Below, one piece after another: positions 1-64,000 of a DNA stretch of 64,000 nucleotides; position 1 is the stretch's first letter, and each line of letters begins with the position of its first letter. The notes beneath the pieces were generated by a model that saw nothing but the letters and a program-made list of their open reading frames with translations, had not been told where the DNA came from and did not search any database. Made by a program: the position numbers and the translations under genes. Where the stretch lies: NCBI GenBank assembly GCA_963662655.2, contig CAXXTU010000002.1, positions 160,001-224,000 on the forward strand, read 5' to 3'. Source of the DNA: Candidatus Cloacimonadales bacterium (lineage in GTDB: Bacteria > Cloacimonadota > Cloacimonadia > Cloacimonadales > JAIOQZ01).

Positions 1-349
1 CACTCAATCCGACAAGAGCTCCGTTTTCATCCATCACGAATATCTCGCTATAGTAAGCTTTCATGGAAGTGAGTTTCTGCAAGTACTGGCTGCATTCGTT
101 GCCAATCAAATCGTTCATGAATTTGGTCGGCGTTTTTGCTGATATCCATTCAGCGTCAGTCTTCTTGATGGTGTCCATCGATTCGTTTTGGGCATTCTTT
201 TCTTTTACAGCATTCACGATTACGGGATCGTTTCCAAGCTTGACCACCACATTCGTAATCAGCTTGAGCAAGCCGGGATGCGGTTCTTCGGCGATGAGTG
301 TGATTGTTAACAAGGAAAAGATAAGCGTCAGTAAAAAGAGTTTTTGCAT
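1..349 (-). CDS. Secreted protein, probably a stand-alone PDC/Cache-like sensor domain; 3' end lies outside the window
   Basis: Not in the ORF track. Manual translation from ATG at 349 after an AGGGAGG RBS gives MQKLFLLTLIFSLLTITLIAEEPHPG...YYSEIFVMDENGALVGLS: a signal peptide plus an 'EIFVMD..GA.V' segment typical of Cache/PDC domains. Confidence 0.6.
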   Translation of the reverse strand, partial: MQKLFLLTLIFSLLTITLIAEEPHPGLLKLITNVVVKLGNDPVIVNAVKEKNAQNESMDTIKKTDAEWISAKTPTKFMNDLIGNECSQYLQKLTSMKAYYSEIFVMDENGALVGLS

Positions 350-446
350 AGTACCTCCCTGAGAATACGATCCATATACCGGACCATTTATACAAAGGTA
401 CTACGGCATTCCGCGAAAAACAAACTGAAAATTAACTGAAATCAGA

Positions 447-1211
447 TTACAGGTTCGCCTTTATCGTGTCAAACGATCCCTCAAGCACCTCTCTAAGCCG
501 CTCCTGGACTTTCAGGTGCCTTTCTCCGGTCCATTCGTCCATGAAGATTTTCTTGAACTCGATAGCCACGCAGCATGCTGAATCGGGAAAGCTTCTGTGA
601 ATCCAGCGTGAGAAATTCCCACCGGAGAACTTTACATTGGTTCGCACATCAAGCTTTCTGCCGAAAAAATCTTCCTGGCTGAGGTTCTCGCGCAGGATTT
701 CGATCAGGGGAAACCACTCCTCGCTCATGTTGTTCGTTCCCAGGATGATATCTGGATTCATATCGGGATCGTCCGGCGGAGCCAGCGGCCCATTCCGGCG
801 ATGGTTGTAGGAATGGATGTCGAACACGAAGAACTTGCCGAAGGTGCTTCTCATCTCCTCGAAGAAGAGTTTCGTCCTGCTGTAGAAGAGATTGTATTTG
901 TGCAGAGCGCTTTCGATTACATCGTCCGGGAGTGGTTTGCTGCGGACGGGAAGCCCCCAGGCGTCTTCCGGATTCTGATAGATTGCCTTTTCCGGCGAGC
1001 GGTTCAGGTCGACCTCGAACCGACTGAAACGACCGATAATGCGGTTGTTCGAAATCAGGGTGAAATAGCCGGTGAAGGGGTCTTCTTCACGGAGTTGATC
1101 GGCTTCCGATATCCCAAGATTCTCCTTGAACACGGTGCTCATCAAGTGGCCGTTATGGATCGCGGTGCAAACAATAGGTTCATCAAACCGAAACGAAAAT
1201 TCGGCAATCAT
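447..1211 (-). CDS. N-formylglutamate amidohydrolase family protein
   Basis: Motifs 'CTAIHNGH', 'REEDPFT', 'SRFEVDLNR', 'FDIHSYN', 'NVKFSGG' and 'AIEFKK'; GAGGAG RBS. Confidence 0.85.
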   Translation of the reverse strand: MIAEFSFRFDEPIVCTAIHNGHLMSTVFKENLGISEADQLREEDPFTGYFTLISNNRIIGRFSRFEVDLNRSPEKAIYQNPEDAWGLPVRSKPLPDDVIESALHKYNLFYSRTKLFFEEMRSTFGKFFVFDIHSYNHRRNGPLAPPDDPDMNPDIILGTNNMSEEWFPLIEILRENLSQEDFFGRKLDVRTNVKFSGGNFSRWIHRSFPDSACCVAIEFKKIFMDEWTGERHLKVQERLREVLEGSFDTIKANL

Positions 1212-1242
1212 AGCATCTCCTCAAATCAACCTCATGAAATCA

Positions 1243-1271
1243 TTTATATAATAAAACGCTGGTCTTGTCAA
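1243..1271 (-). promoter_or_regulatory. Putative sigma70-type promoter for the amidohydrolase gene
   Basis: Minus strand TTGACA-N17-TATAAA about 30 nt upstream of the start codon. Confidence 0.55.
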
Positions 1272-1510
1272 TGAAAAGAACGCTCGTAACCTTTTCTGTG
1301 CGAATATTTCCTGAAGAAAATGCCGAAAAGGCGAGGAATCCTTAAAATTGTCAGCGCCGCAGGGAAGATGGATGCTATTCTTGATCTGATTTGTTTCAAA
1401 GAAATTAGCCCGTACAAGGGATTCGGGCGTTCGATCAGGGATTCTGAACCGACTTCAGATGCGCGCTAACCAAATTATTCGTATATTTCCAGTTTCATTG
1501 GCAAGATGTG

Positions 1511-1539
1511 TTGACATCATTTCCACGTCATGGTAAATT
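1511..1539 (+). promoter_or_regulatory. Putative sigma70-type promoter upstream of the pilM-like cluster
   Basis: TTGACA-N17-TAAATT with a TGn extended -10. A second TTGACA lies at 1602. Confidence 0.5.
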
Positions 1540-1664
1540 ATCATTAAGTAGTTGTCACAACAGAATTAGTGCAAAATCATCGGAGAATTGGTCATATTTA
1601 CTTGACACTCAATGCGTTAATATCTTAATTGGGTAAATCGCATTTATCCGGAGGAGATGTCTAA

Positions 1665-2663
1665 GTGGAACATATCGCAGCAGTTGACATTGGATTGCAC
1701 TCGCTGAAGATGATTCATGGCTGGAAGAAGCGAGACCTTGTCGTTGTTGAAAATGGAATTGTGCATCCATATAGCAATGAGTTGCTCCAGGCCAACAGAG
1801 TATCGGATGAGACGCTGAAGGAGGTTTATAAAAGAAACTTCATCATCATGTCGAAGGATCTCGAAGAGCTTGCATTCAGGCTTCCCAAGAAGACGACATT
1901 CATGTTCACGTTCAACAGCCTTTTTGCGAACATCTATGTGAACCGTTTCCAGTCCTCATCGATCAAGCGCTTGAAGATCGCATCGCAGATATACCTCGAG
2001 AAGCTGGCCCACGACGGCTACGATACCAATTACGAAATCGCATCGTACAACAAAGGCAACGGAGAGGCGGAAGTCATCCTGTACTCGTTCCTGAACGAAC
2101 CCTTCGATTTTCTTCTGGAGGTCATTCGCGCCACCGGATTGAACGCGAAGGTCGTCGATTTTGACGCGCTTTGCATGGCAAATGCACTGGAGAGACGCTC
2201 GAAAGATCACGATCACAATCTCCTGATCGATTTCGGATGCTCGAAGACGACGCTTATTTTGTTTGAGAACATGCAGTTGCAGCGAATACACGTGATTCCC
2301 TATGGAATCATGCACGTGGCGGAGCAGATCACGCAGAAATCGCGGTTGAACCTGATCGAAGCGCTGACGCTCATTATGCTTACAAACGATTATTACCGTA
2401 AGATCGCCGATTTTACTCCGATGAACTTGTACCACGAGCTGTTCGTCCAGATAAAGAACAGCGTCGGTGAGATTATAAAGACAAAGCCCGGACTCAAGAT
2501 TTATACATCGGGAGGCATCGTACGCAATCAGGCCTTCCAGCTTTGCATGGAGAAAATTCTTGGCGCGCCCTCGGAAGTATTCGATCCTTTCCCCGAGGAA
2601 ATCGATTTCAAGCATGACGAGAAGCACATGTTCACCGCCGCGTACGGATTATTTATGAGGTAG
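1665..2663 (+). CDS. PilM-like (actin/FtsA-fold) type IV pilus assembly protein, divergent
   Basis: N-terminal 'AVDIGLHSLKM', central 'VDFDALCMANA' and 'LLIDFGCSKTTL', 'IYTSGG', C-terminal 'TAAYGLFMR', all matching the PilM layout. GGAGG RBS with GTG start. Confidence 0.75.
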   Translation: MEHIAAVDIGLHSLKMIHGWKKRDLVVVENGIVHPYSNELLQANRVSDETLKEVYKRNFIIMSKDLEELAFRLPKKTTFMFTFNSLFANIYVNRFQSSSIKRLKIASQIYLEKLAHDGYDTNYEIASYNKGNGEAEVILYSFLNEPFDFLLEVIRATGLNAKVVDFDALCMANALERRSKDHDHNLLIDFGCSKTTLILFENMQLQRIHVIPYGIMHVAEQITQKSRLNLIEALTLIMLTNDYYRKIADFTPMNLYHELFVQIKNSVGEIIKTKPGLKIYTSGGIVRNQAFQLCMEKILGAPSEVFDPFPEEIDFKHDEKHMFTAAYGLFMR

Positions 2664-2668
2664 GATAG

Positions 2669-3184
2669 ATGGGTAGATATTGCACCAATCTGATTGATAC
2701 ATTCGAGAAAATGAACAACACCTTCAAGTGGTTTGTGATTGCCGTGGCTGTTGTTATTGGCATAGGAATCGTGATTTACGGCGTTCGCTCGTCAACATCG
2801 GGGAGCAAACCGAAAAAGGAAATAGTGAGGGTTCAGGGCGATACCACATCCGGAGTCGCTGGCGAAGCGCGTCTTACTTCGGGCGATAAAACGGCCCGGG
2901 ATGAGGACGCCGCCGAATCGGACACAGAAAATGAGAGTAATGTCGCAAAGAAGACAAGTCCTCTGGATAATGTTAAATATCTCAACGTTTACGACGGTTA
3001 CGAGATCACCGGCGTGGTCATCGAGCGGGGCAAGCAGCCGATGGTCTATCTTCGCAAAGAAGGGGAATCCAAGTCATACGGCGTCGGCGATGCCGTGGGC
3101 GACGCGGTGCTGGAAAGCGTTCATCGTAACCATGTAATTTTAAAACAAGGCAAGACGATCATTCATTTGAATAACATCAATTAG
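2669..3184 (+). CDS. Membrane-anchored PilP/GspC-N-like protein
   Basis: Single N-terminal TM helix, low-complexity linker, then 'YEITGVVI...MVYL...YGVGDAVGDAVLESVHRNHVIL', a PilP/GspC homology-region pattern. Lies between the PilM-like and secretin-like genes. Confidence 0.6.
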   Translation: MGRYCTNLIDTFEKMNNTFKWFVIAVAVVIGIGIVIYGVRSSTSGSKPKKEIVRVQGDTTSGVAGEARLTSGDKTARDEDAAESDTENESNVAKKTSPLDNVKYLNVYDGYEITGVVIERGKQPMVYLRKEGESKSYGVGDAVGDAVLESVHRNHVILKQGKTIIHLNNIN

Positions 3185-3189
3185 GAAGC

Positions 3190-4722
3190 ATGAAACGGGC
3201 ATTCGCCGCACTATTGTTCGCTTGGTTTTTTATTGGACTCGTCACAGCTATCGACCTTGTCGATGTTCGATACGGCTCGTACCGGCTGGGTGAGTTTATC
3301 GCTTCCGAAACACAGTCTGCCGACGAAATCCGCATCATCTTCGAGCTGAACGATTCCCCGGAATACACCATTCTAGAAAGCGATGGCAAGCTTGCTTTTA
3401 CCATGCTGGATGTCCATTCCGGCCTGCATCGCAACGAATACGCCATCAACAACGGTCTGATTTCCATCATCAGCTTGAAGCAGGTGGAGCAGAGCCTCGT
3501 TGCGACAATTTTCTTCGAAGGGACTTATCAATCACACAGCATCGAACAGGCGAGCGACCCGGTTCGGCTGGTTCTCAAGCTCAAGGGCGAACCGATCCTC
3601 GAGCAGAGGAAGACGCCGGAGCCTCAAGTCACGAAAAAAGCGGATGATGTCGGCGGTAAGCCGGTCATTCGCCGGGTTGGAGCCGCCAGGCAAAGCGCTC
3701 CAGCAGGAGTGCAGGCGAAAGACCATGAATCCGCCGGAAGAATGGACGATTCAACGCTTGCCGGCCTGTTTCCGGAGAATAGCACGCTGAACCTGGATTT
3801 GAATGAGGTTCCGATTCAGCAGGTATTGCGCTTCTTCTCGCAGCGAAGCCGGTACGATATTGTTCAGGAGGGCGCCCTCGATGGATTGGTAACGCTGAGC
3901 ATAGAGAACCAGAGGTTGACGGATGCCTTCCGCATTGTGCTGGAAAGCCAGGGATTGACCGGATCCATGCGTGGCGATGCGCTGGTCGTGTCTGCCCGGA
4001 GAGAACCGGACCCCGCCACTGCGTATACACTATACACGGTTTACTTGCGAGATATCGATGTACTGGACATGAAGGTCGCGCTGGATTACTTCCTGCCGGA
4101 AAACCATTTCATTCTGCCGGACAGGCGCATCAACAAGCTGGACATCTACCTCCCGGACGAACAGATCACCCTGGTCGATTCGCTGGTGGCGCAGTATGAC
4201 ACACCCGTTGCGGAGACGGAGTTCTCGATGCAGACGTTGTTTCTGGATCGGGATGCCTTCGATCAGATTGACTGGAACGGGCAGGGAGCCTGCGTTGTAG
4301 CCTCCGGCGATTTCATCAAAATCCCCGCGAAGAAAGACGGAGACATCCTGAAGGGATCGTTCGAGATCCATCAACAGGAGTATTGCCGCCAGATGAAGCG
4401 CAAGGCGTTCAAGACGGGCATACCGGTGTTCAGCAGTTCACGCGTGGTGCTCACGACGGGCTATGAGATGCTTTTCGAGCTCCACGTGGGCAATGCGAGC
4501 CACTACTCGCTCAAGACGGATATCACCTGGCATATCGTGAGCCCCGATCTCGTGCAGACGGACGACCGCATCCGGATCAACGCGGATATCGATCACGGCG
4601 AGGTGCTGCTGGTTTATAACAACCTCTATTTTCCACATAACAGCAAGTACGACGACTGGCTTCAGGCGGAAGCGGATTTCAAATCGGACCGGATTCCGGT
4701 GCTGGCGATCACTCCCTTATAG
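3190..4722 (+). CDS. PilQ-like secretin-family protein (AMIN plus N-domains) with a short, divergent C-terminal domain
   Basis: Signal peptide; AMIN-like 'DPVRLVLKL'; STN/N0 'LNLDLNEVPIQQVLRFFSQRSRYDIV...GLVTLSI'; N3-like 'DRRINKLDI...VAQYDTP'; ends 'IPVLAITPL'. Confidence 0.65.
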   Translation: MKRAFAALLFAWFFIGLVTAIDLVDVRYGSYRLGEFIASETQSADEIRIIFELNDSPEYTILESDGKLAFTMLDVHSGLHRNEYAINNGLISIISLKQVEQSLVATIFFEGTYQSHSIEQASDPVRLVLKLKGEPILEQRKTPEPQVTKKADDVGGKPVIRRVGAARQSAPAGVQAKDHESAGRMDDSTLAGLFPENSTLNLDLNEVPIQQVLRFFSQRSRYDIVQEGALDGLVTLSIENQRLTDAFRIVLESQGLTGSMRGDALVVSARREPDPATAYTLYTVYLRDIDVLDMKVALDYFLPENHFILPDRRINKLDIYLPDEQITLVDSLVAQYDTPVAETEFSMQTLFLDRDAFDQIDWNGQGACVVASGDFIKIPAKKDGDILKGSFEIHQQEYCRQMKRKAFKTGIPVFSSSRVVLTTGYEMLFELHVGNASHYSLKTDITWHIVSPDLVQTDDRIRINADIDHGEVLLVYNNLYFPHNSKYDDWLQAEADFKSDRIPVLAITPL

Positions 4723-4728
4723 CCGAAA

Positions 4729-5376
4729 ATGTCTCAGCGTCTGTTAGCAATTTATCAAACTCTCTTCAATGAATACGGTCCGCAGCATTGGTGGCCGGGC
4801 GAAACCAGAGACGAGATCATCATCGGAGCTGTCCTCACCCAGAACACGAACTGGAAGAACGTCGAAAAGGCCATTGCCAACCTTAAGATTGACGGAATCC
4901 TTACGTTGCAAGACATTAATACCTTGGATCGCGAGCGGCTCTCTTCGCTCATCAAGCCTGCGGGTTATTTCAATATCAAGGCCAGGAGATTGCAGTCGGT
5001 GGCGAAAGCGCTCACGGAGATCGATCTCACGAAGATGAGCTTGGCGGAGGCCAGGGATTACACGCTGGATGTCTATGGGGTCGGGCCGGAAACCGCCGAT
5101 TCGATTCTCCTTTACGCCTACGGTTTCCCGACGTTCGTTGTTGATGCGTACACGAAGCGTATTTTCTCGCGCGTTGGTTTGATCGGGTCCGACGCTGGGT
5201 ACGAGGAAGTTAGGCTGAAGTTTCAGCAAAACTTGCCTCGGGATGTGCAGCTTTTCAACGAGTACCATGCGCTGATCGTCCAGCACGCCAAGGTGTCGTG
5301 TAATGTGAAACCGGCTTGCGAGAGCTGCCCGTTCAATGACCAATGTGAGTTTTATCGAAAGGAGAAAGCGTTATGA
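4729..5376 (+). CDS. Endonuclease III-related HhH-GPD DNA glycosylase with a C-terminal 4Fe-4S motif
   Basis: '[13 protein letters not shown]', '[15 protein letters not shown]', 'VVDAYTKR' and Cys cluster C-x4-P-x-C-x2-C-x5-C. Confidence 0.9.
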
Positions 5377-5831
5377 GACTTGTGATTCAGCGCGTCGGAA
5401 AAGCGAGTGTGGAAGTTGACGGCGAGATCACCGGCAAGATCGGGAAGGGGCTTCTGGTGCTGTTGGGCGTCACGCACTCCGACGACGAAAGCGTCATCCC
5501 GTGGCTCGTCAGGAAGACCTGCGAGTTGAGAATTTTCGAAGACGAGCAGGGAAAGATGAACCGCAGTCTGTTGGACGTGGGAGGGAAGATGCTGGTCGTC
5601 TCCCAGTTCACGCTTTACGCCAGATGCCTCAAAGGACGCAGGCCCGACTTCAACGACGCGGCCCCACCCCAGAAAGCGGAAGCGCTCTACGAGAAGTTCG
5701 TCGAAGCCGTACGGGAAGCAGGTGTTCACGTGGAAACCGGGGTTTTCGGCGCGTACATGAAGGTCGATCTCACCAACGACGGCCCCGTGACCATCATTCT
5801 GGAAAAGGATACCACCGAACTCAATCAATAA
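5373..5831 (+). CDS. dtd: D-aminoacyl-tRNA deacylase
   Basis: 'MRLVIQRV', 'SQFTL', 'FGAYM' and 'NDGPVT'. Confidence 0.97.
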
Positions 5832-5843
5832 GCTGGAGTTGTT

Positions 5844-7496
5844 ATGCCTGAAAAGACCAACCTCCTGTGGATGATAACCAGGAAATACGCCGGATTCTAT
5901 CTTTTTTTCTTCTTCATCGTGCTATCGACATCGATTTTATCCTACGCAAGCCCGTACATCACGCGGCGGATCATCGATTTCGCAATTCCCTTCAAGGACT
6001 GGCGTCAAATCGTCCGGTTGATGACGATCCTCGTCTTCTTCGGGTTCGTGCAGAGCGTTCTGGTGCTGATACGCAGCAAGTTCTCCATGTTCTTCAATTG
6101 GAAGATCATATTCACGGTCAAGAGCACGGCGCTGGAGAGGCTGATCCGAACTCCTGCCGGATACCTCAAGAAGAAGGATGTCGGTTACTGGGTTGGAAGA
6201 ATCAACAACGACACGCAGCAACTGGCCGGCTTGCTGGCGGATCAGGCGATTCATGTATTGAAGAGCGTTATCGTGATCATCGTGGGCTGTTTCCTCCTGT
6301 TCCAGATGAATATCGTGATGTCGGGCATCGCGCTCTCGTATCTACTCATCAATTTAATTATCATCTACTATTTCGGCCATCTGGTCAGATTGAGATACTC
6401 TACGCTCCTTGAATATTTCGGCAAGCTCAACGGCTATATGCAGAACGCCATCATCTGGGCTCCGTTCGCCAAGCTGTTCATGAATTACAAGAAGGTTCTC
6501 TCCTACTGGGAGGATGGCATCGTCAAGTTCTTCCGGGCGTTTCGCCCCATCATCAATTTCGGCTCGATCATCAGTTTCTTCTCGGTGTTTTACACGACTT
6601 CCAGTGTGGTTCTCATTCTTACGCTCGGTTCGTGGTACGTTATCCACGACAAGCTCACGATCGGGCAACTGGTAGCGTTCAACGCGTACTTCATGCTGGT
6701 CAGCAATCCCGCGATGGAGATGATCAGCATGATTAACAACATGCAAAAGGGGATTCCAGCGCTACAGCGGATGAACGAACTCATAAACGTTGAGTTGGAG
6801 GAGATCGGCGAACACCCGGGGGAAGTGGATTCCCTGTGCTTCAGCAACCTTTCCTGCTCCTACAATGCGGTGAAGACTGTTGTCGAGCTTGAATCGGCTG
6901 ATTTCCGCAAAGGGCAGATCATCGGGCTGGTTGGCCACTCAGGGTGCGGGAAGTCGTGTTTGCTGATGAACCTGCTCGGGTTGTACGAGCCCATGGGTGG
7001 AAGCGTGGCCATCAACGATTCCAAGACGCTGCAAAGCAACGAAACCTCTGCGCTCCGCCACATCGCTGCCTATGTGGAGCAAGAGCCGATCCTGCTTAAC
7101 GACACCGTCTACGAGAACATCCGCTTCGGCAAGCCGGATGCCTCCAACGAGGAGATCGAAGAGGTCGCCAGGCTTGCCGGTGCGGACCAATTCATCCAGC
7201 AATTGCCAAACCGGTACGAGACGCTTCTCGGGGCAGGCGGAACCGGAGTCTCGATAGGGGAGAAGCAGCGGATCGCCATCGCCAGAGCGCTGATTAAAAA
7301 TCCGCAGTTGCTCATCCTCGACGAGCCTACCTCGAACGTCGATAAGCAAACGGAAGAATGGATACTCGGCTCGATCCGTACCTTCGCGAAGGGGCGGATC
7401 GTCATCATCACATCGCACAATCCCACCTTCCTCGATATCTGCGATGCGGTCTACAAGATCGAAAACGGCAAGGCCGTGAAGACCTCTGCCAGCTAA
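5844..7496 (+). CDS. ABC exporter, fused permease plus ATPase
   Basis: About 6 TM segments in the N-terminal half; Walker A GHSGCGKS, signature 'VSIGEKQRIAIARA', Walker B 'LILDEPTS'. Confidence 0.92.
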   Translation: MPEKTNLLWMITRKYAGFYLFFFFIVLSTSILSYASPYITRRIIDFAIPFKDWRQIVRLMTILVFFGFVQSVLVLIRSKFSMFFNWKIIFTVKSTALERLIRTPAGYLKKKDVGYWVGRINNDTQQLAGLLADQAIHVLKSVIVIIVGCFLLFQMNIVMSGIALSYLLINLIIIYYFGHLVRLRYSTLLEYFGKLNGYMQNAIIWAPFAKLFMNYKKVLSYWEDGIVKFFRAFRPIINFGSIISFFSVFYTTSSVVLILTLGSWYVIHDKLTIGQLVAFNAYFMLVSNPAMEMISMINNMQKGIPALQRMNELINVELEEIGEHPGEVDSLCFSNLSCSYNAVKTVVELESADFRKGQIIGLVGHSGCGKSCLLMNLLGLYEPMGGSVAINDSKTLQSNETSALRHIAAYVEQEPILLNDTVYENIRFGKPDASNEEIEEVARLAGADQFIQQLPNRYETLLGAGGTGVSIGEKQRIAIARALIKNPQLLILDEPTSNVDKQTEEWILGSIRTFAKGRIVIITSHNPTFLDICDAVYKIENGKAVKTSAS

Positions 7497-7497
7497 T

Positions 7498-7540
7498 ATT
7501 GTACGATCTCACGCAGCAGGTGCGATCGGGCGAAGATGCG
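7498..7540 (+). repeat. Partial/degenerate copy of dispersed hairpin family H
   Basis: Right arm GATCGGGCGAAGATGC (7524-7539) matches the other copies. The left arm is degenerate (ATTGTACGATC). Confidence 0.55.
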
Positions 7541-7568
7541 CGTGTAGCCACGAATAGGTCCGATACAC

Positions 7569-7606
7569 AAAAAAAAGCCCCTCTCCTCAATCGAGGAGAG
7601 GGGCTT
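7569..7606 (-). terminator. Rho-independent terminator after tldD
   Basis: Perfect stem AAGCCCCTCTCCTC/GAGGAGAGGGGCTT followed by a T-run on the minus strand. Confidence 0.85.
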
Positions 7607-7619
7607 GGGGTGGGGTTCC

Positions 7620-9059
7620 CTAAGCCTTTATTCCAACCAGTACATTCTTGAACCGTGCCGGAGCAACGCCGTGCGAAAGGTGCATGGCTTGTCCGGGTTC
7701 GCCCTTGCCGCAGTTGAAGGTGCCGTGGTAACGCCATTCCTCTTCACCGCAAACGCGGTCGCAAGAAGCCCAGAATTTCGGTGTGATTCCGTAATAGGTA
7801 GGCTCCTTCACGATCTCTTTGATCTCGCCGTTCTCGATCCGCCAACCGATCTCGGTCGTGAACTGGAAGTTGTAGCGGTTGTCGTCGATGGACCATGTCT
7901 TGGTGTAATCGATGTAATAACCCTTCTCCGTATCTTTGATCAACTCGTCGAGCGATCCCTTCCCGGGCGCCAGGCAGAAGTTGGTCATACGGATGAGCGG
8001 GAAGTCGTTAGCCGACGTAGCCATCATATTCGAGCTCGGTTCGAGTCCAAGCTTCGGCGCAAGCTCGCGGGAAGTCTGCTGATCCATCAGGATACCGTTC
8101 TTCACGATGTCCACCTTGCGCCCCGGAATACCGTCGTCGTCAACCAGATGGTAACCGATACCGCGTGGATCGGTGCTGTCGCTGTAGATATTGACCGCGT
8201 CCGAACCGTAGCGGAAGTTGCCCAGCATTTCCGGCTTGATGAACGTCTTGCCTGCGTAGGATATCTCCATGCCGAAGATACGATCGGCTTCGGTGGCGTG
8301 TCCCACAGATTCATGGAGCTGGAGCGCCAAGTGACCGCCACCGATGATGATGTCGGTAAGTTTCTCTTCCACTGTCGGAGCGGTCAGGAGAGCGATGGCC
8401 TCTTCCATGATCACTTCCGCGTTCTTCTCGAGGTCGCATTCCCTGAGGATTTCGAAACCGCCCCGCCGCGCGGTCATGTGACCCGGGTACGTACGGGAAT
8501 ACACGCCGGCTCCGTCCGATGCCAGAACCATGATCTCCGGCAGGATGTCGTAAACCAGCGAGTCGGAGAAAGTACCTTCCGAGTTTGCATAGATTTTATA
8601 CTGACGGTAGAAGGATACTCGAGCGTGGGAGTAAACGATCTTGGGATTATCCGTCATCTTCATGGCGATGTTTTCCATGTATGCGATTTTATCTTCATCC
8701 GGCATGAGGAACGGGTCTTCCTTCGGTTTGAAGATATAGCTTCCAATAAACGGTTTGATCGCAGGGAAAGCGACCTTTTCCTTGCGGAAACGGCTGCCGT
8801 GCTTCGCATTATGGATCGCGAGGTCGATCATGCGATCGATTGCGCCACGGCTCAGCTCGGTGGTACCGGCAAATCCCCAGCTTCCATCGATGAGGACGCG
8901 AACGCCAAGCGCAACCGAATCCGTCTCGGATGAGAAATGCTTCAGCTCGCCCTTGCGGAAATAGATGGTTTGCCCGTCTGTTACGGTCAGGCGCACATCG
9001 GCAAAGGTTATCGACGGGATATTCAGACGATTGATGATATCATTTACGATCTTTTTCAT
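7620..9059 (-). CDS. tldD: TldD metalloprotease (catalytic subunit)
   Basis: 'GVRVLIDGSWGFA', metal motif 'LHESVGHATEADR', 'PLIRMTN' and 'CGKGEPGQ'. Confidence 0.93.
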   Translation of the reverse strand: MKKIVNDIINRLNIPSITFADVRLTVTDGQTIYFRKGELKHFSSETDSVALGVRVLIDGSWGFAGTTELSRGAIDRMIDLAIHNAKHGSRFRKEKVAFPAIKPFIGSYIFKPKEDPFLMPDEDKIAYMENIAMKMTDNPKIVYSHARVSFYRQYKIYANSEGTFSDSLVYDILPEIMVLASDGAGVYSRTYPGHMTARRGGFEILRECDLEKNAEVIMEEAIALLTAPTVEEKLTDIIIGGGHLALQLHESVGHATEADRIFGMEISYAGKTFIKPEMLGNFRYGSDAVNIYSDSTDPRGIGYHLVDDDGIPGRKVDIVKNGILMDQQTSRELAPKLGLEPSSNMMATSANDFPLIRMTNFCLAPGKGSLDELIKDTEKGYYIDYTKTWSIDDNRYNFQFTTEIGWRIENGEIKEIVKEPTYYGITPKFWASCDRVCGEEEWRYHGTFNCGKGEPGQAMHLSHGVAPARFKNVLVGIKA

Positions 9060-9068
9060 GGTAGCTCC

Positions 9069-10400
9069 TTATATCGTTTCCGTCGAAGAACTGATTTTGA
9101 ATCCATTTACGCGCACATGCGGCATGCTGAGCGTTTCGATGCTGAAATCCCCATAGTTGCCGGAGAACGGCACAACGGTGTTTACTTCTTCAATTCCGGT
9201 AATTCGCTGAACGATTTCGGCGATACGCTGCGTATAGCGAAGATTGTTCACCACGCGGGTAATCTTCCCGTCTTCGATGAGGAAGGTTCCGTCGCGGGTC
9301 AGGCCGGTAACGGACGTTTCCTTCGGATTGATGAAGTTCATGTAGTGCAGGCTGGATATATACAGTCCGCGCTTGATGGGTTTGATCAACTCCGCCAGAG
9401 TATTGTCACCGGGTTCCAGCACAATGCAGGATCCGCCGGCGCCGTTCTTCTCCATCTCGAGCTTGCGTCCGTAATAGTTATCGACAAAGAAGTTCTTGAA
9501 CACGCCTTTCTCGATCAACGTGACCGGATTGTAGATGTGCCCGTCGTGATTGTAGCCGTAACGGATGATGCCCGGCCAGGTTGGATCGTCGCGAAGCGTG
9601 ATGGATTCCGGGAATAGCTGTTCGCCGACTTTTCCCTCGAAGAACGAGCGTTTCATGTCGAGCGCTCCTGCGGACATGCCGAAGGACAGGTAGGAGATCA
9701 ATTCGCCGATTACGCGCGGGGCCATGACGACTTCGTATTCGCCCGGATCCACGTCGACAATCTCGTTTCCCGCCGCCTGAACCTTCATCACCATTTCTTT
9801 GATGAACTTGTCCTGATCGAACAGCGAGAAGTCCTCTCCGCCAAACGACTGAAGGACAGTCACTTCGTTCTTGTCGGAAACGGCCTTCAGTTCCAGCATG
9901 ATAGGGCTGAGGATCGAGTGTTTGTCCAGCCCGTTGCTGTTGATGATGAACATCTCTTCGTAGTTGCAGATGAAGGTACCGTATATACGGAATCCGTACG
10001 GCTCTACCGCTTGTGAAATCGCTTCGAGGATATCGATTTTTCTATCCAGCGGAAGCGTTTCGATATTGCTGGGCTTATCCGTTTCTGCGACCTTGTCCAG
10101 GTTGTCTTCGATGTCCTTGAAGTCGTGATCCGGCGGAAGCTTGTCGATGATCTGGATTGCGTCATCGATGTTCTGTCTGATCTTGCGAAGGTCTGGATCG
10201 GCGATGCTGACCGTGTACGATTTTTGACCTTTGTGGATCACGCATGCCAGGTTGCTGATTTGGTTGGAAATGTTGTAGTTGATCTGGCTTCTGAAAAAGC
10301 GCAGAAAATCGGTCTGCCAGATTCGGTATTCGAAATCGAATTTCAAATCCGGGTAGTCTTGAATCGTCTTCAGGAGGTTGTCCCTGATCAGTTCTTTCAT
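9069..10400 (-). CDS. pmbA: TldE/PmbA family protein (non-catalytic partner)
   Basis: 'DPGEYEVVMAP', 'TGLTRDGTFLIEDGKI...NNLRY'; lacks HExxxH; adjacent to tldD. ATG at 10400 preferred over GTG at 10406. Confidence 0.85.
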   Translation of the reverse strand: MKELIRDNLLKTIQDYPDLKFDFEYRIWQTDFLRFFRSQINYNISNQISNLACVIHKGQKSYTVSIADPDLRKIRQNIDDAIQIIDKLPPDHDFKDIEDNLDKVAETDKPSNIETLPLDRKIDILEAISQAVEPYGFRIYGTFICNYEEMFIINSNGLDKHSILSPIMLELKAVSDKNEVTVLQSFGGEDFSLFDQDKFIKEMVMKVQAAGNEIVDVDPGEYEVVMAPRVIGELISYLSFGMSAGALDMKRSFFEGKVGEQLFPESITLRDDPTWPGIIRYGYNHDGHIYNPVTLIEKGVFKNFFVDNYYGRKLEMEKNGAGGSCIVLEPGDNTLAELIKPIKRGLYISSLHYMNFINPKETSVTGLTRDGTFLIEDGKITRVVNNLRYTQRIAEIVQRITGIEEVNTVVPFSGNYGDFSIETLSMPHVRVNGFKISSSTETI

Positions 10401-10422
10401 AGTCACCTCATCCTTTATTTGA

Positions 10423-13400
10423 TTATCTGATTAATAACATTTTCTTGATTACACTTTTGTTTCCCGTGATGACCCGGGCGAAATACACACCAGAGCGAAC
10501 AGTCTTTCCGCTATAGTCCTTGCCGTCCCAAACGATGCTGCGCGACCCCTGGATTTTCTCTGAGGATACCAACTGCCGCACCTTTTGGCCTTTAATGTTG
10601 TACAGCGCGATTTCGACCTCGACCGGCTCCGGCAGGTTCAGGCGGATTCCGCCGTTGCGAAGTCCAGGTGTGAACGGATTTGCCAGAAGGCTCACCGAGT
10701 GGCTCGATACTGGTTCCGGTTGATCTTCGATCGACTGGTAGGTGTAGTACATGGTTACCGGAATGATTACCGAATATCCATACGCCGAATTGCTCTGAAT
10801 CTCGATGAAAGACTCGTACAGACCATCCTGAAAATCCTCCGGCGCGAAGGTCAATTCGACATCCATTTGATCGTGGGCGGGGATTTCCGAAGAAATCGGG
10901 TTGCAGCCCATCCATGAAAGCATGGGCGATCCGGCGATATCGAATGAGACGTCGCCGCTGACAGAACCTGTTTCACCGGTCACGACATCCATTGTGCCGG
11001 TGGTGTTGTCTAGCGGGAAATACGCGATCAGGTTCGGCTGAGCGTCTGGATTGATATGAAAACTCATTTCCATGATTTGAGTGTCCAATAGAGCTTCCGA
11101 GAAGAAAGCCAGGCCGTCCAGAAATCCGTTGAACTCGTATGCGCCTCCAATTGTACTGCCGACGTAGAACGTCTCATCGTTGTACCGAACAGGGGGTTCG
11201 AAGTCGTCTTCGGCAACCATGATGCCGTTGATGAACGATCTCATCCCGTCTTCCGACACGGTAACCGCGAAATGATACCATTGGTCCGGCTCAAGGGAAT
11301 AAGCAAGGTTACGGTTGAAGTTGCTTCCGTCTTGATTCAGAACGGAGTAGTTGATCGCGTTCATATTGGGAATGGCGAGCTGGAAGCATCTCGAAACGAA
11401 GCTGTCGCCCTTGAACAGGAGATAACCCGGTGTGCAACCTTCGGGGATGCGGAACCAGGTCATGAAGGTCATTTCATTCAGGTTGTTGAACGCGTCCGAG
11501 GTTGGAAGTGTCACGTATGAATCCGGGTTCGTAAGGTCCGCAGCCTGATTGCTGTAGTTCACGATATCGAATTCCAGCGCTTCTCCGCCTACGTTTTCAA
11601 GCGTCAGGGGAATCTGCATCTGATCCGGTTCATCGATCTGCGTATATACGGAATCAACTTCCGTGATCATTTTGGGAAGACGTACCACCGGTATCGCGTA
11701 TCCTTCGCTGTATTCGCCTGCTTCATTGACGATCGACACGCCGATCACGACTTCCTGCATGTTCTCGCACTGCGCTGAAAGCGTTCCTGTCAGCTCGTGC
11801 GAACCGGTTTGCCCAGCTTCTATGCCCGAGACGTTGAACGACTCCTCGCTGAGCTCGATAAAGTTATCCGGCGAGAGGCTGACGGTAACCGGGTCGCTTT
11901 GAACGGTTCCGGCATTGCGGAAATGGATCGTGATACCGATTTCCTCACCCGCGTCACACTCACCGTCCTGGTTCCCGTTGGCGTCGGCAACGGAAAGGCT
12001 ATCGACCAGAATGAATCCGGACGAGGGCGGGACGATATCGATTTCGCTTCGATAGACGAGGAAGTCCCGTTTATCGACGGTCAGAACGGCGATGCCGGGG
12101 ATTTCGAGCGGAACATCGAGAACGAGGTTGAATGTGTTTGATTCAACCTCAGTTCTGGCAAGGATTTCTCCGTTGAACGAGAGTGTCGCGATCGCACCTG
12201 TTTCGGATACGGTTATCGGGAACTGTGTGGTAGACAGTTCGAGACTTGCGGGATGCTCAACGGTGATTTCCGTTGGCTGCCGACGCCATATCCTCAGAGT
12301 TGGATCACCGAAGTTATGGAAGATTGCGAAAGTGTATTCGGAATAGAGTCCCTGATCCCAATGATCTTCCATTGCGATCAGCCCGGAGAGCATCGCGATG
12401 CTTGAATGTCCGCCGGATTCCATGTTGGAATAATCCGGCATGAAATTTTCCCACATCGAATCGAAGTAGCCGCGCACGAACATGTCGTTGTAACCGCTCA
12501 GGGATGTCCGGCTCGCGCCGAACGCGCCCACGGCGCCGCCATCCTCGTGGCGGATGAACTCCTCGCAGAACGATTCGAAGCATTTATTCTGATCCTGATC
12601 CGTTTCTCCGTCAAACCAGCCTGTCTGGCAATTGATGCTGAAGACGAAGGGAAGCAGGTCTCCGTTGGAAAGCGATTCGATATCATCGGTGTCGTAGTGT
12701 GGGTCGCCCCAGCCATCGAAGGAGGGATCGCTGCCGTCATCGTAGGTGTAATTTCTGGAAATGCCGTGATCCCTGTGATTGAGGATGAAGGTTCCGGACT
12801 GGATAGCGGCGCTGATATCGCCGTCTTCGCCATCCCAGCCGAAGCCGTTTTCGCGGAGCAGCTCATTGGGGATCGGTTCGCCGTTCGCGTAGCTTCCGCT
12901 GTTGTAGTTGGTGGGATTTCTATCATCGGGCGTGTAATAAATGCGCTCGACATCGTAACCTTCGTCGAGTAGCCAGTCGCGGATTTCTTCCGACGTTTTG
13001 ACAAAGCGGCGGTCTTCGTAACCGTCCATGTAGTTGTAATCGTCGGCATTGTCCTGGAAGTAACCGGCCACGGTCGCGTGCTGGTAGAACGAGGTCTGTT
13101 CAGGCGGATTCGATTCGTAATGGATGATCTTCTGGACAACAAGCATCGCTTGATTGTCGTCATCGACCGAGATTCTTCCGGAGGCTATATCGGGATAGTA
13201 ATCCCAGTATCCGTCCATGCAGAGGTAGGGTAGATCGGTTCCGACCGAGCCGGAGCTGATCGCGCTCGCCAGGTAGTCGCAGGGGACGATATCGGAATCG
13301 CCCAGGAAGATCACGAATGACGGCGGGATATCCCAGTCTTCATAAGCTTGATCGAGGTAGTCCGAGATGTCGTCCGCGTCGTTGCCGATCGTTTCAACGT

Positions 13401-14193
13401 ACGCTATTTCGGTGATGAAACCTGTTTCCTGTTTCCATTCCTGCAAGGCCTCGGCTGCATTCTGCATCTCTTCCGATGTGATGATGACCAGGTCGGCTCC
13501 TATGTCGCGGAGATTCCGTGATGGATTCGCCGGTGTCAGTTGCTCTTTATTGAGTATTCGCTGACGATAGAGGGAATCGAACCAGCGGCTGTGAAGCCTT
13601 TCATCATACAGGCTTCCTGCGGAATATGTTATCGTGATATCGCAAGATTCGATAATCGTAAGTTCATGAGTTGATGCATCCCACGAGACGGGGGCGAAGC
13701 GTACCAAAGCCAGCTCGACGCCGCGGACAATCCCGCGATCCTGTTCCAGGATAGGCTTCTCCGGGTAGCGGCTACCCCGCTGATAATAATCTGCGTTGTA
13801 TGAGAATGGCGGTGTTTTTGCACCGACTTCATCCAGTGCCGGCGGCTGTGCCGGGAACGGGAAAATGTCGCTGATCGTCGTTCGCTTCACGTTTGACATC
13901 GAGATCGATACCGAAGCGTTCCGGGGCACTGCGATCCTCTTCCCGAACTGGGGCAACGCAGGGTAGCCGGTTTGCGTCAGGTTGTTCCAGTCTCCGATGG
14001 AGAGCGTATTGAACTGCGTTCCGTTCACGGATGTTTTCCCGATATTGATTTCATTGATTTCAAGCCGTAAATCCAGTCTCCCCGGGGAGTCGGAGATTAC
14101 GGTGAGTCCCGTTTGCTCTGGCTGTAAATTAATGGTTTGTGCGCACAACATCGTTACGACCATTAATGCGAGTAAGAATCCTGCTCTTTTCAT
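10423..14193 (-). CDS. Gingipain-like C25 cysteine peptidase with propeptide, Ig/CARDB-like and LamG domains and a FlgD-Ig/T9SS-like C-terminal domain
   Basis: Signal peptide MKRAGFLL (start 14193); propeptide 'GYPALP'; 'FVIFLGD', 'ASGRIS', catalytic-type 'ILNHRDHG' and 'SINCQTG', 'FGDPTL'; LamG 'QWYHFAVT'; tail 'YNIKGQKVR...WDGKD...SGVYF...KKMLLIR'. Confidence 0.88.
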   Translation of the reverse strand: MKRAGFLLALMVVTMLCAQTINLQPEQTGLTVISDSPGRLDLRLEINEINIGKTSVNGTQFNTLSIGDWNNLTQTGYPALPQFGKRIAVPRNASVSISMSNVKRTTISDIFPFPAQPPALDEVGAKTPPFSYNADYYQRGSRYPEKPILEQDRGIVRGVELALVRFAPVSWDASTHELTIIESCDITITYSAGSLYDERLHSRWFDSLYRQRILNKEQLTPANPSRNLRDIGADLVIITSEEMQNAAEALQEWKQETGFITEIAYVETIGNDADDISDYLDQAYEDWDIPPSFVIFLGDSDIVPCDYLASAISSGSVGTDLPYLCMDGYWDYYPDIASGRISVDDDNQAMLVVQKIIHYESNPPEQTSFYQHATVAGYFQDNADDYNYMDGYEDRRFVKTSEEIRDWLLDEGYDVERIYYTPDDRNPTNYNSGSYANGEPIPNELLRENGFGWDGEDGDISAAIQSGTFILNHRDHGISRNYTYDDGSDPSFDGWGDPHYDTDDIESLSNGDLLPFVFSINCQTGWFDGETDQDQNKCFESFCEEFIRHEDGGAVGAFGASRTSLSGYNDMFVRGYFDSMWENFMPDYSNMESGGHSSIAMLSGLIAMEDHWDQGLYSEYTFAIFHNFGDPTLRIWRRQPTEITVEHPASLELSTTQFPITVSETGAIATLSFNGEILARTEVESNTFNLVLDVPLEIPGIAVLTVDKRDFLVYRSEIDIVPPSSGFILVDSLSVADANGNQDGECDAGEEIGITIHFRNAGTVQSDPVTVSLSPDNFIELSEESFNVSGIEAGQTGSHELTGTLSAQCENMQEVVIGVSIVNEAGEYSEGYAIPVVRLPKMITEVDSVYTQIDEPDQMQIPLTLENVGGEALEFDIVNYSNQAADLTNPDSYVTLPTSDAFNNLNEMTFMTWFRIPEGCTPGYLLFKGDSFVSRCFQLAIPNMNAINYSVLNQDGSNFNRNLAYSLEPDQWYHFAVTVSEDGMRSFINGIMVAEDDFEPPVRYNDETFYVGSTIGGAYEFNGFLDGLAFFSEALLDTQIMEMSFHINPDAQPNLIAYFPLDNTTGTMDVVTGETGSVSGDVSFDIAGSPMLSWMGCNPISSEIPAHDQMDVELTFAPEDFQDGLYESFIEIQSNSAYGYSVIIPVTMYYTYQSIEDQPEPVSSHSVSLLANPFTPGLRNGGIRLNLPEPVEVEIALYNIKGQKVRQLVSSEKIQGSRSIVWDGKDYSGKTVRSGVYFARVITGNKSVIKKMLLIR

Positions 14194-14418
14194 TTCTTTC
14201 CTCGTACGTTCAATTGATTTGATTGTCATTATACATACCGATATCTAAATTTGCAAGAAGTATTCCGATTCGGGTTGAATTTTCCTGATTTCGCTGATAA
14301 CAACACGTATCTCGTGAAAGAGAAGTGAAAAGAGATTTCTCTGCGTGATACGCGATGTTCGATAACGGGCAAAATGGCGCGGTGAAGAGACAGAGAAATG
14401 GAGATCGTGCACAGCTCA

Positions 14419-14573
14419 GCGCGGGGGGCGGCGGGTGTGCTTCGCACACAATTCTCTCATGATGTCGGGCATCGTCCGACATCATGAGAGAATCCGGAAG
14501 CCCGTTGTTTTCCCGCACGTATTCCTGATGAATATGTGCGCGATTTTCCGGGCTTCCGCCGCCGCCCCCGCGC
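14419..14573. repeat. Four-way-junction structured element, family J copy A
   Basis: GC-rich closing stem 14419-14434/14559-14573 encloses three hairpins: GTGTGC-TTC-GCACAC, an 18-bp perfect stem 14451-14468/14476-14493, and CGGAAGCCCG...CGGGCTTCCG. Same layout as 24660-24773 in inverted orientation. Confidence 0.75.
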
Positions 14574-14710
14574 GTGAGGGCCCCGCCATTCGACGAATGT
14601 ACCACCTCCAGTTAGTCGCTTCGGACAGGGGGAATGAGAAATTCAACTTGACGCGTATCTTGAAGCGTGAATTATCTTTCACGAACAAACACAGAAAAGA
14701 AAGGTCTGAG

Positions 14711-15439
14711 ATGCAGAAGAGATTGAAGTTGTTCCTTATACGTAAGTTCAAGGGTATTATTTACCGCGTAGAGATACACCGGTTTGTCGGACTTCTCGAG
14801 AAACCGCTTCTAACCATGTCATACTTGATAAAGGCATCGCGCTGGATCGCTGCAAACAAGGATGTTCCGCTCAACGATTTCTATACTCCTGTGAGGGATT
14901 ACAATAAACGCTACAGAGCTTACAAGTATCTGTTCGAAATGGAAAAACTCGATCTCCCTGTCGATTACCTTGAGTTTGGCGTGTTTGGCGGAAAGTCATT
15001 TCAGTGGTGGGCGAGCGCCAACAAGCATCCCGAATCGAGATTCGTTGGCTTCGATACCTTCTCCGGGCTTCCGGAAGACTGGGACATGTTCAAGAAGGGG
15101 GATATGTCCGTCGACGGGAATGTCCCGCAGATGGATGATGCGAGATGCAGCTTCGAAGCTGGGCTCTTTCAAGATACCCTGCCCGGATTTCTGTATAAGT
15201 TCGAACGAAGAAGCAGACTTGTGATCCACATGGATGCCGACCTCTATTCATCGACCCTGTACGTGCTTACCTCTCTGGCTCCAATCTTGAGAAAGGGCGA
15301 TATCATCCTGTTTGACGAATTCAACATTCCACTGCACGAGTTCAGGGCCTTTACGGATTTCGTCGAGTCGTACTACATAAAGACGAAGTTATTGACGGCT
15401 GTCAACAACTACTACCAGGTCAGCATGAAGATCATGTAG
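14711..15439 (+). CDS. TylF/MycF-like class I SAM-dependent methyltransferase
   Basis: 'YLEFGVFGGKS', 'GFDTFSGLPEDW', 'GLFQDTL', 'IHMDADLYSST' and 'ILFDEF'. Start at 14711 preferred because the ORF-track extension runs through the structured element. Confidence 0.85.
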   Translation: MQKRLKLFLIRKFKGIIYRVEIHRFVGLLEKPLLTMSYLIKASRWIAANKDVPLNDFYTPVRDYNKRYRAYKYLFEMEKLDLPVDYLEFGVFGGKSFQWWASANKHPESRFVGFDTFSGLPEDWDMFKKGDMSVDGNVPQMDDARCSFEAGLFQDTLPGFLYKFERRSRLVIHMDADLYSSTLYVLTSLAPILRKGDIILFDEFNIPLHEFRAFTDFVESYYIKTKLLTAVNNYYQVSMKIM

Positions 15440-15585
15440 TGAATCGTTGTGGATAAACTGAGCCTGAAGGAACAACCCGTAAATCATGGATTCCCTGCAA
15501 GTAAAAAAAGAGCGCTTGCTCACAAATCGGAATGCTTTTTGCACTTTGTGATAACAAATAAAAAAATACTTCCCGGAGGATTTGT

Positions 15586-16662
15586 ATGTCATTGAAACAT
15601 TTGATTCTAGTAATCGTCGCAACTTTCATCCTTTTCGGCTGTGCCGAGAAGAAAGACCCTGTATCACCAGATGAACAGAAAGAAATCTTCGAAATAGTGG
15701 ATAACATCACGGTAACGGGCGATCCCAAAACGATCGACGTCACTGAAAGTCGTATTTATGTAGCGGAAGACCAAAACGGTTTTTCGATTTATAACCGCGA
15801 AACCCTCGATCAAATTGTCAATTGTGGAATAATCAACAGCATTTCCTTGCAAGGTGTCGGGTTGATCAAACCTCTGGAATCCTATGGATTGGTATTTGTC
15901 TACAACGCTGGAGCTTCGAAAGAGATCATCATGATCGATATGTCGAATCCCGATTCACTCGGTTATGTCACGACCTTCCTGGGGGGGACATACTCTATTA
16001 AGACTTTATACGCGATGGAAAATCCCTACGAGGTTTCGGACAACAACCCGTTCAACGTTCCCGTCTCGGAATGCGAGTTGTCGGTCTTATGGACGAACGG
16101 AAATGAATTGAAATACGGTTTCATCGATGCAAATTACGGCGGTCAGCCCGACACATATGTCTGGCAGGGAGCGGTCCCTTATATATTCACCGGAGATCTG
16201 AATAACTTCGCGATGGATGACGATTATTTCTACGTTACCGCAGAGCAGGTGGGACTTTACATCGTGAATCGCGCTACGGGTGATCAGATTGGCTGGTGCG
16301 ATACGCCCGGCGAAGCCATGGACGTGGTTCTCCACGGAGATTATGCTTACGCAGCCGACCGGCAGAACGGCGTCCAGGTTATCGATATCTCCGATGTTAC
16401 TCAGCCCGACTTGCTTGAAGGCGCTGGTTTTGATCCTTCTTACGGGTATGCCTATTCGGTGGATGTAATGGGCGATTATCTGCTGGCAGCGATCGGTGGC
16501 GGCGGCCTCTATATCTTTGATATCACCGATCCGGCAGCTCCCGAGTTTGCGCAACGCATCACATCGTCTGAGATCGGATACTGCCGCGAAGTCAAGGTGT
16601 TTGACGACAAAGCCTATGTTGTTTCGAGGGACAACGGTATTGTAATACTTGAAATGAATTAA
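15586..16662 (+). CDS. Lipoprotein with LVIVD repeats (beta-propeller)
   Basis: Lipobox 'ILFGC'; repeats such as 'GDYAYAADRQNGVQVIDISD' and 'GGLYIFDITDP'. Confidence 0.8.
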   Translation: MSLKHLILVIVATFILFGCAEKKDPVSPDEQKEIFEIVDNITVTGDPKTIDVTESRIYVAEDQNGFSIYNRETLDQIVNCGIINSISLQGVGLIKPLESYGLVFVYNAGASKEIIMIDMSNPDSLGYVTTFLGGTYSIKTLYAMENPYEVSDNNPFNVPVSECELSVLWTNGNELKYGFIDANYGGQPDTYVWQGAVPYIFTGDLNNFAMDDDYFYVTAEQVGLYIVNRATGDQIGWCDTPGEAMDVVLHGDYAYAADRQNGVQVIDISDVTQPDLLEGAGFDPSYGYAYSVDVMGDYLLAAIGGGGLYIFDITDPAAPEFAQRITSSEIGYCREVKVFDDKAYVVSRDNGIVILEMN

Positions 16663-16704
16663 GAGAGAAACGAACCCTTATTAATGCAGAAACTGGAGTT
16701 GATT

Positions 16705-19700
16705 ATGAACAAGAAGTATCTCATCTTGCTTTTGATCATGGCAATCGTAGTGACAGCTTTCGCTGCACCGCGAATAATTGACGGACAACAAACAGATAAA
16801 GTGTTCATGTCAAAAAGCGCTGATGACGCTGGAACGATTCTTGAATTCAGTTTACCTGAGATGGTAATGAATGACGTAGAAGTTGAGGGGCAAACTTACC
16901 AACGATTTGATTTCGAAAACGCCGGTTTCACCATTGAAGCCGGATATCCTGAGTTACCAACATTCAATACATTTGTCGCAATCTCCGAGCGGGGAAATGT
17001 GTCGGTTGAGATGACTGTTTTACAAGAAGACGTCTACGAAAACGTCAATATCTATCCCGCACAGGGTGTACGCCTCGACGGCATGGATCCGCCGTTTTCG
17101 ATCAACACGAACTATTACAGCGGTAAGAAACAGTGGTCTCAGAAGGCTGTCGCAATCAGCGAACCGATGATTCTCCGCGATTTTCGAGTTGCGAGCTTAA
17201 CCGTGAATCCCATGGAATACAATCCGGTTACGAAGAGGCTACGCGTTCTCAGAGAAGTTGAAGTGCAGGTTCGAAACGAAGGTGGAACCGGGCAGAACGA
17301 ATTGATCGGGGCCCGGAAACAATCCCGAAGTTTCGAGAACATATACCGCTCGATGATAACCAACTATGAAACCCTTCGCGATGAGGAACCGGAATACCAG
17401 CAGCGAAGCATGATCGTGATCTATCCCTTTAACAGTCAGCTTCAGCAATACATCGATAGCTTCATCGACTGGAAGCGCAACAAGGGCTTCAAGGTCATCG
17501 ACGCTCCGACCAACGAAATCGGAACCTCGACCAGCGCGATCAAGAATTACATTCAGGATCAGTACGAAACGCTCGAGGATCCACCTGAGTTTGTCGTCCT
17601 GATTGGCGATGTGGGTGGTACGATTGGCATTCCAACCTGGATTGAAAGTTTCACCACCTACGATGGAGAAGGGGATTACCCATACACACTGCTCGCAGGA
17701 AACGATTACTTACCGGAAATGTGTATCGGGCGCATCTCGGTATCAAATGTCTCCGAGTTCATGACGTATCTCACGAAAGTGAATATCTACGAACGCAACA
17801 TCAATATGGATGATACTGCATTTTACCGACGGAATCTCCTCGTCGGCGACACAACTCCTTCAGGATTGTCTTGTGTTGTCACGAACAAGTATATCAAAGA
17901 GCTGATGTTGGCATATCAGCCCGATCATACCTTTACAGAACTATACAGTGGCGATCCGTCCCCGAACGACATGAATGCGGCCATGAACAATGGTACCTTG
18001 TTTTTCAATTATCGCGGGTATGGAGGAATGAGCGGATATGATAATTACGAAATCGAGGCGTTGACCAATTACAACAAGCTTGTCAACACCGTAATACTTA
18101 CATGCGATACCGGTTCGTTCGGGAGTTTTTCCCGGACGGAAGATTTTATCCGTGTTGGGTCTCCCTCCACGCCAACGGGAGCGATAAGCTCCATTGGTCT
18201 GGCAACGATCGGAACGCATACGCGATACAACAACACAATCACTTCAGGTATTTTCGCAGGTATCTTCGAGTACGATATGAGAACGATGGGTGAAGCGCTT
18301 GTCGCTGGTGAGATGCAGATGTATCGCACGTACCAGAATGTCGATTGGACATCAACGCAGGCCTTCATTCACTGGTGTAACCAGATGGGTGACCCGACAC
18401 TGGACATCCTGACGGACATCCCGATCATACTGCATGCGGAGTATGCCGATGAAATTCCATTGGGCCAAATGTTCATTGAAGTGGAAGTTACGGATGAAAC
18501 AAACGATCCGGTTGAGGACGCATGGGTCACCGCCCGTATGGACGAGGATGCAGTTTACGCGACCGGTTATACCGATGAAAACGGTCACATCATTCTCCGC
18601 TTTAACGACTCGGTAGCTGGCGATGTAAGCCTCGTCGTAACAAAACCCAACTACAAGCCGGTTCTTGGCGGCTTCGATATCCTCAATTCGGGGTCCATCG
18701 CCTATAACGCGATGAATATCGACGACGACGCCTCCGGTGAATCTCAGGGTGATGGTGACGGTGAAGCCAACCCGGGCGAGACCATCGAACTGGTTATCAG
18801 CCTCCGGAACTTCAGCTCATCCTCGATAGCAAATGTCTCGGGTGAACTGACCACTGACGATCCTTACGTCACGATCTCGGATTCCGAAGAAGATTTCGGG
18901 ACGATAAGCGCCAACGGAACAGCCGAATGTACGGACGATTTCGACATTTACATTCACCCCGATGTGCCGGACAACCGCGAGATCGAGTTCACGCTCGATC
19001 TGGGCGTCAATGGCGTGACGAAGTTCTGGCTCCCGATTCGCGGTAACGATCTCGACATCATGTACTGGGATGTGTCGGATAACGGCAACGATGTACTCGA
19101 TACCGGGGAAACGGCTCCATTCTTCATCACTGTAAAGAACAACGGCGCTGTCAATATGGATGATGTGTGTGCAGTCTTGCGATGTCCTACGGGTCTTATC
19201 GATATTGAAGACTCGCTTGCAACATTCGGCGACATTATGATCAGCGAATCGGTGCAGTGTACTCAGGATGGTTTTATTCTGACTGGCAGGACTCAGCTGG
19301 TTACCGGTATGCAGGTTGAACTCGAACTGATGCTTTACAATGAATCGGGCTATCACGAAACGGAATATCTGACCATACCGATCGGCATTGTTACCGTCGA
19401 TGATCCGCTTGGCCCGGACGCACACGGCTATCTGTGTTACGATAGCGGCGATACCGACTATTACCAGGTTCCCTCGTACGATTGGGTCGAGATCGATCCG
19501 AATCTCGGCGGTTATGGAACGAATACTGGGATGTCGGACACCGCACAGGAAGGCGACGAGATCGTTATCATGGAATTGCCGTTCCCATTCAGCTTTTATG
19601 GCAAGAGCGAAACGATCGTCAGCATATCAACCAACGGTTGGATCACCTTTGGCGAAACGGAGCAGGTCACATTCCGTAATTTCATCATACCCGGACCGAT

Positions 19701-22128
19701 GGGCCCAAGCCCGATGATCGCTGCTTTCTGGGACGACCTGTACACAACGGGCGGCGGTGTTTACACCTATTTCGACAGCGACATGAATTACTTCGTGATC
19801 GAGTGGTCAAACTGCAAGAATTCTGCGGGTAACGCAACGGAGACATTCGAGATCATCCTGTACGATCCTGCTTTCTATCCTACGTCAACCGGTGACGGCG
19901 AGATCAAGATACAATATCACACATTCAACAATGTCGATTCAAACGTTTCTTCCGGAGGCCCTCAGGGTAACTACTGCTCGGTAGGTATCGAGGACGAGAC
20001 CGCATTGGTGGGCCTGAACTATACATACAACAATGAGTATCCGACAGCGGCAAGGCATCTCGCGAGCGGGATGGCGCTGCTGTTCACGGGGATTCCATTG
20101 TCCATGGAACACTCGTACCTCACAATGGGCGATCTCTTTCTGAACGATACCAACGGCAACGGACTGGTCGAATCCGGAGAGATGGTTAACCTCGGGATTT
20201 CTCTGAACAACATCGGGCAGCAGACCGCCCAGGGCGTTCATGCAACCCTTTCCTCCACCGACCAGTATGTGGAAGTGCTTTCGAACCATTCGTACTATCC
20301 GAACATCGAAGACGGCGGGAGCGAGTACGGCACGAGCTATTTCTCATTTATTGTCGATGAGGATGTTCCCGACGGTTACATGATTCCGTTCCTGCTCGAG
20401 GCGTCTTGCACCAACGGTACCTGGAGTTACACGTTCTATCGCAAGGTTTACAAACCGAGCATCGAAGTAGACCTGTACCTGATCAACGATGAAGCAGGAA
20501 ATGGCAACGGAACCGCTGAACCGGGTGAAGACTTCACATACGTCGTATCGCTCCTCAATACGGGCTTGGTCGATGCACATAATGTGGTTGCGACGGTCTC
20601 GACAACCAGCCAGTACCTCGATATCACGACGCCAACGTTTGAATACGGAATGATAACTTTCGAAAACAGCATTCAGGGGGTTTTCGGGATGAGCTTGTCG
20701 AGTTCGGCTCCGTCCGAGACAGGCATTCCCGTCTTGATTACCATCACTGCCGACGGTATGGAGCCCATCGAAGTTGAGTCGATGATTGGTTCAGGCGTAT
20801 CGCCCGGAGTATTCGAAGAGCACTTCACAACCTTCCTGCCGGATGGCTGGACCATTGACGCCAACGCAGAAAACTGGACACAATCCCTTACAGCATCGGC
20901 CGGGGGAGAGATGCCTGAAGTGAAGTTCAATTGGAGTCCCCAGTTTGAAGGTACATCAAGGATGATTACGCACCAGATGAATCTGATCGGCGCTACAAAC
21001 GTGTCTGTCCAGTTCAAGTACTCGTTGGACGATTATGGCCATAGCGGTTACAGTATTGGACTGGCCGCACGCTCGGACAGCTTTGACTGGACGTCCTTGT
21101 GGGAGATTGCTCCTGCCGACGATATTTCCATGGAAATCATGACCGTAAACGTTCCTCAGCAATACGTGAATGCAATGAATCTGCAATTCGCATGGTACTT
21201 CAGTGGGCGCTCGTTTAATATCAACCAGTGGTACATCGATGATGTCGTGCTGAATGCGATTCTTGGGAACGGTGGAACCATATCCGGAATCGTCACCCTG
21301 GACAATCCGGACGACAGTCCTGAGCATGCAGTTGTCAAGGCTGGAGATTATTCCACGCATCCGGATTCGACAGGGTCCTACAAACTCTACGTACCCAAGG
21401 GGGAATTTCCTGAGTTGAGGGCGTCGAACAAGTGGTATGAACCTGCTTCGTATTACGACCTGGAAATCGATTTCGGCGATACATTGGAAGACTACGATTT
21501 CAATCTGTCATACTTCGTTCCGCCTACCGGGCTCACCTTCACAATGGAAGACGAGACGATGATCCTCGACTGGAATTACGGCGATGACAGGGGGAACGAC
21601 TTAAGACGCAACGGTACTCGCGACCGTCTTGATTTCAGTCATTTCAAGGTCTATCGGCAGATCGATACGAGTAATTTTATGGAAATCGCCACGACGGAGG
21701 ATATGACGTTCTCCGAGGTTATCGATACGACCCTCTACCATGAGTATTACGTAACGGCAATTTATACCTCAGGCGAGAGCGACTCGACCAATCATGTAAC
21801 GAGCGCGGACTGGTACCCCCACGATGCGAATCCGGATGGAGTTCCCGCGTTTGTTAATCATCTCGGGAAGAACTATCCGAATCCCTTCAATCCGGAAACG
21901 ACGATCCAGTTCTCGATTGCGAACAAAGAGGAAACGGAGCTCATCGTTTATAACGTGAAAGGCCAGAGGGTCCGTACGCTCATCAAAGACAAGCTTGAGG
22001 CGGGTAAGTACACAATCCGATGGCAAGGTGAAAACGACACCGGAAAACAAGTTTCTTCCGGCGTTTATTTCTATAAACTCAAGGCTGGAGACTTCAGCAG
22101 CGTTCAGAAGATGCTACTCCTGAAGTAG
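16705..22128 (+). CDS. Large gingipain-like C25 family protein with a FlgD-Ig/T9SS-like C-terminal domain
   Basis: Signal peptide MNKKYL (GGAG RBS); propeptide 'GYPELP'; 'FVVLIGD', 'IGRIS', 'NYRGYG', 'ILTCDTG', 'QMGDP'; repeated 'GDG.A.PGE' Ig-like modules; tail 'NYPNPFNPET...KMLLLK'. Confidence 0.88.
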   Translation: MNKKYLILLLIMAIVVTAFAAPRIIDGQQTDKVFMSKSADDAGTILEFSLPEMVMNDVEVEGQTYQRFDFENAGFTIEAGYPELPTFNTFVAISERGNVSVEMTVLQEDVYENVNIYPAQGVRLDGMDPPFSINTNYYSGKKQWSQKAVAISEPMILRDFRVASLTVNPMEYNPVTKRLRVLREVEVQVRNEGGTGQNELIGARKQSRSFENIYRSMITNYETLRDEEPEYQQRSMIVIYPFNSQLQQYIDSFIDWKRNKGFKVIDAPTNEIGTSTSAIKNYIQDQYETLEDPPEFVVLIGDVGGTIGIPTWIESFTTYDGEGDYPYTLLAGNDYLPEMCIGRISVSNVSEFMTYLTKVNIYERNINMDDTAFYRRNLLVGDTTPSGLSCVVTNKYIKELMLAYQPDHTFTELYSGDPSPNDMNAAMNNGTLFFNYRGYGGMSGYDNYEIEALTNYNKLVNTVILTCDTGSFGSFSRTEDFIRVGSPSTPTGAISSIGLATIGTHTRYNNTITSGIFAGIFEYDMRTMGEALVAGEMQMYRTYQNVDWTSTQAFIHWCNQMGDPTLDILTDIPIILHAEYADEIPLGQMFIEVEVTDETNDPVEDAWVTARMDEDAVYATGYTDENGHIILRFNDSVAGDVSLVVTKPNYKPVLGGFDILNSGSIAYNAMNIDDDASGESQGDGDGEANPGETIELVISLRNFSSSSIANVSGELTTDDPYVTISDSEEDFGTISANGTAECTDDFDIYIHPDVPDNREIEFTLDLGVNGVTKFWLPIRGNDLDIMYWDVSDNGNDVLDTGETAPFFITVKNNGAVNMDDVCAVLRCPTGLIDIEDSLATFGDIMISESVQCTQDGFILTGRTQLVTGMQVELELMLYNESGYHETEYLTIPIGIVTVDDPLGPDAHGYLCYDSGDTDYYQVPSYDWVEIDPNLGGYGTNTGMSDTAQEGDEIVIMELPFPFSFYGKSETIVSISTNGWITFGETEQVTFRNFIIPGPMGPSPMIAAFWDDLYTTGGGVYTYFDSDMNYFVIEWSNCKNSAGNATETFEIILYDPAFYPTSTGDGEIKIQYHTFNNVDSNVSSGGPQGNYCSVGIEDETALVGLNYTYNNEYPTAARHLASGMALLFTGIPLSMEHSYLTMGDLFLNDTNGNGLVESGEMVNLGISLNNIGQQTAQGVHATLSSTDQYVEVLSNHSYYPNIEDGGSEYGTSYFSFIVDEDVPDGYMIPFLLEASCTNGTWSYTFYRKVYKPSIEVDLYLINDEAGNGNGTAEPGEDFTYVVSLLNTGLVDAHNVVATVSTTSQYLDITTPTFEYGMITFENSIQGVFGMSLSSSAPSETGIPVLITITADGMEPIEVESMIGSGVSPGVFEEHFTTFLPDGWTIDANAENWTQSLTASAGGEMPEVKFNWSPQFEGTSRMITHQMNLIGATNVSVQFKYSLDDYGHSGYSIGLAARSDSFDWTSLWEIAPADDISMEIMTVNVPQQYVNAMNLQFAWYFSGRSFNINQWYIDDVVLNAILGNGGTISGIVTLDNPDDSPEHAVVKAGDYSTHPDSTGSYKLYVPKGEFPELRASNKWYEPASYYDLEIDFGDTLEDYDFNLSYFVPPTGLTFTMEDETMILDWNYGDDRGNDLRRNGTRDRLDFSHFKVYRQIDTSNFMEIATTEDMTFSEVIDTTLYHEYYVTAIYTSGESDSTNHVTSADWYPHDANPDGVPAFVNHLGKNYPNPFNPETTIQFSIANKEETELIVYNVKGQRVRTLIKDKLEAGKYTIRWQGENDTGKQVSSGVYFYKLKAGDFSSVQKMLLLK

Positions 22129-22158
22129 TGCAACGCTGAAGCAAGAAGCCGAAAATAT

Positions 22159-22196
22159 AACACCGCCCGTGATTCATTTCCGGGCGGTGTTTTTTT
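22159..22196 (+). terminator. Rho-independent terminator
   Basis: AACACCGCCCG/CGGGCGGTGTT stem plus T-run. Confidence 0.85.
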
Positions 22197-22212
22197 CATC
22201 GTCAGAAAAACC

Positions 22213-22241
22213 TTGACGCGATAATTATCGTTAACTACTCT
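22213..22241 (+). promoter_or_regulatory. Putative sigma70-type promoter
   Basis: TTGACG-N17-TACTCT directly after the terminator and about 40 nt before the next start. Confidence 0.45.
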
Positions 22242-22279
22242 TCATACAACACGTTCAGGAAGACTTGGGGAGGCATACG

Positions 22280-24460
22280 ATGATAAAAATCAATTTGCTA
22301 CTCTTGTTCCTGGTAATTCTACTGAAACTCGGCTCGATCGCCCATCACGTCGATTACCGTGAAGCCGATACCGTCGTTCCCAAGGCGATCGTCGGGGATG
22401 TGATGTTTGCGATGAAGAGCCCTGAAGCTGAATACAAACTCTACGATTTGAGCGATCCCTACAACGTCAAAGAAGCTGGAAGTGTCGAGCATTGCGTTCA
22501 TTTTATCGCAATGGAAGATGATTACCTGGCATTTCTCTGTTGCAGTGACTCCATTTTAATCTACAACATTGAAGATATATACAACCCCTATCTCGATATT
22601 GTTCTTAAGACCAGCATACATGCCTATCATTCCTGGATATCCGGCAAGAACTACAGCCTTGAAATCGACGGGAGTTATCTGTATCTCAACTGGATGTTGG
22701 AGTACGAGGAATGGGGCGAAACGGATGCCTGCGAGGAAATCTGGAATATCAGCAGTCATAGCAATCCTGTAAGTGTATATCACAATGTGGAGTACTGGGG
22801 GGACGGGCTGATCGATAGCATCATCGAGGATGGCCTTGCCTACACGATCAACATCTGGGACGAAAGTCTCAAGATATTCGATGTGACCGAGCCCTTGGAC
22901 TGGAAGGAGATCGGCAAGGCCGAGCTGCCCCGCGATCCGGAGTTTTTCTACAAGCAGGGAGATACCGTACTTGTTTATGACAAGTACGACAACCTCTATA
23001 CGATAGACGTGTCCGATGCGGCCTCTCCAACGATTATCAATGCGGTGAACTTCCCCAGCGGATACAACTTGTTTGTGTGTCACAATGGGCATTACTATCT
23101 GTATGGCAGCAGGATGGGATTTGCTATTCTGGATACGTCCGACATGGGTAATATTTCAATCCTCGCCGAGTTCAGCCTGTATGAGAACTCGACGTTCATG
23201 TTCTTCGTCGATGATTATACGGCAATGGTGCCATGCAAAGACTCCAATCAGTTCATCGATTTCTCTGATCCTGGTTGCGATTTTCTGTGGGACAAATGGA
23301 ATGAATACACGATGTGGCAGTCATACCGCTGTGCATTGCAATATCCTTACTTCTGCGTATTCGAAAAGGGAGGGTTCCATGTTCTGAACGTTTCCGATCC
23401 TGAAGAAATGTATGAGAAAGGGCTTGCCGATTTCGCTGCCGGTAACGTATCGCTCAAGATCGAGATGGCGTATGCGTATTGTACTGGAGGATCGGGTATC
23501 ACGGTGTGCGACATCAAGAAGTCGGGGGGAGTCGGTTTTGTGTCGAGATTCGATATGGCAGGGGGAATAACGGACATCTCTGTTTATAACAGGCACCTTT
23601 ACGCTTTTTGCCATAGCAGGATCAATACGTTCGATCTCGCCAACATTCTGGTTCCGGAAAATCTGGGATGCAATTCAGTGCCATACGGCAATTATCGCAG
23701 TGACGTTTATCAGGGGCACCTGTTCTCATGGGCGGGAGATATTGGAATCACCGTTTTCTCGATTGGCGAGGATTATTTACCCGTCGAGAAGAATCGCATA
23801 TCTGTCGATGCAGTTGTGGAGATTTTGTTCTACGGAGACTACATGTATGCCGTGCGGAACACCGACATTCAAGTCTATAACATCTGCAATGTTTCCAATC
23901 CGGTTTTCGTGACCGCCGTCGAATTCGATCCCATTCACAATGTTACAGCTTGCGCGATCGAGGGCAACGAATTGTATATTTGCGATGCCAATTGGAACCG
24001 GGTACAGACATTCGGTTTGAGCGATCCATCATATCCCGAAATGACGAACGAGCTTTACCTGGATCATCCCATCTATGCGCTTTTCTTCGTCGGCAACGCG
24101 GCGATCATGGATAATGGCTACGGGCTTATCCAGTCGCTGGACCGGACGGCGATATCGACTACGTTTGTACCGCAAATTCCCACGGTCGACCACTTCAAGC
24201 AAAATTACCCCAATCCGTTCAATCCAGAAACGCATATCGAATTCAGTATCAACAAACAAGCACACACCAGTCTGAAGATTTACAACGTCAAAGGCCAACT
24301 GGTTAACACGCTCGTTGATTGTGTCCTTCCGGAGGGTGATTACAACGAGATATGGCGTGGAGTCGATAGCCGGAACAAGCCGGTGTCCTCAGGCGTGTAT
24401 TTCTATCGGATCGAGGCCGGCGGATATCAATCGACCAGAAAAATGCTGCTGATGAAATAA
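22280..24460 (+). CDS. Secreted LVIVD-repeat protein with a FlgD-Ig/T9SS-like C-terminal domain
   Basis: Signal peptide; many 'xIxDVSDP'-type repeats; tail 'QNYPNPFNPET...SGVYFY...KMLLMK'; GGAGG RBS before ATG 22280. Confidence 0.8.
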   Translation: MIKINLLLLFLVILLKLGSIAHHVDYREADTVVPKAIVGDVMFAMKSPEAEYKLYDLSDPYNVKEAGSVEHCVHFIAMEDDYLAFLCCSDSILIYNIEDIYNPYLDIVLKTSIHAYHSWISGKNYSLEIDGSYLYLNWMLEYEEWGETDACEEIWNISSHSNPVSVYHNVEYWGDGLIDSIIEDGLAYTINIWDESLKIFDVTEPLDWKEIGKAELPRDPEFFYKQGDTVLVYDKYDNLYTIDVSDAASPTIINAVNFPSGYNLFVCHNGHYYLYGSRMGFAILDTSDMGNISILAEFSLYENSTFMFFVDDYTAMVPCKDSNQFIDFSDPGCDFLWDKWNEYTMWQSYRCALQYPYFCVFEKGGFHVLNVSDPEEMYEKGLADFAAGNVSLKIEMAYAYCTGGSGITVCDIKKSGGVGFVSRFDMAGGITDISVYNRHLYAFCHSRINTFDLANILVPENLGCNSVPYGNYRSDVYQGHLFSWAGDIGITVFSIGEDYLPVEKNRISVDAVVEILFYGDYMYAVRNTDIQVYNICNVSNPVFVTAVEFDPIHNVTACAIEGNELYICDANWNRVQTFGLSDPSYPEMTNELYLDHPIYALFFVGNAAIMDNGYGLIQSLDRTAISTTFVPQIPTVDHFKQNYPNPFNPETHIEFSINKQAHTSLKIYNVKGQLVNTLVDCVLPEGDYNEIWRGVDSRNKPVSSGVYFYRIEAGGYQSTRKMLLMK

Positions 24461-24461
24461 T

Positions 24462-24627
24462 GATTTTCGGCTTTGGCGAAGCCAAAACGAAACCAAAGCG
24501 TTGTGACTTTGCGAAGTGAAGTCATGTTAGCAGATTTTCGGCTTTGGCGAAGCCAAAACGAAATCTTGCCGGAAGCACGAAGTGCTGGAGTCGGCTTTCA
24601 CGAAGTGAAAACGGAAAAATCTGCTGA
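24462..24627 (+). repeat. Cluster of C-GAA-G triloop hairpins including a 31-bp direct repeat
   Basis: GATTTTCGGCTTTGGCGAAGCCAAAACGAAA at 24462-24492 and 24533-24563; variant TCGGCTTTCACGAAGTGAAAACG at 24591-24613; further hairpins at 24504-24524 and 24574-24586. Confidence 0.85.
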
Positions 24628-24659
24628 CGTTCGGTATCTCTGAAATCGGTGCGAACCCT

Positions 24660-24773
24660 CGCGGCGGGGCGGCGTGAAGCCCTGTAAGGGCTTCGGCAGT
24701 TTTTGAAATGTTTTCCATCTGAAAACTTTTCAAAAACTGTTAGTGCGCGAAGCGCACACGCCGCCCCGCCGCG
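24660..24773. repeat. Four-way-junction structured element, family J copy B (inverted relative to copy A)
   Basis: Perfect 16-bp stem CGCGGCGGGGCGGCGT/ACGCCGCCCCGCCGCG enclosing GAAGCCCT-GTA-AGGGCTTC, CAGTTTTTGAAA...TTTCAAAAACTG and GTGCGC-GAA-GCGCAC. Confidence 0.8.
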
Positions 24774-24791
24774 CGGGTGTCCTCGGAGCGA

Positions 24792-25370
24792 TCAGCTATA
24801 GTACGGTTCCTCTTTGAGCAAATGGCTCGCGAGTATCTTGAGATACAGGACCGGAGCGAACCACTCGATGCCTTCTGCAGGCTGTAAAACATAGAGTCCA
24901 AACACAAAACCGACAACCACCAGGAAGAATGCCACCGGTCGTTGAAGATAGTGCCGCGTAAAAAGCAGAATCAATGCTGCAATGACCAGATAAGCATACG
25001 CGCTGACGATGAAAATCCAATCGAAGCCCATGAAAACCCACGACATGATGACGATTTGCAGCAGATGCAGCAAAACAACTCCGAGATGTTGCTTGAACCC
25101 CTGCCCTTCGCGATGATACCAGCGTTTCGCGGATGAAGTGGCGTTTGTCAGGACTCCTCCTGCCATGTCAATTGCGATGAGAAAACCGATAAGATATTGC
25201 CACCAGGTCCAGCCCAGATTCCTGCAATATGCCTGGGCTAATATCAAGACACCAAACAATGCTGCCAGACTGAACTGCATGGCGATTTCCGCTTTGGTTG
25301 CTCCGGGTCCGATAAATTTATCCAGACCGTTACGAGGCTCGGGGTAGTTCCAGTCGATTCGAGAACTCAT
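24792..25370 (-). CDS. Hypothetical multi-pass membrane protein
   Basis: 192 aa with about 6 hydrophobic segments, AAGGAG RBS, 'FIGPGAT' and 'NATSSAKRWYH' segments. Function not recognised. Confidence 0.75.
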   Translation of the reverse strand: MSSRIDWNYPEPRNGLDKFIGPGATKAEIAMQFSLAALFGVLILAQAYCRNLGWTWWQYLIGFLIAIDMAGGVLTNATSSAKRWYHREGQGFKQHLGVVLLHLLQIVIMSWVFMGFDWIFIVSAYAYLVIAALILLFTRHYLQRPVAFFLVVVGFVFGLYVLQPAEGIEWFAPVLYLKILASHLLKEEPYYS

Positions 25371-25393
25371 GAAACGCTCCTTTTTAATTACTC

Positions 25394-25433
25394 AAGAAAA
25401 GAAATGCAGGTTGATAGAAAATACCAACCTGCA
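25394..25433 (-). terminator. Probable terminator after the lipoprotein gene
   Basis: Minus strand TGCAGGTTGGTA/TATCAACCTGCA stem followed by TTTCTTTT. Confidence 0.6.
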
Positions 25434-25447
25434 AAAGTAGTGTAATG

Positions 25448-26062
25448 TTAGATTCCGTATTCGGGATGAATTTTCGGGCGTGATTCTTCCGTTCTTGCCA
25501 TCCACCTTTCGTAAGCGGCTGTCCGTTTCTGCTGAATACTCTGCATATTGGAACTGGCCCACTCGAACGATTCGTCGTTGGGCTTCACCCACTTGCACGT
25601 TGAAAGGTTTTTATTGAATTTGTCGCTTTCGGCTTCGGCTTTGGGCACAGCCCGGAGCGAGAACCGTGCTTTCCAGGCTCCCATTCGCGGCGTTACTTCC
25701 GCATAGTATGTTTTCCCCGCTTCCAGATCGGCATACATGAAATCAGCGGATTCCCCAATGACCGTAAAGAGGTGTTCCCCGGGCTCCACCATATACGCAA
25801 CACGTTTCTTTGCCGCGACAATGCCCACCAGGTTGCACTCATCGCCAACAACCTCAAACACGCTGGATTGGACTTTATAGCCCAGGGTTTGCGGTCTGAT
25901 AAAGATTACAAGCGCTTTGCCGGGTTCCGGCTTGAGAATTTCCTGCCCGGGTTCGACCACCTGCATGAATTTTACGGGACCTTCCACTGCACAGCCTGCG
26001 ACAAAGAGAGTGAATGTGATAAAAATCAGATACAAGAACTTTGATGAATGATTGCTTTTCAT
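25448..26062 (-). CDS. Lipoprotein (DUF2846-like)
   Basis: Lipobox 'FVAGC'; 'PGKALVIFIRP', 'VEPGEH' and 'LEAGKTYY'; AAGGAG RBS. Confidence 0.7.
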   Translation of the reverse strand: MKSNHSSKFLYLIFITFTLFVAGCAVEGPVKFMQVVEPGQEILKPEPGKALVIFIRPQTLGYKVQSSVFEVVGDECNLVGIVAAKKRVAYMVEPGEHLFTVIGESADFMYADLEAGKTYYAEVTPRMGAWKARFSLRAVPKAEAESDKFNKNLSTCKWVKPNDESFEWASSNMQSIQQKRTAAYERWMARTEESRPKIHPEYGI

Positions 26063-26154
26063 TTGAGACTCCTTAGCTTATGTTTCAAACAAAACCATAT
26101 TCATCTCGCGAAAAATGAATGTCAAACAATTCATTCTCGTTAACGTTCAGCTTC

Positions 26155-29100
26155 TTACTTCAGCAGCAACCCCTTATGGACAGCCTTGTTTTTGTCGTCA
26201 ACGCGCAGCCGGTAGAAATAGATACCAGAGGATACGGAATTGCCATTGCTGTCCTGCCCCTGCCATTTCACGCGATGTTCCCCGGCAGCCAGACGTGATT
26301 TCACCAGCGTCGCAACCTTCTGTCCCTTGATGTTGAACACGCACAGCTCCACTTCACCTTCCTCCGGCATTGAGAATAGAACCGTCGTAACCGGATTGAA
26401 AGGATTCGGATAATTGCTGAGTGTGTAACGTAGAGGAACAACGCCATTGGGGTCAACCCCTGAAAGACAACTGTTCCTTTTTCCCGGCGTACCGTATTCT
26501 GTTGAAGCAGCCCAGCTCTCCGCCAGTCCGTTGTCGTAATCCGTGTTGATGAGCTCTAGCGTGGGGCCATCTCCGTCTGGGGGGGACGGCCAATCGCCAC
26601 CGTCGTCGTATTCCACCGAGTCGATCAGGTTGTCGTCCGCGTCATACAGGCGGATCAGTTCGCCGCCTCCGCTGAGCCCGAAATCGAAATCGCCGATATA
26701 GTTGGCCACTTCCGGGAAGCACGCGCAGAATTTCTCGGAATCCGTGCAGAGTACAAGATACGCTCCCGCATCGAGAACGGTTCCATCTGGAATGATAAAC
26801 ACGTGGTCGTCTTCTTCGTCTTTGAACGCCCAACCTGATATATCGTTGGGCAGATCGTCCGAATTGATGAGCTCTACCCAGTCGTCTGGATCGAAGCCGT
26901 CCGCGGAATTGTAGTTGATTTCGTTCAAGCAGATTGCTGTGTTATCGGGCCCCTCACGCTCGAATATGGCAGTATATTCCTGGTTATCCGCAAGGATGAT
27001 AGTAATCTGGGCGCTATCCTCCTGGGTGCCCTGCCACCCGTTGAATCGGTTGCCCGGTTCGGGAATGGCTGTCAGCCCGATAGGGATATCCGGGAAATAC
27101 GCCCCGCCCCAGGGATAATCGTCCGGGAGCGCGGTATTGACGCGAACATTGCCCGATTCTCCCGGTGATACGTCAACGGTCAGGGTACGCATGTCACCGA
27201 GACCGAAATGGTCTCGCAGATGCACTTTCATGTGCAGGTCGCGTTCCTGAGCGAAGGTGATCATGTTGTCCACATTTGCCTGCCAGTTCGCTATCTGGTT
27301 CCAGCGATTGTTGTGAGCCGGTATCTCCGATTGGATGACGGCAGCCTTCGCGTTGATCTGATCTACCATGATCTCGGGCTTCAGGCATGTGTTCATCAGG
27401 TCGCAGAAGCGGTTGATGAAATCGATCCGGAACGATTCATTCTCCATTAGCTTGCGTATGAAGATCGTTACCCAGGGCTGATCGGGCCAGCCTTGGCCAT
27501 CGGCATCTGTGGCATACTCAAGGGTATTGAAAGTATATTCATCGATACCGTAGAGGCCGAAACCGTAGTCGGTGTCGTACAAAATCCAACGCCATTTCCC
27601 ATCCGGTGTACGGGGTCTCCAGTACTTGATGTTGTTGCAAGGCCAATCCTGATTATTACAATAGATTTCGATTGCCTGATAGTTAATGAAGTTATCGATG
27701 TCCATGCGGTCGCAAACGAAGTCGTAATTCTCGGCAACACTCAGGTCATAGCCAGAGATATAGTCCTTAAGATTGTTATAATGCCGGTTGTCGCCCTCGA
27801 TAATGGCCCCGCCCTTTTCGAGAAGATCGATATGATCGGGATCAGCGCCGCAGTTGGAGGCGATAAAGTGTTCGTTGATCTTCTCACGAAGGTTGTGAAT
27901 ACCCCAGTATTCGCCGTTCAAATAAACAACCGTTGGGCGGTATGCCTGACGTTCAATCCCCTCGTCTGCCACGAGACCAGTAATCATGGCGTCCCTGAAC
28001 ATGGTCGATCGCCAGTCGTGACCGGAAGATCTAAGTATAAAGGTTTCAAACGAATCGATCTCTTTTTCCGGGAAAAGGGAGCATTCGACCTCACTACAGC
28101 CGTAACAACCGCGCGCATAAAAAGCCAGCGATTTCTGTGGGTAGGTGCGGGAATAGTTCCCGGTAATTTTCACGCCCATGGGAGCTTTGAAGAGCAACTG
28201 CCGGTTTTCGTCGAACATCTCGATGTAGATCGGTTTTTCCCAGTCATTCCAGTAGTTTGCACCCAGATAGGGGAATTCACTGTCGGCATTCGGTCCCTCT
28301 ACGTAGATTCCCCTTTCGTAATCGAAGAAATTGTCAGGGTCCGTGGAGAGAGAGACCACCGCCAGATCGTGGTCGACATTGATGAAGTACGTGTTGCATT
28401 GTGTGCAGCTCGGAAGCTTGGCCGTCTCGAAAGCTCTGGCCTTGATGACGGTTGTTTCCGAAACGTTGAACGGTTGCGAGTACAGTAAACTCTCCTCGGT
28501 CGGGTCGGATCCATCGAGTGTAAAACGAATAATGGAGGCTTCGGAAGAAGTCGCAAGCGATATGGTGCGTGGGCTGTCGAAAAATCCTCCTGCGCAGGAG
28601 AATACGGGGCTTTCAGCAATCCCCTGATACCCCCCAGTGCCATTTGCCGTTTCGGGAGTAGGGGCATCGTAAAACAACCACTGATCTCCACCATCCGGAT
28701 GCCTTCCGATGGAAACATCCGATGGAATGGCCCCTGTGGTTACGCAGTCGACAGTTACACCTTCGGGATCACTGAGGCAAAGAGTCTCCCCTTCGCCCGA
28801 TATCTTGAAATTGGTGTGCAGTCTTCGATATTGCAGTGGAAGTAGTAGATCGGCAGGACCGTGCGCACCCTCAGGAGGTTCTTCGGAGAACAACGTAACG
28901 AAAGGAATGGCCGTGAGATCCGAATCTTCTTCCGTGTGATTGTGAATTTCAATCGCGATGACATTCGTTCCGTTGCGAAAGTGAGATAGGTCAATATCGT
29001 ACGCCTCGGGAGTACCGCCCTGATAGATTTGAGCTTCAACGATTTCAAGCGATTCCTGATAATTCGCCGGTGTTACCCCGGGAGTCCCAATATTGGAACG

Positions 29101-29688
29101 AGCGAACTCAGCTCCGTTCATGTACGCCACGAAGGCATCGTCGTAATCGATATGCAGCAATGCCTTCTTGATGAAATCGATATCCTGGATATTGAATCTG
29201 CCTCGGATGTACACATTTGTCGTGGTGGGAAGAATCGTTGCGTCGTCTCCATCGCCATATCCGAAACCGCTTGCCCCGGTGCTCCAGGCAGAGTCATCGA
29301 AGCTGTTGTTTCGCCAGCTTCTGGGAGGCTGGAATTCGTAAATCCTGTATTTCCATGAGTCTCCCCAGTCGATAACCGTCTCCCAGTGTCCGCCGTACGC
29401 GGTGATATCCTTGTCGGATGCGAAGACGAGAAGATATCCGTATGGGGGGACTTCGATATCGGGGAACCGCCATTTATGCGGTTCGTCGGGATCGTCGGAA
29501 AGACCGTAGTCGAGGAGATTGACGGAGCTGCCGGTTGGATTGTACAGCTCGATCCAGTCGGGGTAATCCCCGTCGAGATCGTTTATCGTTGTTGAATTCG
29601 ATGCCATGATCTCGTTGATAATGATTGTTTGTGCATTGAGAAATATACAAAACGTGTAGATTAGAAGAGTGAACAGAACCCTTTTCAT
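26155..29688 (-). CDS. CotH kinase-family secreted protein with lamin-tail domains, an Fn3-associated domain and a FlgD-Ig/T9SS-like C-terminal domain
   Basis: LTD motifs 'IINEIMASN...DWIELYN' and 'LNEINY...DWVEL'; 'IRFTLDGSDPT'; CotH 'VYLNGEYWGIHNLRE', 'NQDWPCNN', 'WRWILYDTD'; tail 'NYPNPFNP'. Confidence 0.88.
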   Translation of the reverse strand: MKRVLFTLLIYTFCIFLNAQTIIINEIMASNSTTINDLDGDYPDWIELYNPTGSSVNLLDYGLSDDPDEPHKWRFPDIEVPPYGYLLVFASDKDITAYGGHWETVIDWGDSWKYRIYEFQPPRSWRNNSFDDSAWSTGASGFGYGDGDDATILPTTTNVYIRGRFNIQDIDFIKKALLHIDYDDAFVAYMNGAEFARSNIGTPGVTPANYQESLEIVEAQIYQGGTPEAYDIDLSHFRNGTNVIAIEIHNHTEEDSDLTAIPFVTLFSEEPPEGAHGPADLLLPLQYRRLHTNFKISGEGETLCLSDPEGVTVDCVTTGAIPSDVSIGRHPDGGDQWLFYDAPTPETANGTGGYQGIAESPVFSCAGGFFDSPRTISLATSSEASIIRFTLDGSDPTEESLLYSQPFNVSETTVIKARAFETAKLPSCTQCNTYFINVDHDLAVVSLSTDPDNFFDYERGIYVEGPNADSEFPYLGANYWNDWEKPIYIEMFDENRQLLFKAPMGVKITGNYSRTYPQKSLAFYARGCYGCSEVECSLFPEKEIDSFETFILRSSGHDWRSTMFRDAMITGLVADEGIERQAYRPTVVYLNGEYWGIHNLREKINEHFIASNCGADPDHIDLLEKGGAIIEGDNRHYNNLKDYISGYDLSVAENYDFVCDRMDIDNFINYQAIEIYCNNQDWPCNNIKYWRPRTPDGKWRWILYDTDYGFGLYGIDEYTFNTLEYATDADGQGWPDQPWVTIFIRKLMENESFRIDFINRFCDLMNTCLKPEIMVDQINAKAAVIQSEIPAHNNRWNQIANWQANVDNMITFAQERDLHMKVHLRDHFGLGDMRTLTVDVSPGESGNVRVNTALPDDYPWGGAYFPDIPIGLTAIPEPGNRFNGWQGTQEDSAQITIILADNQEYTAIFEREGPDNTAICLNEINYNSADGFDPDDWVELINSDDLPNDISGWAFKDEEDDHVFIIPDGTVLDAGAYLVLCTDSEKFCACFPEVANYIGDFDFGLSGGGELIRLYDADDNLIDSVEYDDGGDWPSPPDGDGPTLELINTDYDNGLAESWAASTEYGTPGKRNSCLSGVDPNGVVPLRYTLSNYPNPFNPVTTVLFSMPEEGEVELCVFNIKGQKVATLVKSRLAAGEHRVKWQGQDSNGNSVSSGIYFYRLRVDDKNKAVHKGLLLK

Positions 29689-29980
29689 GCGCCTACCCTC
29701 CAGCGATTTACACCATGATGGAATGCCTTAATGTGTTGTGAATTTTATACCTTATGGTGCATATCCCTTAATTTCCCTCGAATCAAAAAAGCGATAAAGC
29801 TCGATGGTTTGTCAATATAAATTTACGGAGATTTAACCGGGAGCTTGCAATGCAAAGTCGTTACTGCGCGGTCGATTATTGTCTTGACGTACATCTGCAA
29901 TCCAATATCTTGAACTACCGAGGATTTGGAATGGAAAATGTATCCTGTCGATACGAATGAGGTTAATGGAGGAATGTTTC

Positions 29981-32900
29981 ATGGGAAACGGCATACGAAA
30001 ACTACTTTTTATTATCCTGCTAATGGGTTTATTCTGCTTAGTTATTGCAGAAGAAAGGTTTATCGCGCGAATTAGCAACCCCGATTCAGGGGATGTCGAG
30101 TACTTGCAGAAGAACTCTTACGACATCGCCGGCGGGAACCCCGGGGCATATATCGATCTGGTTGTGACCCGCGATCAATTCGACCGGCTTCGCTCAAGCG
30201 GATTCAGCATCCGCATCGAGAAGACGGAAGCGGAAGTTCTGGAAGATTTGTCCGCGACCGGGGATCGCCCCATCGCCGGTTATCGAGAATATGAAGAAAT
30301 TCTGACAGACTTGCAGCAGTACGTTGCGGATCATCCGGACATCTGCCGGTTGTACGATATCGGAGATACGCAGGGCAAACTCTACTCGGCTGACGGCCAC
30401 ACCTTCTACGACGATTTCGACCATGAAATCTGGGCGCTGAAGGTATCCGACAATCCAGATAACGATGAAGACGAACCCGCGATCTACTACTTCGGCGCGC
30501 ACCACTCGCGCGAGCCGCTCAGCACCGAGGTGTGCATGACGGTCCTCGACCACGTCGTGACAAGCTACGGCACGGACACGCAGATAACGAACGATGTGGA
30601 TACCAAGGAAATCTGGTTTGTGCCCATCGTGAATCCGAACGGCGTCAAGATCGTTCTGGATCAAACGGACGTCTGGTGGAGAAAGAACATCCGGGATAAC
30701 AACAACAATCACGACTTCGACAGCGATTATGAGACGGGAACCGGTGACGACGGCGTGGATCCAAATCGTAACTATGGATTTGTTTGGGGTAACGTTGGTT
30801 CAACGGACAATCCCAATGGCTCGACCTACCACGGTCCCGAAGAATTCTCCGAGCCTGAAACGCAGGCGGTGAGGGACCTTATCAGAGCGCATCACTTCGT
30901 GGCGGGTATCAGTTATCACACGCACGGAGAGCTGGTACTGATCCCTTACGGATACGCCGAAAACATCTATGCACCGGACGACGCAGCGCTTGTCGAACTG
31001 GGTGAGCTTGTTGCCGAGAACATCGACGCACTGGGGAACGGCCACTACACACCGCAGTATTCCTATGCGCTTTACCCGACGATGGGCGGCCTGGACGACT
31101 GGGCTTACGGCGAGCAGGGAGTTTTCGCGTACACGGTTGAGCTGGCAACGGAGTTCATTCCTCCGCAGAACCAGGTGGGGACCATTTGCAATGCCAATAT
31201 CGACGGGGCCATGCAGCTTCTCCGTCGCATCGACAATAGCACGATCACCGGTCACATCACGGACGCTGAAACCGGCCAGCCCATGGTTGCCGAAGTTTTC
31301 ATTGAAGGCATTGACAACACCGGGGAATATCGCGATCCCATCACCAGCGACGAGCAGTTCGGAACCTATTATCGCATGGTGTTGCCGGGAGCGTACAACG
31401 TTACGTATTCTGCTTACGGATTCGAATCTCAAACCGTCATCGTGGTTGTAAGCGATCTCGGAATGACGACGCAGGATATCGCGCTGGAGCCGGCAGCGAG
31501 TATCGATTTCAACGGTATCGTGCGTGACGCTACAACATTTGCGCCTCTCGCAGGGGCGCAAATTACGCTGGGGGGGGCGCCGTTCGAGCCGATTACATCC
31601 GATGAATACGGCATATTCGAATTTGAAGATGTCGCTATGGGCACCTATACAATCACCATTACCGCCGAAGGATACGGCCTCACGCAGAAGGCGATCGATC
31701 TGAATGCGAGTAACCAGCAGTTGTTTTACATGTACGAACCCTTCATGATGGACGATATGGAAAGCGGGAATTCGAACTGGAACATGACGGGAACCTGGGC
31801 TCTGACAACATCCCAGTACCACAGCGCAAACCACTCGATTACCGACTCCCCTTCGGGGAACTACGGTAACAATGTGACCACCTACTGCGAGCTGGCGAAT
31901 GACATCAACCTGTACGACGCTACGATGGCGAGCGTTTCGTTCTACGCCAAATACGCACTCGAAGCGGACTATGACTACGTTTATCTTCAAGTCCACGGTG
32001 CGGATGGCTGGGTGAACCTCGACGCCTTCACCGGAGAATCGGATTGGACCCTGAAAGAATACAATCTCACGAACTACGTCGGTAACTCCGACGTAAGCCT
32101 GCGGTTTTACCTTATGTCCGACACCTATCTCAACGAAGACGGGTTCTATCTGGACGATTTTAAAATCTACAGCGACTACGCTCTCGAGCTCAACTACGGC
32201 GATGTCGACGACAGCGAAACCGTTACGGCTCAGGATGCAAGCTATATCCTGCAATACGCCGCGGGACTGGATCCGCTCGATAGCATCGATCCACGCCCGT
32301 GGACCGACACCCGCACGGTTGCTGCCGATGTCGATGGCAACGGTCTCGTAACAGCGTACGATGCGTCCCTCGTTCAGCGGTTCGTCGACGGCGCGATCGA
32401 TGGATTCCCGGTTGACGATTCCGATGTCCAGATCGATCCTTGCGAGGTAAGCATCAGGATTGAGAACGGCGCATTCATTTTCTCCACGGAGGATGAACTG
32501 TTCGGACTCGATGTAACCTGCTGGGTAACGGACGACGTATCGCCGGGATCGCCCGAGGCGTTAGCTGAGGGCGTGTGGGCCTATGAGTACATCGGAGATG
32601 TTGTCATGAAGTATTCGATGATGTCGACGAATGCGCTTGACGGAGATTTCCTGCGGATTCCGTTTGTGCTGCTCCATGAAAATCCGGACGATTTCACCTT
32701 CGATTTGAACGTGAACGCGAGCTCCATCGAGTACGTTGTTGATATGGACCCGAGCGCTGTTGTGGAAATTCCGGAGTTTACGGATCAGCTTTTGGGCAAC
32801 TTCCCCAATCCGTTCAATCCTACCACAAATATCCGGTTCTCGCTCTCGCAGGAAACACCGGTCGATATCACCATCTACAACATCAGAGGCCAGAAGGTGA

Positions 32901-33055
32901 AGAAACTCACCTCCGAGCGCTATCCTGCCGGGGTTCATCAGGTGACCTGGTACGGCCAGGACGATTACAACAGGCCGGTGGCCTCCGGTATTTACCTGTA
33001 TCGGTATCAAGCCGGTAAGAATTCCGAAACAAGAAAGGCGTTACTGCTGAAATAA
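29981..33055 (+). CDS. M14 zinc carboxypeptidase (carboxypeptidase T-like) with regulatory-like domains, a dockerin and a FlgD-Ig/T9SS-like C-terminal domain
   Basis: Zn motif 'HHSRE', 'WRKN', 'GVDPNRN', 'FSEPET', 'SYHTHG', 'YTVEL'; duplicated Ca loop-helix at about 32195-32413; tail 'NFPNPFNP'; GGAGGA RBS before ATG 29981. Confidence 0.9.
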   Translation: MGNGIRKLLFIILLMGLFCLVIAEERFIARISNPDSGDVEYLQKNSYDIAGGNPGAYIDLVVTRDQFDRLRSSGFSIRIEKTEAEVLEDLSATGDRPIAGYREYEEILTDLQQYVADHPDICRLYDIGDTQGKLYSADGHTFYDDFDHEIWALKVSDNPDNDEDEPAIYYFGAHHSREPLSTEVCMTVLDHVVTSYGTDTQITNDVDTKEIWFVPIVNPNGVKIVLDQTDVWWRKNIRDNNNNHDFDSDYETGTGDDGVDPNRNYGFVWGNVGSTDNPNGSTYHGPEEFSEPETQAVRDLIRAHHFVAGISYHTHGELVLIPYGYAENIYAPDDAALVELGELVAENIDALGNGHYTPQYSYALYPTMGGLDDWAYGEQGVFAYTVELATEFIPPQNQVGTICNANIDGAMQLLRRIDNSTITGHITDAETGQPMVAEVFIEGIDNTGEYRDPITSDEQFGTYYRMVLPGAYNVTYSAYGFESQTVIVVVSDLGMTTQDIALEPAASIDFNGIVRDATTFAPLAGAQITLGGAPFEPITSDEYGIFEFEDVAMGTYTITITAEGYGLTQKAIDLNASNQQLFYMYEPFMMDDMESGNSNWNMTGTWALTTSQYHSANHSITDSPSGNYGNNVTTYCELANDINLYDATMASVSFYAKYALEADYDYVYLQVHGADGWVNLDAFTGESDWTLKEYNLTNYVGNSDVSLRFYLMSDTYLNEDGFYLDDFKIYSDYALELNYGDVDDSETVTAQDASYILQYAAGLDPLDSIDPRPWTDTRTVAADVDGNGLVTAYDASLVQRFVDGAIDGFPVDDSDVQIDPCEVSIRIENGAFIFSTEDELFGLDVTCWVTDDVSPGSPEALAEGVWAYEYIGDVVMKYSMMSTNALDGDFLRIPFVLLHENPDDFTFDLNVNASSIEYVVDMDPSAVVEIPEFTDQLLGNFPNPFNPTTNIRFSLSQETPVDITIYNIRGQKVKKLTSERYPAGVHQVTWYGQDDYNRPVASGIYLYRYQAGKNSETRKALLLK

Positions 33056-33071
33056 TAAGCGTTAAGAAAGC

Positions 33072-33107
33072 AGGGGAGAGCCGGAAACGGTTCTCCCCTT
33101 TCTCTTT
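33072..33107 (+). terminator. Rho-independent terminator
   Basis: AGGGGAGAGCCG-GAAA-CGGTTCTCCCCT followed by a T-rich tail. Confidence 0.8.
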
Positions 33108-33162
33108 ATATCATAGAAATTGCTCTCTTGCAAACTGAGTGGTTAAGTATCCAATGAAGCGT

Positions 33163-33256
33163 TTCATCCTGATCTTTTTTCTCTGTCGTCCTGAGTTTCC
33201 TTTCTCAATCATCCTGATCTTCCTTTTCTCTGTCATCCTGAGCGGAGTCGAAGGAT
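33163..33256 (+). repeat. Imperfect tandem duplication ending in a REP-like motif
   Basis: 'TCATCCTGATCTT..TTTTCTCTGTC(G/A)TCCTGAG' occurs twice; the second continues into TGTCATCCTGAGCGGAGTCGAAGGAT. Confidence 0.55.
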
Positions 33257-33386
33257 ACATTCAACCACCAGGTTTGAAAGAGAGTTATAATGGTTCACTC
33301 CCCTGATAAAGGTAGACGGATGATCTCAATGTCATCCGGACGGGTTTTCTCTATGTAGATGTTTCTCGCTCCAGACTGACTCGGGA

Positions 33387-33511
33387 GGCGTGAGTAGATT
33401 CGTTCGATCTCCCTTTTCAACGTGGTCTTCCACATCATTTCATTACGTTCGATAGTCCTGATGATGTGGTCTTTCACGTTGAAAAGGGAGATCGGGCGAA
33501 GATATCACGCC
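33387..33511 (+). repeat. Dispersed long-hairpin family H, full copy
   Basis: About 50-nt imperfect inverted arms including a perfect 20-bp CGATCTCCCTTTTCAACGTG/CACGTTGAAAAGGGAGATCG; core TTCGTTCGATC/GATCGGGCGAA. Confidence 0.85.
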
Positions 33512-33587
33512 GGTAGATTGGTTCCTGGAACCTGTTCTTACTGGACACTCGGAAGAGCATTCAGAGAAGTTTTCTTCGGATGAGAAG

Positions 33588-33617
33588 AAAAAGAAAACCC
33601 CGCCTGAATGACGGGGT
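33588..33617 (-). terminator. Probable terminator after add
   Basis: ACCCCG/CGGGGT stem followed by TTTTCTTTTT on the minus strand. Confidence 0.6.
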
Positions 33618-33648
33618 CCGCATTATCGTAACGAAGAGTTTTCCGTGA

Positions 33649-34716
33649 CTAGATTTTCTCTTCGATGATCACTTTTTCCTTCAATTCGGCTTCTTCCAGT
33701 TGCTCCATTTCGGCAAGTGCCCGGTTCAGGATTTTCACCTTATCTTTATATGGATAGAACGAGCTCTTGAAGCCGTTGATGATCAGATTCTTGATATCCT
33801 GATAATCCAGGCCGAGGATATCGTGAGCGAGCATGTACTCGTCGGTCATTGTCGTATCGGAGATGAGACGGTTATCCGTGTTCATGGTGACGCGAAGTCC
33901 GTAATCGATGTAGAACTTGATGGGATGTTCTGCGATCGACGCGACAGCCTTGGTGTGCATATTGCTCTTGAGGCATATCTCCAGGGGAATGCGGTGGTCG
34001 TTGACGAAATTGAGCAGGTCGCCGTTCTCGATCAAGCGTGTTCCGTGTCCGATGCGGTGCGTTCCACAATAGTGAAGCGCTTGATGAATGCTTTCAGGGC
34101 CATACGCTTCACCGGCGTGAATGGTGATATTCAGGTTGTTGCGTCTTGCAAGGTCGAATGCAGCCTGATGATCTTTCGCCGGGTGATTGTATTCCGAACC
34201 CGCGAGATCGAAGCCGAGAACGCCCTTGTTTTTGTATGCGATAGCAAGTTCAGCCAGCGTCAGCGATGTTGCCGGATCCATGTTGCGTATACCGCAGATG
34301 ATAACCCCCGTATGGATGTCGAATTTTCGTTCCGCTTCATGCAGACCGTCGATTACAGCTTCGGAGATTTGAGTGAGCTTGAGTCCCTGCTGCGTATGAA
34401 GAATGGGCGAGTAGCGCACCTCCATGTAACGAACGTTCTCTTTCGCAGCGTCTTCGGCGAGCTCAAACGCTGCTCTTGCCAGCGCTTCTTCTGTCTGAAG
34501 AACCGAGAGCGTTACGCTGAATCCCCTGAGGTATTCATCCAGACTCTTGCACTGCTCGGTGCAGCAAACGATTTTCTTCATTTCTTCGGGTGTGGATGCC
34601 GGAAGTTTGACCTTCTGCTTCTTTGCCAGGTCAAAGATTGTGCTTACACGCAACGAGCCGTCAAGATGAACGTGCAGATCAGCTTTCGGTAGTTTTTGTA
34701 TAAATTCCTTGTTCAT
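33649..34716 (-). CDS. add: Adenosine deaminase
   Basis: 'LPKADLHVHLDGS', 'YMEVRYSP', 'GFDLAG', 'TIHAGE', 'RIGHG' and 'NTDN'. Confidence 0.95.
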   Translation of the reverse strand: MNKEFIQKLPKADLHVHLDGSLRVSTIFDLAKKQKVKLPASTPEEMKKIVCCTEQCKSLDEYLRGFSVTLSVLQTEEALARAAFELAEDAAKENVRYMEVRYSPILHTQQGLKLTQISEAVIDGLHEAERKFDIHTGVIICGIRNMDPATSLTLAELAIAYKNKGVLGFDLAGSEYNHPAKDHQAAFDLARRNNLNITIHAGEAYGPESIHQALHYCGTHRIGHGTRLIENGDLLNFVNDHRIPLEICLKSNMHTKAVASIAEHPIKFYIDYGLRVTMNTDNRLISDTTMTDEYMLAHDILGLDYQDIKNLIINGFKSSFYPYKDKVKILNRALAEMEQLEEAELKEKVIIEEKI

Positions 34717-34738
34717 AGTTCCTCCATTTTACAATAAA

Positions 34739-35302
34739 TTACAGCGTCCATCTGTTTCGGCAAACAATCTTCTCCATCGGGTGCCTTTTGTGGCTGCCGG
34801 CGAATTGCTTCACCAGCTTACCATACATCGTTTCCCGATCTTTCGGATATCCGAATGGACTCATTGCCACGACTCGTATTTGCTTCGGAATTTCGAGAAT
34901 CTTTTTTACGGATTCTTCGTTGAACGCCGCCAGCCAGCAACTGCCAATTCCGTGCTCGAGCGCAACAAGCATTATTTGCTGAAAAGCTATGGATGTGTCA
35001 ACAAGATAATAATCCTGATTGTTCAAGCGCACGCTGTGCTTGGGGTCAGCGCACGCTACAATGACCAGCGGAACGTCTTTCAGAAAGAAGTTGATAGTCC
35101 CGATAAATCCGCTCTTGAAGGCGAGTTTATGAATAATCTCCCGATCCTGAACGACGATGAAACGCCAGCACTGCCGGTTTTGCGCAGAGGGCGCAACGCG
35201 TCCGGCTTCGAGCATCTCTAGGATGACTTCTTCCGGTATCGGGTCGGGAGCGAAACTTCGTACACTGTGCCTTGCAAGTATCGTTTCGAGGCAACTTCCC
35301 AT
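34739..35302 (-). CDS. Nitroreductase family protein
   Basis: 'RHSVRSF', 'APSAQNRQCWRFIVV', 'GIGSCW' and 'FGYP'. Confidence 0.92.
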   Translation of the reverse strand: MGSCLETILARHSVRSFAPDPIPEEVILEMLEAGRVAPSAQNRQCWRFIVVQDREIIHKLAFKSGFIGTINFFLKDVPLVIVACADPKHSVRLNNQDYYLVDTSIAFQQIMLVALEHGIGSCWLAAFNEESVKKILEIPKQIRVVAMSPFGYPKDRETMYGKLVKQFAGSHKRHPMEKIVCRNRWTL

Positions 35303-35308
35303 AGATGG

Positions 35309-36436
35309 TCAGAATCTGAAACCGAGTCCAAGCGATGCCGAGAAGGAATCGTACTCAGAGAAGTTGTAGTCGAAACTCACCTGGATCAGGCTCAACTGCG
35401 CTGCGGCCCCGAGAATGAAGCGATACTGGTTCTCGCCGTCGATATCGAAGGAAACCTTCTGCTCGCTGAGCTCGACAGGGGCATCTGAGTCGTCAAGCTG
35501 GTAGGTGTATCCGAACTCTACATTGGATTTTTCGAGAAGAACGCCAGCGTATGGCGTGATACTCAGCGTGGGAAGGCCCAACGTCTTGCTGATGTTCATC
35601 CCGCCTGCGTATGCGGTAGCCTTCATGATGTCGCCTACTTCAAGCTGCTGCATGAAGAAGTTGAACGAGACATCGATCGGAATCACGAAATCGACAAAAT
35701 CGCTCATCCACACAATGGGGTTGTGCTGAAATCCCACGCCCCAGTAGGTCAATTCCCCGATCTCCTCGTTGATGTTTACGTTCGGAAGCCAGCGAACCAC
35801 GAACACGGTTCCCATGATGGTTCCGAGCGTAAGCTGCGGAGCGAAATGAGGGATCATGTTCAGGTTGTCCAGAAGACCGTGAACAGGAAGCTCAACCGAT
35901 TCTTCGTCCACATAGTATTCTTCCTCAAGCTGTGTCGATGGATTGATCACAGTAAGCGTGTCGCCGCCAAAGTGAACTTGAATATTGTCGTCTTCGCTGC
36001 CGATAATTGTCGGTCCCTTGATCCCCACCGTGTATTCGTGCGCCATCACCTCTTCCACAAGCTCGTTGTAAAGAGGATGTGTATCGTCGTAGCCACCGTT
36101 ATTGACGATCGATTCCGCCTGGCTGCGGGTAAATCGGAATTTGCCCGTCGTGTCGAAGCTTTTTTCGCTGTCCTTGAAGTTGGTTCCCATCACCACGATT
36201 TTCATGGAGATGTTGAGTCCGAGGTTCTTCGAGCGCGGCGCCATCTGGAACCAGCCGCTGTTCATGTTTGCCCCGAAGGGTGAGGTGATCGGTGAGACAT
36301 ATTCTTTGGCGGCATCGCCGGTCAGCGCTTCCAATTGAGATTCGAGATCGTTGTCGGGTATGTCGTCGATGATATCCTGAGCGTAAAAAATATTCAATGC
36401 CAAAACAAAAACCAGTAAAATCAATATCTTCTTCAT
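35309..36436 (-). CDS. Outer-membrane beta-barrel-like protein (DUF6588-like)
   Basis: Signal peptide, 'GANMNSGWF', amphipathic beta strands and a C-terminal 'GLGFRF' outer-membrane signature. Confidence 0.6.
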   Translation of the reverse strand: MKKILILLVFVLALNIFYAQDIIDDIPDNDLESQLEALTGDAAKEYVSPITSPFGANMNSGWFQMAPRSKNLGLNISMKIVVMGTNFKDSEKSFDTTGKFRFTRSQAESIVNNGGYDDTHPLYNELVEEVMAHEYTVGIKGPTIIGSEDDNIQVHFGGDTLTVINPSTQLEEEYYVDEESVELPVHGLLDNLNMIPHFAPQLTLGTIMGTVFVVRWLPNVNINEEIGELTYWGVGFQHNPIVWMSDFVDFVIPIDVSFNFFMQQLEVGDIMKATAYAGGMNISKTLGLPTLSITPYAGVLLEKSNVEFGYTYQLDDSDAPVELSEQKVSFDIDGENQYRFILGAAAQLSLIQVSFDYNFSEYDSFSASLGLGFRF

Positions 36437-36708
36437 TGCTAACTTCCTCCAATGCGTTCTGGTCGTATTCTCTCATGCAGTTCTTCGTTTGAATCACCCA
36501 AAACCTTTTGGCTCTTCAAACGGAATATCCTCTCTGATAAAAACTTCCGCCCCTTCTGATTTTCCCGTCTGTGGTCTGTCAAAGCGGAAATTATATCGTA
36601 TGATAATATGCGGTACTGAATCGAACTCCGTCAATGAAATTTTGTAAAAATCAAATATCAGCGTGCGCTCGGGCTGAATGTGATGGAAGAATTGCGAACT
36701 TGCTTCAG

Positions 36709-36738
36709 AAAAAGAAAAGCCCCGAGAATCCTCGGGGC
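36709..36738 (-). terminator. Rho-independent terminator after groES-trxA
   Basis: GCCCCGAG/CTCGGGGC stem followed by TTTTCTTTTT on the minus strand. Confidence 0.8.
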
Positions 36739-36760
36739 CTTCATTGCGACACTAAAACAA

Positions 36761-37078
36761 TTACACCGAATCGAGTCGCTCGGAAATCTTCGCCTTGTTC
36801 ACGACGCCAACCATCTGGTGTTTGATCGAACCTTCGGAAAACACCAGCAGGGTCGGAATCGACATGATCTGGTACTTCGAGGCAACCTGAGGCGCTTCGT
36901 CAACGTTGACCTTCACGACCTTCACTTTGCCTTCGTATTCTGCGGCGATCTGCTTCACGGTTGGATCCAGCATTTTGCAAGGACCGCACCATGGCGCCCA
37001 GAAATCGACCAGAACCGGAATATCCGATTGAAGAACTTCAGCCTCGAACTCGGCTTGCGTAAGATTTTTTACTTCCAC
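36761..37078 (-). CDS. trxA: Thioredoxin
   Basis: 'VDFWAPWCGPCK' and 'IMSIPTL'; GTG start. Confidence 0.97.
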   Translation of the reverse strand: MEVKNLTQAEFEAEVLQSDIPVLVDFWAPWCGPCKMLDPTVKQIAAEYEGKVKVVKVNVDEAPQVASKYQIMSIPTLLVFSEGSIKHQMVGVVNKAKISERLDSV

Positions 37079-37081
37079 AGC

Positions 37082-37351
37082 TTACTCGACAATCGCGAGG
37101 ACATCGCTGCGTGATACGATCAGATACTTGACAGCGTCGATCTCTACTTCCGTGCCGCCGTACTTCGCGTAGAGAATCTTGTCGCCGATCTTCACGATCT
37201 CTTTGAGTTCTTCGTCGGTTCCCACTGCAATTACTTCACCGATCTGCGGTTTTTCTTTTGCGGTATCGGGGATGATGATCCCACCGACTTTCTTTTCTTT
37301 AATTTCTACGGGCTTAATCACCACTCTGTCATCAAGCGGTCTGATATTCAT
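37082..37351 (-). CDS. groES: Co-chaperonin GroES
   Basis: '[10 protein letters not shown]', '[13 protein letters not shown]' and 'KYGGTEV'; GGAGG RBS. Confidence 0.97.
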
Positions 37352-37411
37352 ATCATTCCTCCTTCAGGTTTTCTTTTTATTGTACTAATATAGATAATCC
37401 AATGAATCAAA

Positions 37412-37438
37412 TTAGCAAACACTTTTTTAGAGTGCCAG
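37412..37438 (-). promoter_or_regulatory. CIRCE-like (HrcA) operator upstream of groES
   Basis: Minus strand CTGGCACTC-N9-GTTTGCTAA versus consensus TTAGCACTC-N9-GAGTGCTAA: 14/18 match with exact spacing, 60 nt before groES. Confidence 0.7.
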
Positions 37439-37530
37439 TTTTTATCGTCAAGTAATTTCTGTGATTCGACGATGTTCTGCCAGGACGAATCACTTCCGAC
37501 CACACGCACGACCACGGAGAAATATGGGGT

Positions 37531-38940
37531 TTATTTCACCATCACCACTTTTCCGATGGCGATCGCTTTGTTTTGAACGTTCAACCGGCACAAATAGATT
37601 CCTGAGGCTACGGTTTTCCCGTTAAAATCTTTACCATCCCAACAGGCGAGTTGCTCTCCCGCAGGCCTGTAGCCCAACTCAAGGCGGCGTACTTTCTGCC
37701 CTCGACAATTGAAGATATCGATGTTAACCGTACCATCCTCGGGAAACTTGAATTTGAATATCGTACTCTCTCTAAATGGATTCGGATAATTGCCCAGCCT
37801 GGCTTCGATGTTTTGCTCTGGTTCAGGAGGTAATGGATTTTCCACGAAATGCCCGGTTCCATCATTATATGCAATCCCGACATAGGATACACCACTACCA
37901 TGACTCGGGCCAATGATGTCGATCGCGCCGTTGCCATCCATATCTGCGAAATTAAAAGGGCTTCCTTGTAAAAATGTTGTATCAGCTTCAGTGAACTTGA
38001 GATCGCCCAGATTAAACATCATCATGTTGCCGAACAACATGTCGTTGAATCCGTTTCCATCGAAATCCTCAACTCCGATCTGACTGGCAGAATCGTAGTA
38101 CCAGTATGTGAAATCCAGCGAGAATTCTCCATATCCGTCATTGCAATACACTGTAACGTCGATGATATCTGTGAAATACTCCCAGTAGCCTGCGGCGATG
38201 TCCAAGTCACCATCGTTGTCCATATCCCTCAAGCTCGTCATGAACATGGGTATCTGAGGTTCCACGATTCGGGAAGTCCAACTGCCGTCTTCATAATCGA
38301 ATATCGTGAGCCAATCCCCCGCGATCAACACTTCATCCCGTGAGTCTCCGTCGATATCACCGATGGAGATATCCTGAGGTGGAAGTCCCAAGTCGATGTA
38401 TTCCGGTGCGGTGAAGTTTCCGTGATTGTTCATCACGAAACCTGCACAACTTCCGTAGTTTGAACATATAGCGATATCATCTCCAGGGACACCATCGAAG
38501 TTGCCGGTTTTGATGCCAGTCATATATTTATCTTTAGTATATTCGATTGAGTCAATGTGGGAATACCCCTGAATGGCATAATCGTGAATAATTGCGAAAT
38601 AAATGGATTCAAGGTGGTCTTCAGCATCAAAAACGCAAGAGGTGGTAACAATATCAGGGCACTGATTCATGTCCATATCCCCAATTGCCACATAGCCATG
38701 ATTACCAATGATATAGCATGAATCCTGAATTGTAAATTCCCCAAAATGATTGTTTATGAAGACCGAGATACCTCTCCAGCCATCAGAAGGAACAGGTCTC
38801 GATCCCACAACTACGTCAGGGTAGCCGTCCACATTGATATCTGCCACAGCGGTCGTTTGAATATAATACGGTGCACGGAAACGGAGGCCGTAGAGAGCGA
38901 GCGATAGCAAACAAAATGCGAGAATCAACACCCTTTTCAT
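37531..38940 (-). CDS. FG-GAP/VCBS repeat protein with a FlgD-Ig/T9SS-like C-terminal domain
   Basis: Repeated 'ADINVDGYPDV', 'GDIDGDSRDE', 'DMDNDGDLDI' and 'DMDGNGAIDI'; tail 'NYPNPF...WDGKD...SGIY'; signal peptide from 38940. Confidence 0.85.
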   Translation of the reverse strand: MKRVLILAFCLLSLALYGLRFRAPYYIQTTAVADINVDGYPDVVVGSRPVPSDGWRGISVFINNHFGEFTIQDSCYIIGNHGYVAIGDMDMNQCPDIVTTSCVFDAEDHLESIYFAIIHDYAIQGYSHIDSIEYTKDKYMTGIKTGNFDGVPGDDIAICSNYGSCAGFVMNNHGNFTAPEYIDLGLPPQDISIGDIDGDSRDEVLIAGDWLTIFDYEDGSWTSRIVEPQIPMFMTSLRDMDNDGDLDIAAGYWEYFTDIIDVTVYCNDGYGEFSLDFTYWYYDSASQIGVEDFDGNGFNDMLFGNMMMFNLGDLKFTEADTTFLQGSPFNFADMDGNGAIDIIGPSHGSGVSYVGIAYNDGTGHFVENPLPPEPEQNIEARLGNYPNPFRESTIFKFKFPEDGTVNIDIFNCRGQKVRRLELGYRPAGEQLACWDGKDFNGKTVASGIYLCRLNVQNKAIAIGKVVMVK

Positions 38941-39142
38941 TTTTCTCCCAAAACCAAGTATGATTGTCAATTACACTAATTAGAGTGTGTCTCTAACAAT
39001 TGTCAAGTTTTGTGATATTCGCTGGAGGAAAACTCGAAACGACAATCAGTGAATGTGCGCCACATGATTCCTATCGGATAAATATCCTTGACATGATGAT
39101 TGTGTGATTGCTCAATCGGGAAAACCTTTGGGGAGGAATACT

Positions 39143-39772
39143 ATGAATCGTATTTTATTACTGTGCGTGTTACTTTCAATTTTTACCCTCTTTGCCTGTG
39201 CTCCAAAAGAGGAAGCGCCGGCGCAGGAAGCCAGCCAGCCGGTTGAAGAAAAGCCCGAAATGCTCGTTAAAACCAGCTTCTTCGATTTCCACGATCTGGA
39301 CAAGGATGGCTTTGTCACGGAGGAAGAGCATAAAGCAAATTATCGGAACCTTTTCGCATCGCATGATATTGACGGCGACGGCGTTCACAACGAAGGCGAA
39401 ATCAAAGGCAAGATTCAAAGAATATTCAATCGATGGGATAAAGACGGCGACAATAAGATAACGATTGAAGAAATGAAGGTTTCGACCGTTGGAGAAGGCT
39501 GGGAAGAGATCGACATCACTGGAATCGAATGTGACGACAATCCTGCTTTCTGTTTCTCGAAAATGGATATTGATGGCGATGGGAAGCTCGCCCGAACCGA
39601 GCATCTGGCATTCGTCGAGAAGCGTTTTGTAGCAATGGATGTGAATAGCGACAATATGATCGAAGAAATGGAATTTATGGATTCTTTCATGAAAACGCAT
39701 CAGGCGATGGATGGAGATATCGACCACGCGATCTCTTTAGATGAGCTTGAGCAGTACAACTACGGCGGATAA
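39143..39772 (+). CDS. EF-hand-rich lipoprotein
   Basis: Lipobox 'LFAC'; six DxDxDG-like loops (DLDKDG, DIDGDG, DKDGDN, DIDGDG, DVNSDN, DGDIDH); GGAGG RBS. Confidence 0.8.
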   Translation: MNRILLLCVLLSIFTLFACAPKEEAPAQEASQPVEEKPEMLVKTSFFDFHDLDKDGFVTEEEHKANYRNLFASHDIDGDGVHNEGEIKGKIQRIFNRWDKDGDNKITIEEMKVSTVGEGWEEIDITGIECDDNPAFCFSKMDIDGDGKLARTEHLAFVEKRFVAMDVNSDNMIEEMEFMDSFMKTHQAMDGDIDHAISLDELEQYNYGG

Positions 39773-39920
39773 AACTTTTTTCCGATAAAAAATAGCGCTT
39801 TCACCCGAAAGCGCTTTTTCTTTGCCCAACCGACGGATAATCGATAATCGCAGGTTTACCGTGAATTTCCTTGACGTCAGATTTGAGCGTGCATTCATGA
39901 GATTCAGGAAGTACAAAAAT

Positions 39921-41096
39921 ATGGCACCAAAGAAGAAAAAATCGAACATAAAAAAGAGAAAAAGCGCAAAGAAACGAAGCGGCACATCGCGCGGGTGTCT
40001 GCTGTTTCTTGTTGCGATCGTTATGCTTGCGGGACTGGCCTGGTGGTCTTTTCGCCATTTCAAGGAGCCGGTGGAAGCGCCCAAGCCCAAGAGCACGGTG
40101 ATGGACTCGATCTATTTCGCGATCGACAAGCTCGGTATTCCGCAAAAGCTCATCAAGACCAAGGACATGGGCGACAGCATTCGCGTGGAGATCGGTTTGG
40201 ACCCAGAACGTCACGATCTGCCGTTCGTGAACATGCTCTTCTCTGGAACCCTCGAGCAGGCCGGCGCAACGTTCGTCTCGGGCGTGACAGGTCCCAAGGA
40301 GCGTTTCCATACGCTCAGGTATTTCGACCCGATCGACGAGAAGACCGTCGTTGTCTATCTACATTTCGCTCGAAGGAAGGAATTCCCCGAGGACAAACCG
40401 CTGCTATCGATCATCGTGGACGATTTCGGCAATATACATGGCGAGGATCTCTCGCAGTTTTGCGACTTGATCGATCCCAACGTTACCTTCGCCATCATGC
40501 CCGGAAGGCCGCACGCCAAGGACGCGATGGAGAGGGGCCGGGCAGCCGGGCATGAATTGATCATTCACATGCCGATGGAGCCGATTGCTTATCCCAAGGC
40601 GGATCCGGGAAAGAACGCGATTTTCGTGGATATGAGTCCCAAAGAAATACGCTCGACCGTTCGAGATTATATCAAGGAATTACCGTATTGCGTAGGCGCG
40701 AACAATCACATGGGCAGCCTTGCAACCTCCGATTCCGATGTAATGAACGTGGTGCTCGACGAACTGAAAAAAGCAGGATTGTATTTCATCGACAGTCGGA
40801 CGATCGCCAACTCGGTCGCTTACGACGTTGCTAAAAAACTGGGCATCCGCACCGCGAAGCGGAACCTCTCTTTCCTCGACAAGCCGGATGCTTCCATGGC
40901 GACGATGAGTCAGCGCGCAGCCGAGCTGAAGAAGATGAAAGAGAACGGAGTGAAGCACGTTGTAACGATTTCCCACTGCTACCCGTCGGATCGCCTGAAG
41001 CAGCTTGTGCATTTCATCGATGAAGCGAAGGCGGCCGGATTCGAGCTGGTACCTGTATCGAGACTGCTAGAAGAAGAATACAAAGAGATATTGTAA
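39921..41096 (+). CDS. Divergent polysaccharide deacetylase family protein (YibQ-like), membrane-anchored
   Basis: 'IIVDDFG', 'IHMPMEP', 'GANNHMGS' and 'FIDSRT'; basic N-terminus plus TM helix. Confidence 0.88.
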   Translation: MAPKKKKSNIKKRKSAKKRSGTSRGCLLFLVAIVMLAGLAWWSFRHFKEPVEAPKPKSTVMDSIYFAIDKLGIPQKLIKTKDMGDSIRVEIGLDPERHDLPFVNMLFSGTLEQAGATFVSGVTGPKERFHTLRYFDPIDEKTVVVYLHFARRKEFPEDKPLLSIIVDDFGNIHGEDLSQFCDLIDPNVTFAIMPGRPHAKDAMERGRAAGHELIIHMPMEPIAYPKADPGKNAIFVDMSPKEIRSTVRDYIKELPYCVGANNHMGSLATSDSDVMNVVLDELKKAGLYFIDSRTIANSVAYDVAKKLGIRTAKRNLSFLDKPDASMATMSQRAAELKKMKENGVKHVVTISHCYPSDRLKQLVHFIDEAKAAGFELVPVSRLLEEEYKEIL

Positions 41097-41109
41097 CAAA
41101 AGGAAATAC

Positions 41110-41913
41110 ATGGAACTGATCAAATCGATTATCCTGGGAATCATCCAGGGCCTCACCGAATTTCTGCCTGTCAGCAGCAGCGGGCACCTGGTTATCGCCG
41201 AGCATTTCATGCGGTTCGATAAACCGGATATGTCCTTCGATGTGCTCCTTCATTTCGGAACGTTGCTGGCGATCCTCATCTACTTTCGCAAAGACATCGT
41301 CAAGCTGCTCGCTTCGTTGAATCCGGCAGCGAGAGATGAAGAAACCAGAGACAATCGCAGGATCCTGCTATATCTTGCTGTCGGTACCGTTCCGATCGGT
41401 CTTGTGGGCGTATTGCTCAAGGACCAGATCGAATGCCTCTTCTCCAATCCGATTATCGCGGCTTCCATGCTCTTTTTGACCGGCGCGGTCGTACTCGTAT
41501 CGGACCTTGTCAGATCGCGGGGTATTCAGATGGGGAAGATGGGGCTCTTGCGTGGAATCCTGATTGGCATCGGCCAGGCGCTGGCGATCGTCCCCGGAAT
41601 ATCACGTTCCGGAATGACCATTTCCAGCGGACTGTTCGCTGGCCTCAAGCGCGATGACGCAGCGCGCTACGCGTTCCTGCTGGCGATTCCCGCCATCCTC
41701 GGCGCAACCGTGCTGGATATCGGCGCACTCTTCGCGATCGAGCCTCATTATGTCATTCGTTACATCGCCGGAACCGTAGCTGCGTTCATTTCGGGCTACA
41801 TGGTAATTTCCTTGCTCCTGACCATGGTGCGCAAGCAGAAGATGAAATACTTCTTCTTCTATTGCTGGGCCGTGGCGATTGTCACCATTATTCTGATCAG
41901 TAAAGGGTTATGA
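41110..41913 (+). CDS. uppP: Undecaprenyl-diphosphate phosphatase (BacA/UppP)
   Basis: 'QGLTEFLPVSSSGH' and 'PGISRSG'. Confidence 0.96.
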   Translation: MELIKSIILGIIQGLTEFLPVSSSGHLVIAEHFMRFDKPDMSFDVLLHFGTLLAILIYFRKDIVKLLASLNPAARDEETRDNRRILLYLAVGTVPIGLVGVLLKDQIECLFSNPIIAASMLFLTGAVVLVSDLVRSRGIQMGKMGLLRGILIGIGQALAIVPGISRSGMTISSGLFAGLKRDDAARYAFLLAIPAILGATVLDIGALFAIEPHYVIRYIAGTVAAFISGYMVISLLLTMVRKQKMKYFFFYCWAVAIVTIILISKGL

Positions 41914-42935
41914 AAAAGGAAACGATTCAACAGGCACACGAATTCTTCGCGAGACGGGACCGGCTGGCATTCGCGCCGGTGTTCATGGTGTTTGGCAGCG
42001 AGTCGCTTCTGAAAGCGAAGGTCGTGAGCGTCATCCGCAAGAAATTCCTTACGGAAGGCGCGGAGGATTTCGATACCGCTCTCTTCTACGGTGACGAGAC
42101 CAAGGCCGAGAGCGTGTTGGAGCAGCTCGAATCGCTGCCATTTCTTTCGGAGCGGCGCGTGATTGTGCTCAAGGATGCCGACAGCATGCGAAGCGAGGAA
42201 GCAAAAAAACTGGTGCCGTATATCGAATCCCCGTCGAATTCATCGGTTTTCATCGTTGTGGCCGAGAAGCCCGACAAGCGTTTGATGTTCTTCAAGCGCC
42301 TCTCTGAAAGCGCGGTTCAAATCGAGTGCAAGCCTCCGAGAAATCCCGAGGACATCCGGCGCTGGCTCATTACCGAGATGAAGCGTCGCAACCTATACAT
42401 GGATCAGGAAGCGATGGATATCTTCTGCATGAATGTCCCCATGGACTATGCTGGGGCGTTCAACGAGCTGGAGAAGATCATTCTGCTATCCGGTGAAGCG
42501 AAGCAACTTACGAAGCAAACGATCATCGACAGCCTGACGAAGCTCAGCCGTTTCAGCGAGTACGACCTGGTGGATGCCGTCGGAGCGAAAAACAAGCAGG
42601 CCGCCATGACGATCCTCAAGGAGCTCCTGGATAACGACGCCAGCATGATCTATATCGTTTCGCTCCTGAGCAATCTGTTCGTGACGCTCTGGAAGATCAG
42701 GTCGCTGCGGAACAGTGGTATCAGCGAAGTGGAGATATCCAACAAGCACATCCCCGAGGTGTTTTACTGGCTCAGGAAGAACTACATCAAGTTCGCTTCC
42801 AATTATTCCGTGCAGGCTATCCGCGAAATCTTTCATCTGCTGTATCAGTTCGATTGCGACCTGAAGTCGCTGGAGACTGCCCTGGTGCCGGTTTTGGCAT
42901 CGACAACCATTTACAAGATATGTAGTGCAAAATGA
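41910..42935 (+). CDS. holA: DNA polymerase III subunit delta
   Basis: 'FGSESLL', 'LPFLSERRVIVLKDA', 'NELEKI' and 'DCDLK'; 341 aa. Confidence 0.85.
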   Translation: MKKETIQQAHEFFARRDRLAFAPVFMVFGSESLLKAKVVSVIRKKFLTEGAEDFDTALFYGDETKAESVLEQLESLPFLSERRVIVLKDADSMRSEEAKKLVPYIESPSNSSVFIVVAEKPDKRLMFFKRLSESAVQIECKPPRNPEDIRRWLITEMKRRNLYMDQEAMDIFCMNVPMDYAGAFNELEKIILLSGEAKQLTKQTIIDSLTKLSRFSEYDLVDAVGAKNKQAAMTILKELLDNDASMIYIVSLLSNLFVTLWKIRSLRNSGISEVEISNKHIPEVFYWLRKNYIKFASNYSVQAIREIFHLLYQFDCDLKSLETALVPVLASTTIYKICSAK

Positions 42936-43834
42936 TAGACCCATTCAATATCCCCCCGGATTTCAAAGCCGGATACGTCTCGATCGTGGGACGCCCCAAC
43001 GTTGGGAAATCAACGTTGATGAACGCGCTGATCGGAGAAAAGCTCTCCGGCGTTACACCCAAGCCACAAACAACCCGTCAGAACATCAAGGGATTCTATA
43101 ACAACGACAAACTGCAGGTGATCTTCCTGGATACTCCCGGCTTCCTGAAGCCGCGATACACGCTGCACGAGAAGATGAGGGAGTACATCGACCTCTCGCT
43201 CTCTGATAGCGACGTGATCCTCTTTGTCACCGACGTTAAAAACTTCCCCACCGACTACGATACGGAATTGTGCCGGAACATCGAGAAAACCAAGACACCG
43301 AGAATCGCCGTGCTGAACAAGATCGATGCCGTGGAGCAGCAGGAGCTCGATGAAGTCAGGACGAAGATTCAAGACTTCGCTTTCGACAAGGTCATCGAGA
43401 TATCCGCGCTGCAGAAGCAAAACCTGGAAGCCCTTATCGAGGCGATCCAGCACTTTCTGCCGCTCTCACCGCCGCTGTACGATCCGGAAGACCTCTCGGA
43501 CCTGCCGCTGAGATTCTTCGTGCAGGAAATCATCCGCGAAAAGATTTTTCTCAACTACGGTGAGGAAATTCCTTATGCCACCGCGGTTGTGGTGGAGTCG
43601 TTCAACGAGACCGAAGACACGGATATCATTCACGCCAACATCTGGATCGAAAGGCAGTCGCAGAAGCCGATCATCATCGGAAAAAACGGAACCGCGATAT
43701 CCAAGCTCAGGCGCGATTCGGAACGGGAAATCCGCAAACTGACCGGTCGCGGCGTTGAATTGAATCTTTGGGTGAAAGTCAAACACAACTGGCGTAAGAA
43801 AACAAACGCGCTCAAAGAATTCGGGTATCGGTAG
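42932..43834 (+). CDS. era: GTPase Era
   Basis: 'GRPNVGKSTL', 'PQTTR', 'DTPG', 'NKID', 'EEIPY' and KH-domain 'IIGKNG'. Confidence 0.98.
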   Translation: MIDPFNIPPDFKAGYVSIVGRPNVGKSTLMNALIGEKLSGVTPKPQTTRQNIKGFYNNDKLQVIFLDTPGFLKPRYTLHEKMREYIDLSLSDSDVILFVTDVKNFPTDYDTELCRNIEKTKTPRIAVLNKIDAVEQQELDEVRTKIQDFAFDKVIEISALQKQNLEALIEAIQHFLPLSPPLYDPEDLSDLPLRFFVQEIIREKIFLNYGEEIPYATAVVVESFNETEDTDIIHANIWIERQSQKPIIIGKNGTAISKLRRDSEREIRKLTGRGVELNLWVKVKHNWRKKTNALKEFGYR

Positions 43835-43857
43835 ACTTCTCGAAGCCATTCTCGCAA

Positions 43858-43937
43858 GTCGTCAGCAGATTCGTTCAATCGTACCGCAGACGTGCTATAT
43901 CCACGACGGAGGTGGGATTGGGCGAAGGTGCAACGAC
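43858..43937 (+). repeat. Dispersed long-hairpin family H, short copy
   Basis: AGATTCGTTCAATC...GATTGGGCGAAG, with a compensatory A-T pair replacing G-C; apical CGTG-CTATATC-CACG. Confidence 0.8.
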
Positions 43938-44105
43938 GTTAAGGAATTACCGGCATAACCAAACACATAGAGCCATCAACACTCTTGAGTATTTAAATGA
44001 GACTCAATCCCCTGTTAAGGTGTAGGTTTTGTGAAACAACAACCTGGAATCTCAAAAGAGAAGGATGCTCTGGCGAGCATCCAGAGGGATTTTTTCTCTA
44101 TCCCC

Positions 44106-44141
44106 ATCCTTGTTATCCCGTAAATCTTGTAAATCCTGCTT
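44106..44141 (+). repeat. 9-bp imperfect tandem repeat, 4 units
   Basis: ATCCTTGTT ATCCCGTAA ATCTTGTAA ATCCTGCTT. Confidence 0.6.
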
Positions 44142-44148
44142 CTGACAT

Positions 44149-44182
44149 AAAAAAGCTGGAAACGCCAAAGCGCTTCCAGCTT
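44149..44182 (-). terminator. Rho-independent terminator after the C25 gene
   Basis: AAGCTGGAA/TTCCAGCTT stem followed by a T-run on the minus strand. Confidence 0.75.
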
Positions 44183-44202
44183 CAATAATACTATTCTCTT
44201 AG

Positions 44203-47200
44203 CTACTTGAGAAGCAGCATTTTCTTTGTGGAGTCGTAACCGTTTGTTTCCAGGCGGTACAGATACAATCCAGACGAGACCGCCTTGTCATTGTTGTCGC
44301 GGCCATGCCAGATGATGCTGTGATTGCCTTCGGCGAGATGGTCGTTCACCATCGTTTTCACTAGCTGTCCCTTGATATTGTATATCTTCAGGCTGGTTTT
44401 TCCTGCTTGCTTGAGGCTGAATTCGATCCGGGTCTCGGGATTGAACGGGTTCGGGAAGTTTCCGCGAAGTTGATTCGCATAGACCGGCGCATCAGGTTGG
44501 TGATCGGACATCGTGCCGTCCCAGTATACGCCGTCTATTTCAACCGGAACACTAGAACCGGCATCGTACACGACCTCGATCAGATAGCGATAGGTTTTCA
44601 GTGAATCGATTTGATCCTGATAGATATTCTCGGTAAGGTTATCCACGATCAGATGAATCGGGCCGGTCTCGCATTGACGGTAGATACGGAAGTTCTGGAA
44701 TTCCTCTCGCGACATTTCCTTGCGGCCCTTTTGATTGCGCACTGCATGGTGAGTCGGAGCTGCGTACTCCCATGACAGATTCACACGGCCATCCACAACC
44801 TCGGAAGCTGGAGTTACTACGGGCTGCAAGTAGGTAAGTACCAGGTTGTTGTTCTCCGATGCTGAACCGAGAACAGCTTCAATTCCCTCGATACGATCGC
44901 TCTCGAAATACTGGAGGCTTCCAAGCATGTCGTAGGTTCCCTCGGACGTGTAAAGGATATAATCGCCATCTTCGTTTGGACGGGTGGAGTAGCTCCCCAC
45001 GGTTACCAGAGCGTCCTCGACATCAGCAGCGTTTTCGCTCAACGTAACGGTACCGGAGACCACAACACCCTTTTCCTGGCTACCGGTGATGCTGACATCA
45101 TCGATCGTCCAGCCGTATGCGATCGTGGAGCCGTCGGAACCGAAGTGCCAGCGCAGCCGGGCGTAATTGCCTGCGTAGGGCATCAGGTTGAATACCGCTT
45201 CTGCCCACTGAGTTTGGTAACCTGTGTAAGCGGGTTCTCCACCGATACCGGTATTACTGAAGGCGATGGCGTCATCGGGATATCCGCCTTCAGGCTCGAT
45301 CACTTCCCACGTGTTTCCGCCATCGATGCTGATCTTCACGTTACCGCCGTCGCTACCGGTTTGAGTAAGGTATTTGTGCCAGAAATGCAGTTCCGTGCTG
45401 GTCCCGATGTAGAACAGCCCGGAATCGAGCTTCCAGTCCGCATTGTTCATGTAGTTTGCATACAGGCGAGTTCCCCAAGCCTTCTCCCCTGAATGCGCGC
45501 CCTGGCTCGGTGTTCCCCATTCCCATAAATCGTTGGATGAGAAGCCCCAGGCGCTTTCTTCGAAATCGGTCTGAGCTCCCCAGATTCCGATGGTCGCCAT
45601 GATATTGAATGTCTGAGGATTCCCTCCGCGCATTTCCACGTTCAAGGCGAATTCGGTGTTTGTCTCGGCGGGTACAGAAGAATCAATGCTGAGTCGATAG
45701 GCCTTCTGCATGTTCATGCCGGGGGTAAGATCGCCGAAACTGAGCTCGGCTTCTTCGATCGTAATCAGTTCATTATCAACCGTGAGTTCACCCATTACGT
45801 CGAAGGCCTTGGAGCTCGACTGGTTTTCGAGGCTGATTGCCAGGTAGGCATCCTCTCCGGGATCGAGAACGCCATCGTTATTGCCATTGATATCGTAAAC
45901 TACCGTCGACGAGAGCGTGACGGATGGCTTGATCACCGTGATGGTGAAGGGATATTCCCAGTAGCCGTCATCGTTGTTCAGTTGCAGCATGAAGTGCGCC
46001 ACGTATTGATTCGGGCACGATTCAAGAACATCGAAGGAAAAGTACGAGAGGTTGTATGCGCCGTAGGTACTTTGAATATCGGCATACTGGGCGTTCGCGT
46101 CAGTGATGTTGATGTATGGAGAATCGGTAACGATCGTACCGGTGTTATTGGTGGCTTCGGATAAGCCAACGTTATCGATGCGGATGCTCAGATCGATCGA
46201 TTCACCCGCATCCACGTATCCACTTCCGTCCGCATCGTGAATGGTGTAGTTGCCGTATACAAGGTAGCTGTCTTGCGAACTCATGGGCAAGCCGGTAAAC
46301 AGAATGGCCGTCTCGTTACCCAATTCCATCGCGCCACTTGGATATTCATCGTTGTAGGTGTACATGAGACCTCTCAACTCGGTGTGGTCTTCGATGCCTA
46401 CCGTGCAGTAGTTGCCCTGAGAACTATAGTTATCGTTGTAGCTGTCCACGTTGTTGAAGGTCTTGTACTGAATTTTGATCATTCCATCATAGGTTGGCGT
46501 CAGATAGGCTTCCGGATTGTACAGGATGATCTGGAAAGTCTCTTCGGCAGAGCTTTGCAAGTTCTGGTTATGGGACCACTCGATGACAAAGTAGCTCTCC
46601 TCTTCGTTGAACCATGTAAAGACGCCGCCCGGAGTGGTTCTCAGTTCATCCCAGAATGCCGCGACCATCGCCCGTGGTCCAAGCGCGCCCGGGATAAACC
46701 AGTTACGGAAGCTGACCTGCTCGCTTTGGGCAAACGTTATCCAGCCGTTGGAGCAGATTCCCACTTCGCTGTACTCTTCGCCGTAGAAATTGAATGTAAA
46801 CGGAAGATCGACATACACCAGGTCGTCACCCTGATCGACGTTGTCGTTGATTCCCGTGTTCGTACCCGTACCGCCATAGCTCGGATCGATCTCGATCCAA
46901 TCGTAAACCGGCGCTTCAAGATAGTCCGTATCACCGCTATCGTAGCAGACGTAGCCATAGGAATCGGGACCGATCGGATCGCCTGCGCCGCGGTTGCCGA
47001 CCTGGAGTGTGATATGTTCGATTTCCTCGTAACCGCTATCGTTGAAAAGGCGTAAGCTCGCCTTGACTTCCATGCCCGGAAGTGCGAGCGAGAGGCCGGT
47101 CACGTTGAACATATTCGATTCGCAGTTCACGACGGATCCCGGAGTGATGGGGCCGAAGTATGCGAGCGAGTCGTCGACGCGCAGGAAGTAGCTATTGGTG

Positions 47201-49683
47201 CTCAGCGCGCCGTACACATCCTGAAGGATGGTTTCGCCGTTGTTCTTGACTGTGATCTTCAGATCGCTCGATTCGCCCGGCTCGATTACGCCGTCGTCGC
47301 CGTCTTCGTACGTATAGCTTTCGATGTCGATGTCATTACCCATGATCTCCATCCAGAAGCTGCTGTCCCAACTGTTGCCGCCTTCTTCGGCGATCTCCAG
47401 ATCGAACCTCGCGTTGTGCATGTTCGGTGCGTCGGCCGCGATTTCGAAAACGTATCCCGATTGGCCTTCAGCGCCGTTCCCGGCAGAAATGCTGCCGAAG
47501 GTGTCCGTGTTCTGGGTAATGGCAATGTATGGATCGTCGGTTGAGATGATCGCGGTTACGTTGGTGGCGGAAGAACCGCTGAAGTTATACAGGTCGATGA
47601 CGAGCTCGATGGTTTCCCCCGAGTTCGGCTCACCATTGCTGTTACCGCTCGATGCGCCAGCATCGTCGTCGTCCACAACCATTTGCGTGAAGGAAACACC
47701 ACCGGTCGAAGCGATGCTGAAATCTTCAAGAAGCGGTATGTAGTCCGGCTTGGTAACGGTCAGATCAACGGAGCCCGTAATGGAGGGATCGAGATTGAGA
47801 GTTATGCGGCCGGCTTCGTCTGTGAGGCCGGTGGAGAAGATGTCTTCGTCCATGCGGGCAGTGACCCACGCTCCTTCGAGCGCTTCGCCGTTCTCTTTGG
47901 TAACGGTGACGTCGATATAACCCTGTCCCATGCCGATGGAGCTGTCGAATTCGGCATGCATCTCCATCGGTTCACCGTGCCAGATGTCCATGGACGGATC
48001 GCCCATCAAGTTACACCATTGGGTAAAACTCTGGGTCGAGGTTGAATTCACGTTGTTGTAGCCGAGATACAGGAAGAGTTTGCCGGCCATGATCGCCTGC
48101 CCCATGTTGTGCATCCCGCTCGAGAACAGACCGTGGAAAATGCCGCCATGAAGAATATTGTTGTACTGCGTGTGGGTGCTGGCCGTCGACATGCCGATCG
48201 CGCATGCTCCGGCTACGGGAGCGGACGGCGTACCGGCGCGGAGAATCGCTTCGGAACGAGCTTCCGAATAATCCGCAAACGATCCTGTGTCGCACGTAAT
48301 GATAACAGCGTTGAATAGATGATTAACATTATCGAGTCCGTACGCGTTGGATGTCTCCCAGTCGCTCATGTGATAATAGCCGCGATAGCTGAAGAAGAGC
48401 GCGCCGGCATTGAGAGCGAGGTCCATCTGCGACGGGCTTGGCTGGGCGGAATACATCTCGGTGAATGTATGTGTCGGATCGTAAGAGAGGATGTCCTCTT
48501 TGACATACTTGCTGGTGATTTCACAGGAGAGGCCGGAAGGGCTCGTATCGCCTACCAATAGCGAGTGATGATACCAGTCCGTATCCCCGGTGTATGGGGT
48601 TCTTTCGTATTTGACGATCTTCGAGAGGATTGTCATCATGTCCGTGGCATCGCCAATGGTCAATCTTCCCACGAAGAGTTCGGGTAGGATGTCGTTGCCG
48701 TCGAGGCAGGCGTAGGGATGGTCGCCTTCTCCATTGCTGGCGCCATAGTAGGTCGCGACGTCGTAGCTTCCACCGACATCACCGATGAGAATGACATACT
48801 CGGGCGGATTTTCCCATGTGTTGTACGCATCCTGGATATAGGCTTTGATACTCGTGTTGCTTGTTCCGATATCGCCCGTACTCACGATGGTCACTTCAAA
48901 CCCTTTGTTGCGTTTCCAGTTTGCAAGCTGCTGCACCTGGTCGTCTATGGCCGTGTTGTTGCACTGAACCATAAGAATGCTTGGATTCTGATATGCAGGT
49001 TCTTCATCCCTGATATCGTCGTAATTCAATAGCACGGAACGATAGAGCGGTTCGAAACTGCGCGATAGCGGACGCTCGTTGTGAATTTCGTTTACAGCTT
49101 GTGAGTTAATCGTGTTAATCGTGAAAGAAATGTCTTCACGAACGATCAACTCGTGGGAGGCAGCGTCGTAGGCGTATGGAAAAATGTTTACCGGAACCAT
49201 ACGGAGGTTACGCATGATAACGGGCTGGCCGACGACGACAGCTTCTTCCGGGTATACGGAATCTCCTTGATAGAAGGCGTCGTTCAGCGTTAGCGCGCTG
49301 GATCTGTTGGATACTTCATTCTGGTAAGGGTAAACTGGAGGAATGGCTGAACGATCCTCAACCATACTGAGCTGTTCGAGCTGAACGGAACCAGTATTGG
49401 GAACTGCTATCATTGTGCTGAAGAAGGGCAGCTCGGGCAATCCCTCTTCTGCGGTGACAAAGGGAATATCTCTTTCAGCGATCTCGATCTTCGAGAAAGC
49501 ACCATTCCCGGATTCGATTGTCTCCTCGGTCCACTCAGGTGTTGTAAAATGCAACTGCAAGGAACCGGATGAGATCGAATCGTGAGAGAAGACGTCTGCG
49601 TTTGTGAGCACTTGATTTTCCATGGAAAATAACAGCGCTGTGGCCATGATCAGGATCATAGATGCGAGGATCTTTTTTTGCAC
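44203..49683 (-). CDS. Large gingipain-like C25 family protein with a FlgD-Ig/T9SS-like C-terminal domain (paralog of 16705-22128)
   Basis: 'GLPELP', 'YVILIGD', 'VGRLT', 'LLVGDTSPSG', 'SYRGYY', 'IITCDTG', 'LMGDP', 'GPDSYGY'; tail 'NFPNPFNPET...KMLLLK'; AAGGAG RBS with GTG start. Confidence 0.88.
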   Translation of the reverse strand: MQKKILASMILIMATALLFSMENQVLTNADVFSHDSISSGSLQLHFTTPEWTEETIESGNGAFSKIEIAERDIPFVTAEEGLPELPFFSTMIAVPNTGSVQLEQLSMVEDRSAIPPVYPYQNEVSNRSSALTLNDAFYQGDSVYPEEAVVVGQPVIMRNLRMVPVNIFPYAYDAASHELIVREDISFTINTINSQAVNEIHNERPLSRSFEPLYRSVLLNYDDIRDEEPAYQNPSILMVQCNNTAIDDQVQQLANWKRNKGFEVTIVSTGDIGTSNTSIKAYIQDAYNTWENPPEYVILIGDVGGSYDVATYYGASNGEGDHPYACLDGNDILPELFVGRLTIGDATDMMTILSKIVKYERTPYTGDTDWYHHSLLVGDTSPSGLSCEITSKYVKEDILSYDPTHTFTEMYSAQPSPSQMDLALNAGALFFSYRGYYHMSDWETSNAYGLDNVNHLFNAVIITCDTGSFADYSEARSEAILRAGTPSAPVAGACAIGMSTASTHTQYNNILHGGIFHGLFSSGMHNMGQAIMAGKLFLYLGYNNVNSTSTQSFTQWCNLMGDPSMDIWHGEPMEMHAEFDSSIGMGQGYIDVTVTKENGEALEGAWVTARMDEDIFSTGLTDEAGRITLNLDPSITGSVDLTVTKPDYIPLLEDFSIASTGGVSFTQMVVDDDDAGASSGNSNGEPNSGETIELVIDLYNFSGSSATNVTAIISTDDPYIAITQNTDTFGSISAGNGAEGQSGYVFEIAADAPNMHNARFDLEIAEEGGNSWDSSFWMEIMGNDIDIESYTYEDGDDGVIEPGESSDLKITVKNNGETILQDVYGALSTNSYFLRVDDSLAYFGPITPGSVVNCESNMFNVTGLSLALPGMEVKASLRLFNDSGYEEIEHITLQVGNRGAGDPIGPDSYGYVCYDSGDTDYLEAPVYDWIEIDPSYGGTGTNTGINDNVDQGDDLVYVDLPFTFNFYGEEYSEVGICSNGWITFAQSEQVSFRNWFIPGALGPRAMVAAFWDELRTTPGGVFTWFNEEESYFVIEWSHNQNLQSSAEETFQIILYNPEAYLTPTYDGMIKIQYKTFNNVDSYNDNYSSQGNYCTVGIEDHTELRGLMYTYNDEYPSGAMELGNETAILFTGLPMSSQDSYLVYGNYTIHDADGSGYVDAGESIDLSIRIDNVGLSEATNNTGTIVTDSPYINITDANAQYADIQSTYGAYNLSYFSFDVLESCPNQYVAHFMLQLNNDDGYWEYPFTITVIKPSVTLSSTVVYDINGNNDGVLDPGEDAYLAISLENQSSSKAFDVMGELTVDNELITIEEAELSFGDLTPGMNMQKAYRLSIDSSVPAETNTEFALNVEMRGGNPQTFNIMATIGIWGAQTDFEESAWGFSSNDLWEWGTPSQGAHSGEKAWGTRLYANYMNNADWKLDSGLFYIGTSTELHFWHKYLTQTGSDGGNVKISIDGGNTWEVIEPEGGYPDDAIAFSNTGIGGEPAYTGYQTQWAEAVFNLMPYAGNYARLRWHFGSDGSTIAYGWTIDDVSITGSQEKGVVVSGTVTLSENAADVEDALVTVGSYSTRPNEDGDYILYTSEGTYDMLGSLQYFESDRIEGIEAVLGSASENNNLVLTYLQPVVTPASEVVDGRVNLSWEYAAPTHHAVRNQKGRKEMSREEFQNFRIYRQCETGPIHLIVDNLTENIYQDQIDSLKTYRYLIEVVYDAGSSVPVEIDGVYWDGTMSDHQPDAPVYANQLRGNFPNPFNPETRIEFSLKQAGKTSLKIYNIKGQLVKTMVNDHLAEGNHSIIWHGRDNNDKAVSSGLYLYRLETNGYDSTKKMLLLK

Positions 49684-49907
49684 AGTTAACTCCTTACTGT
49701 ATTGTATTGCGTAGTATTAATCCCAGATAAGACAATATATAATACAAGATAGATTCCAATTCTGTGATATTCGTGTGAACAAATCGTTTCCCCGTTCTTT
49801 ATTTGTTTGAAAAACACATAATTAGCTCTTTACCGCTTTTTTACTTGACCTGTGGTTATTGCGGATAATTTCTAACATGAATCAAAAAGAAGGACGAGGC
49901 TGGAATT

Positions 49908-52343
49908 GTGACAATGACATTGACTCAAGCTGGAAAATGGTTTATCAAAATGATCGTAGCGGGATTTTTTTTGCTAGCGATCCTCCCCCTGAATGCTCAA
50001 TCAAATCGAACCGGTAACATCGCGGGTCGTATCAAGGATGACGCCACGGAAGCGCCCATTCCGCAGGTCGCGGTGTTTATAGACGACGACGAAGCGTGGG
50101 GATTCTCGAATGAGAATGGCGAATACCTGATCAAGAATATCCCCGCCGGAACCCATCAGATCAGCTACAAGCGCGTGGGTTTCGAGCCTCGAACCAAAAT
50201 CAATGTTCTCATACAGCCCAACGTAACCCAGACGATCAACGTCGAGATGAAAGTCCAGACGCTGAAGATCGAGAAGTACACGGTTACCGGCGAAACGTTC
50301 TTCCGCGAGCCGGAAGACGCGCCAGTCAGCGCAAAAACGCTCGACATCGAAGAAATCCGCACGCAGCCTGCCGGGGCTTACGACATCCAGCGAGCGGTGC
50401 AGGTTACGCCGTCCGTGGTGTCGGGTTCCGACGCGATGAACGAGATCATCATCCGGGGCGCGAACTACGGAGAGAACCTCTTCGTGCTGGACAATATTGA
50501 ATTGCAGAACCCCAATCATTTTGCCTACCCCAATTACGGCGGCGGTCCCGTTTCGCTGATCACGCCGGAGATGGTGAAGGAACTCACGCTGTACAGCGGT
50601 GCGTTCCCCTCTCGCTACGGCAACAAGGCGTCCTCGGTTCTTGATATCCAGACACGCGACGGGAACGAGAAGGAGTATCAGATGATGGTCGATGCGAGCC
50701 TGACGGGCTACGGCGGCCACGTGGAGGGGCCCATCACCGACAAGAGTTCGTTCCTCGCATTCTATCACCACGGCTTCCTCAACCAGATTGCCGATGAGAT
50801 CGGCTTGAACGCAGACCCCGACTATCAGTCTGTATATGCCAAGGAGACCGTGCGGCTCTCTCCAACGAACAAGCTTACCTTCACGCAGCTTTGGGCGGAC
50901 AACTATGTGGAGGTCGCGCATGACGATTCCTCGGGATTCTCTTCGAGCGCAGATGGGGAAGATGTCTATCTGAAATCGGGCCAATATATGTTTGGCGCTA
51001 CATACAAGAAAGTATTCCACGGTCATTACTCGTTATATACGATCTACAACAGCCATCGCTGGTGGGATCTGGAGACCTATCTCGAAGGCGAGAAGGACGA
51101 CGAGCACCTTGCCACCGAATATATCGCGGACGAGAACCGGCTGGGCTTCAAGTACTCGCATTTCCTGCCCGAGACCTGGATCGGCAAGCTCGAACCGGGC
51201 GTTGCCATCGTTTACGACTACATCGATTCGGATCTGTATTTCAGGCCGGATACGACGTTTGTCTATGACTCGGACGGGACTATCGTCGATACGCTCAATG
51301 TGAACGGATTCGGCGAAGGTGCGATTGACTGGAGCAAGAAGGAATTCAACACCATGCGCTACAGCGGGTACCTGCAATGGGACAAAAGTTTTGGCAGGCT
51401 GAATGTGACTGCCGGTGGTCGTGTGAGCTATTTCGATTACACGGACGAGACGACCTTCGCTCCGACATTCGGATTGAAGTACCGCGTTACCGATTTTTCC
51501 AACCTGCGATTCGGATTGGGCAGATATTATCAGACGATCGACAACCTTGCGCTCTCGTACGACGACCGGAACAAGGATCTGCGTTCGAAGCAGGCGGATC
51601 ATCTTGTGCTCGGATGGGACGCTCTCCTTTCGGAGGCGGCATTGCTGCGGATCGAGACCTACTACAAAGAGTACGACAATTGCTTTGTCCGAGAGCATGA
51701 GACGACGGTGGATTCGCTTGACTGGTCGAGTAGAACGCTCAACTCCGGCGATGCATACAGCTATGGTATCGAGACCTTCATACAGAAGAAGTTGCAAGAC
51801 AACTGGTTCGGGTCGATCGCTTATTCATGGTCGAAGGCTTTTATCAAGGATTATCGATATCCAGACAAGGAAGTCCCCTGGGATTTCGATTACCGTAACG
51901 TGCTGTCCGTCGTAATGGGATACCAGTTCGACTTCCTGCAATACGACTGGTATCTGGATAATCGCGACTGGATGTTCTGGCTGGGATTCCTGTCCGTTCT
52001 ACCGGCAGATCAATCCGAGATTTCGCTAAAATTCCGCTATATGGGTGGACGTCCCTATACGGAGATGACGTATTCCGATGCGTCGCGGAAATGGTATTTC
52101 GATGCCGAAACCCAGCAGAACGGCGGGAGATTGCCCGATTACAAGCGCTTGGACTTGCATGTACATCACCACTGGCTGCGCGACAATATAACGATCGAGT
52201 ACTATTTCGAGATCGACAATCTCTTCAATCGCAAGAACGTGTGGAGCTACAATTTCAACGACAATCCCGATGGGACGCATAGTCGCGAAACGGTCTACCA
52301 GTGGGGACGAACGTTCCTGGCTGGTATAAAAATTGGATTTTAA
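49908..52343 (+). CDS. TonB-dependent receptor with an N-terminal carboxypeptidase-regulatory-like domain
   Basis: Plug 'IIIRGA...ENLFVLDNIE', 'GAFPSRYGNKASSVLDI', 'RLPDYKRLDL', 'NLFNRKN' and a C-terminal Phe. Exact start uncertain. Confidence 0.9.
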   Translation: MTMTLTQAGKWFIKMIVAGFFLLAILPLNAQSNRTGNIAGRIKDDATEAPIPQVAVFIDDDEAWGFSNENGEYLIKNIPAGTHQISYKRVGFEPRTKINVLIQPNVTQTINVEMKVQTLKIEKYTVTGETFFREPEDAPVSAKTLDIEEIRTQPAGAYDIQRAVQVTPSVVSGSDAMNEIIIRGANYGENLFVLDNIELQNPNHFAYPNYGGGPVSLITPEMVKELTLYSGAFPSRYGNKASSVLDIQTRDGNEKEYQMMVDASLTGYGGHVEGPITDKSSFLAFYHHGFLNQIADEIGLNADPDYQSVYAKETVRLSPTNKLTFTQLWADNYVEVAHDDSSGFSSSADGEDVYLKSGQYMFGATYKKVFHGHYSLYTIYNSHRWWDLETYLEGEKDDEHLATEYIADENRLGFKYSHFLPETWIGKLEPGVAIVYDYIDSDLYFRPDTTFVYDSDGTIVDTLNVNGFGEGAIDWSKKEFNTMRYSGYLQWDKSFGRLNVTAGGRVSYFDYTDETTFAPTFGLKYRVTDFSNLRFGLGRYYQTIDNLALSYDDRNKDLRSKQADHLVLGWDALLSEAALLRIETYYKEYDNCFVREHETTVDSLDWSSRTLNSGDAYSYGIETFIQKKLQDNWFGSIAYSWSKAFIKDYRYPDKEVPWDFDYRNVLSVVMGYQFDFLQYDWYLDNRDWMFWLGFLSVLPADQSEISLKFRYMGGRPYTEMTYSDASRKWYFDAETQQNGGRLPDYKRLDLHVHHHWLRDNITIEYYFEIDNLFNRKNVWSYNFNDNPDGTHSRETVYQWGRTFLAGIKIGF

Positions 52344-52415
52344 ATCAATTACATCAATTTTTGTTGACAGGATCGTTTTACTATTTCATCGTATCTTCAA
52401 TCGATGGAGGAATAT

Positions 52416-53885
52416 GTGAGAAAGTATGCTTTGATCGGCCTTCTGGCCTTGTTAACGATTCATTTGTTTGCCCAGGGTTACGACCAGTGGAATTATCCGA
52501 GATTCAGCGGAGTGCAGGAAGACGATACGATCATGATTCGTTGTGAAGCGAGCTTGCAGACGATGGTTCTGAATCTTGTCGAGGGTGAAGTGAACGAAAC
52601 GAACATGATTCAGAATGGCCCGGGGATCGAGACCTTTTCCGCCAATGTTCCTGCTCCTGCCGGCGACGACAAGTATTTTGGATTCAGGATCGTTGGTGAG
52701 AACGAGAATTTCGCGTTGCCGGTGTATTATCCATTAGCCGACATGCCTCCGGCATCGAGGATTACCAAGCTTGCGGATGACGATCCCGACGATTCGCTTC
52801 TCGACGACGCGAACATGGAGATCGTAGCGGATTACGCCACGTTCTCGAACAACCATCTGATTGCTTCGATCGAGAATGCAGGTGGGGGCTTCCCTACGTC
52901 TGCCGGCTGGACTTTCTTCACATACTCATTTGGGATACTGAATCCCCTGGATCCGGAGACATTCCCGGTGTTTGCGATGGTTTATACGGTGAATCAGCCG
53001 GGCATCATGCAGCCGGGGCTCTATAAAATGGTTGGCGATAGCGGATTGGACGATATGATCATGATCGGCGATATCGTGACCGAGGTTGATGCTGCGAACA
53101 ATCGCCTTTCGATGTATTGCGACTGGCAGGATCTATTGGATGACGACGATTTCACCAGTTGGTTCGATCTGGAGAATCCACACATCCTTTGCGGTTCCAT
53201 GACTGCGGAGTACTCGATTACACAGGGTATGGTCAACGCCGACAACGGAATAGGCACGCACCTCTATCCGAGGGCGTTCATAATAGAACCATTTACAAAC
53301 ACAATGCCGCAACTTACCGACATTCATCTGATTCAGGAAGGCGAGCAAGCCTATATCGAGCTCAACTACTCGGATGCCGAGAGCAATTTCCCGATTCTGG
53401 CAGAGGTCGAGGCCGAAGGTGTGACTCGAAGCTTCTATCCGATGAGCTACGACTACACAGAAACGGTTGCGTTCCGCTCGGAGAATATTGCCGATCTGAT
53501 CAGCGGAAGTGGCGGATTCAGCGGCGAAATCAACTTCAGCGACGACAACATTCATTTTGCGACGGAGTACCTCATGGATGTCGATGCCGGAGATGTTCAT
53601 GGTTTTACACGCACGGATTTGATGCCCAACATGCCGAATCCATTCAACCCGAACACCGAGATCAACTACAGCCTGGCTCAGGATTCTCATGTTAATCTTT
53701 CCATTTACAACAGTAAGGGGCAGATTGTTCGAGAGCTGGATTCCGGTCACAAGAAGACGGGCATTCACAGTGTGTCCTGGGACGGCCTGGACCGGAAGGG
53801 TCATTCGGTTGCCACGGGTGTGTACTTATACATACTCAAGACGGATTCCGAGAAGATCGTACGCAAGATGCTTCTTCTCAAGTAG
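52416..53885 (+). CDS. Secreted protein of unknown function with a FlgD-Ig/T9SS-like C-terminal domain
   Basis: Signal peptide (GTG 52416 after GGAGG), acidic unrecognised body, tail 'NMPNPFNPNT...TGVYLY...KMLLLK'. Confidence 0.8.
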   Translation: MRKYALIGLLALLTIHLFAQGYDQWNYPRFSGVQEDDTIMIRCEASLQTMVLNLVEGEVNETNMIQNGPGIETFSANVPAPAGDDKYFGFRIVGENENFALPVYYPLADMPPASRITKLADDDPDDSLLDDANMEIVADYATFSNNHLIASIENAGGGFPTSAGWTFFTYSFGILNPLDPETFPVFAMVYTVNQPGIMQPGLYKMVGDSGLDDMIMIGDIVTEVDAANNRLSMYCDWQDLLDDDDFTSWFDLENPHILCGSMTAEYSITQGMVNADNGIGTHLYPRAFIIEPFTNTMPQLTDIHLIQEGEQAYIELNYSDAESNFPILAEVEAEGVTRSFYPMSYDYTETVAFRSENIADLISGSGGFSGEINFSDDNIHFATEYLMDVDAGDVHGFTRTDLMPNMPNPFNPNTEINYSLAQDSHVNLSIYNSKGQIVRELDSGHKKTGIHSVSWDGLDRKGHSVATGVYLYILKTDSEKIVRKMLLLK

Positions 53886-53901
53886 GTTTTTCCAACTCTT
53901 C

Positions 53902-53930
53902 AAGCCCTCTGCGAAATCAGGGGGCTTTTT
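53902..53930 (+). terminator. Rho-independent terminator
   Basis: AAGCCCTCTG/CAGGGGGCTT stem plus TTT. Confidence 0.75.
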
Positions 53931-53948
53931 CATAGTTTATCGTCTATC

Positions 53949-54078
53949 GGCGTGGCATCTTCGCCCGATCCCTCGCTCCATCGTGGATATACCACACCCT
54001 TGCAGGAAAAAGGGGATAAGGTGGCAAGGGTGTGAAACACCACGATTCCGCTGACGATCGAACGAACCTCCTCACACC
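53949..54078 (-). repeat. Dispersed long-hairpin family H, full copy (inverted)
   Basis: Minus strand reads GGTGTG..GGTTCGTTCGATC...CGTGGTGTTTCACACCCTTGC...GCAAGGGTGTGGTATATCCACG...GATCGGGCGAAGATGCCACGCC, colinear with 33387-33511. Confidence 0.85.
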
Positions 54079-54091
54079 TGTTTGCTGAATG

Positions 54092-54119
54092 AAAAAAGGC
54101 TACCTTATCGGGCAGCCTT
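54092..54119 (-). terminator. Rho-independent terminator after the aminotransferase gene
   Basis: Minus strand AAGGCTGCC/GGTAGCCTT stem plus TTTT. Confidence 0.7.
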
Positions 54120-54140
54120 CAGTACAAAGAGATACTACAA

Positions 54141-55340
54141 TTATCGATTCATGTAAGCTTCGAGGGCTTTCTTGAAGATATTCATCGCCTTTCGGAGGTC
54201 GTTTTCGTTGAGGATGTACGCCAGGCGTACTTCGTCCTTGCCGAGTCCCGGAGTGGCGTAGAAGCCTTGCGCAGGAGCTACCATGACGGTTTCGCCGTCG
54301 ATCTGGAAATCTTTCATCATCCAAATAGTGAAATCTTCCGCGTCTTCGATGGGCAGCTTTGCGATGATGTAAAACGCGCCTGTGGGCTTGCGGCAGATGA
54401 CGTTGTCGATGCTGGTGAGTTCTTCGTAAACGATGTTTCTGCGCTTATCGTATTCCACCAGGATATCCTGGAAATACTGTTCCTCGATATCGATGGCCGC
54501 GTTGGCAGCGAGCTGATCGATGGTGGGAGGGCAGAGCCGTGCTTGCGCGAACTTAAGAACTGCGCTCATGAGTTCCTGATTGCGACTGATAATGCAGCCG
54601 ATGCGAGCGCCGCACGCGCTGTAGCGCTTGGAGATGCTGTCGACCATGATGGCGTGTTTTTCCATTCCCGGAATTTCCATGATACTCGTGTGCTTCAGGC
54701 CGTCGTAAATGAATTCGCGGTAGACTTCGTCCGCGATGATGTAGAGATCGTTCTTCCTGGCGATTTCACAAACGCGTTCGATATCTTCGCGGCTGTATAC
54801 CGCACCGGTTGGATTACCCGGATTGCAGATCATGATTGCGCGGGTTCTGTCGCCAATCTTGCTTACGATCGTCTCGTCGTTCGGGAGTGCGAATCCGTCT
54901 TCAGCGTAGGTGGTAAGCGGGACGATGTTCACTCCGGCTTGCGTGGCAAAACCGTTGTAGTTGGTGTAGAACGGCTCGGGGACGATGATTTCATCGCCTG
55001 GATTGCATGTTACCAGCAGTGCGAAGATGATCGCTTCGGAACCTGCCGTGGTAACGATGATCTCCGTCTTGTCTGTTGTTTCGAGATTGATGTTGTGGCG
55101 TTTATAGTAGCGAACCAGATTCTTGCGGTACTCGAGAAGTCCCTGAGAGGGGCCGTACGCCAGAACCTTGTCCTCGTAGTTAGAATAAACGTCGAGCATC
55201 GCTTTTGGCGTTTCGATATCGGGCTGGCCGATATTCAGATGGTAAACGTGGATGCCGGCATTTTTCGCCTCGGTAGCGTAGGGATAGAGCTTGCGGATGG
55301 GTGATTCCTGCACCTGAAGAGCTCGTTGTGATACTTTCAT
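54141..55340 (-). CDS. PLP-dependent class I/II aminotransferase (aspartate aminotransferase-like)
   Basis: 'LNIGQPD', 'NPGNPTG', 'IADEVYRE' and PLP lysine in 'SISKRYSACGARIG'. Confidence 0.93.
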   Translation of the reverse strand: MKVSQRALQVQESPIRKLYPYATEAKNAGIHVYHLNIGQPDIETPKAMLDVYSNYEDKVLAYGPSQGLLEYRKNLVRYYKRHNINLETTDKTEIIVTTAGSEAIIFALLVTCNPGDEIIVPEPFYTNYNGFATQAGVNIVPLTTYAEDGFALPNDETIVSKIGDRTRAIMICNPGNPTGAVYSREDIERVCEIARKNDLYIIADEVYREFIYDGLKHTSIMEIPGMEKHAIMVDSISKRYSACGARIGCIISRNQELMSAVLKFAQARLCPPTIDQLAANAAIDIEEQYFQDILVEYDKRRNIVYEELTSIDNVICRKPTGAFYIIAKLPIEDAEDFTIWMMKDFQIDGETVMVAPAQGFYATPGLGKDEVRLAYILNENDLRKAMNIFKKALEAYMNR

Positions 55341-55355
55341 AACGTACCTCGCAGT

Positions 55356-56051
55356 TCAAATTTTATTTTCATCTGGCAGGTTTTTCAAGCGGTTGATTCT
55401 TGTCAACTCTGTCATGGCATTTTGTACGAGATTATATTTCCCAGTGATGTCTTCTTTGTTTTCGATGTAGATCGGATCCCCGTAACGGATACGGATACGG
55501 GCAAATAGCTTCGGGAACCGGAAGCGATCCCAGGAACTGAATTCGTAGACCCGATCGACGTCCATCACAATGGGAACAAGGGGCAGCTTTGTGTAATACG
55601 CGAGGAAGAGCGCGCCCTCTTTCACGACATGCGCGGGGCCTTTCGGTCCGTCGGTAACGATGAGCACGGAGCGTTCCTTCGCAACGCGGATGATCTCCTT
55701 GGCTGCCTTCATGCCGCCGCGCGCCGCCGAGCCGCGAATCGCCTTGAATCCGAACATCTCGGATGGCGCGGTTATGTAATCGCCGTCCTTGGAGTGAGAG
55801 ACCAGAAACGCTATTCCTTCGAACATCCTCGAATACATTGCAAGAATATTCTGGTGCCAGAGAAGGAAGAGCGCGTGCTGGCTCTTGTCTTCATTGACGC
55901 GCTCGATTTTCCAGGTCAGCCCGTACAGATAGATAAAAGCCGTTCCAAGGTAGCGTAGCAAGAACACGATGAATTGGTGAAATGCGTTACTGCGGGTTAT
56001 GCGTCGGAGAAGACCTTTCTTCTTTTTCCTCTTGGATCCTTCAGACATCAA
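55356..56051 (-). CDS. Lysophospholipid acyltransferase family protein (DUF374)
   Basis: 'LLWHQ', 'SHSKDGD', 'IRGS..RGG', 'TDGPKGP' and 'SWDRF'; directly downstream of lpxB. Confidence 0.85.
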   Translation of the reverse strand: MMSEGSKRKKKKGLLRRITRSNAFHQFIVFLLRYLGTAFIYLYGLTWKIERVNEDKSQHALFLLWHQNILAMYSRMFEGIAFLVSHSKDGDYITAPSEMFGFKAIRGSAARGGMKAAKEIIRVAKERSVLIVTDGPKGPAHVVKEGALFLAYYTKLPLVPIVMDVDRVYEFSSWDRFRFPKLFARIRIRYGDPIYIENKEDITGKYNLVQNAMTELTRINRLKNLPDENKI

Positions 56052-57207
56052 TCCAGCTCGAATCTTTGAGGAGTTTCAGCGCGATCTGCGCCGTTTCTTT
56101 TGATGCTTCTTTCTCACCGAGAATGTTATGGATGTCTCTCAGGCGGCTTTTCATTTCGTTGTAGAGGTCGCTGTCGTCCAGAAATTCCATGATTTTCTGG
56201 TGAATCGTCTTGCCGTTAACCTGATCCTGAATCAATTCGGGGATCACGTCGTCGTCGAGGATGATGTTGGGCAATCCGATGCGTTTGATCTTGATCAGCC
56301 GTTTGCCGAGTTCATAGGAAAGCCGGCTTGTTTTGTACACGATGATGAACGGCGTACCGATGAACGCGGTTTCGATGGTCGCGGTTCCGGATGTGACCAC
56401 CAGGAAATCGCAGTGCTGCATCATGGAGTAATTGCCCTTCTCGACGAGTTTGAATTTCCGTAGTTTCTCCTGCTTCAGCATGAGCATGTAGGTTTCCGTT
56501 GAAATATTGCTGGTGGTGGAGATGAGAAACTCGTACTCCTCTGGATCGAACCGTTTGATCGCCTGCAAGAAAGGCGGTAGCATCTTGGTTACTTCGATCT
56601 CACGACTCCCCGGAAAAAATCCCAGCCATTTCTTGTTCATGTCTAGATTGTGGGACCTGGCGAACTGCTCCTTCGTGTTATCCACGGAGATTTCTTCCGC
56701 GATGGGATGCCCCACGTAGGTGCAATTCACGCGGTGAATATCGAGGAGCTCTTTCTCGAAGGGAAGGATCACCGCTACGTGACGGGTGTAGTCCTTGAGT
56801 TGGTGCACCCGTTTGTGCTTCCACGCCCAGAACTGTGGGCTGATGTAGTAGAGGACGGGGATCCCCAGGTTGTCCGCCATTCTGGCGATACGCATGTTGA
56901 AGCCCGGGTAATCGACGAGAACGACGAGGTCCGGCGGGCTTTTGGTGAATTCCTTTCTGATCCTGTTTTCGACCTTCATGAAGAAGCCGATATGTTTGAT
57001 AACCTCCACGAATCCCATCACCGCAAAACGATTGAAGGGGTAAAGCGGCTGGAGCCCCTGCTTCTGCATGAGCGGACCGCCGATGCCCAAATGGTAATAT
57101 TTATACAGCGAGCCATTCAATGCCTTGAGGACATTGGCTGCGTGGAGATCGCCCGAGCGTTCGCCGGCAATCCAGAAAATCTTCTTGGTTTCGAGATCGA
57201 CTGACAT
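56041..57207 (-). CDS. lpxB: Lipid-A-disaccharide synthase
   Basis: 'AGERSGDLH', 'VDYPGFN', 'SPQFWAW', 'VGHP', 'PGSR' and 'SGTATIE'. Confidence 0.96.
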   Translation of the reverse strand: MSVDLETKKIFWIAGERSGDLHAANVLKALNGSLYKYYHLGIGGPLMQKQGLQPLYPFNRFAVMGFVEVIKHIGFFMKVENRIRKEFTKSPPDLVVLVDYPGFNMRIARMADNLGIPVLYYISPQFWAWKHKRVHQLKDYTRHVAVILPFEKELLDIHRVNCTYVGHPIAEEISVDNTKEQFARSHNLDMNKKWLGFFPGSREIEVTKMLPPFLQAIKRFDPEEYEFLISTTSNISTETYMLMLKQEKLRKFKLVEKGNYSMMQHCDFLVVTSGTATIETAFIGTPFIIVYKTSRLSYELGKRLIKIKRIGLPNIILDDDVIPELIQDQVNGKTIHQKIMEFLDDSDLYNEMKSRLRDIHNILGEKEASKETAQIALKLLKDSSWIDV

Positions 57208-57357
57208 GGTGTGAACATGAAAACCTCATGATAAATTGTCCAGAAAAATCACGAGCCTCTCCTTTTGTCCGGCTGCAAAGAATTATCGAAAAAATGCTGG
57301 ACATACTTGGGAAACTCGTTTCTGCTTTATACATGTAGAAAAAAAAGGAGGAACAAG

Positions 57358-57561
57358 ATGAAATCTGTAATGGAACTGAATGAAGAGCAACAGGGGTCTG
57401 CGGTTATCGTGATACCCAAGATCCGCGAGATATTCAAGAGCTTGGGCAATGTCGTACTGGTATTCGATAATGGTGATCGACGGACGATCGATACAAACGA
57501 CGCGAACGCCTTGATACAAGACATGATGAGGAAAATCGAGCTTTATTATACAACGACGTAA
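57358..57561 (+). CDS. Small hypothetical protein (67 aa)
   Basis: Strong AAGGAGG RBS 7 nt before ATG; fills the gap between lpxB and the DUF362 gene. Confidence 0.7.
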   Translation: MKSVMELNEEQQGSAVIVIPKIREIFKSLGNVVLVFDNGDRRTIDTNDANALIQDMMRKIELYYTTT

Positions 57562-57622
57562 ACCTTTTCCCGAACAAAGTAACTCGGGAAATCATCAACT
57601 TTTCACAAGAGGAGTATGAGAA

Positions 57623-58630
57623 ATGGGGGAGAGCAGCGTATTTTTTACGAAGGATATCACCGCAGACGGCGTGATGAGACTGGTCGAAAAACTCGAGGAT
57701 AAAATTACCGGCAAGGTGGGGGTCAAGGTACACTTCGGGGCGGCCGGGAATCAGTATTACCTGAAGCCGGAACTTTCGCGGAAATTGATCGAAGCTTTCG
57801 ACGCGACCTACGTGGAGACGAATGCGCTTTACGTTGGGGAGCGTCGCTATACGGATAGCCATCTCGAGGTTGCCCGGGAGCACGGCTTCGACTTCGCGCC
57901 GATCGATATTCTTGATGTGGACGGCTATATCGAGATCCCCGTTAACCTGAAGCACTACAAATCCGTACGGGCTGCATCGCGGATCGACAACTACGACACG
58001 TTCATCGTGTTCAGTCATTTCAAGGGGCACACGATGGCAGGATTTGGCGGGGCGTTCAAGAATGTCTCCATGGGCATGGCAGCGATCGCCGGGAAAATGG
58101 CGATGCATGCTTCGAGCATTCCGATATACCAGCCGGAGAAATGCGTCTTGTGCGGCGCTTGCGTCAGCAACTGCCCGGGAGACGCGATTACCATTGATCC
58201 GCTGAAGATCGATCCTGCGAAGTGTATCGGCTGCGGCGCGTGTATCGGGATTTGCCCCGTACACGCTTTCTCCATTCCGTGGGGATCGACGGCCAATGAG
58301 CCGTTCATGGAGCGCCTGGTGGAATACACCTACGGCATCGCGAAAGGCCGCAACATGATCTACCTGAACGTTCTCAAGGATATCTCGCCCGATTGCGACT
58401 GCATGCCGAATGCGAGAAAGCCGTTTGTCCACGACATCGGCATCGTTGCCTCGACGGACATTGTCGCGGTCGAGCAAGCGAGCCTCGATCTGGTGAGCAA
58501 GCATTTCTCCGACGGAAAGCACGATGCGTTCGAGAAGCATGTCGGGCACAGCGGTTTACGGCAGATCGAGTATGCAGAGGAACTGAACATGGGGAGCAGC
58601 GCGTATCGGTTGATCGAGATCGATTCGTAG
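57623..58630 (+). CDS. DUF362 domain protein with a 2x[4Fe-4S] ferredoxin insert
   Basis: 'VKVHFG', 'SHFKGH..AGFGGAFKN', two CxxCxxCxxxCP motifs, 'SPDCDC' and 'ASTDIVAVE'. Confidence 0.88.
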   Translation: MGESSVFFTKDITADGVMRLVEKLEDKITGKVGVKVHFGAAGNQYYLKPELSRKLIEAFDATYVETNALYVGERRYTDSHLEVAREHGFDFAPIDILDVDGYIEIPVNLKHYKSVRAASRIDNYDTFIVFSHFKGHTMAGFGGAFKNVSMGMAAIAGKMAMHASSIPIYQPEKCVLCGACVSNCPGDAITIDPLKIDPAKCIGCGACIGICPVHAFSIPWGSTANEPFMERLVEYTYGIAKGRNMIYLNVLKDISPDCDCMPNARKPFVHDIGIVASTDIVAVEQASLDLVSKHFSDGKHDAFEKHVGHSGLRQIEYAEELNMGSSAYRLIEIDS

Positions 58631-58657
58631 ATTGCTTTGCGAAATGGATTGCTTTTC

Positions 58658-58684
58658 ACGCCCTGAAGTTTCGGGGCGTTTTTT
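58658..58684 (+). terminator. Probable terminator between convergent genes
   Basis: ACGCCCTGA/TCGGGGCGT stem plus TTTTT. Confidence 0.65.
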
Positions 58685-58690
58685 ACAGGA

Positions 58691-59788
58691 TCAAACCTCC
58701 GCTTTTACAACGAAGAACATTCCCACGATTGCAAAAACGATATTGGGCATCCAGGCTGAGAACGCGGGAGACAGGACGCCGTTGTACCCCAGACTCTGGC
58801 TAACCCGCTGCGCCGAGAGGTACATGAAGCATATAACCAGCCCGAGCAGGAAGATAAGACCGCGTCCCTTGCTACGGGTGGATGTGGATGCCAGCGGTAC
58901 GCAGAAAAGCAATATGATCAGGTTGGCGAAAGGAAACGATACCTTGTAATGGAGGTCCACAAGCTCCTTGCGGTAGCTTTCTCCAACCTTTTTCAGTCGA
59001 TTGATGTAGTCTCTGAGCTCGAAAAAATTCATCGACATGGGTTCCTTCGCGCTCTTGATGAAATCGAGAGGCGTGGCGTCGAGTTCTTCGACGATTGTGG
59101 ATGGGAAGTACTCCGTAAGCGCTCCAATCTCCTTACCTTCGTGATCGAACCGGCGAATGTAGCACTCTTCGAGCACCCATTCCTTGCCGTCCCAGCTTGC
59201 TCTGGCTGCTGTGATCTTCCGGCTTATCGTCCCCGATTGATGATCGAAGGTCGTGATATCAATGGTCTTGAGATTGTTGCGGTAACCATCGAAGTAACCG
59301 ATGTAGTAGAGGTTGTTCTCCGTCCCGCGGTAGTAGATATTGCTGCGCATCTTGATGTCTTCAATCTTGCGATGCTTGATTTTTTCGGTATAAACGTACT
59401 GCCGGATGGCCTCGGTTCTCGGCAGGACAAACTCGCCGAAGACCATGACGAACAGGCTGAAGAAGAGTCCGAACCACAGGATGGGGGACACCATGCGCAA
59501 GATGCTGAGTCCCGCTGCGCGGATGGCGATGGACTCGTTGTATTTGGAGAGCGAATTCATCAGAAAGAGGCCGCTGAGAAGCACTGCGACCGGCGATGTC
59601 AGCACGAAAAGGTAGGGGATGCGCGACGCGAAGTAGATGATGGTGTCGCGAATCTCCGCATTATAGCGCAAGAGGCGCGGAAGTCTGTCGAAGATGTCCA
59701 CGACGATAAATATCACCGAAAAGGAGGCGGTGATCACCAAAAGCGTTATCAGGTATTCCCGCAGGATGTATCGATCTAATATTCTCAT
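58691..59788 (-). CDS. LPS export ABC transporter permease, LptF/LptG family
   Basis: 'MRILDRYI', 'NESIAIRAAGLS', a periplasmic jellyroll region, 'MNFFEL' and 'AWMPN'. LptG-like, but F and G cannot be reliably separated by eye. Confidence 0.9.
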   Translation of the reverse strand: MRILDRYILREYLITLLVITASFSVIFIVVDIFDRLPRLLRYNAEIRDTIIYFASRIPYLFVLTSPVAVLLSGLFLMNSLSKYNESIAIRAAGLSILRMVSPILWFGLFFSLFVMVFGEFVLPRTEAIRQYVYTEKIKHRKIEDIKMRSNIYYRGTENNLYYIGYFDGYRNNLKTIDITTFDHQSGTISRKITAARASWDGKEWVLEECYIRRFDHEGKEIGALTEYFPSTIVEELDATPLDFIKSAKEPMSMNFFELRDYINRLKKVGESYRKELVDLHYKVSFPFANLIILLFCVPLASTSTRSKGRGLIFLLGLVICFMYLSAQRVSQSLGYNGVLSPAFSAWMPNIVFAIVGMFFVVKAEV

Positions 59789-59812
59789 GAGCCGCTTTAT
59801 ATTTGCAGGCGA

Positions 59813-60919
59813 CTAATCCTGCAAGATTTTTCTGTAAATTTGGAGAAACTGTTTTCGGATCGTGTTTCGCTCGAAATTCTCGTGGACGTATTCGTAGCCT
59901 TGCTCCCCGAGTTTATCGCGATTGATGACGCTCATTTCGAGGATGCCGTCCGCAAGCGCCTGGGCATCGTTATGCTGAACCAGGATTCCACGGTCGGGGA
60001 TCAGATCGGGAAGGATACCGACATTTGTGGAGACCACCGGCTTTTTCATCGCCATGTATTCCAGCGCGATGCGGCTGTTTGCTTCCGAGCCGATGGAGGA
60101 TATCACGCCGATATCCGCGGCGGCGATCAACTCGGCAACATCCTCGACCCAGCCGAGTAAGCGGATGTTGTTCCTGATGAACGGCTTGATCTCCCTGAAG
60201 TGCGGATACTTCGTGTTACCGGCGAGAAGCAGGGTGAATCTAAGGCCATGATCGTTCAGGATTTCCGCCGCCTTTATGAGCCATTTGTGTCCCTTGATCG
60301 GTTCGAATCTTCCGATGTGTACCAGGCAGAGCTCGTCCTTGATGCCAAACTTTCTCCTGCACTCGGCGGGGTAGTACCTGGACGGATTGTAGTGCTCCAC
60401 ATCCAGCGGGAAATGGACGGTCTCCACCTTTGTCTCCGGCAATCCGAAGTCAATAAGCTGCTGGCGCTCTCTCTCCGAAGGAACAATCGTGAGCAGCGTA
60501 TTCCTGTTGTACAGTATCCGGTTGCCGAGATTCGGGCGGATGGGTGTCGCTGTCCCACGGGTTCTAACGATTTTCATGTCGATGCGGGAGAGACGTTTGG
60601 CGAGTATTCCCATCGAATGCATGCCGGAGCGGTAGTAGATGTGCAAGACGTCCGGCTTTTCGCGGCGCAACAGCCGAACGAGCTTGAACAAGCCGACGAT
60701 ATAACGGGCGGGATTCTTGCGGTAACGTAGCTGAGTAATTGTGCAGGTTCGATACCCCGCCGCTTCAGATTGTTGCATCACTCTCGAATCGGGGCCGATC
60801 ACAAATGGAATGAAGCCGCCATCGCGTACAAACTGGATGTTCTCCCAAAGGTTCTGCGCCTCGGCGTTGAAGCCCTCGTAATTGAAGAGGAATGCAACGA
60901 CTTTTTTACTGCGTGCCAT
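59813..60919 (-). CDS. Glycosyltransferase family 4
   Basis: 'IGRFEPIKGH' and 'SEANSRIALEYMAMKKPVVSTNVG' (EX7E motif). Confidence 0.9.
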   Translation of the reverse strand: MARSKKVVAFLFNYEGFNAEAQNLWENIQFVRDGGFIPFVIGPDSRVMQQSEAAGYRTCTITQLRYRKNPARYIVGLFKLVRLLRREKPDVLHIYYRSGMHSMGILAKRLSRIDMKIVRTRGTATPIRPNLGNRILYNRNTLLTIVPSERERQQLIDFGLPETKVETVHFPLDVEHYNPSRYYPAECRRKFGIKDELCLVHIGRFEPIKGHKWLIKAAEILNDHGLRFTLLLAGNTKYPHFREIKPFIRNNIRLLGWVEDVAELIAAADIGVISSIGSEANSRIALEYMAMKKPVVSTNVGILPDLIPDRGILVQHNDAQALADGILEMSVINRDKLGEQGYEYVHENFERNTIRKQFLQIYRKILQD

Positions 60920-61946
60920 AATGCTCCATGATATACGGAAAAACCGTTTCAGGCTCGATTTCTCTCATGCATTTATGATGGCCCAACGGGCAGCTTTTTC
61001 CACCGTGCTTCCCGCAGGGACGGCAGTCCAGATCAATCTCAAAAATCTTGTCGTTCTTGCCGTAGGGCGTATAGCCAAGACTGGCGACGGTTGGGCCGAA
61101 GAACGTCACGACGGGAGTTCCCATCGCGTTGGCCACGTGCATCAGGCCGCTATCGTTGCACACGAGCAGATCGCAAACGGAAATCACGGAGGCAGCCCTC
61201 AGAATGGATGTATTTCCCGCCAAATTGATCGCCTCGATACCGGCTTCTTCGATGATCTCCTCGCAGTCTTCACGCTCCGATTTAGATCCCAGGAAGATCA
61301 GCTTGAATCCGGAATCTCCCAGTCTCTTCGCGAGGTTGGAATAATAATCCGTCGGCCAGCGTTTGGTGAAGGACATCGATCCCGGCGCAAGCGCGATGAA
61401 TCGTTGCTGGTTGTTCTCCTCCACCAGGTTGATCGCAAACCGGGTGTCTTCCGATGACGGATAAAGCTTTGCCTGAATGGGGAATTTCCTGTCTGTTAGG
61501 GGATGCAGCAGCGACAAATTTTTATCGACACGCCTCATTCCTTTTTGCCAGGGCACACGGATGTTGTAGAATCTGCCCGAAAGTCCCGCGCCGAATCCGA
61601 TTCGGTACCTGATTTCTGCCAGGAGCAGCATGTGTGCCGTTGTGAACGAGCGATGCGCGGAGATGGCGAGACCGTACTTTCTCGCTCGAATCTGTGAGAA
61701 AACCGACGCCAGAGACGCCAGCTTTTCGGGCTTTTTCTTGGAGATCGTCAGGATCGAGTGGATGGAAGGGTTGTTATGCAGAACCGAAGCGTAGTTCCGG
61801 TTGACCAGCACGTCGATTTCAGCCTCGGGATAGAGTTTCTTCAATGCGTCGATCAGCGGCGTTAAGAGGATTACGTCCCCGATAAGCGCGGTTTGAACAA
61901 CGAGTATCTTCCCGGGTTGGAATGTGTTGGGTATGGATAACGGCAT
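60906..61946 (-). CDS. waaF: LPS heptosyltransferase II-like (GT9)
   Basis: 'IGDVIL..P', 'APGS...KRWP', 'NLAGNTS', 'CNDSGLMH', 'FGPT' and 'CRPC'. Confidence 0.8.
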   Translation of the reverse strand: MPLSIPNTFQPGKILVVQTALIGDVILLTPLIDALKKLYPEAEIDVLVNRNYASVLHNNPSIHSILTISKKKPEKLASLASVFSQIRARKYGLAISAHRSFTTAHMLLLAEIRYRIGFGAGLSGRFYNIRVPWQKGMRRVDKNLSLLHPLTDRKFPIQAKLYPSSEDTRFAINLVEENNQQRFIALAPGSMSFTKRWPTDYYSNLAKRLGDSGFKLIFLGSKSEREDCEEIIEEAGIEAINLAGNTSILRAASVISVCDLLVCNDSGLMHVANAMGTPVVTFFGPTVASLGYTPYGKNDKIFEIDLDCRPCGKHGGKSCPLGHHKCMREIEPETVFPYIMEHYGTQ

Positions 61947-61990
61947 CTGGTATTATCTCGCAAGTATTGGGATCATGCACTGAATAGAGA

Positions 61991-62014
61991 ATCAGCCCGG
62001 TTTCCCGGGCTGAT
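61991..62014 (-). terminator. Hairpin after serC (probable terminator)
   Basis: ATCAGCCCGG/CCGGGCTGAT perfect stem with a weak T-tail. Confidence 0.5.
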
Positions 62015-62021
62015 CGAAATC

Positions 62022-63104
62022 TTATTTATTATTTTTCTCAAATTCAACCATGAACTCAGCCAGTTGCTGACAGGCTGTCATTGGAAGCGCGTTGTAAGTG
62101 GACGCTCTGCAACCGCCTACGCTGCGATGTCCCTTGAGGTTCGACATCCCATTTTCGGCTGCTTCCGCAACGAACTTCTTCTCGAGGTCTTCCGATGGAA
62201 GACGGAACACGATGTTCATGAGAGAACGGTCTTCCGTGTTCACCGGTGAGCGATAGAATTCCGAGTTGTCGATTACGTTGTAGATGAGCCCGGCTTTCTC
62301 TATGTTGTGTTTCTCAACGGCTGCAAGTCCGCCCATGTCTTCGATCCACTTGAGGACGAGTCCCACCATGTAAATCGGGAAGCAAGGAGGCGTGTTGAAC
62401 ATAGAACCCTTATCGATGTGGGTTTTATAGGAAAGCATGGTTGGAAGCCCGGTGTTGAACTTCTCTTGCATGTCTTTTCGGATAACCACCATAGTAACGC
62501 CGGCAGGACCGATGTTCTTCTGCGCGCCTGCATAGATCAGCGCGTGCTTGGCGTAGTCCATCGGCTTGCTGAGGAAGTTGGAGGACATGTCCGCGATAAG
62601 CGGAAGATCGCCCACCTCAGGGATGTACTTGAACTCGGTACCGCTGATGGTGTTGTTGGTGGTGTAGTGAAGGTATGCAGGATTCTCGGAGAGCTTGAAT
62701 TCCTTGGGGATGAAAGAGAAATTCGTATCTTCGGATGTTGCCGCAACATGACATTGCTTGCCGATCTTCTTGATTTCTTTAATCGCTGTGTTCGACCATG
62801 TACCGGTGTTGATGTAGTTACCGACCTTGCCTTCCGGGCAGAGGTTCATCGGGACCATGAGGAATTGTAAGCTTGCTCCGCCACCGAGGAAAAGGACGTC
62901 GTAGTTGTCGCCGAGGTTCATGATGCGCTTTGCGCGATTCATGGCGTCGTCGATGATTTCCTGGTAGGCTTTGCTGCGGTGGCTCATCTCCATGACGGAG
63001 AGTCCCAAACCCTTGTAGTTGAACAACTCTTTCTGTGCTTCACGAAGCACTTCTTCCGGCAGTACTGCTGGGCCTGCGCTAAAGTTCGCGATTCTGTCTT
63101 TCAT
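62022..63104 (-). CDS. serC: Phosphoserine aminotransferase
   Basis: 'NFSAGPA', 'MEMSHRS', 'ADMSS', 'AGAQKNIG' and 'GHRSVGG'; AGGAGG RBS before ATG 63104. Confidence 0.97.
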   Translation of the reverse strand: MKDRIANFSAGPAVLPEEVLREAQKELFNYKGLGLSVMEMSHRSKAYQEIIDDAMNRAKRIMNLGDNYDVLFLGGGASLQFLMVPMNLCPEGKVGNYINTGTWSNTAIKEIKKIGKQCHVAATSEDTNFSFIPKEFKLSENPAYLHYTTNNTISGTEFKYIPEVGDLPLIADMSSNFLSKPMDYAKHALIYAGAQKNIGPAGVTMVVIRKDMQEKFNTGLPTMLSYKTHIDKGSMFNTPPCFPIYMVGLVLKWIEDMGGLAAVEKHNIEKAGLIYNVIDNSEFYRSPVNTEDRSLMNIVFRLPSEDLEKKFVAEAAENGMSNLKGHRSVGGCRASTYNALPMTACQQLAEFMVEFEKNNK

Positions 63105-63248
63105 TAATCCTCCTGAAATCGGTTTATTGAATATCAATTTTCATGCACGTTAAAGTCAAAGACCACAATACTTGAGATAAGTTTTATCGCGGCCCTTTCC
63201 GTGCAAGTTTTTTTTAGCTATTCACCCCGAATTTACAGAAATACTTTC

Positions 63249-63752
63249 TTACTCCTTGTCTCGCAAAGAAGTACCTTGCATAAATCTATGGTCGCTCCGA
63301 TGCTTGCGTGCATCGATTGCTTTCTTATCCAGCCAGCCTGTACGCACTTCTTCCGGCGATTCGAACCCCGGTACGTAGGGCTTGATGTCAAGTAGCGGCG
63401 TTCCGTCGAGCGCGTCAATGTTTTCGATGAGAAGATGATTGCCTTCGACCGAAATCAGCCTGACAAGCGAAAGGCCGATCGGATTGGGGCGGCAAGGGGC
63501 GCGTGTGGCGAACAGACCCCGCTCATTGTTGTCGAGGAAAGGTTTGACCGTCAATCTGGCAACTTTGTTTTGGTGGAAATGGTACATGATGTAGATGTGA
63601 GAAAATCCTTCCAGATCTTTCAGCCCTTCGGCGAATTCCGGAAAGATTTCGATCTCGCCTTTCACTTCGGACGCGCCTACCGGTTGGATCGGCATGTCGG
63701 TCAACGCTTTGAAAGGCGAATGGATGATTCCGATTGGCTTATAGAATATCAC
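63249..63752 (-). CDS. tsaA: tRNA m6t6A37 methyltransferase TrmO/TsaA
   Basis: 'PIGIIHSPF', 'GLFATRAPCRPNPIGLS' and 'DGTPLLDIKPY'. Confidence 0.93.
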   Translation of the reverse strand: MIFYKPIGIIHSPFKALTDMPIQPVGASEVKGEIEIFPEFAEGLKDLEGFSHIYIMYHFHQNKVARLTVKPFLDNNERGLFATRAPCRPNPIGLSLVRLISVEGNHLLIENIDALDGTPLLDIKPYVPGFESPEEVRTGWLDKKAIDARKHRSDHRFMQGTSLRDKE

Positions 63753-64000
63753 TTCCCGGGATATTTCCTTACTTTCAAGAACGTGATGTCGTCAGGGACA
63801 TGTTCGCTGGTAAAGTCGAACTTCTTCACCAGTTCGTCCAGCGTCAGGTCGAGGCTGTTCATCTGGGCGAGGAGATAGTTGTTCTTCTCGTGAGGCGTCG
63901 GGTAGTCCAGGAGGTCTAGAATACCGTCCGAGACCAGATACAGGGCGAATTCATCCGAGAGCGGTATCTCGATTTCCTCGTATTGCGTGAAATCGAATAC
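63749..64000 (-). CDS. C-terminus of a SpoIIE/PP2C-family phosphatase; start lies outside the window
   Basis: Manual translation ...LYLVSDGILD...HVPDDITFLKVRKYPGK* contains the PP2C 'SDG' and 'DDIT' motifs. The stop overlaps the tsaA start (GTGA). Confidence 0.75.
   Translation of the reverse strand, partial: VFDFTQYEEIEIPLSDEFALYLVSDGILDLLDYPTPHEKNNYLLAQMNSLDLTLDELVKKFDFTSEHVPDDITFLKVRKYPGK

Follow-up and report, generated by a model that had tools for sequence, protein, structure and literature searches.

The question raised by two intergenic sequences in a 64-kb stretch of DNA (hereafter the window) is what a gene-less element with a common fold and unlike arms may be. The initial annotation described them as two copies of a four-way junction, at 14419-14573 on the forward strand and 24660-24773 on the reverse strand, and suggested either a functional, possibly ribozyme-like RNA or a single-stranded DNA (ssDNA) substrate of a recombinase or nuclease. 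Both elements were found at these positions with their parts in the order described, and folding of both strands gave a closing stem (P1) and three hairpins (P2 to P4) on either strand, with RNA as well as with DNA parameters. The folds of the two copies had z-scores of -12.0 to -14.0, and none of 200 shuffled sequences was equally stable. The copies and their neighbouring genes are composed as follows.

14395..14418, forward strand: copy 1, degenerate 5' frame (outer limit approximate), ending in the TCAG foot at 14416-14419
14419..14434, forward strand: copy 1, 5' strand of the closing stem P1, with one G bulged; G14434 is the branch-point base
14435..14449, forward strand: copy 1, P2, a 6-bp hairpin with a TTC loop, reading GCGAAGC on the reverse strand
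14451..14493, forward strand: copy 1, P3, a perfect hairpin of ~18-20 bp with a sequence particular to this copy
14495..14558, forward strand: copy 1, P4 of the long class (64 nt versus the usual 82-99), with the conserved GGAAGCC/GGCTTCC base
14559..14573, forward strand: copy 1, 3' strand of P1
10423..14229, reverse strand: left neighbour of copy 1, divergent and outside the element, exported peptidase C25 (gingipain-type)
14711..15439, forward strand: right neighbour of copy 1, outside the element, TylF/Methyltransf_24 methyltransferase
24758..24778, reverse strand: copy 2, 5' strand of P1 with its extension; T24758 is the branch-point base
24743..24757, reverse strand: copy 2, P2, a hairpin with a TTC loop, reading GCGAAGC on the forward strand
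24697..24739, reverse strand: copy 2, P3, a hairpin of 19 pairs with one A/A mismatch
24676..24694, reverse strand: copy 2, P4 of the short class, 8 bp with a TAC loop
24655..24675, reverse strand: copy 2, 3' strand of P1, in which 'GAGGG' pairs back and extends the stem
22265..24460, forward strand: neighbour of copy 2, convergent and outside the element, protein with a T9SS-type C-terminal domain
24792..25370, reverse strand: other neighbour of copy 2, outside the element, 192-aa protein without a Pfam family

At the base of the copy 1 stem an unpaired A faces the G of the TCAG foot, and above the base of its P4 there is an internal loop, followed by an upper helix. The genes of the window are those of T9SS-type exported proteins and housekeeping genes.

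The genome that holds the window (G000; 3.81 Mb in two contigs, one of them C2) was compared with three congeners (G001, G002 and G003). The window pair, annotated as two copies, proved to be two members of a family of 78 copies in G000 (67 recovered by motif and 11 by hairpin and profile scans), and the only ones in the window. Both arms of the closing stem are present in 76 of them and two are truncated. A structural descriptor found 73 matches in the genome and none in the reversed or the complement-only genome, and the top score of the profile scan in the reversed genome was 9.5 bits; the concern that just two copies exist and that controls would match equally well is thus removed.

All copies but one lie between called genes, the exception overlapping merely a spurious 52-aa gene call. 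Their units are about 95-190 nt long and dispersed, about one copy per 49 kb. According to the gene calls made in the analysis, 22 copies lie between convergent genes, 22 and 13 between co-directional genes in the two orientations, and 21 between divergent genes, against a background of 144, 274, 287 and 265 gaps of at least 150 nt, respectively. This spread over all four contexts upholds the earlier argument against a cis-acting riboswitch. Among the alignments listed, the copies sit beyond the promoters and terminators of the neighbouring genes, and there is a borderline association with genes of T9SS-tailed proteins (23/156 neighbours versus 135/1404, p 0.05). Direct repeats of 4-8 nt flanking the elements showed no excess over cross-element controls (for 5-mers, 35 real versus 46 control), although the ends are degenerate and the comparison had no close empty allele to draw on. 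At C2 ~100890-100940 the closing stem and frame of an element are found with the whole interior absent, which would be either a deletion product or an empty target. Of 12 full-length ISL3-like copies, two (C2 2159256 and 2629396) have inserted close to a four-way element, at a distance of 23-28 bases from its 3' end.

The arms could be parsed into a closing stem and three hairpins in 75 of the 76 intact copies. P1 has a median length of 14 bp and its arms match over at least 12 bp in 70/76 copies; the first mismatch below it is A.G in 42/76, and a CAG foot spans its base in 40/76 (TCAG 24, CCAG 13, GCAG 3). The branch-point pair is Watson-Crick in every parsed copy (T-A 39, C-G 22, G-C 8, TT-AA 6) and P2 has 6 bp. 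Linkers measure 0-3 nt between P2 and P3 (74/75), 0-2 nt between P3 and P4 (71/75) and at most 1 nt between P4 and P1 (74/75). A long P3 is combined with a long P4 in 34 copies and with a short P4 in 32, a short P3 with a long P4 in 9, and no copy has both arms short. Outside P1 lies a degenerate frame of ~25-40 nt with an ACTCGAG/TTGCTC-like motif, ACTCGAG being its commonest form, and the single copies of G001 and G003 also carry such a frame. Two details that had been noted for the window pair are present there and do not extend to the family: the trailing GAGGG, which in copy 2 belongs to the closing stem, occurs in 2/76 copies, and the CC linker, one C of which is paired in copy 1, in 16/75.

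In 22 aligned copies, P1 and P2 are 97.5% paired with 46 double changes, a result equalled by none of 500 shuffles. The long P3 (median 19 bp) has a median pairwise identity of 45% among 62 copies, with 1382 matched pairs versus 25 isolated mismatches. In 16 close pairs of P3, which are not independent of each other, 21 changes were double-compensated, 13 single and 5 broken. Along with the invariably Watson-Crick branch-point pair, these changes bear out the claim that structure is conserved over sequence. They fit selection on both sequence and shape in the core, made up of P1, P2 and the P4 base, and on shape only in the arms.

The arms also vary independently of each other. Similarity in P3 and in long P4 was uncorrelated (Mantel rho 0.05, p 0.155, n 34), P3 types are found with both P4 classes, and copies 2629196 and 2981202 share 91% of P4 and 62% of P3. 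In 8 copies the CAG foot is at the opposite end, 7 of these lacking it at the usual end, which fits an inversion of the core inside its frame. Capture of arms from elsewhere in the genome was dropped as an explanation, the 9 matches outside elements being at the same level as the 8 in the reversed control.

The loop of P2 is a GNA on the reverse strand in 57/78 copies and on the forward strand in 5/78. One-base variants of the TTC loop have the middle base altered in 28 cases and an outer base in 3, as would be predicted if a sheared G.A pair closes the loop. Hairpins of GCGNAGC and GCGNNAGC are described as very stable in DNA and the corresponding RNA hairpin as much less so, and DNA mini-hairpins of the GCGNAGC type as resistant to nucleases and to SSB (PMC13037366). 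A GNA mini-hairpin like the GCGAAGC that had been pointed out on the strand opposite to P2 is thus present in most copies, and it points to folded ssDNA. Short P4 has GNA or GNNA loops on one strand or the other (11 and 7 of 31); the loops of P3 are mostly of other types (2 and 3 of 35). The strand signals conflict, since the forward strand is the one with YCAG at the 5' foot of the stem and the reverse strand the one with the GNA loop.

Outside G000, single native copies were found in G001 and G003 and none in G002. The core pattern matched 4 of 232 genomes of the phylum, all within the genus. Twenty-two short copies served to build a covariance model (R1), which was applied to the genome and its relatives as had been proposed; it matched 3 of 61 genomes, with 52 matches in G000 and one each in G001 and G002, and missed the long copy of G003. 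Two loci came from the GTDB collection, and within 2.0 Mb of G001 the profile picked up only the copy already known. Viral contigs gave no match to two patterns, BLAST against phages and plasmids gave short chance matches only, and a metagenome scan gave a single chance match within a gluconokinase-like ORF.

One site allowed filled and empty states to be compared, as the initial annotation had advised. Upstream of queD (named by eye), G001 and G003 carry an element with differing P3 and P4, and in G000 and G002 the site is empty, with the same conserved promoter blocks on both sides. Two separate insertions would explain this, as would a single old one whose arms were replaced on the spot and which was later lost from some genomes.

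The match in G002, a copy of 91% identity, lies on a 38-kb contig, C10. This contig and the G000 assembly have no genes in common, and its identity to G003 is 70-75%, compared with 72-88%, mostly 82-88%, for native G002 contigs. Among 20 G002 contigs, it alone combines 0% G000 coverage with a composition clearly nearer to G000; the starts of contigs C6 and C12 are also nearer in composition to G000 than to G002, yet far from both. By its sequence characteristics C10 probably belongs to the G000 species and was mis-binned, and the cross-species transfer that its copy might have suggested was dropped for this reason. The G000 assembly lacks the genes that are syntenic with C10 in G001 (by eye, HisRS, KdsA, RNase HII and flagellar genes), so that it contains a gap even though its completeness is 98.95%.

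Nearest-neighbour identity among the G000 copies has a median of 64%, and the sole pair more than 90% identical belongs to a 557-bp segmental duplication beside an ISL3 element; the expansion in this genome is therefore probably old.

The family was compared with known small repeats. Like REP, REPIN and BIME sequences with their RAYT transposases, it consists of extragenic GC-rich palindromes in many copies, lineage-specific, in any orientation and with a tetranucleotide foot on the 5' side (PMC3733652, PMC6006769). The REP foot is given as GTAG or GTGG, 0-2 nt 5' of the stem (PMC6006769), whereas the foot here is YCAG, with no GTAG among the 12 commonest. A REP unit is a hairpin of 20-40 nt or a doublet, whereas a closing stem and three hairpins were found in nearly all intact copies of this family, and REPs flank a RAYT gene, whereas none was found in the G000 assembly, which has a gap. 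The bcr1 repeat of the Bacillus cereus group is similar in size, has a cruciform-like fold with compensatory changes, and is described as patchy in distribution and without a known enzyme (PMC3184786). The same source gives bcr1 5-bp direct repeats, two internal stem-loops and transcription; the present family has no duplication signal, three hairpins, arms of non-conserved sequence and a DNA-type GNA cap. MITEs have terminal inverted repeats in common with an autonomous IS, and P1 is unlike the ends of the two multi-copy IS of G000. The family is also not one of the Rfam motifs, including Gut-1 and Acido-Lenti-1 (PMC2864571), and gave no covariance match at gathering scores in the window. No description of the family, or of a closed three-hairpin junction repeat, was found in the main texts of the literature searched, the supplements of which may list it as an unnamed motif. 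The family is real, undescribed in the literature searched and to be placed with the small palindromic repeats of intergenic DNA; in its working it resembles REP/REPIN and bcr1, and it lacks the features that define either. For CGTC repeats, the origin and spread of such small palindromes in the absence of their own transposase is put as an open question (PMC3733652).

An enzyme for the family was sought in the G000 assembly, with its gap, and among the genes next to the copies. The profiles PF01797, NF047646, PF02371 and PF04986 had no match in this assembly (the PF04986 result is weak, as its profile matched nothing in the control either), and no RAYT/Y1, IS110 or IS91 was found in it. None of 15 Y1 loci of relatives has the element core, and the RAYT genes of the congeners are flanked by ordinary REPs, not by the four-way element. 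RAYT genes with REPs lie upstream of the same gene in the three congeners (G001:C1:60548-60877, G002:C8:54604-54930 and G003:C4:1187719-1188036), and at this site G000 has a four-way copy (C2:1455712). The coincidence was discounted as a lead to the enzyme: there is no sequence link, and the copies fill 78 of the ~970 gaps of at least 150 nt in G000. Among the 156 neighbouring proteins, the 114 of up to 620 aa were of housekeeping or surface type by eye, and an all-against-all comparison of the whole set found T9SS-tailed and other common families only; no recombinase or nuclease like a candidate enzyme was seen among them.

PF00589 had 6 matches in G000, all of them XerC, XerD, prophage integrases or fragments by eye, with one XerC gene adjoining a copy. 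The only reverse transcriptase gene (C2 980.9-982.6 kb) is of low GC, Abi/retron-like by eye and interrupted by an internal TGA stop. No four-way copy lies beside it, and it was dropped as the enzyme of the family, as were IS110 and IS91 for want of a match. A four-helix-bundle gene was set aside since other repeats flank it, and so were GIY-YIG genes, which are flanked by a different repeat. Long inverted-repeat hairpins from yet another repeat family lie on both sides of the small GIY-YIG genes of G001 and G000, the G000 gene having an internal stop. G003 has a 94-aa GIY-YIG ORF, in two copies, within apparent 23S rRNA, as an intervening sequence or intron. The element could also have been the end of a known IS; the ends of the multi-copy IS of G000 (ISL3-like and IS3-like by eye) are unlike P1, and no copy encloses a gene. 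A CRISPR array of 16 repeats lies near C2 2317.7-2318.6 kb, and the best match of its 15 spacers to the element is 12 nt.

On this analysis we favour, with modest confidence, a gene-less repeat that would have spread selfishly by means of a trans-acting enzyme, HUH/Y1-like, recognising the folded ssDNA junction. An HUH-type enzyme is the best guess because of the analogy with REP and RAYT, for which a tetranucleotide foot and an ssDNA fold are described (PMC6006769, PMC3733652). The conserved core, as delimited above, would be the protein-binding site, and the GNA cap would hold P2 folded within ssDNA. Fold-back templated repair may keep the arms perfectly paired, and patch recombination may swap or flip them between copies. 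The enzyme that drove the old expansion in G000 would since have been lost or would lie within the assembly gap. The 78 natural variants separate what is fixed (branch-point pair, 6-bp GNA-capped arm, arm-length classes and YCAG foot) from what is free (the letters of the arms), and they are suited to pull-down and cleavage assays for a protein recognising ssDNA folded as a four-way junction. Several results speak against this reading: no candidate enzyme was found in the assembly, the strand signals disagree, long P4 folds slightly better on the strand opposite to the GNA loop, and the copies show no very recent burst. Should neither an enzyme nor a function emerge, the family would be one more lineage-specific repeat.

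It is unlikely that the elements are Holliday-junction-mimic mobile DNA, an undescribed class in several phyla, which an enzyme or host junction proteins would copy, rebuilding the arms and reshuffling blocks; as part of the same joint proposal, and equally unlikely, a single strand would fold into an immobile four-way junction with fixed arm lengths, its arms arising by templated fold-back.

Gene order around the copies bears on a further alternative, in which the element would be a folded-ssDNA recombination site resembling attC, or a fragile site, that shuffles gene blocks and swaps arms as a by-product. Gene order was compared with the first 2.0 of the 3.9 Mb of G001, single-gene cases being scored as broken in tests and controls. 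The genes flanking a copy are still adjacent in G001 in 2 of 40 anchored cases, where 8.2-10.7 were expected with stratification by orientation (z -2.6 to -3.3), and at least three blocks that are unbroken in G001 have a copy at each of their ends in G000. The attC sites of integrons and the DUF1874 motif likewise conserve structure over sequence and are proposed to act as folded ssDNA, attC being structure-specific with little sequence conservation (PMC5737381). However, a second repeat family, made up of long hairpins, shows the same deficit (7/62 versus 14-18 expected), so that the deficit is not specific to the four-way element and may only mark tolerated transcription-unit boundaries. The gaps that hold elements account for 38 of 390 broken adjacencies. 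Plain crossing-over within the junction would break the match between the P1 arms, which is kept in the great majority of copies. No integron-like integrase (by eye) was found among the PF00589 matches in G000 and no cassette array was seen; the attC and DUF1874 motifs are described in consecutive intergenic regions (PMC5737381), whereas the copies of this family are dispersed. Starts of the TAAC/TTAC type follow P2 in 19/75 copies, and no matching GTT core closes the stem by eye. The consensus core sites of integron attC read RYYYAAC...GTTRRRY. We regard a recombination site as rather improbable. If the link with breaks in gene order holds in close strains, the element would also drive genome rearrangement.

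Marginally less probable again is that the forward strand acts as RNA, whether in the form of an ncRNA with a defined structure, in a ribozyme-like fold or as the intermediate of a non-autonomous retroelement with a GNA-capped cDNA. Long P4 prefers the forward strand: G.T exceeds A.C there by 19 to 7 (p 0.03 in a strand-neutral count of copies that are not independent), and its folding energy is better on that strand in 31/43 copies as RNA, and in 32/43 as DNA. Purine mismatches exceed pyrimidine ones by 17 to 6, an excess that is partly an artefact of the folding model. The repeat closest in structure, bcr1, is transcribed (PMC3184786), and a cycle from RNA to cDNA would reconcile the two strand signals. 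Against this, Rfam gave no match at gathering scores in the window, leaving the element outside its families, and at relaxed thresholds gave sub-threshold matches of miRNA-type hairpins on 20 copies and none on 3 further loci. The copies have no orientation preference with respect to flanking transcription (co-directional 22 versus 13, with 21 divergent), and the long P4 arm is missing in 32/75 of them. The conserved bases are all paired within helices and the junction linkers vary in length; the ribozyme or ncRNA gene suggested by the initial annotation thus found no support. The sole reverse transcriptase gene of G000, moreover, is the interrupted one described above, away from any copy.

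A structure used by the host was also considered, that is, a primase or replication-restart signal resembling ssi sites or the G4 origin, or a chromosome-organising site, maintained by selection and not by selfish spread. The complementary-strand origin of phage G4 and ssiA have mini-hairpin caps, three hairpins and short matches in common with the family (PMC13037366 and NC_001420), and SSB-resistant GNA/GNNA mini-hairpins are reported at G4, ssiA and N4 sites (PMC13037366). The stem GGACGGCG/CGCCGTCC of the G4 origin is the P1 variant of 12/76 copies; before it stands ACTCGAG, which is also the most frequent motif of the frame, and after it CTG, which is how the YCAG foot reads 3' of the stem on the GNA strand. 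We hold this reading to be the least probable of all, as the copies show no replication-strand bias (37:38 on C2, judged by skew; 35:26 for the GNA strand), the congeners live with none or one, the G4 origin is single-copy and without a closing stem, whereas the family has no replication polarity, and the G4 match was noticed post hoc, with different spacing and motifs not all on one strand. Coincidence is the likelier reading of these short matches, which serve as a lead only.

Some other non-coding sequences were encountered. At C2 ~2900690-2900800 a block of ~110 nt is near-identical between G000 and G001 and ends in a terminator; it forms a long bulged hairpin, 6S-like by eye, and had no Rfam match at E 0.01. 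The second repeat family, whose long hairpins are unrelated to the four-way element, has two copies in the window, at 33385-33517 on the reverse strand and at 53943-54080 on the forward strand. It has 105 anchors in G000 and is oriented with replication in 72/101 cases on C2. A third repeat family, with GNA mini-hairpin caps, forms a cluster adjoining copy 2, at 24462-24616 on the forward strand. It comprises 18 matches at 9 loci. One of the loci, at C2 772.3-772.6 kb, is a 53-bp tandem array, and two of the matches are inserted within copies of the second family.

Follow-up and report, generated by a model that had tools for sequence, protein, structure and literature searches.

Long hairpins recur between the genes of the window, a 64-kb stretch of contig C2 from a Candidatus Cloacimonadales bacterium (G000:C2:160001-224000, G000 being the source genome), and the question they raise is what places and keeps such a structure there. 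A sequence-only reading of the window had recorded four copies and had not recognised the family. We use the label family H for this hairpin repeat, which is structured, intergenic and about 130 nt long, and follow it here through G000 and three congeners, G001-G003.

Copies of family H in the 64-kb window

All four hairpins of the sequence-only reading are found by sequence as well as by covariance model (Table 1). Their model scores are 130, 114, 63 and 16 bits, two of the four copies having belonged to the training set of the model. The earlier description holds for the shared helix TTCGTTCRATC/GATYGGGCGAA with its two T·G pairs, the G-C pair that has become A-T in the 43858 copy, the facing GTG..CAC boxes of the long copies and, in the short copy, the lone box at the apex. 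The copy at 7498 had been taken for a right arm only. That arm is indeed intact, but a decayed left arm persists, and the element is thus a shrunken copy. With TCTT in each of its boxes, the 33387 copy represents an atypical subfamily; from the outside inward it consists of the outer stem, a bulged A, a tandem G·A, the 11-bp helix with two T·G, a perfected variable stem, the internal loop, the inner stem and the apical loop. Relative to shuffled sequences, the three full window copies fold with z-scores of -11.2, -3.7 and -5.4 as RNA and -11.4, -3.6 and -3.7 as DNA, and all three fold better on the named strand than on its complement; the 7498 copy folds no better than its shuffles. An Rfam scan of the window gives no match on the family H hairpins.

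The 43858 copy starts 22 nt past the stop codon of an Era-like GTPase gene, and the 53949 copy is flanked by a gene for a protein with an FlgD tail and an aminotransferase gene. At window positions 10423-33055 and 44203-53885, a cluster of genes encodes large secreted proteins whose domains include peptidases (C25 or M14), CotH and tails of FlgD/type IX-like type. The hairpin next to the 7498 copy may also act as a terminator for a minus-strand gene.

Table 1. Features of family H copies and their surroundings, in window coordinates
Feature	Position	Strand	Remarks
Full copy, family H	33387..33511	+	standard ~125-nt class, TCTT-box subfamily
Conserved helix, left arm, 33387 copy	33399..33409	+	
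Box A (GTG-N6-CAC)	33422..33433	+	left strand of conserved internal loop
Box B	33466..33477	+	right strand of conserved internal loop
Conserved helix, right arm, 33387 copy	33490..33500	+	
Short copy, family H	43858..43937	+	inter-box segment deleted, box B at apex
Full copy, family H	53949..54078	-	imperfect GGA/GGA variable stem
Decayed mini-copy, family H	7498..7542	+	left arm worn, both boxes lost, right arm intact; model E=0.021
DUF559-repeat-like hairpin	7578..7617	+	3' of the 7498 mini-copy, as in relatives; by eye
Separate repeat, elsewhere flanking a small GIY-YIG gene	33231..33255	+	130 nt 5' of the 33387 copy
Terminator-like site, upstream peptidase gene	33072..33099	+	
Terminator-like site, adenosine deaminase gene	33595..33619	-	

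Family H is a multicopy intergenic repeat of a single genus

Searched with a profile of each arm, G000 yields 126 full copies and 16 half copies, several of the latter being diverged full ones; by our own simple gene caller all 126 full copies are intergenic. A covariance model built from 46 copies was then used for the genome scan that the sequence-only reading had proposed, and it finds many further copies in G000 and its three congeners: 133 matches in G000, 63 in G003, 38 in G002 and 33 in G001, in a search that scored at most 150 candidates per genome and counts a few reverse-strand duplicates. In 117 other genomes of the order (four of the same family and 113 more) the model has no match. 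Across the phylum, a pattern search places family H in 4 of 232 genomes, all of one genus. Pattern matches outside the genus, 45 in number (17 in genomes, 28 in metagenomes), all fail the covariance model and are due to chance. Viral contigs, plasmids and phages gave no match. The family, which the sequence-only reading had not recognised, answers to no Rfam entry: the window and eight further loci give sub-threshold matches only, those at the eight loci of miRNA type. Nor is it described in the literature searched, the supplement of PMC6006769 included. Family H is genus-specific and apparently undescribed. The copies share ancestry, and the counts overstate the number of independent events.

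Orientation follows replication rather than gene arrangement

The sequence-only reading had placed every copy at a convergent gene junction, two of them between opposing terminators. Convergence applies to four of the four window copies, and the 33387 copy does lie between two terminator-like sites (Table 1); the pair around the 53949 copy is seen by eye only. Genome-wide, though, only 55 of the 126 full copies occupy convergent gaps, against a background of 156 of 1038 large intergenic gaps, and 71 are in tandem or divergent ones; convergence is a tendency and does not define the family. The folding strand of the 62 tandem-gap copies is antisense to the genes in 42 cases and sense in 20, and nine copies lie between divergent genes.

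What orders family H is the direction of replication, not convergence. If dnaA (C2 2,766,490) marks the origin and a site near 796,570 on C2 that resembles dif marks the terminus, 91 of 122 C2 copies have their folding strand as the leading-strand template (91:31, p=5e-8). The skew maximum is near 805,000. The split is 38:15 in convergent gaps, 9:0 in divergent gaps, and 31:7 and 13:9 in tandem gaps. Local skew agrees for 88 of the 91 copies in the majority orientation. Of the 31 exceptions, 9 are in stretches that look inverted locally, compared with 24 of 243 control places. The G001 matches form two blocks of opposite strand, which account for 32 of the 33; the pattern search added one further exception. 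Among copies of the relatives, 56 of 59 occupy the strand that is richer in C locally. Such a bias is not universal among repeats, since two other repeats of G000 split 31:13 and 14:14 by replication strand. Family H is present in every 200-kb bin of C2. Between 0.3 and 0.7 Mb of C2, genes are mostly on the skew-defined lagging strand, by about 2 to 1.

Conserved mismatches on one strand of the fold

Our parse covers 116 of the 126 copies, of which 113 were counted, and favours copies with the usual loop. From the outside inward, it describes an outer stem of 6 bp whose sequence is free; a bulged A, present in 100 of 113 copies, and a 3-bp stem; a tandem G·A, as GA/GA in 78 of 113 and as GG/GA or GA/GG in 28; the 11-bp helix, whose two T·G pairs are retained at 205 of 226 positions; some 11 bp of variable stem, followed by GTGG/CCAC; the internal loop TGTT/TATAT, kept in 112 of 113 copies on each side; and a core of inner stem and variable apex, the latter as small as a few bases or as large as a set of tandem modules approaching 300. 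A class of 165-169 nt bears additional sub-hairpins.

The named strand folds better than its complement in 125 of 126 copies as RNA and in 120 of 126 as DNA. Mismatches in 79 variable stems are GA (88), GT (41), GG (26) and AA (5) as against AC (9), TT (7), TC (4) and CC (2), and the pair closing the internal loop is AT 42 times, TG 41, CG 21, GC 8 and TA once, while A·C never occurs. One strand is under selection, because both the mismatch spectrum and the closing pair are biased by strand; the selection on a single-stranded fold that had been proposed from the wobble pairs of the window copies is thus borne out by mismatch and strand statistics alike. The covariation score is 0.455, whereas shuffles give 0.169 and slid controls no more than 0.123; it is 0.490 in 45 distinct copies of the relatives, whose alignment was fitted to the model. 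Where covariation in the variable stems is perfect, much of it looks like the copying of one arm onto the other, and it is therefore weaker evidence of selection than the retained mismatches are. In 50 perfected variable stems, the left arm appears to have been overwritten from the right 41 times and the right from the left once, with eight unclear. Fold-back of the nascent strand is a mutation route described in the available part of PMC7202029, and the 41:1 ratio fits such fold-back of the nascent leading strand; the alternative is selection for a purine-rich right arm.

Three-base GNA loops close 12 of 12 apices in the short class of the relatives and 13 of 19 sub-hairpins of the long class (12 of 15 loci; all four bases at N), and GNA/GNA internal loops occur in 47 of 113 stems. 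GNA mini-hairpins are much less stable as RNA and are present in single-stranded priming sites of phages and plasmids (PMC13037366, in part), and the loops point to folded DNA rather than RNA. An unselected census of three-base loops is neutral: each strand has 17 GNA loops, since on the opposite strand box A, too, can give rise to one.

Filled and empty sites

Empty sites in relatives, which the sequence-only reading had suggested looking for, are seen at conserved junctions. Across 400 kb of G001, all seven conserved junctions that are filled in G000 are empty in G001, and two sites with a copy in G002/G003 are empty in G000. Further sites are common to species, at times with a different subfamily or the opposite orientation. 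The relatives are about 70% identical to G000 in DNA, so an empty site could also be one that has lost its copy. Contigs of what may be the source sample showed no joint of an empty site, a result that carries no information either way. Direct repeats of 4-9 nt around 123 copies are at the level of shuffles, which gives no sign of target duplication, and the ends are not sharp, conservation fading about 12 nt to the left and about 18 nt to the right of the conserved core. No two G000 cores are identical, which weighs against mobility at present.

Near-identical cores often lie within different outer stems. The closest-related copy is less than 20 kb away for 11 of 123 copies, against 1.4 in shuffles (maximum 9), and tandem duplications exist. 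The two loop strands of G001 copies can change places while keeping their sense, an arrangement that suggests a tandem or circular intermediate. Inverted doublets of the whole element also occur, though few in number. A 285-bp tail-to-tail doublet with a common spacer is found twice, at C2 2349458-2349742 and 2468378-2468660; doublets can evidently be copied as a unit, since this one recurs with its spacer.

A polar mosaic with Y1 REPs and DUF559 repeats

G001-G003 encode Y1 transposases (IS200-like and RAYT by NCBIfam) and DUF559 nucleases, and each of these genes is flanked by its own repeats; G000 has neither a Y1 transposase nor a DUF559 gene. We counted matches to a library of these gene flanks around 59 copies of the relatives, with orthologous G002/G003 copies not independent. 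Y1 REPs lie 16 times on the 5' side of family H and twice on its 3' side, DUF559 repeats 12 times on the 3' side and twice on the 5' side. The 126 G000 copies have a Y1 REP 5' in three and 3' in three, and a DUF559 repeat 3' in one and 5' in none. Looser patterns, written after the flanks had been seen, give 25 vs 1 and 19 vs 1 in the same orientation. The 5' REP is present whether the upstream gene points in (14 of 34) or away (5 of 18; one doubtful match dropped). Repeated arrival rather than one ancestral composite is argued for by the several distinct REP families that occupy the 5' place. The fixed order in which unrelated repeats stand around family H suggests that repeat mosaics are built by the geometry of the replication fork and not by where genes lie.

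The small DUF559 (Vsr-like) genes of G001-G003 (for example at L267 and L268) have palindromic repeats of their own that are also dispersed, a REP-RAYT-like pairing with a different enzyme. The literature searched gave no description of a DUF559 nuclease paired with a repeat family. G001-G003 also have repeat piles without family H, and another long hairpin repeat, unrelated to it, recurs in REP piles at G001 197,560-197,620 and similar places.

Search for a mobilising enzyme

The sequence-only reading had suggested an HUH/RAYT partner, and none was found flanked by family H. G000 has no Y1_Tnp. No copy lies within about 1.5 kb of any of 17 Y1 loci from five relatives, where other REPs are found, or of 17 tyrosine-recombinase loci of the relatives (together 34 loci, leaving aside G004/G007 recombinases and duplicates). 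The same distance around nine DUF559 loci and one GxxExxY locus, six GIY-YIG and three reverse-transcriptase loci, four four-helix-bundle and nine HNH loci (excluding a G000 helicase-HNH locus with a known copy) and 17 IS110 loci is likewise free of family H. The genus lacks TnpB, Rpn and GxxExxY. Pfam searches with 82 of the 93 genes in 20 G000 stretches, mostly beside copies (about 280 flanking genes in total), gave no transposase, and several of the genes have no family.

Three candidates that neighbour G000 copies did not hold up, and an ISL3-like element was rejected as a partner as well. A XerC/D-like gene and a helicase-HNH gene each abut one copy, while their counterparts in G001-G003 do not. 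A broken reverse-transcriptase gene is found at a distance of 3 kb from another, but G001 lacks a reverse transcriptase altogether. The ISL3-like element (13 copies) comes within 60 nt of three family H elements, but it inserts in the A/T runs of terminators. C2 also carries about eight copies of an IS3-like element; both names come from reading proteins and ends. At C2 981,040-982,610 (L260), an AT-rich reverse-transcriptase gene with one internal stop is inserted after an ornithine carbamoyltransferase-like gene.

Family H compared with known elements

REPINs, as far as parts of PMC3116915 describe them, share with family H an extragenic position, high copy number, a long hairpin with conserved ends and a free spacer with compensatory changes, lineage-specific abundance and a presumed mobility in trans as ssDNA. 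Unlike theirs, the arms of family H are not inverted REP copies that each fold on themselves; its conserved features are mismatches between the arms, its orientation to replication is strong, and no RAYT gene is flanked by it or present in G000. It works in the manner of a REPIN or BIME (PMC3116915 and PMC3733652, each in part), but without a guide at the foot or a cognate RAYT. Like the "double-foot" long REPs of TnpA-REP subclass 2.4 in PMC6006769, it pairs GTGG with CCAC at the base of the inner hairpin, as 80 of the 116 copies parsed show, and a GTAG/CTAC variant occurs. Where the REP guide, by the rule stated in that paper, lies 0-2 nt from its hairpin, the GTGG of family H is internal, paired and 4-5 nt off, is often GGGG or AGGG, and is enclosed by about 35 further base pairs. 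The outer position, also paired, is GCAG in 80% and GTAG in 10% of copies.

The BIMEs of E. coli are ordered mosaics of different short repeats in intergenic DNA; the mosaic described here differs in that the repeats it joins belong to unrelated enzymes, and a long hairpin stands at its centre with Y1 REPs 5' and DUF559 repeats 3'. Integron attC sites, whose R boxes have a GTT/AAC core consensus unlike the GTG..CAC boxes of family H, resemble it in other respects. Excerpts of PMC5371416 describe structure conserved above sequence, an unpaired central loop, an extrahelical base, a variable terminal structure and an active strand on the leading template; family H, in contrast, is dispersed among housekeeping genes, forms no arrays, has no linked integron integrase and is not enriched at rearrangements. 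Non-autonomous derivatives of IS200/IS605 elements also have asymmetric ends, no target duplication and an orientation linked to replication (PMC3971601, in part, which documents orientation bias of IS family by family). They differ in having two subterminal hairpins of 20-25 nt instead of one long one and the opposite strand preference; family H has no sharp target tetranucleotide, and its genus no TnpB. A DDE-transposon MITE was rejected: there is no target-site duplication, the two multi-copy IS of G000 have ends that, judged by eye, bear no relation to it, and the outer stem varies in sequence. Resemblances to a DnaA box, a dif arm, a -10 promoter, a hammerhead core and retron msDNA were considered and dropped for lack of support. 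Family H is best regarded as a variant of the REP/REPIN-like non-autonomous elements with an unusual strand rule and a polar mosaic, and is not a member of the REPs.

Explanations for family H

We consider family H to be probably a non-coding mobile element that acts as folded ssDNA and is moved in trans by a single-strand nuclease. The sequence-only reading had preferred a non-autonomous REP-like ssDNA element to a 3'-UTR signal, and gene position, filled and empty sites and replication orientation all side with it. Several facts speak against a mobile element: no mobiliser was found at the loci searched, G000 is richest in copies, yet has no Y1 transposase or DUF559 gene, the ends are not sharp, no two cores in G000 are identical, and the preferred folding strand is opposite to that of IS608-type elements, which use the lagging-strand template (PMC6006769, in part). 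If the repeat were instead a structured RNA, either a 3'-UTR element for stability or processing or many small RNA genes, then tandem G·A and G·U pairs, a fold on one strand, covariation well above shuffles (0.455 and 0.490 vs 0.17) and a preference for gene 3' ends would be expected; but the tandem-gap copies that are mostly antisense and the nine between divergent genes, an orientation that tracks replication irrespective of genes, the DNA-type GNA loops and the want of an Rfam match leave this quite improbable. A host-selected replication signal, folded on the leading template as a site of repriming, fork pausing or protein loading like single-strand initiation signals and spreading by its benefit to the cell, would account for the strong orientation in all four genomes, the copies in every bin of C2, motifs kept across species about 70% identical, with some sites in common, and the resemblance to the GNA mini-hairpins of phage and plasmid priming sites (PMC13037366, in part). 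Such a signal would hardly be confined to one genus (4 of 232 genomes) with a fourfold spread in copy number, 31 of 122 copies in the opposite orientation and most positions not shared, and we think it rather unlikely.

It is improbable, too, that family H is a passive passenger without an enzyme of its own, spread in REP mosaics and by gene conversion and slippage, with a strand bias due solely to the loss of lagging-template hairpins. The multi-family repeat piles of the relatives, the tandem duplications, the excess of similar copies within 20 kb and the lack of a partner enzyme at the loci searched are what a passenger would show; against it, G000 has the most copies but almost no REP flanks, and a reader protein is needed, because the T·G pairs (205 of 226) and loop strands (112 of 113) were kept while the stems next to them were being perfected. 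The faintest of these probabilities attaches to an attC-like site on folded DNA at which a tyrosine recombinase shuffles chromosomal genes. An unpaired spacer between two boxes, a terminal structure that varies and a leading-template strand as in sedentary integrons (PMC5371416, in part) recall one, 53 of 60 relatives' copies are at junctions non-syntenic with G000, and there is the XerC/D-like gene that abuts a G000 copy. However, there are no arrays and no GTT/AAC core, the neighbours are housekeeping genes, and the 17 recombinase loci of the relatives have no copy. Nor is breakage higher than at matched junctions without a copy (convergent, 9 of 13 gene ends with a copy vs 13 of 17 without; tandem, 11 of 21 vs 46 of 88), and a recombination hot spot or gene-shuffling site is thereby largely refuted.

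For the mobile element that we favour, we envisage a protein that would read the fixed non-Watson-Crick features (the bulged A, the tandem G·A, the two T·G pairs and the pseudo-symmetric TGTT/TATAT loop) and leave the stem sequence free. Movement would be in trans without target duplication, most plausibly by a Y1 HUH enzyme since lost from G000; that the mobiliser was a Y1 HUH transposase is nevertheless a tentative and rather doubtful identification. Copies on the leading template might accumulate by preferential insertion, or because lagging-template copies would fold more and get lost. The strand bias may reflect survival rather than insertion, since IS608-type elements use the lagging template, and a survival reading of orientation has been argued for the attC sites of sedentary integrons (PMC5371416, in the part available). 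Once in place, copies would be reshaped through fold-back synthesis and would swap inner modules with one another. On the leading template, a hairpin would expose ssDNA on its 5' side, and this could be why Y1-type REPs collect there. An unlikely but wider possibility is a new class of non-autonomous ssDNA element, recognised by shape on the leading template, opposite to IS200/IS605, by an enzyme outside the RAYT, IS200, IS110, IS91 and integrase links, whose fork-stalling hairpin would serve unrelated selfish repeats as a polar landing pad (Y1 REPs 5', DUF559 repeats 3').

For the spread of REP-like repeats, family H offers a test case: some 270 natural variants separate the required unpaired features from the free stems, and a strand preference opposite to that of IS608-type elements comes with a one-way record of arm copying. 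The analysis also links DUF559 nucleases to a repeat family of their own, and a protein that reads the family H fold could be a new structure-specific ssDNA enzyme.

Other repeats in G000 and its relatives

A second repeat in the window (24640-24790; about 46 motif matches genome-wide) has GC-rich inverted arms around several perfect sub-hairpins, one with a GNA loop, and shows no strand bias (the 14:14 split above). One copy directly follows a XerC/D-like gene at C2 1,848,570, and in G001 and G003 an IS200-like tnpA lies beside a similar recombinase gene. The repeat at 33231-33255 flanks, at C2 ~884,650-885,650 (L259), a small GIY-YIG gene with an internal stop; its 44 C2 matches split 31:13 by replication strand, in the sense opposite to family H as read. 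Two IS110-family elements of G002 (L314-L330), with seven and ten copies, lie inside REPs, one in a GTAG-type REP and one beside a GIY-YIG-type repeat. At L183, L184 and L188, a TnpA with the subclass 1.2 signature is flanked by REP-like palindromes, although the table in PMC6006769 gives no REPs for that subclass. One such REP, at L098:1401-1436, scores 30.1 bits on the Rfam family Acido-Lenti-1 (gathering threshold 37), so that this "RNA" family may be a REP.
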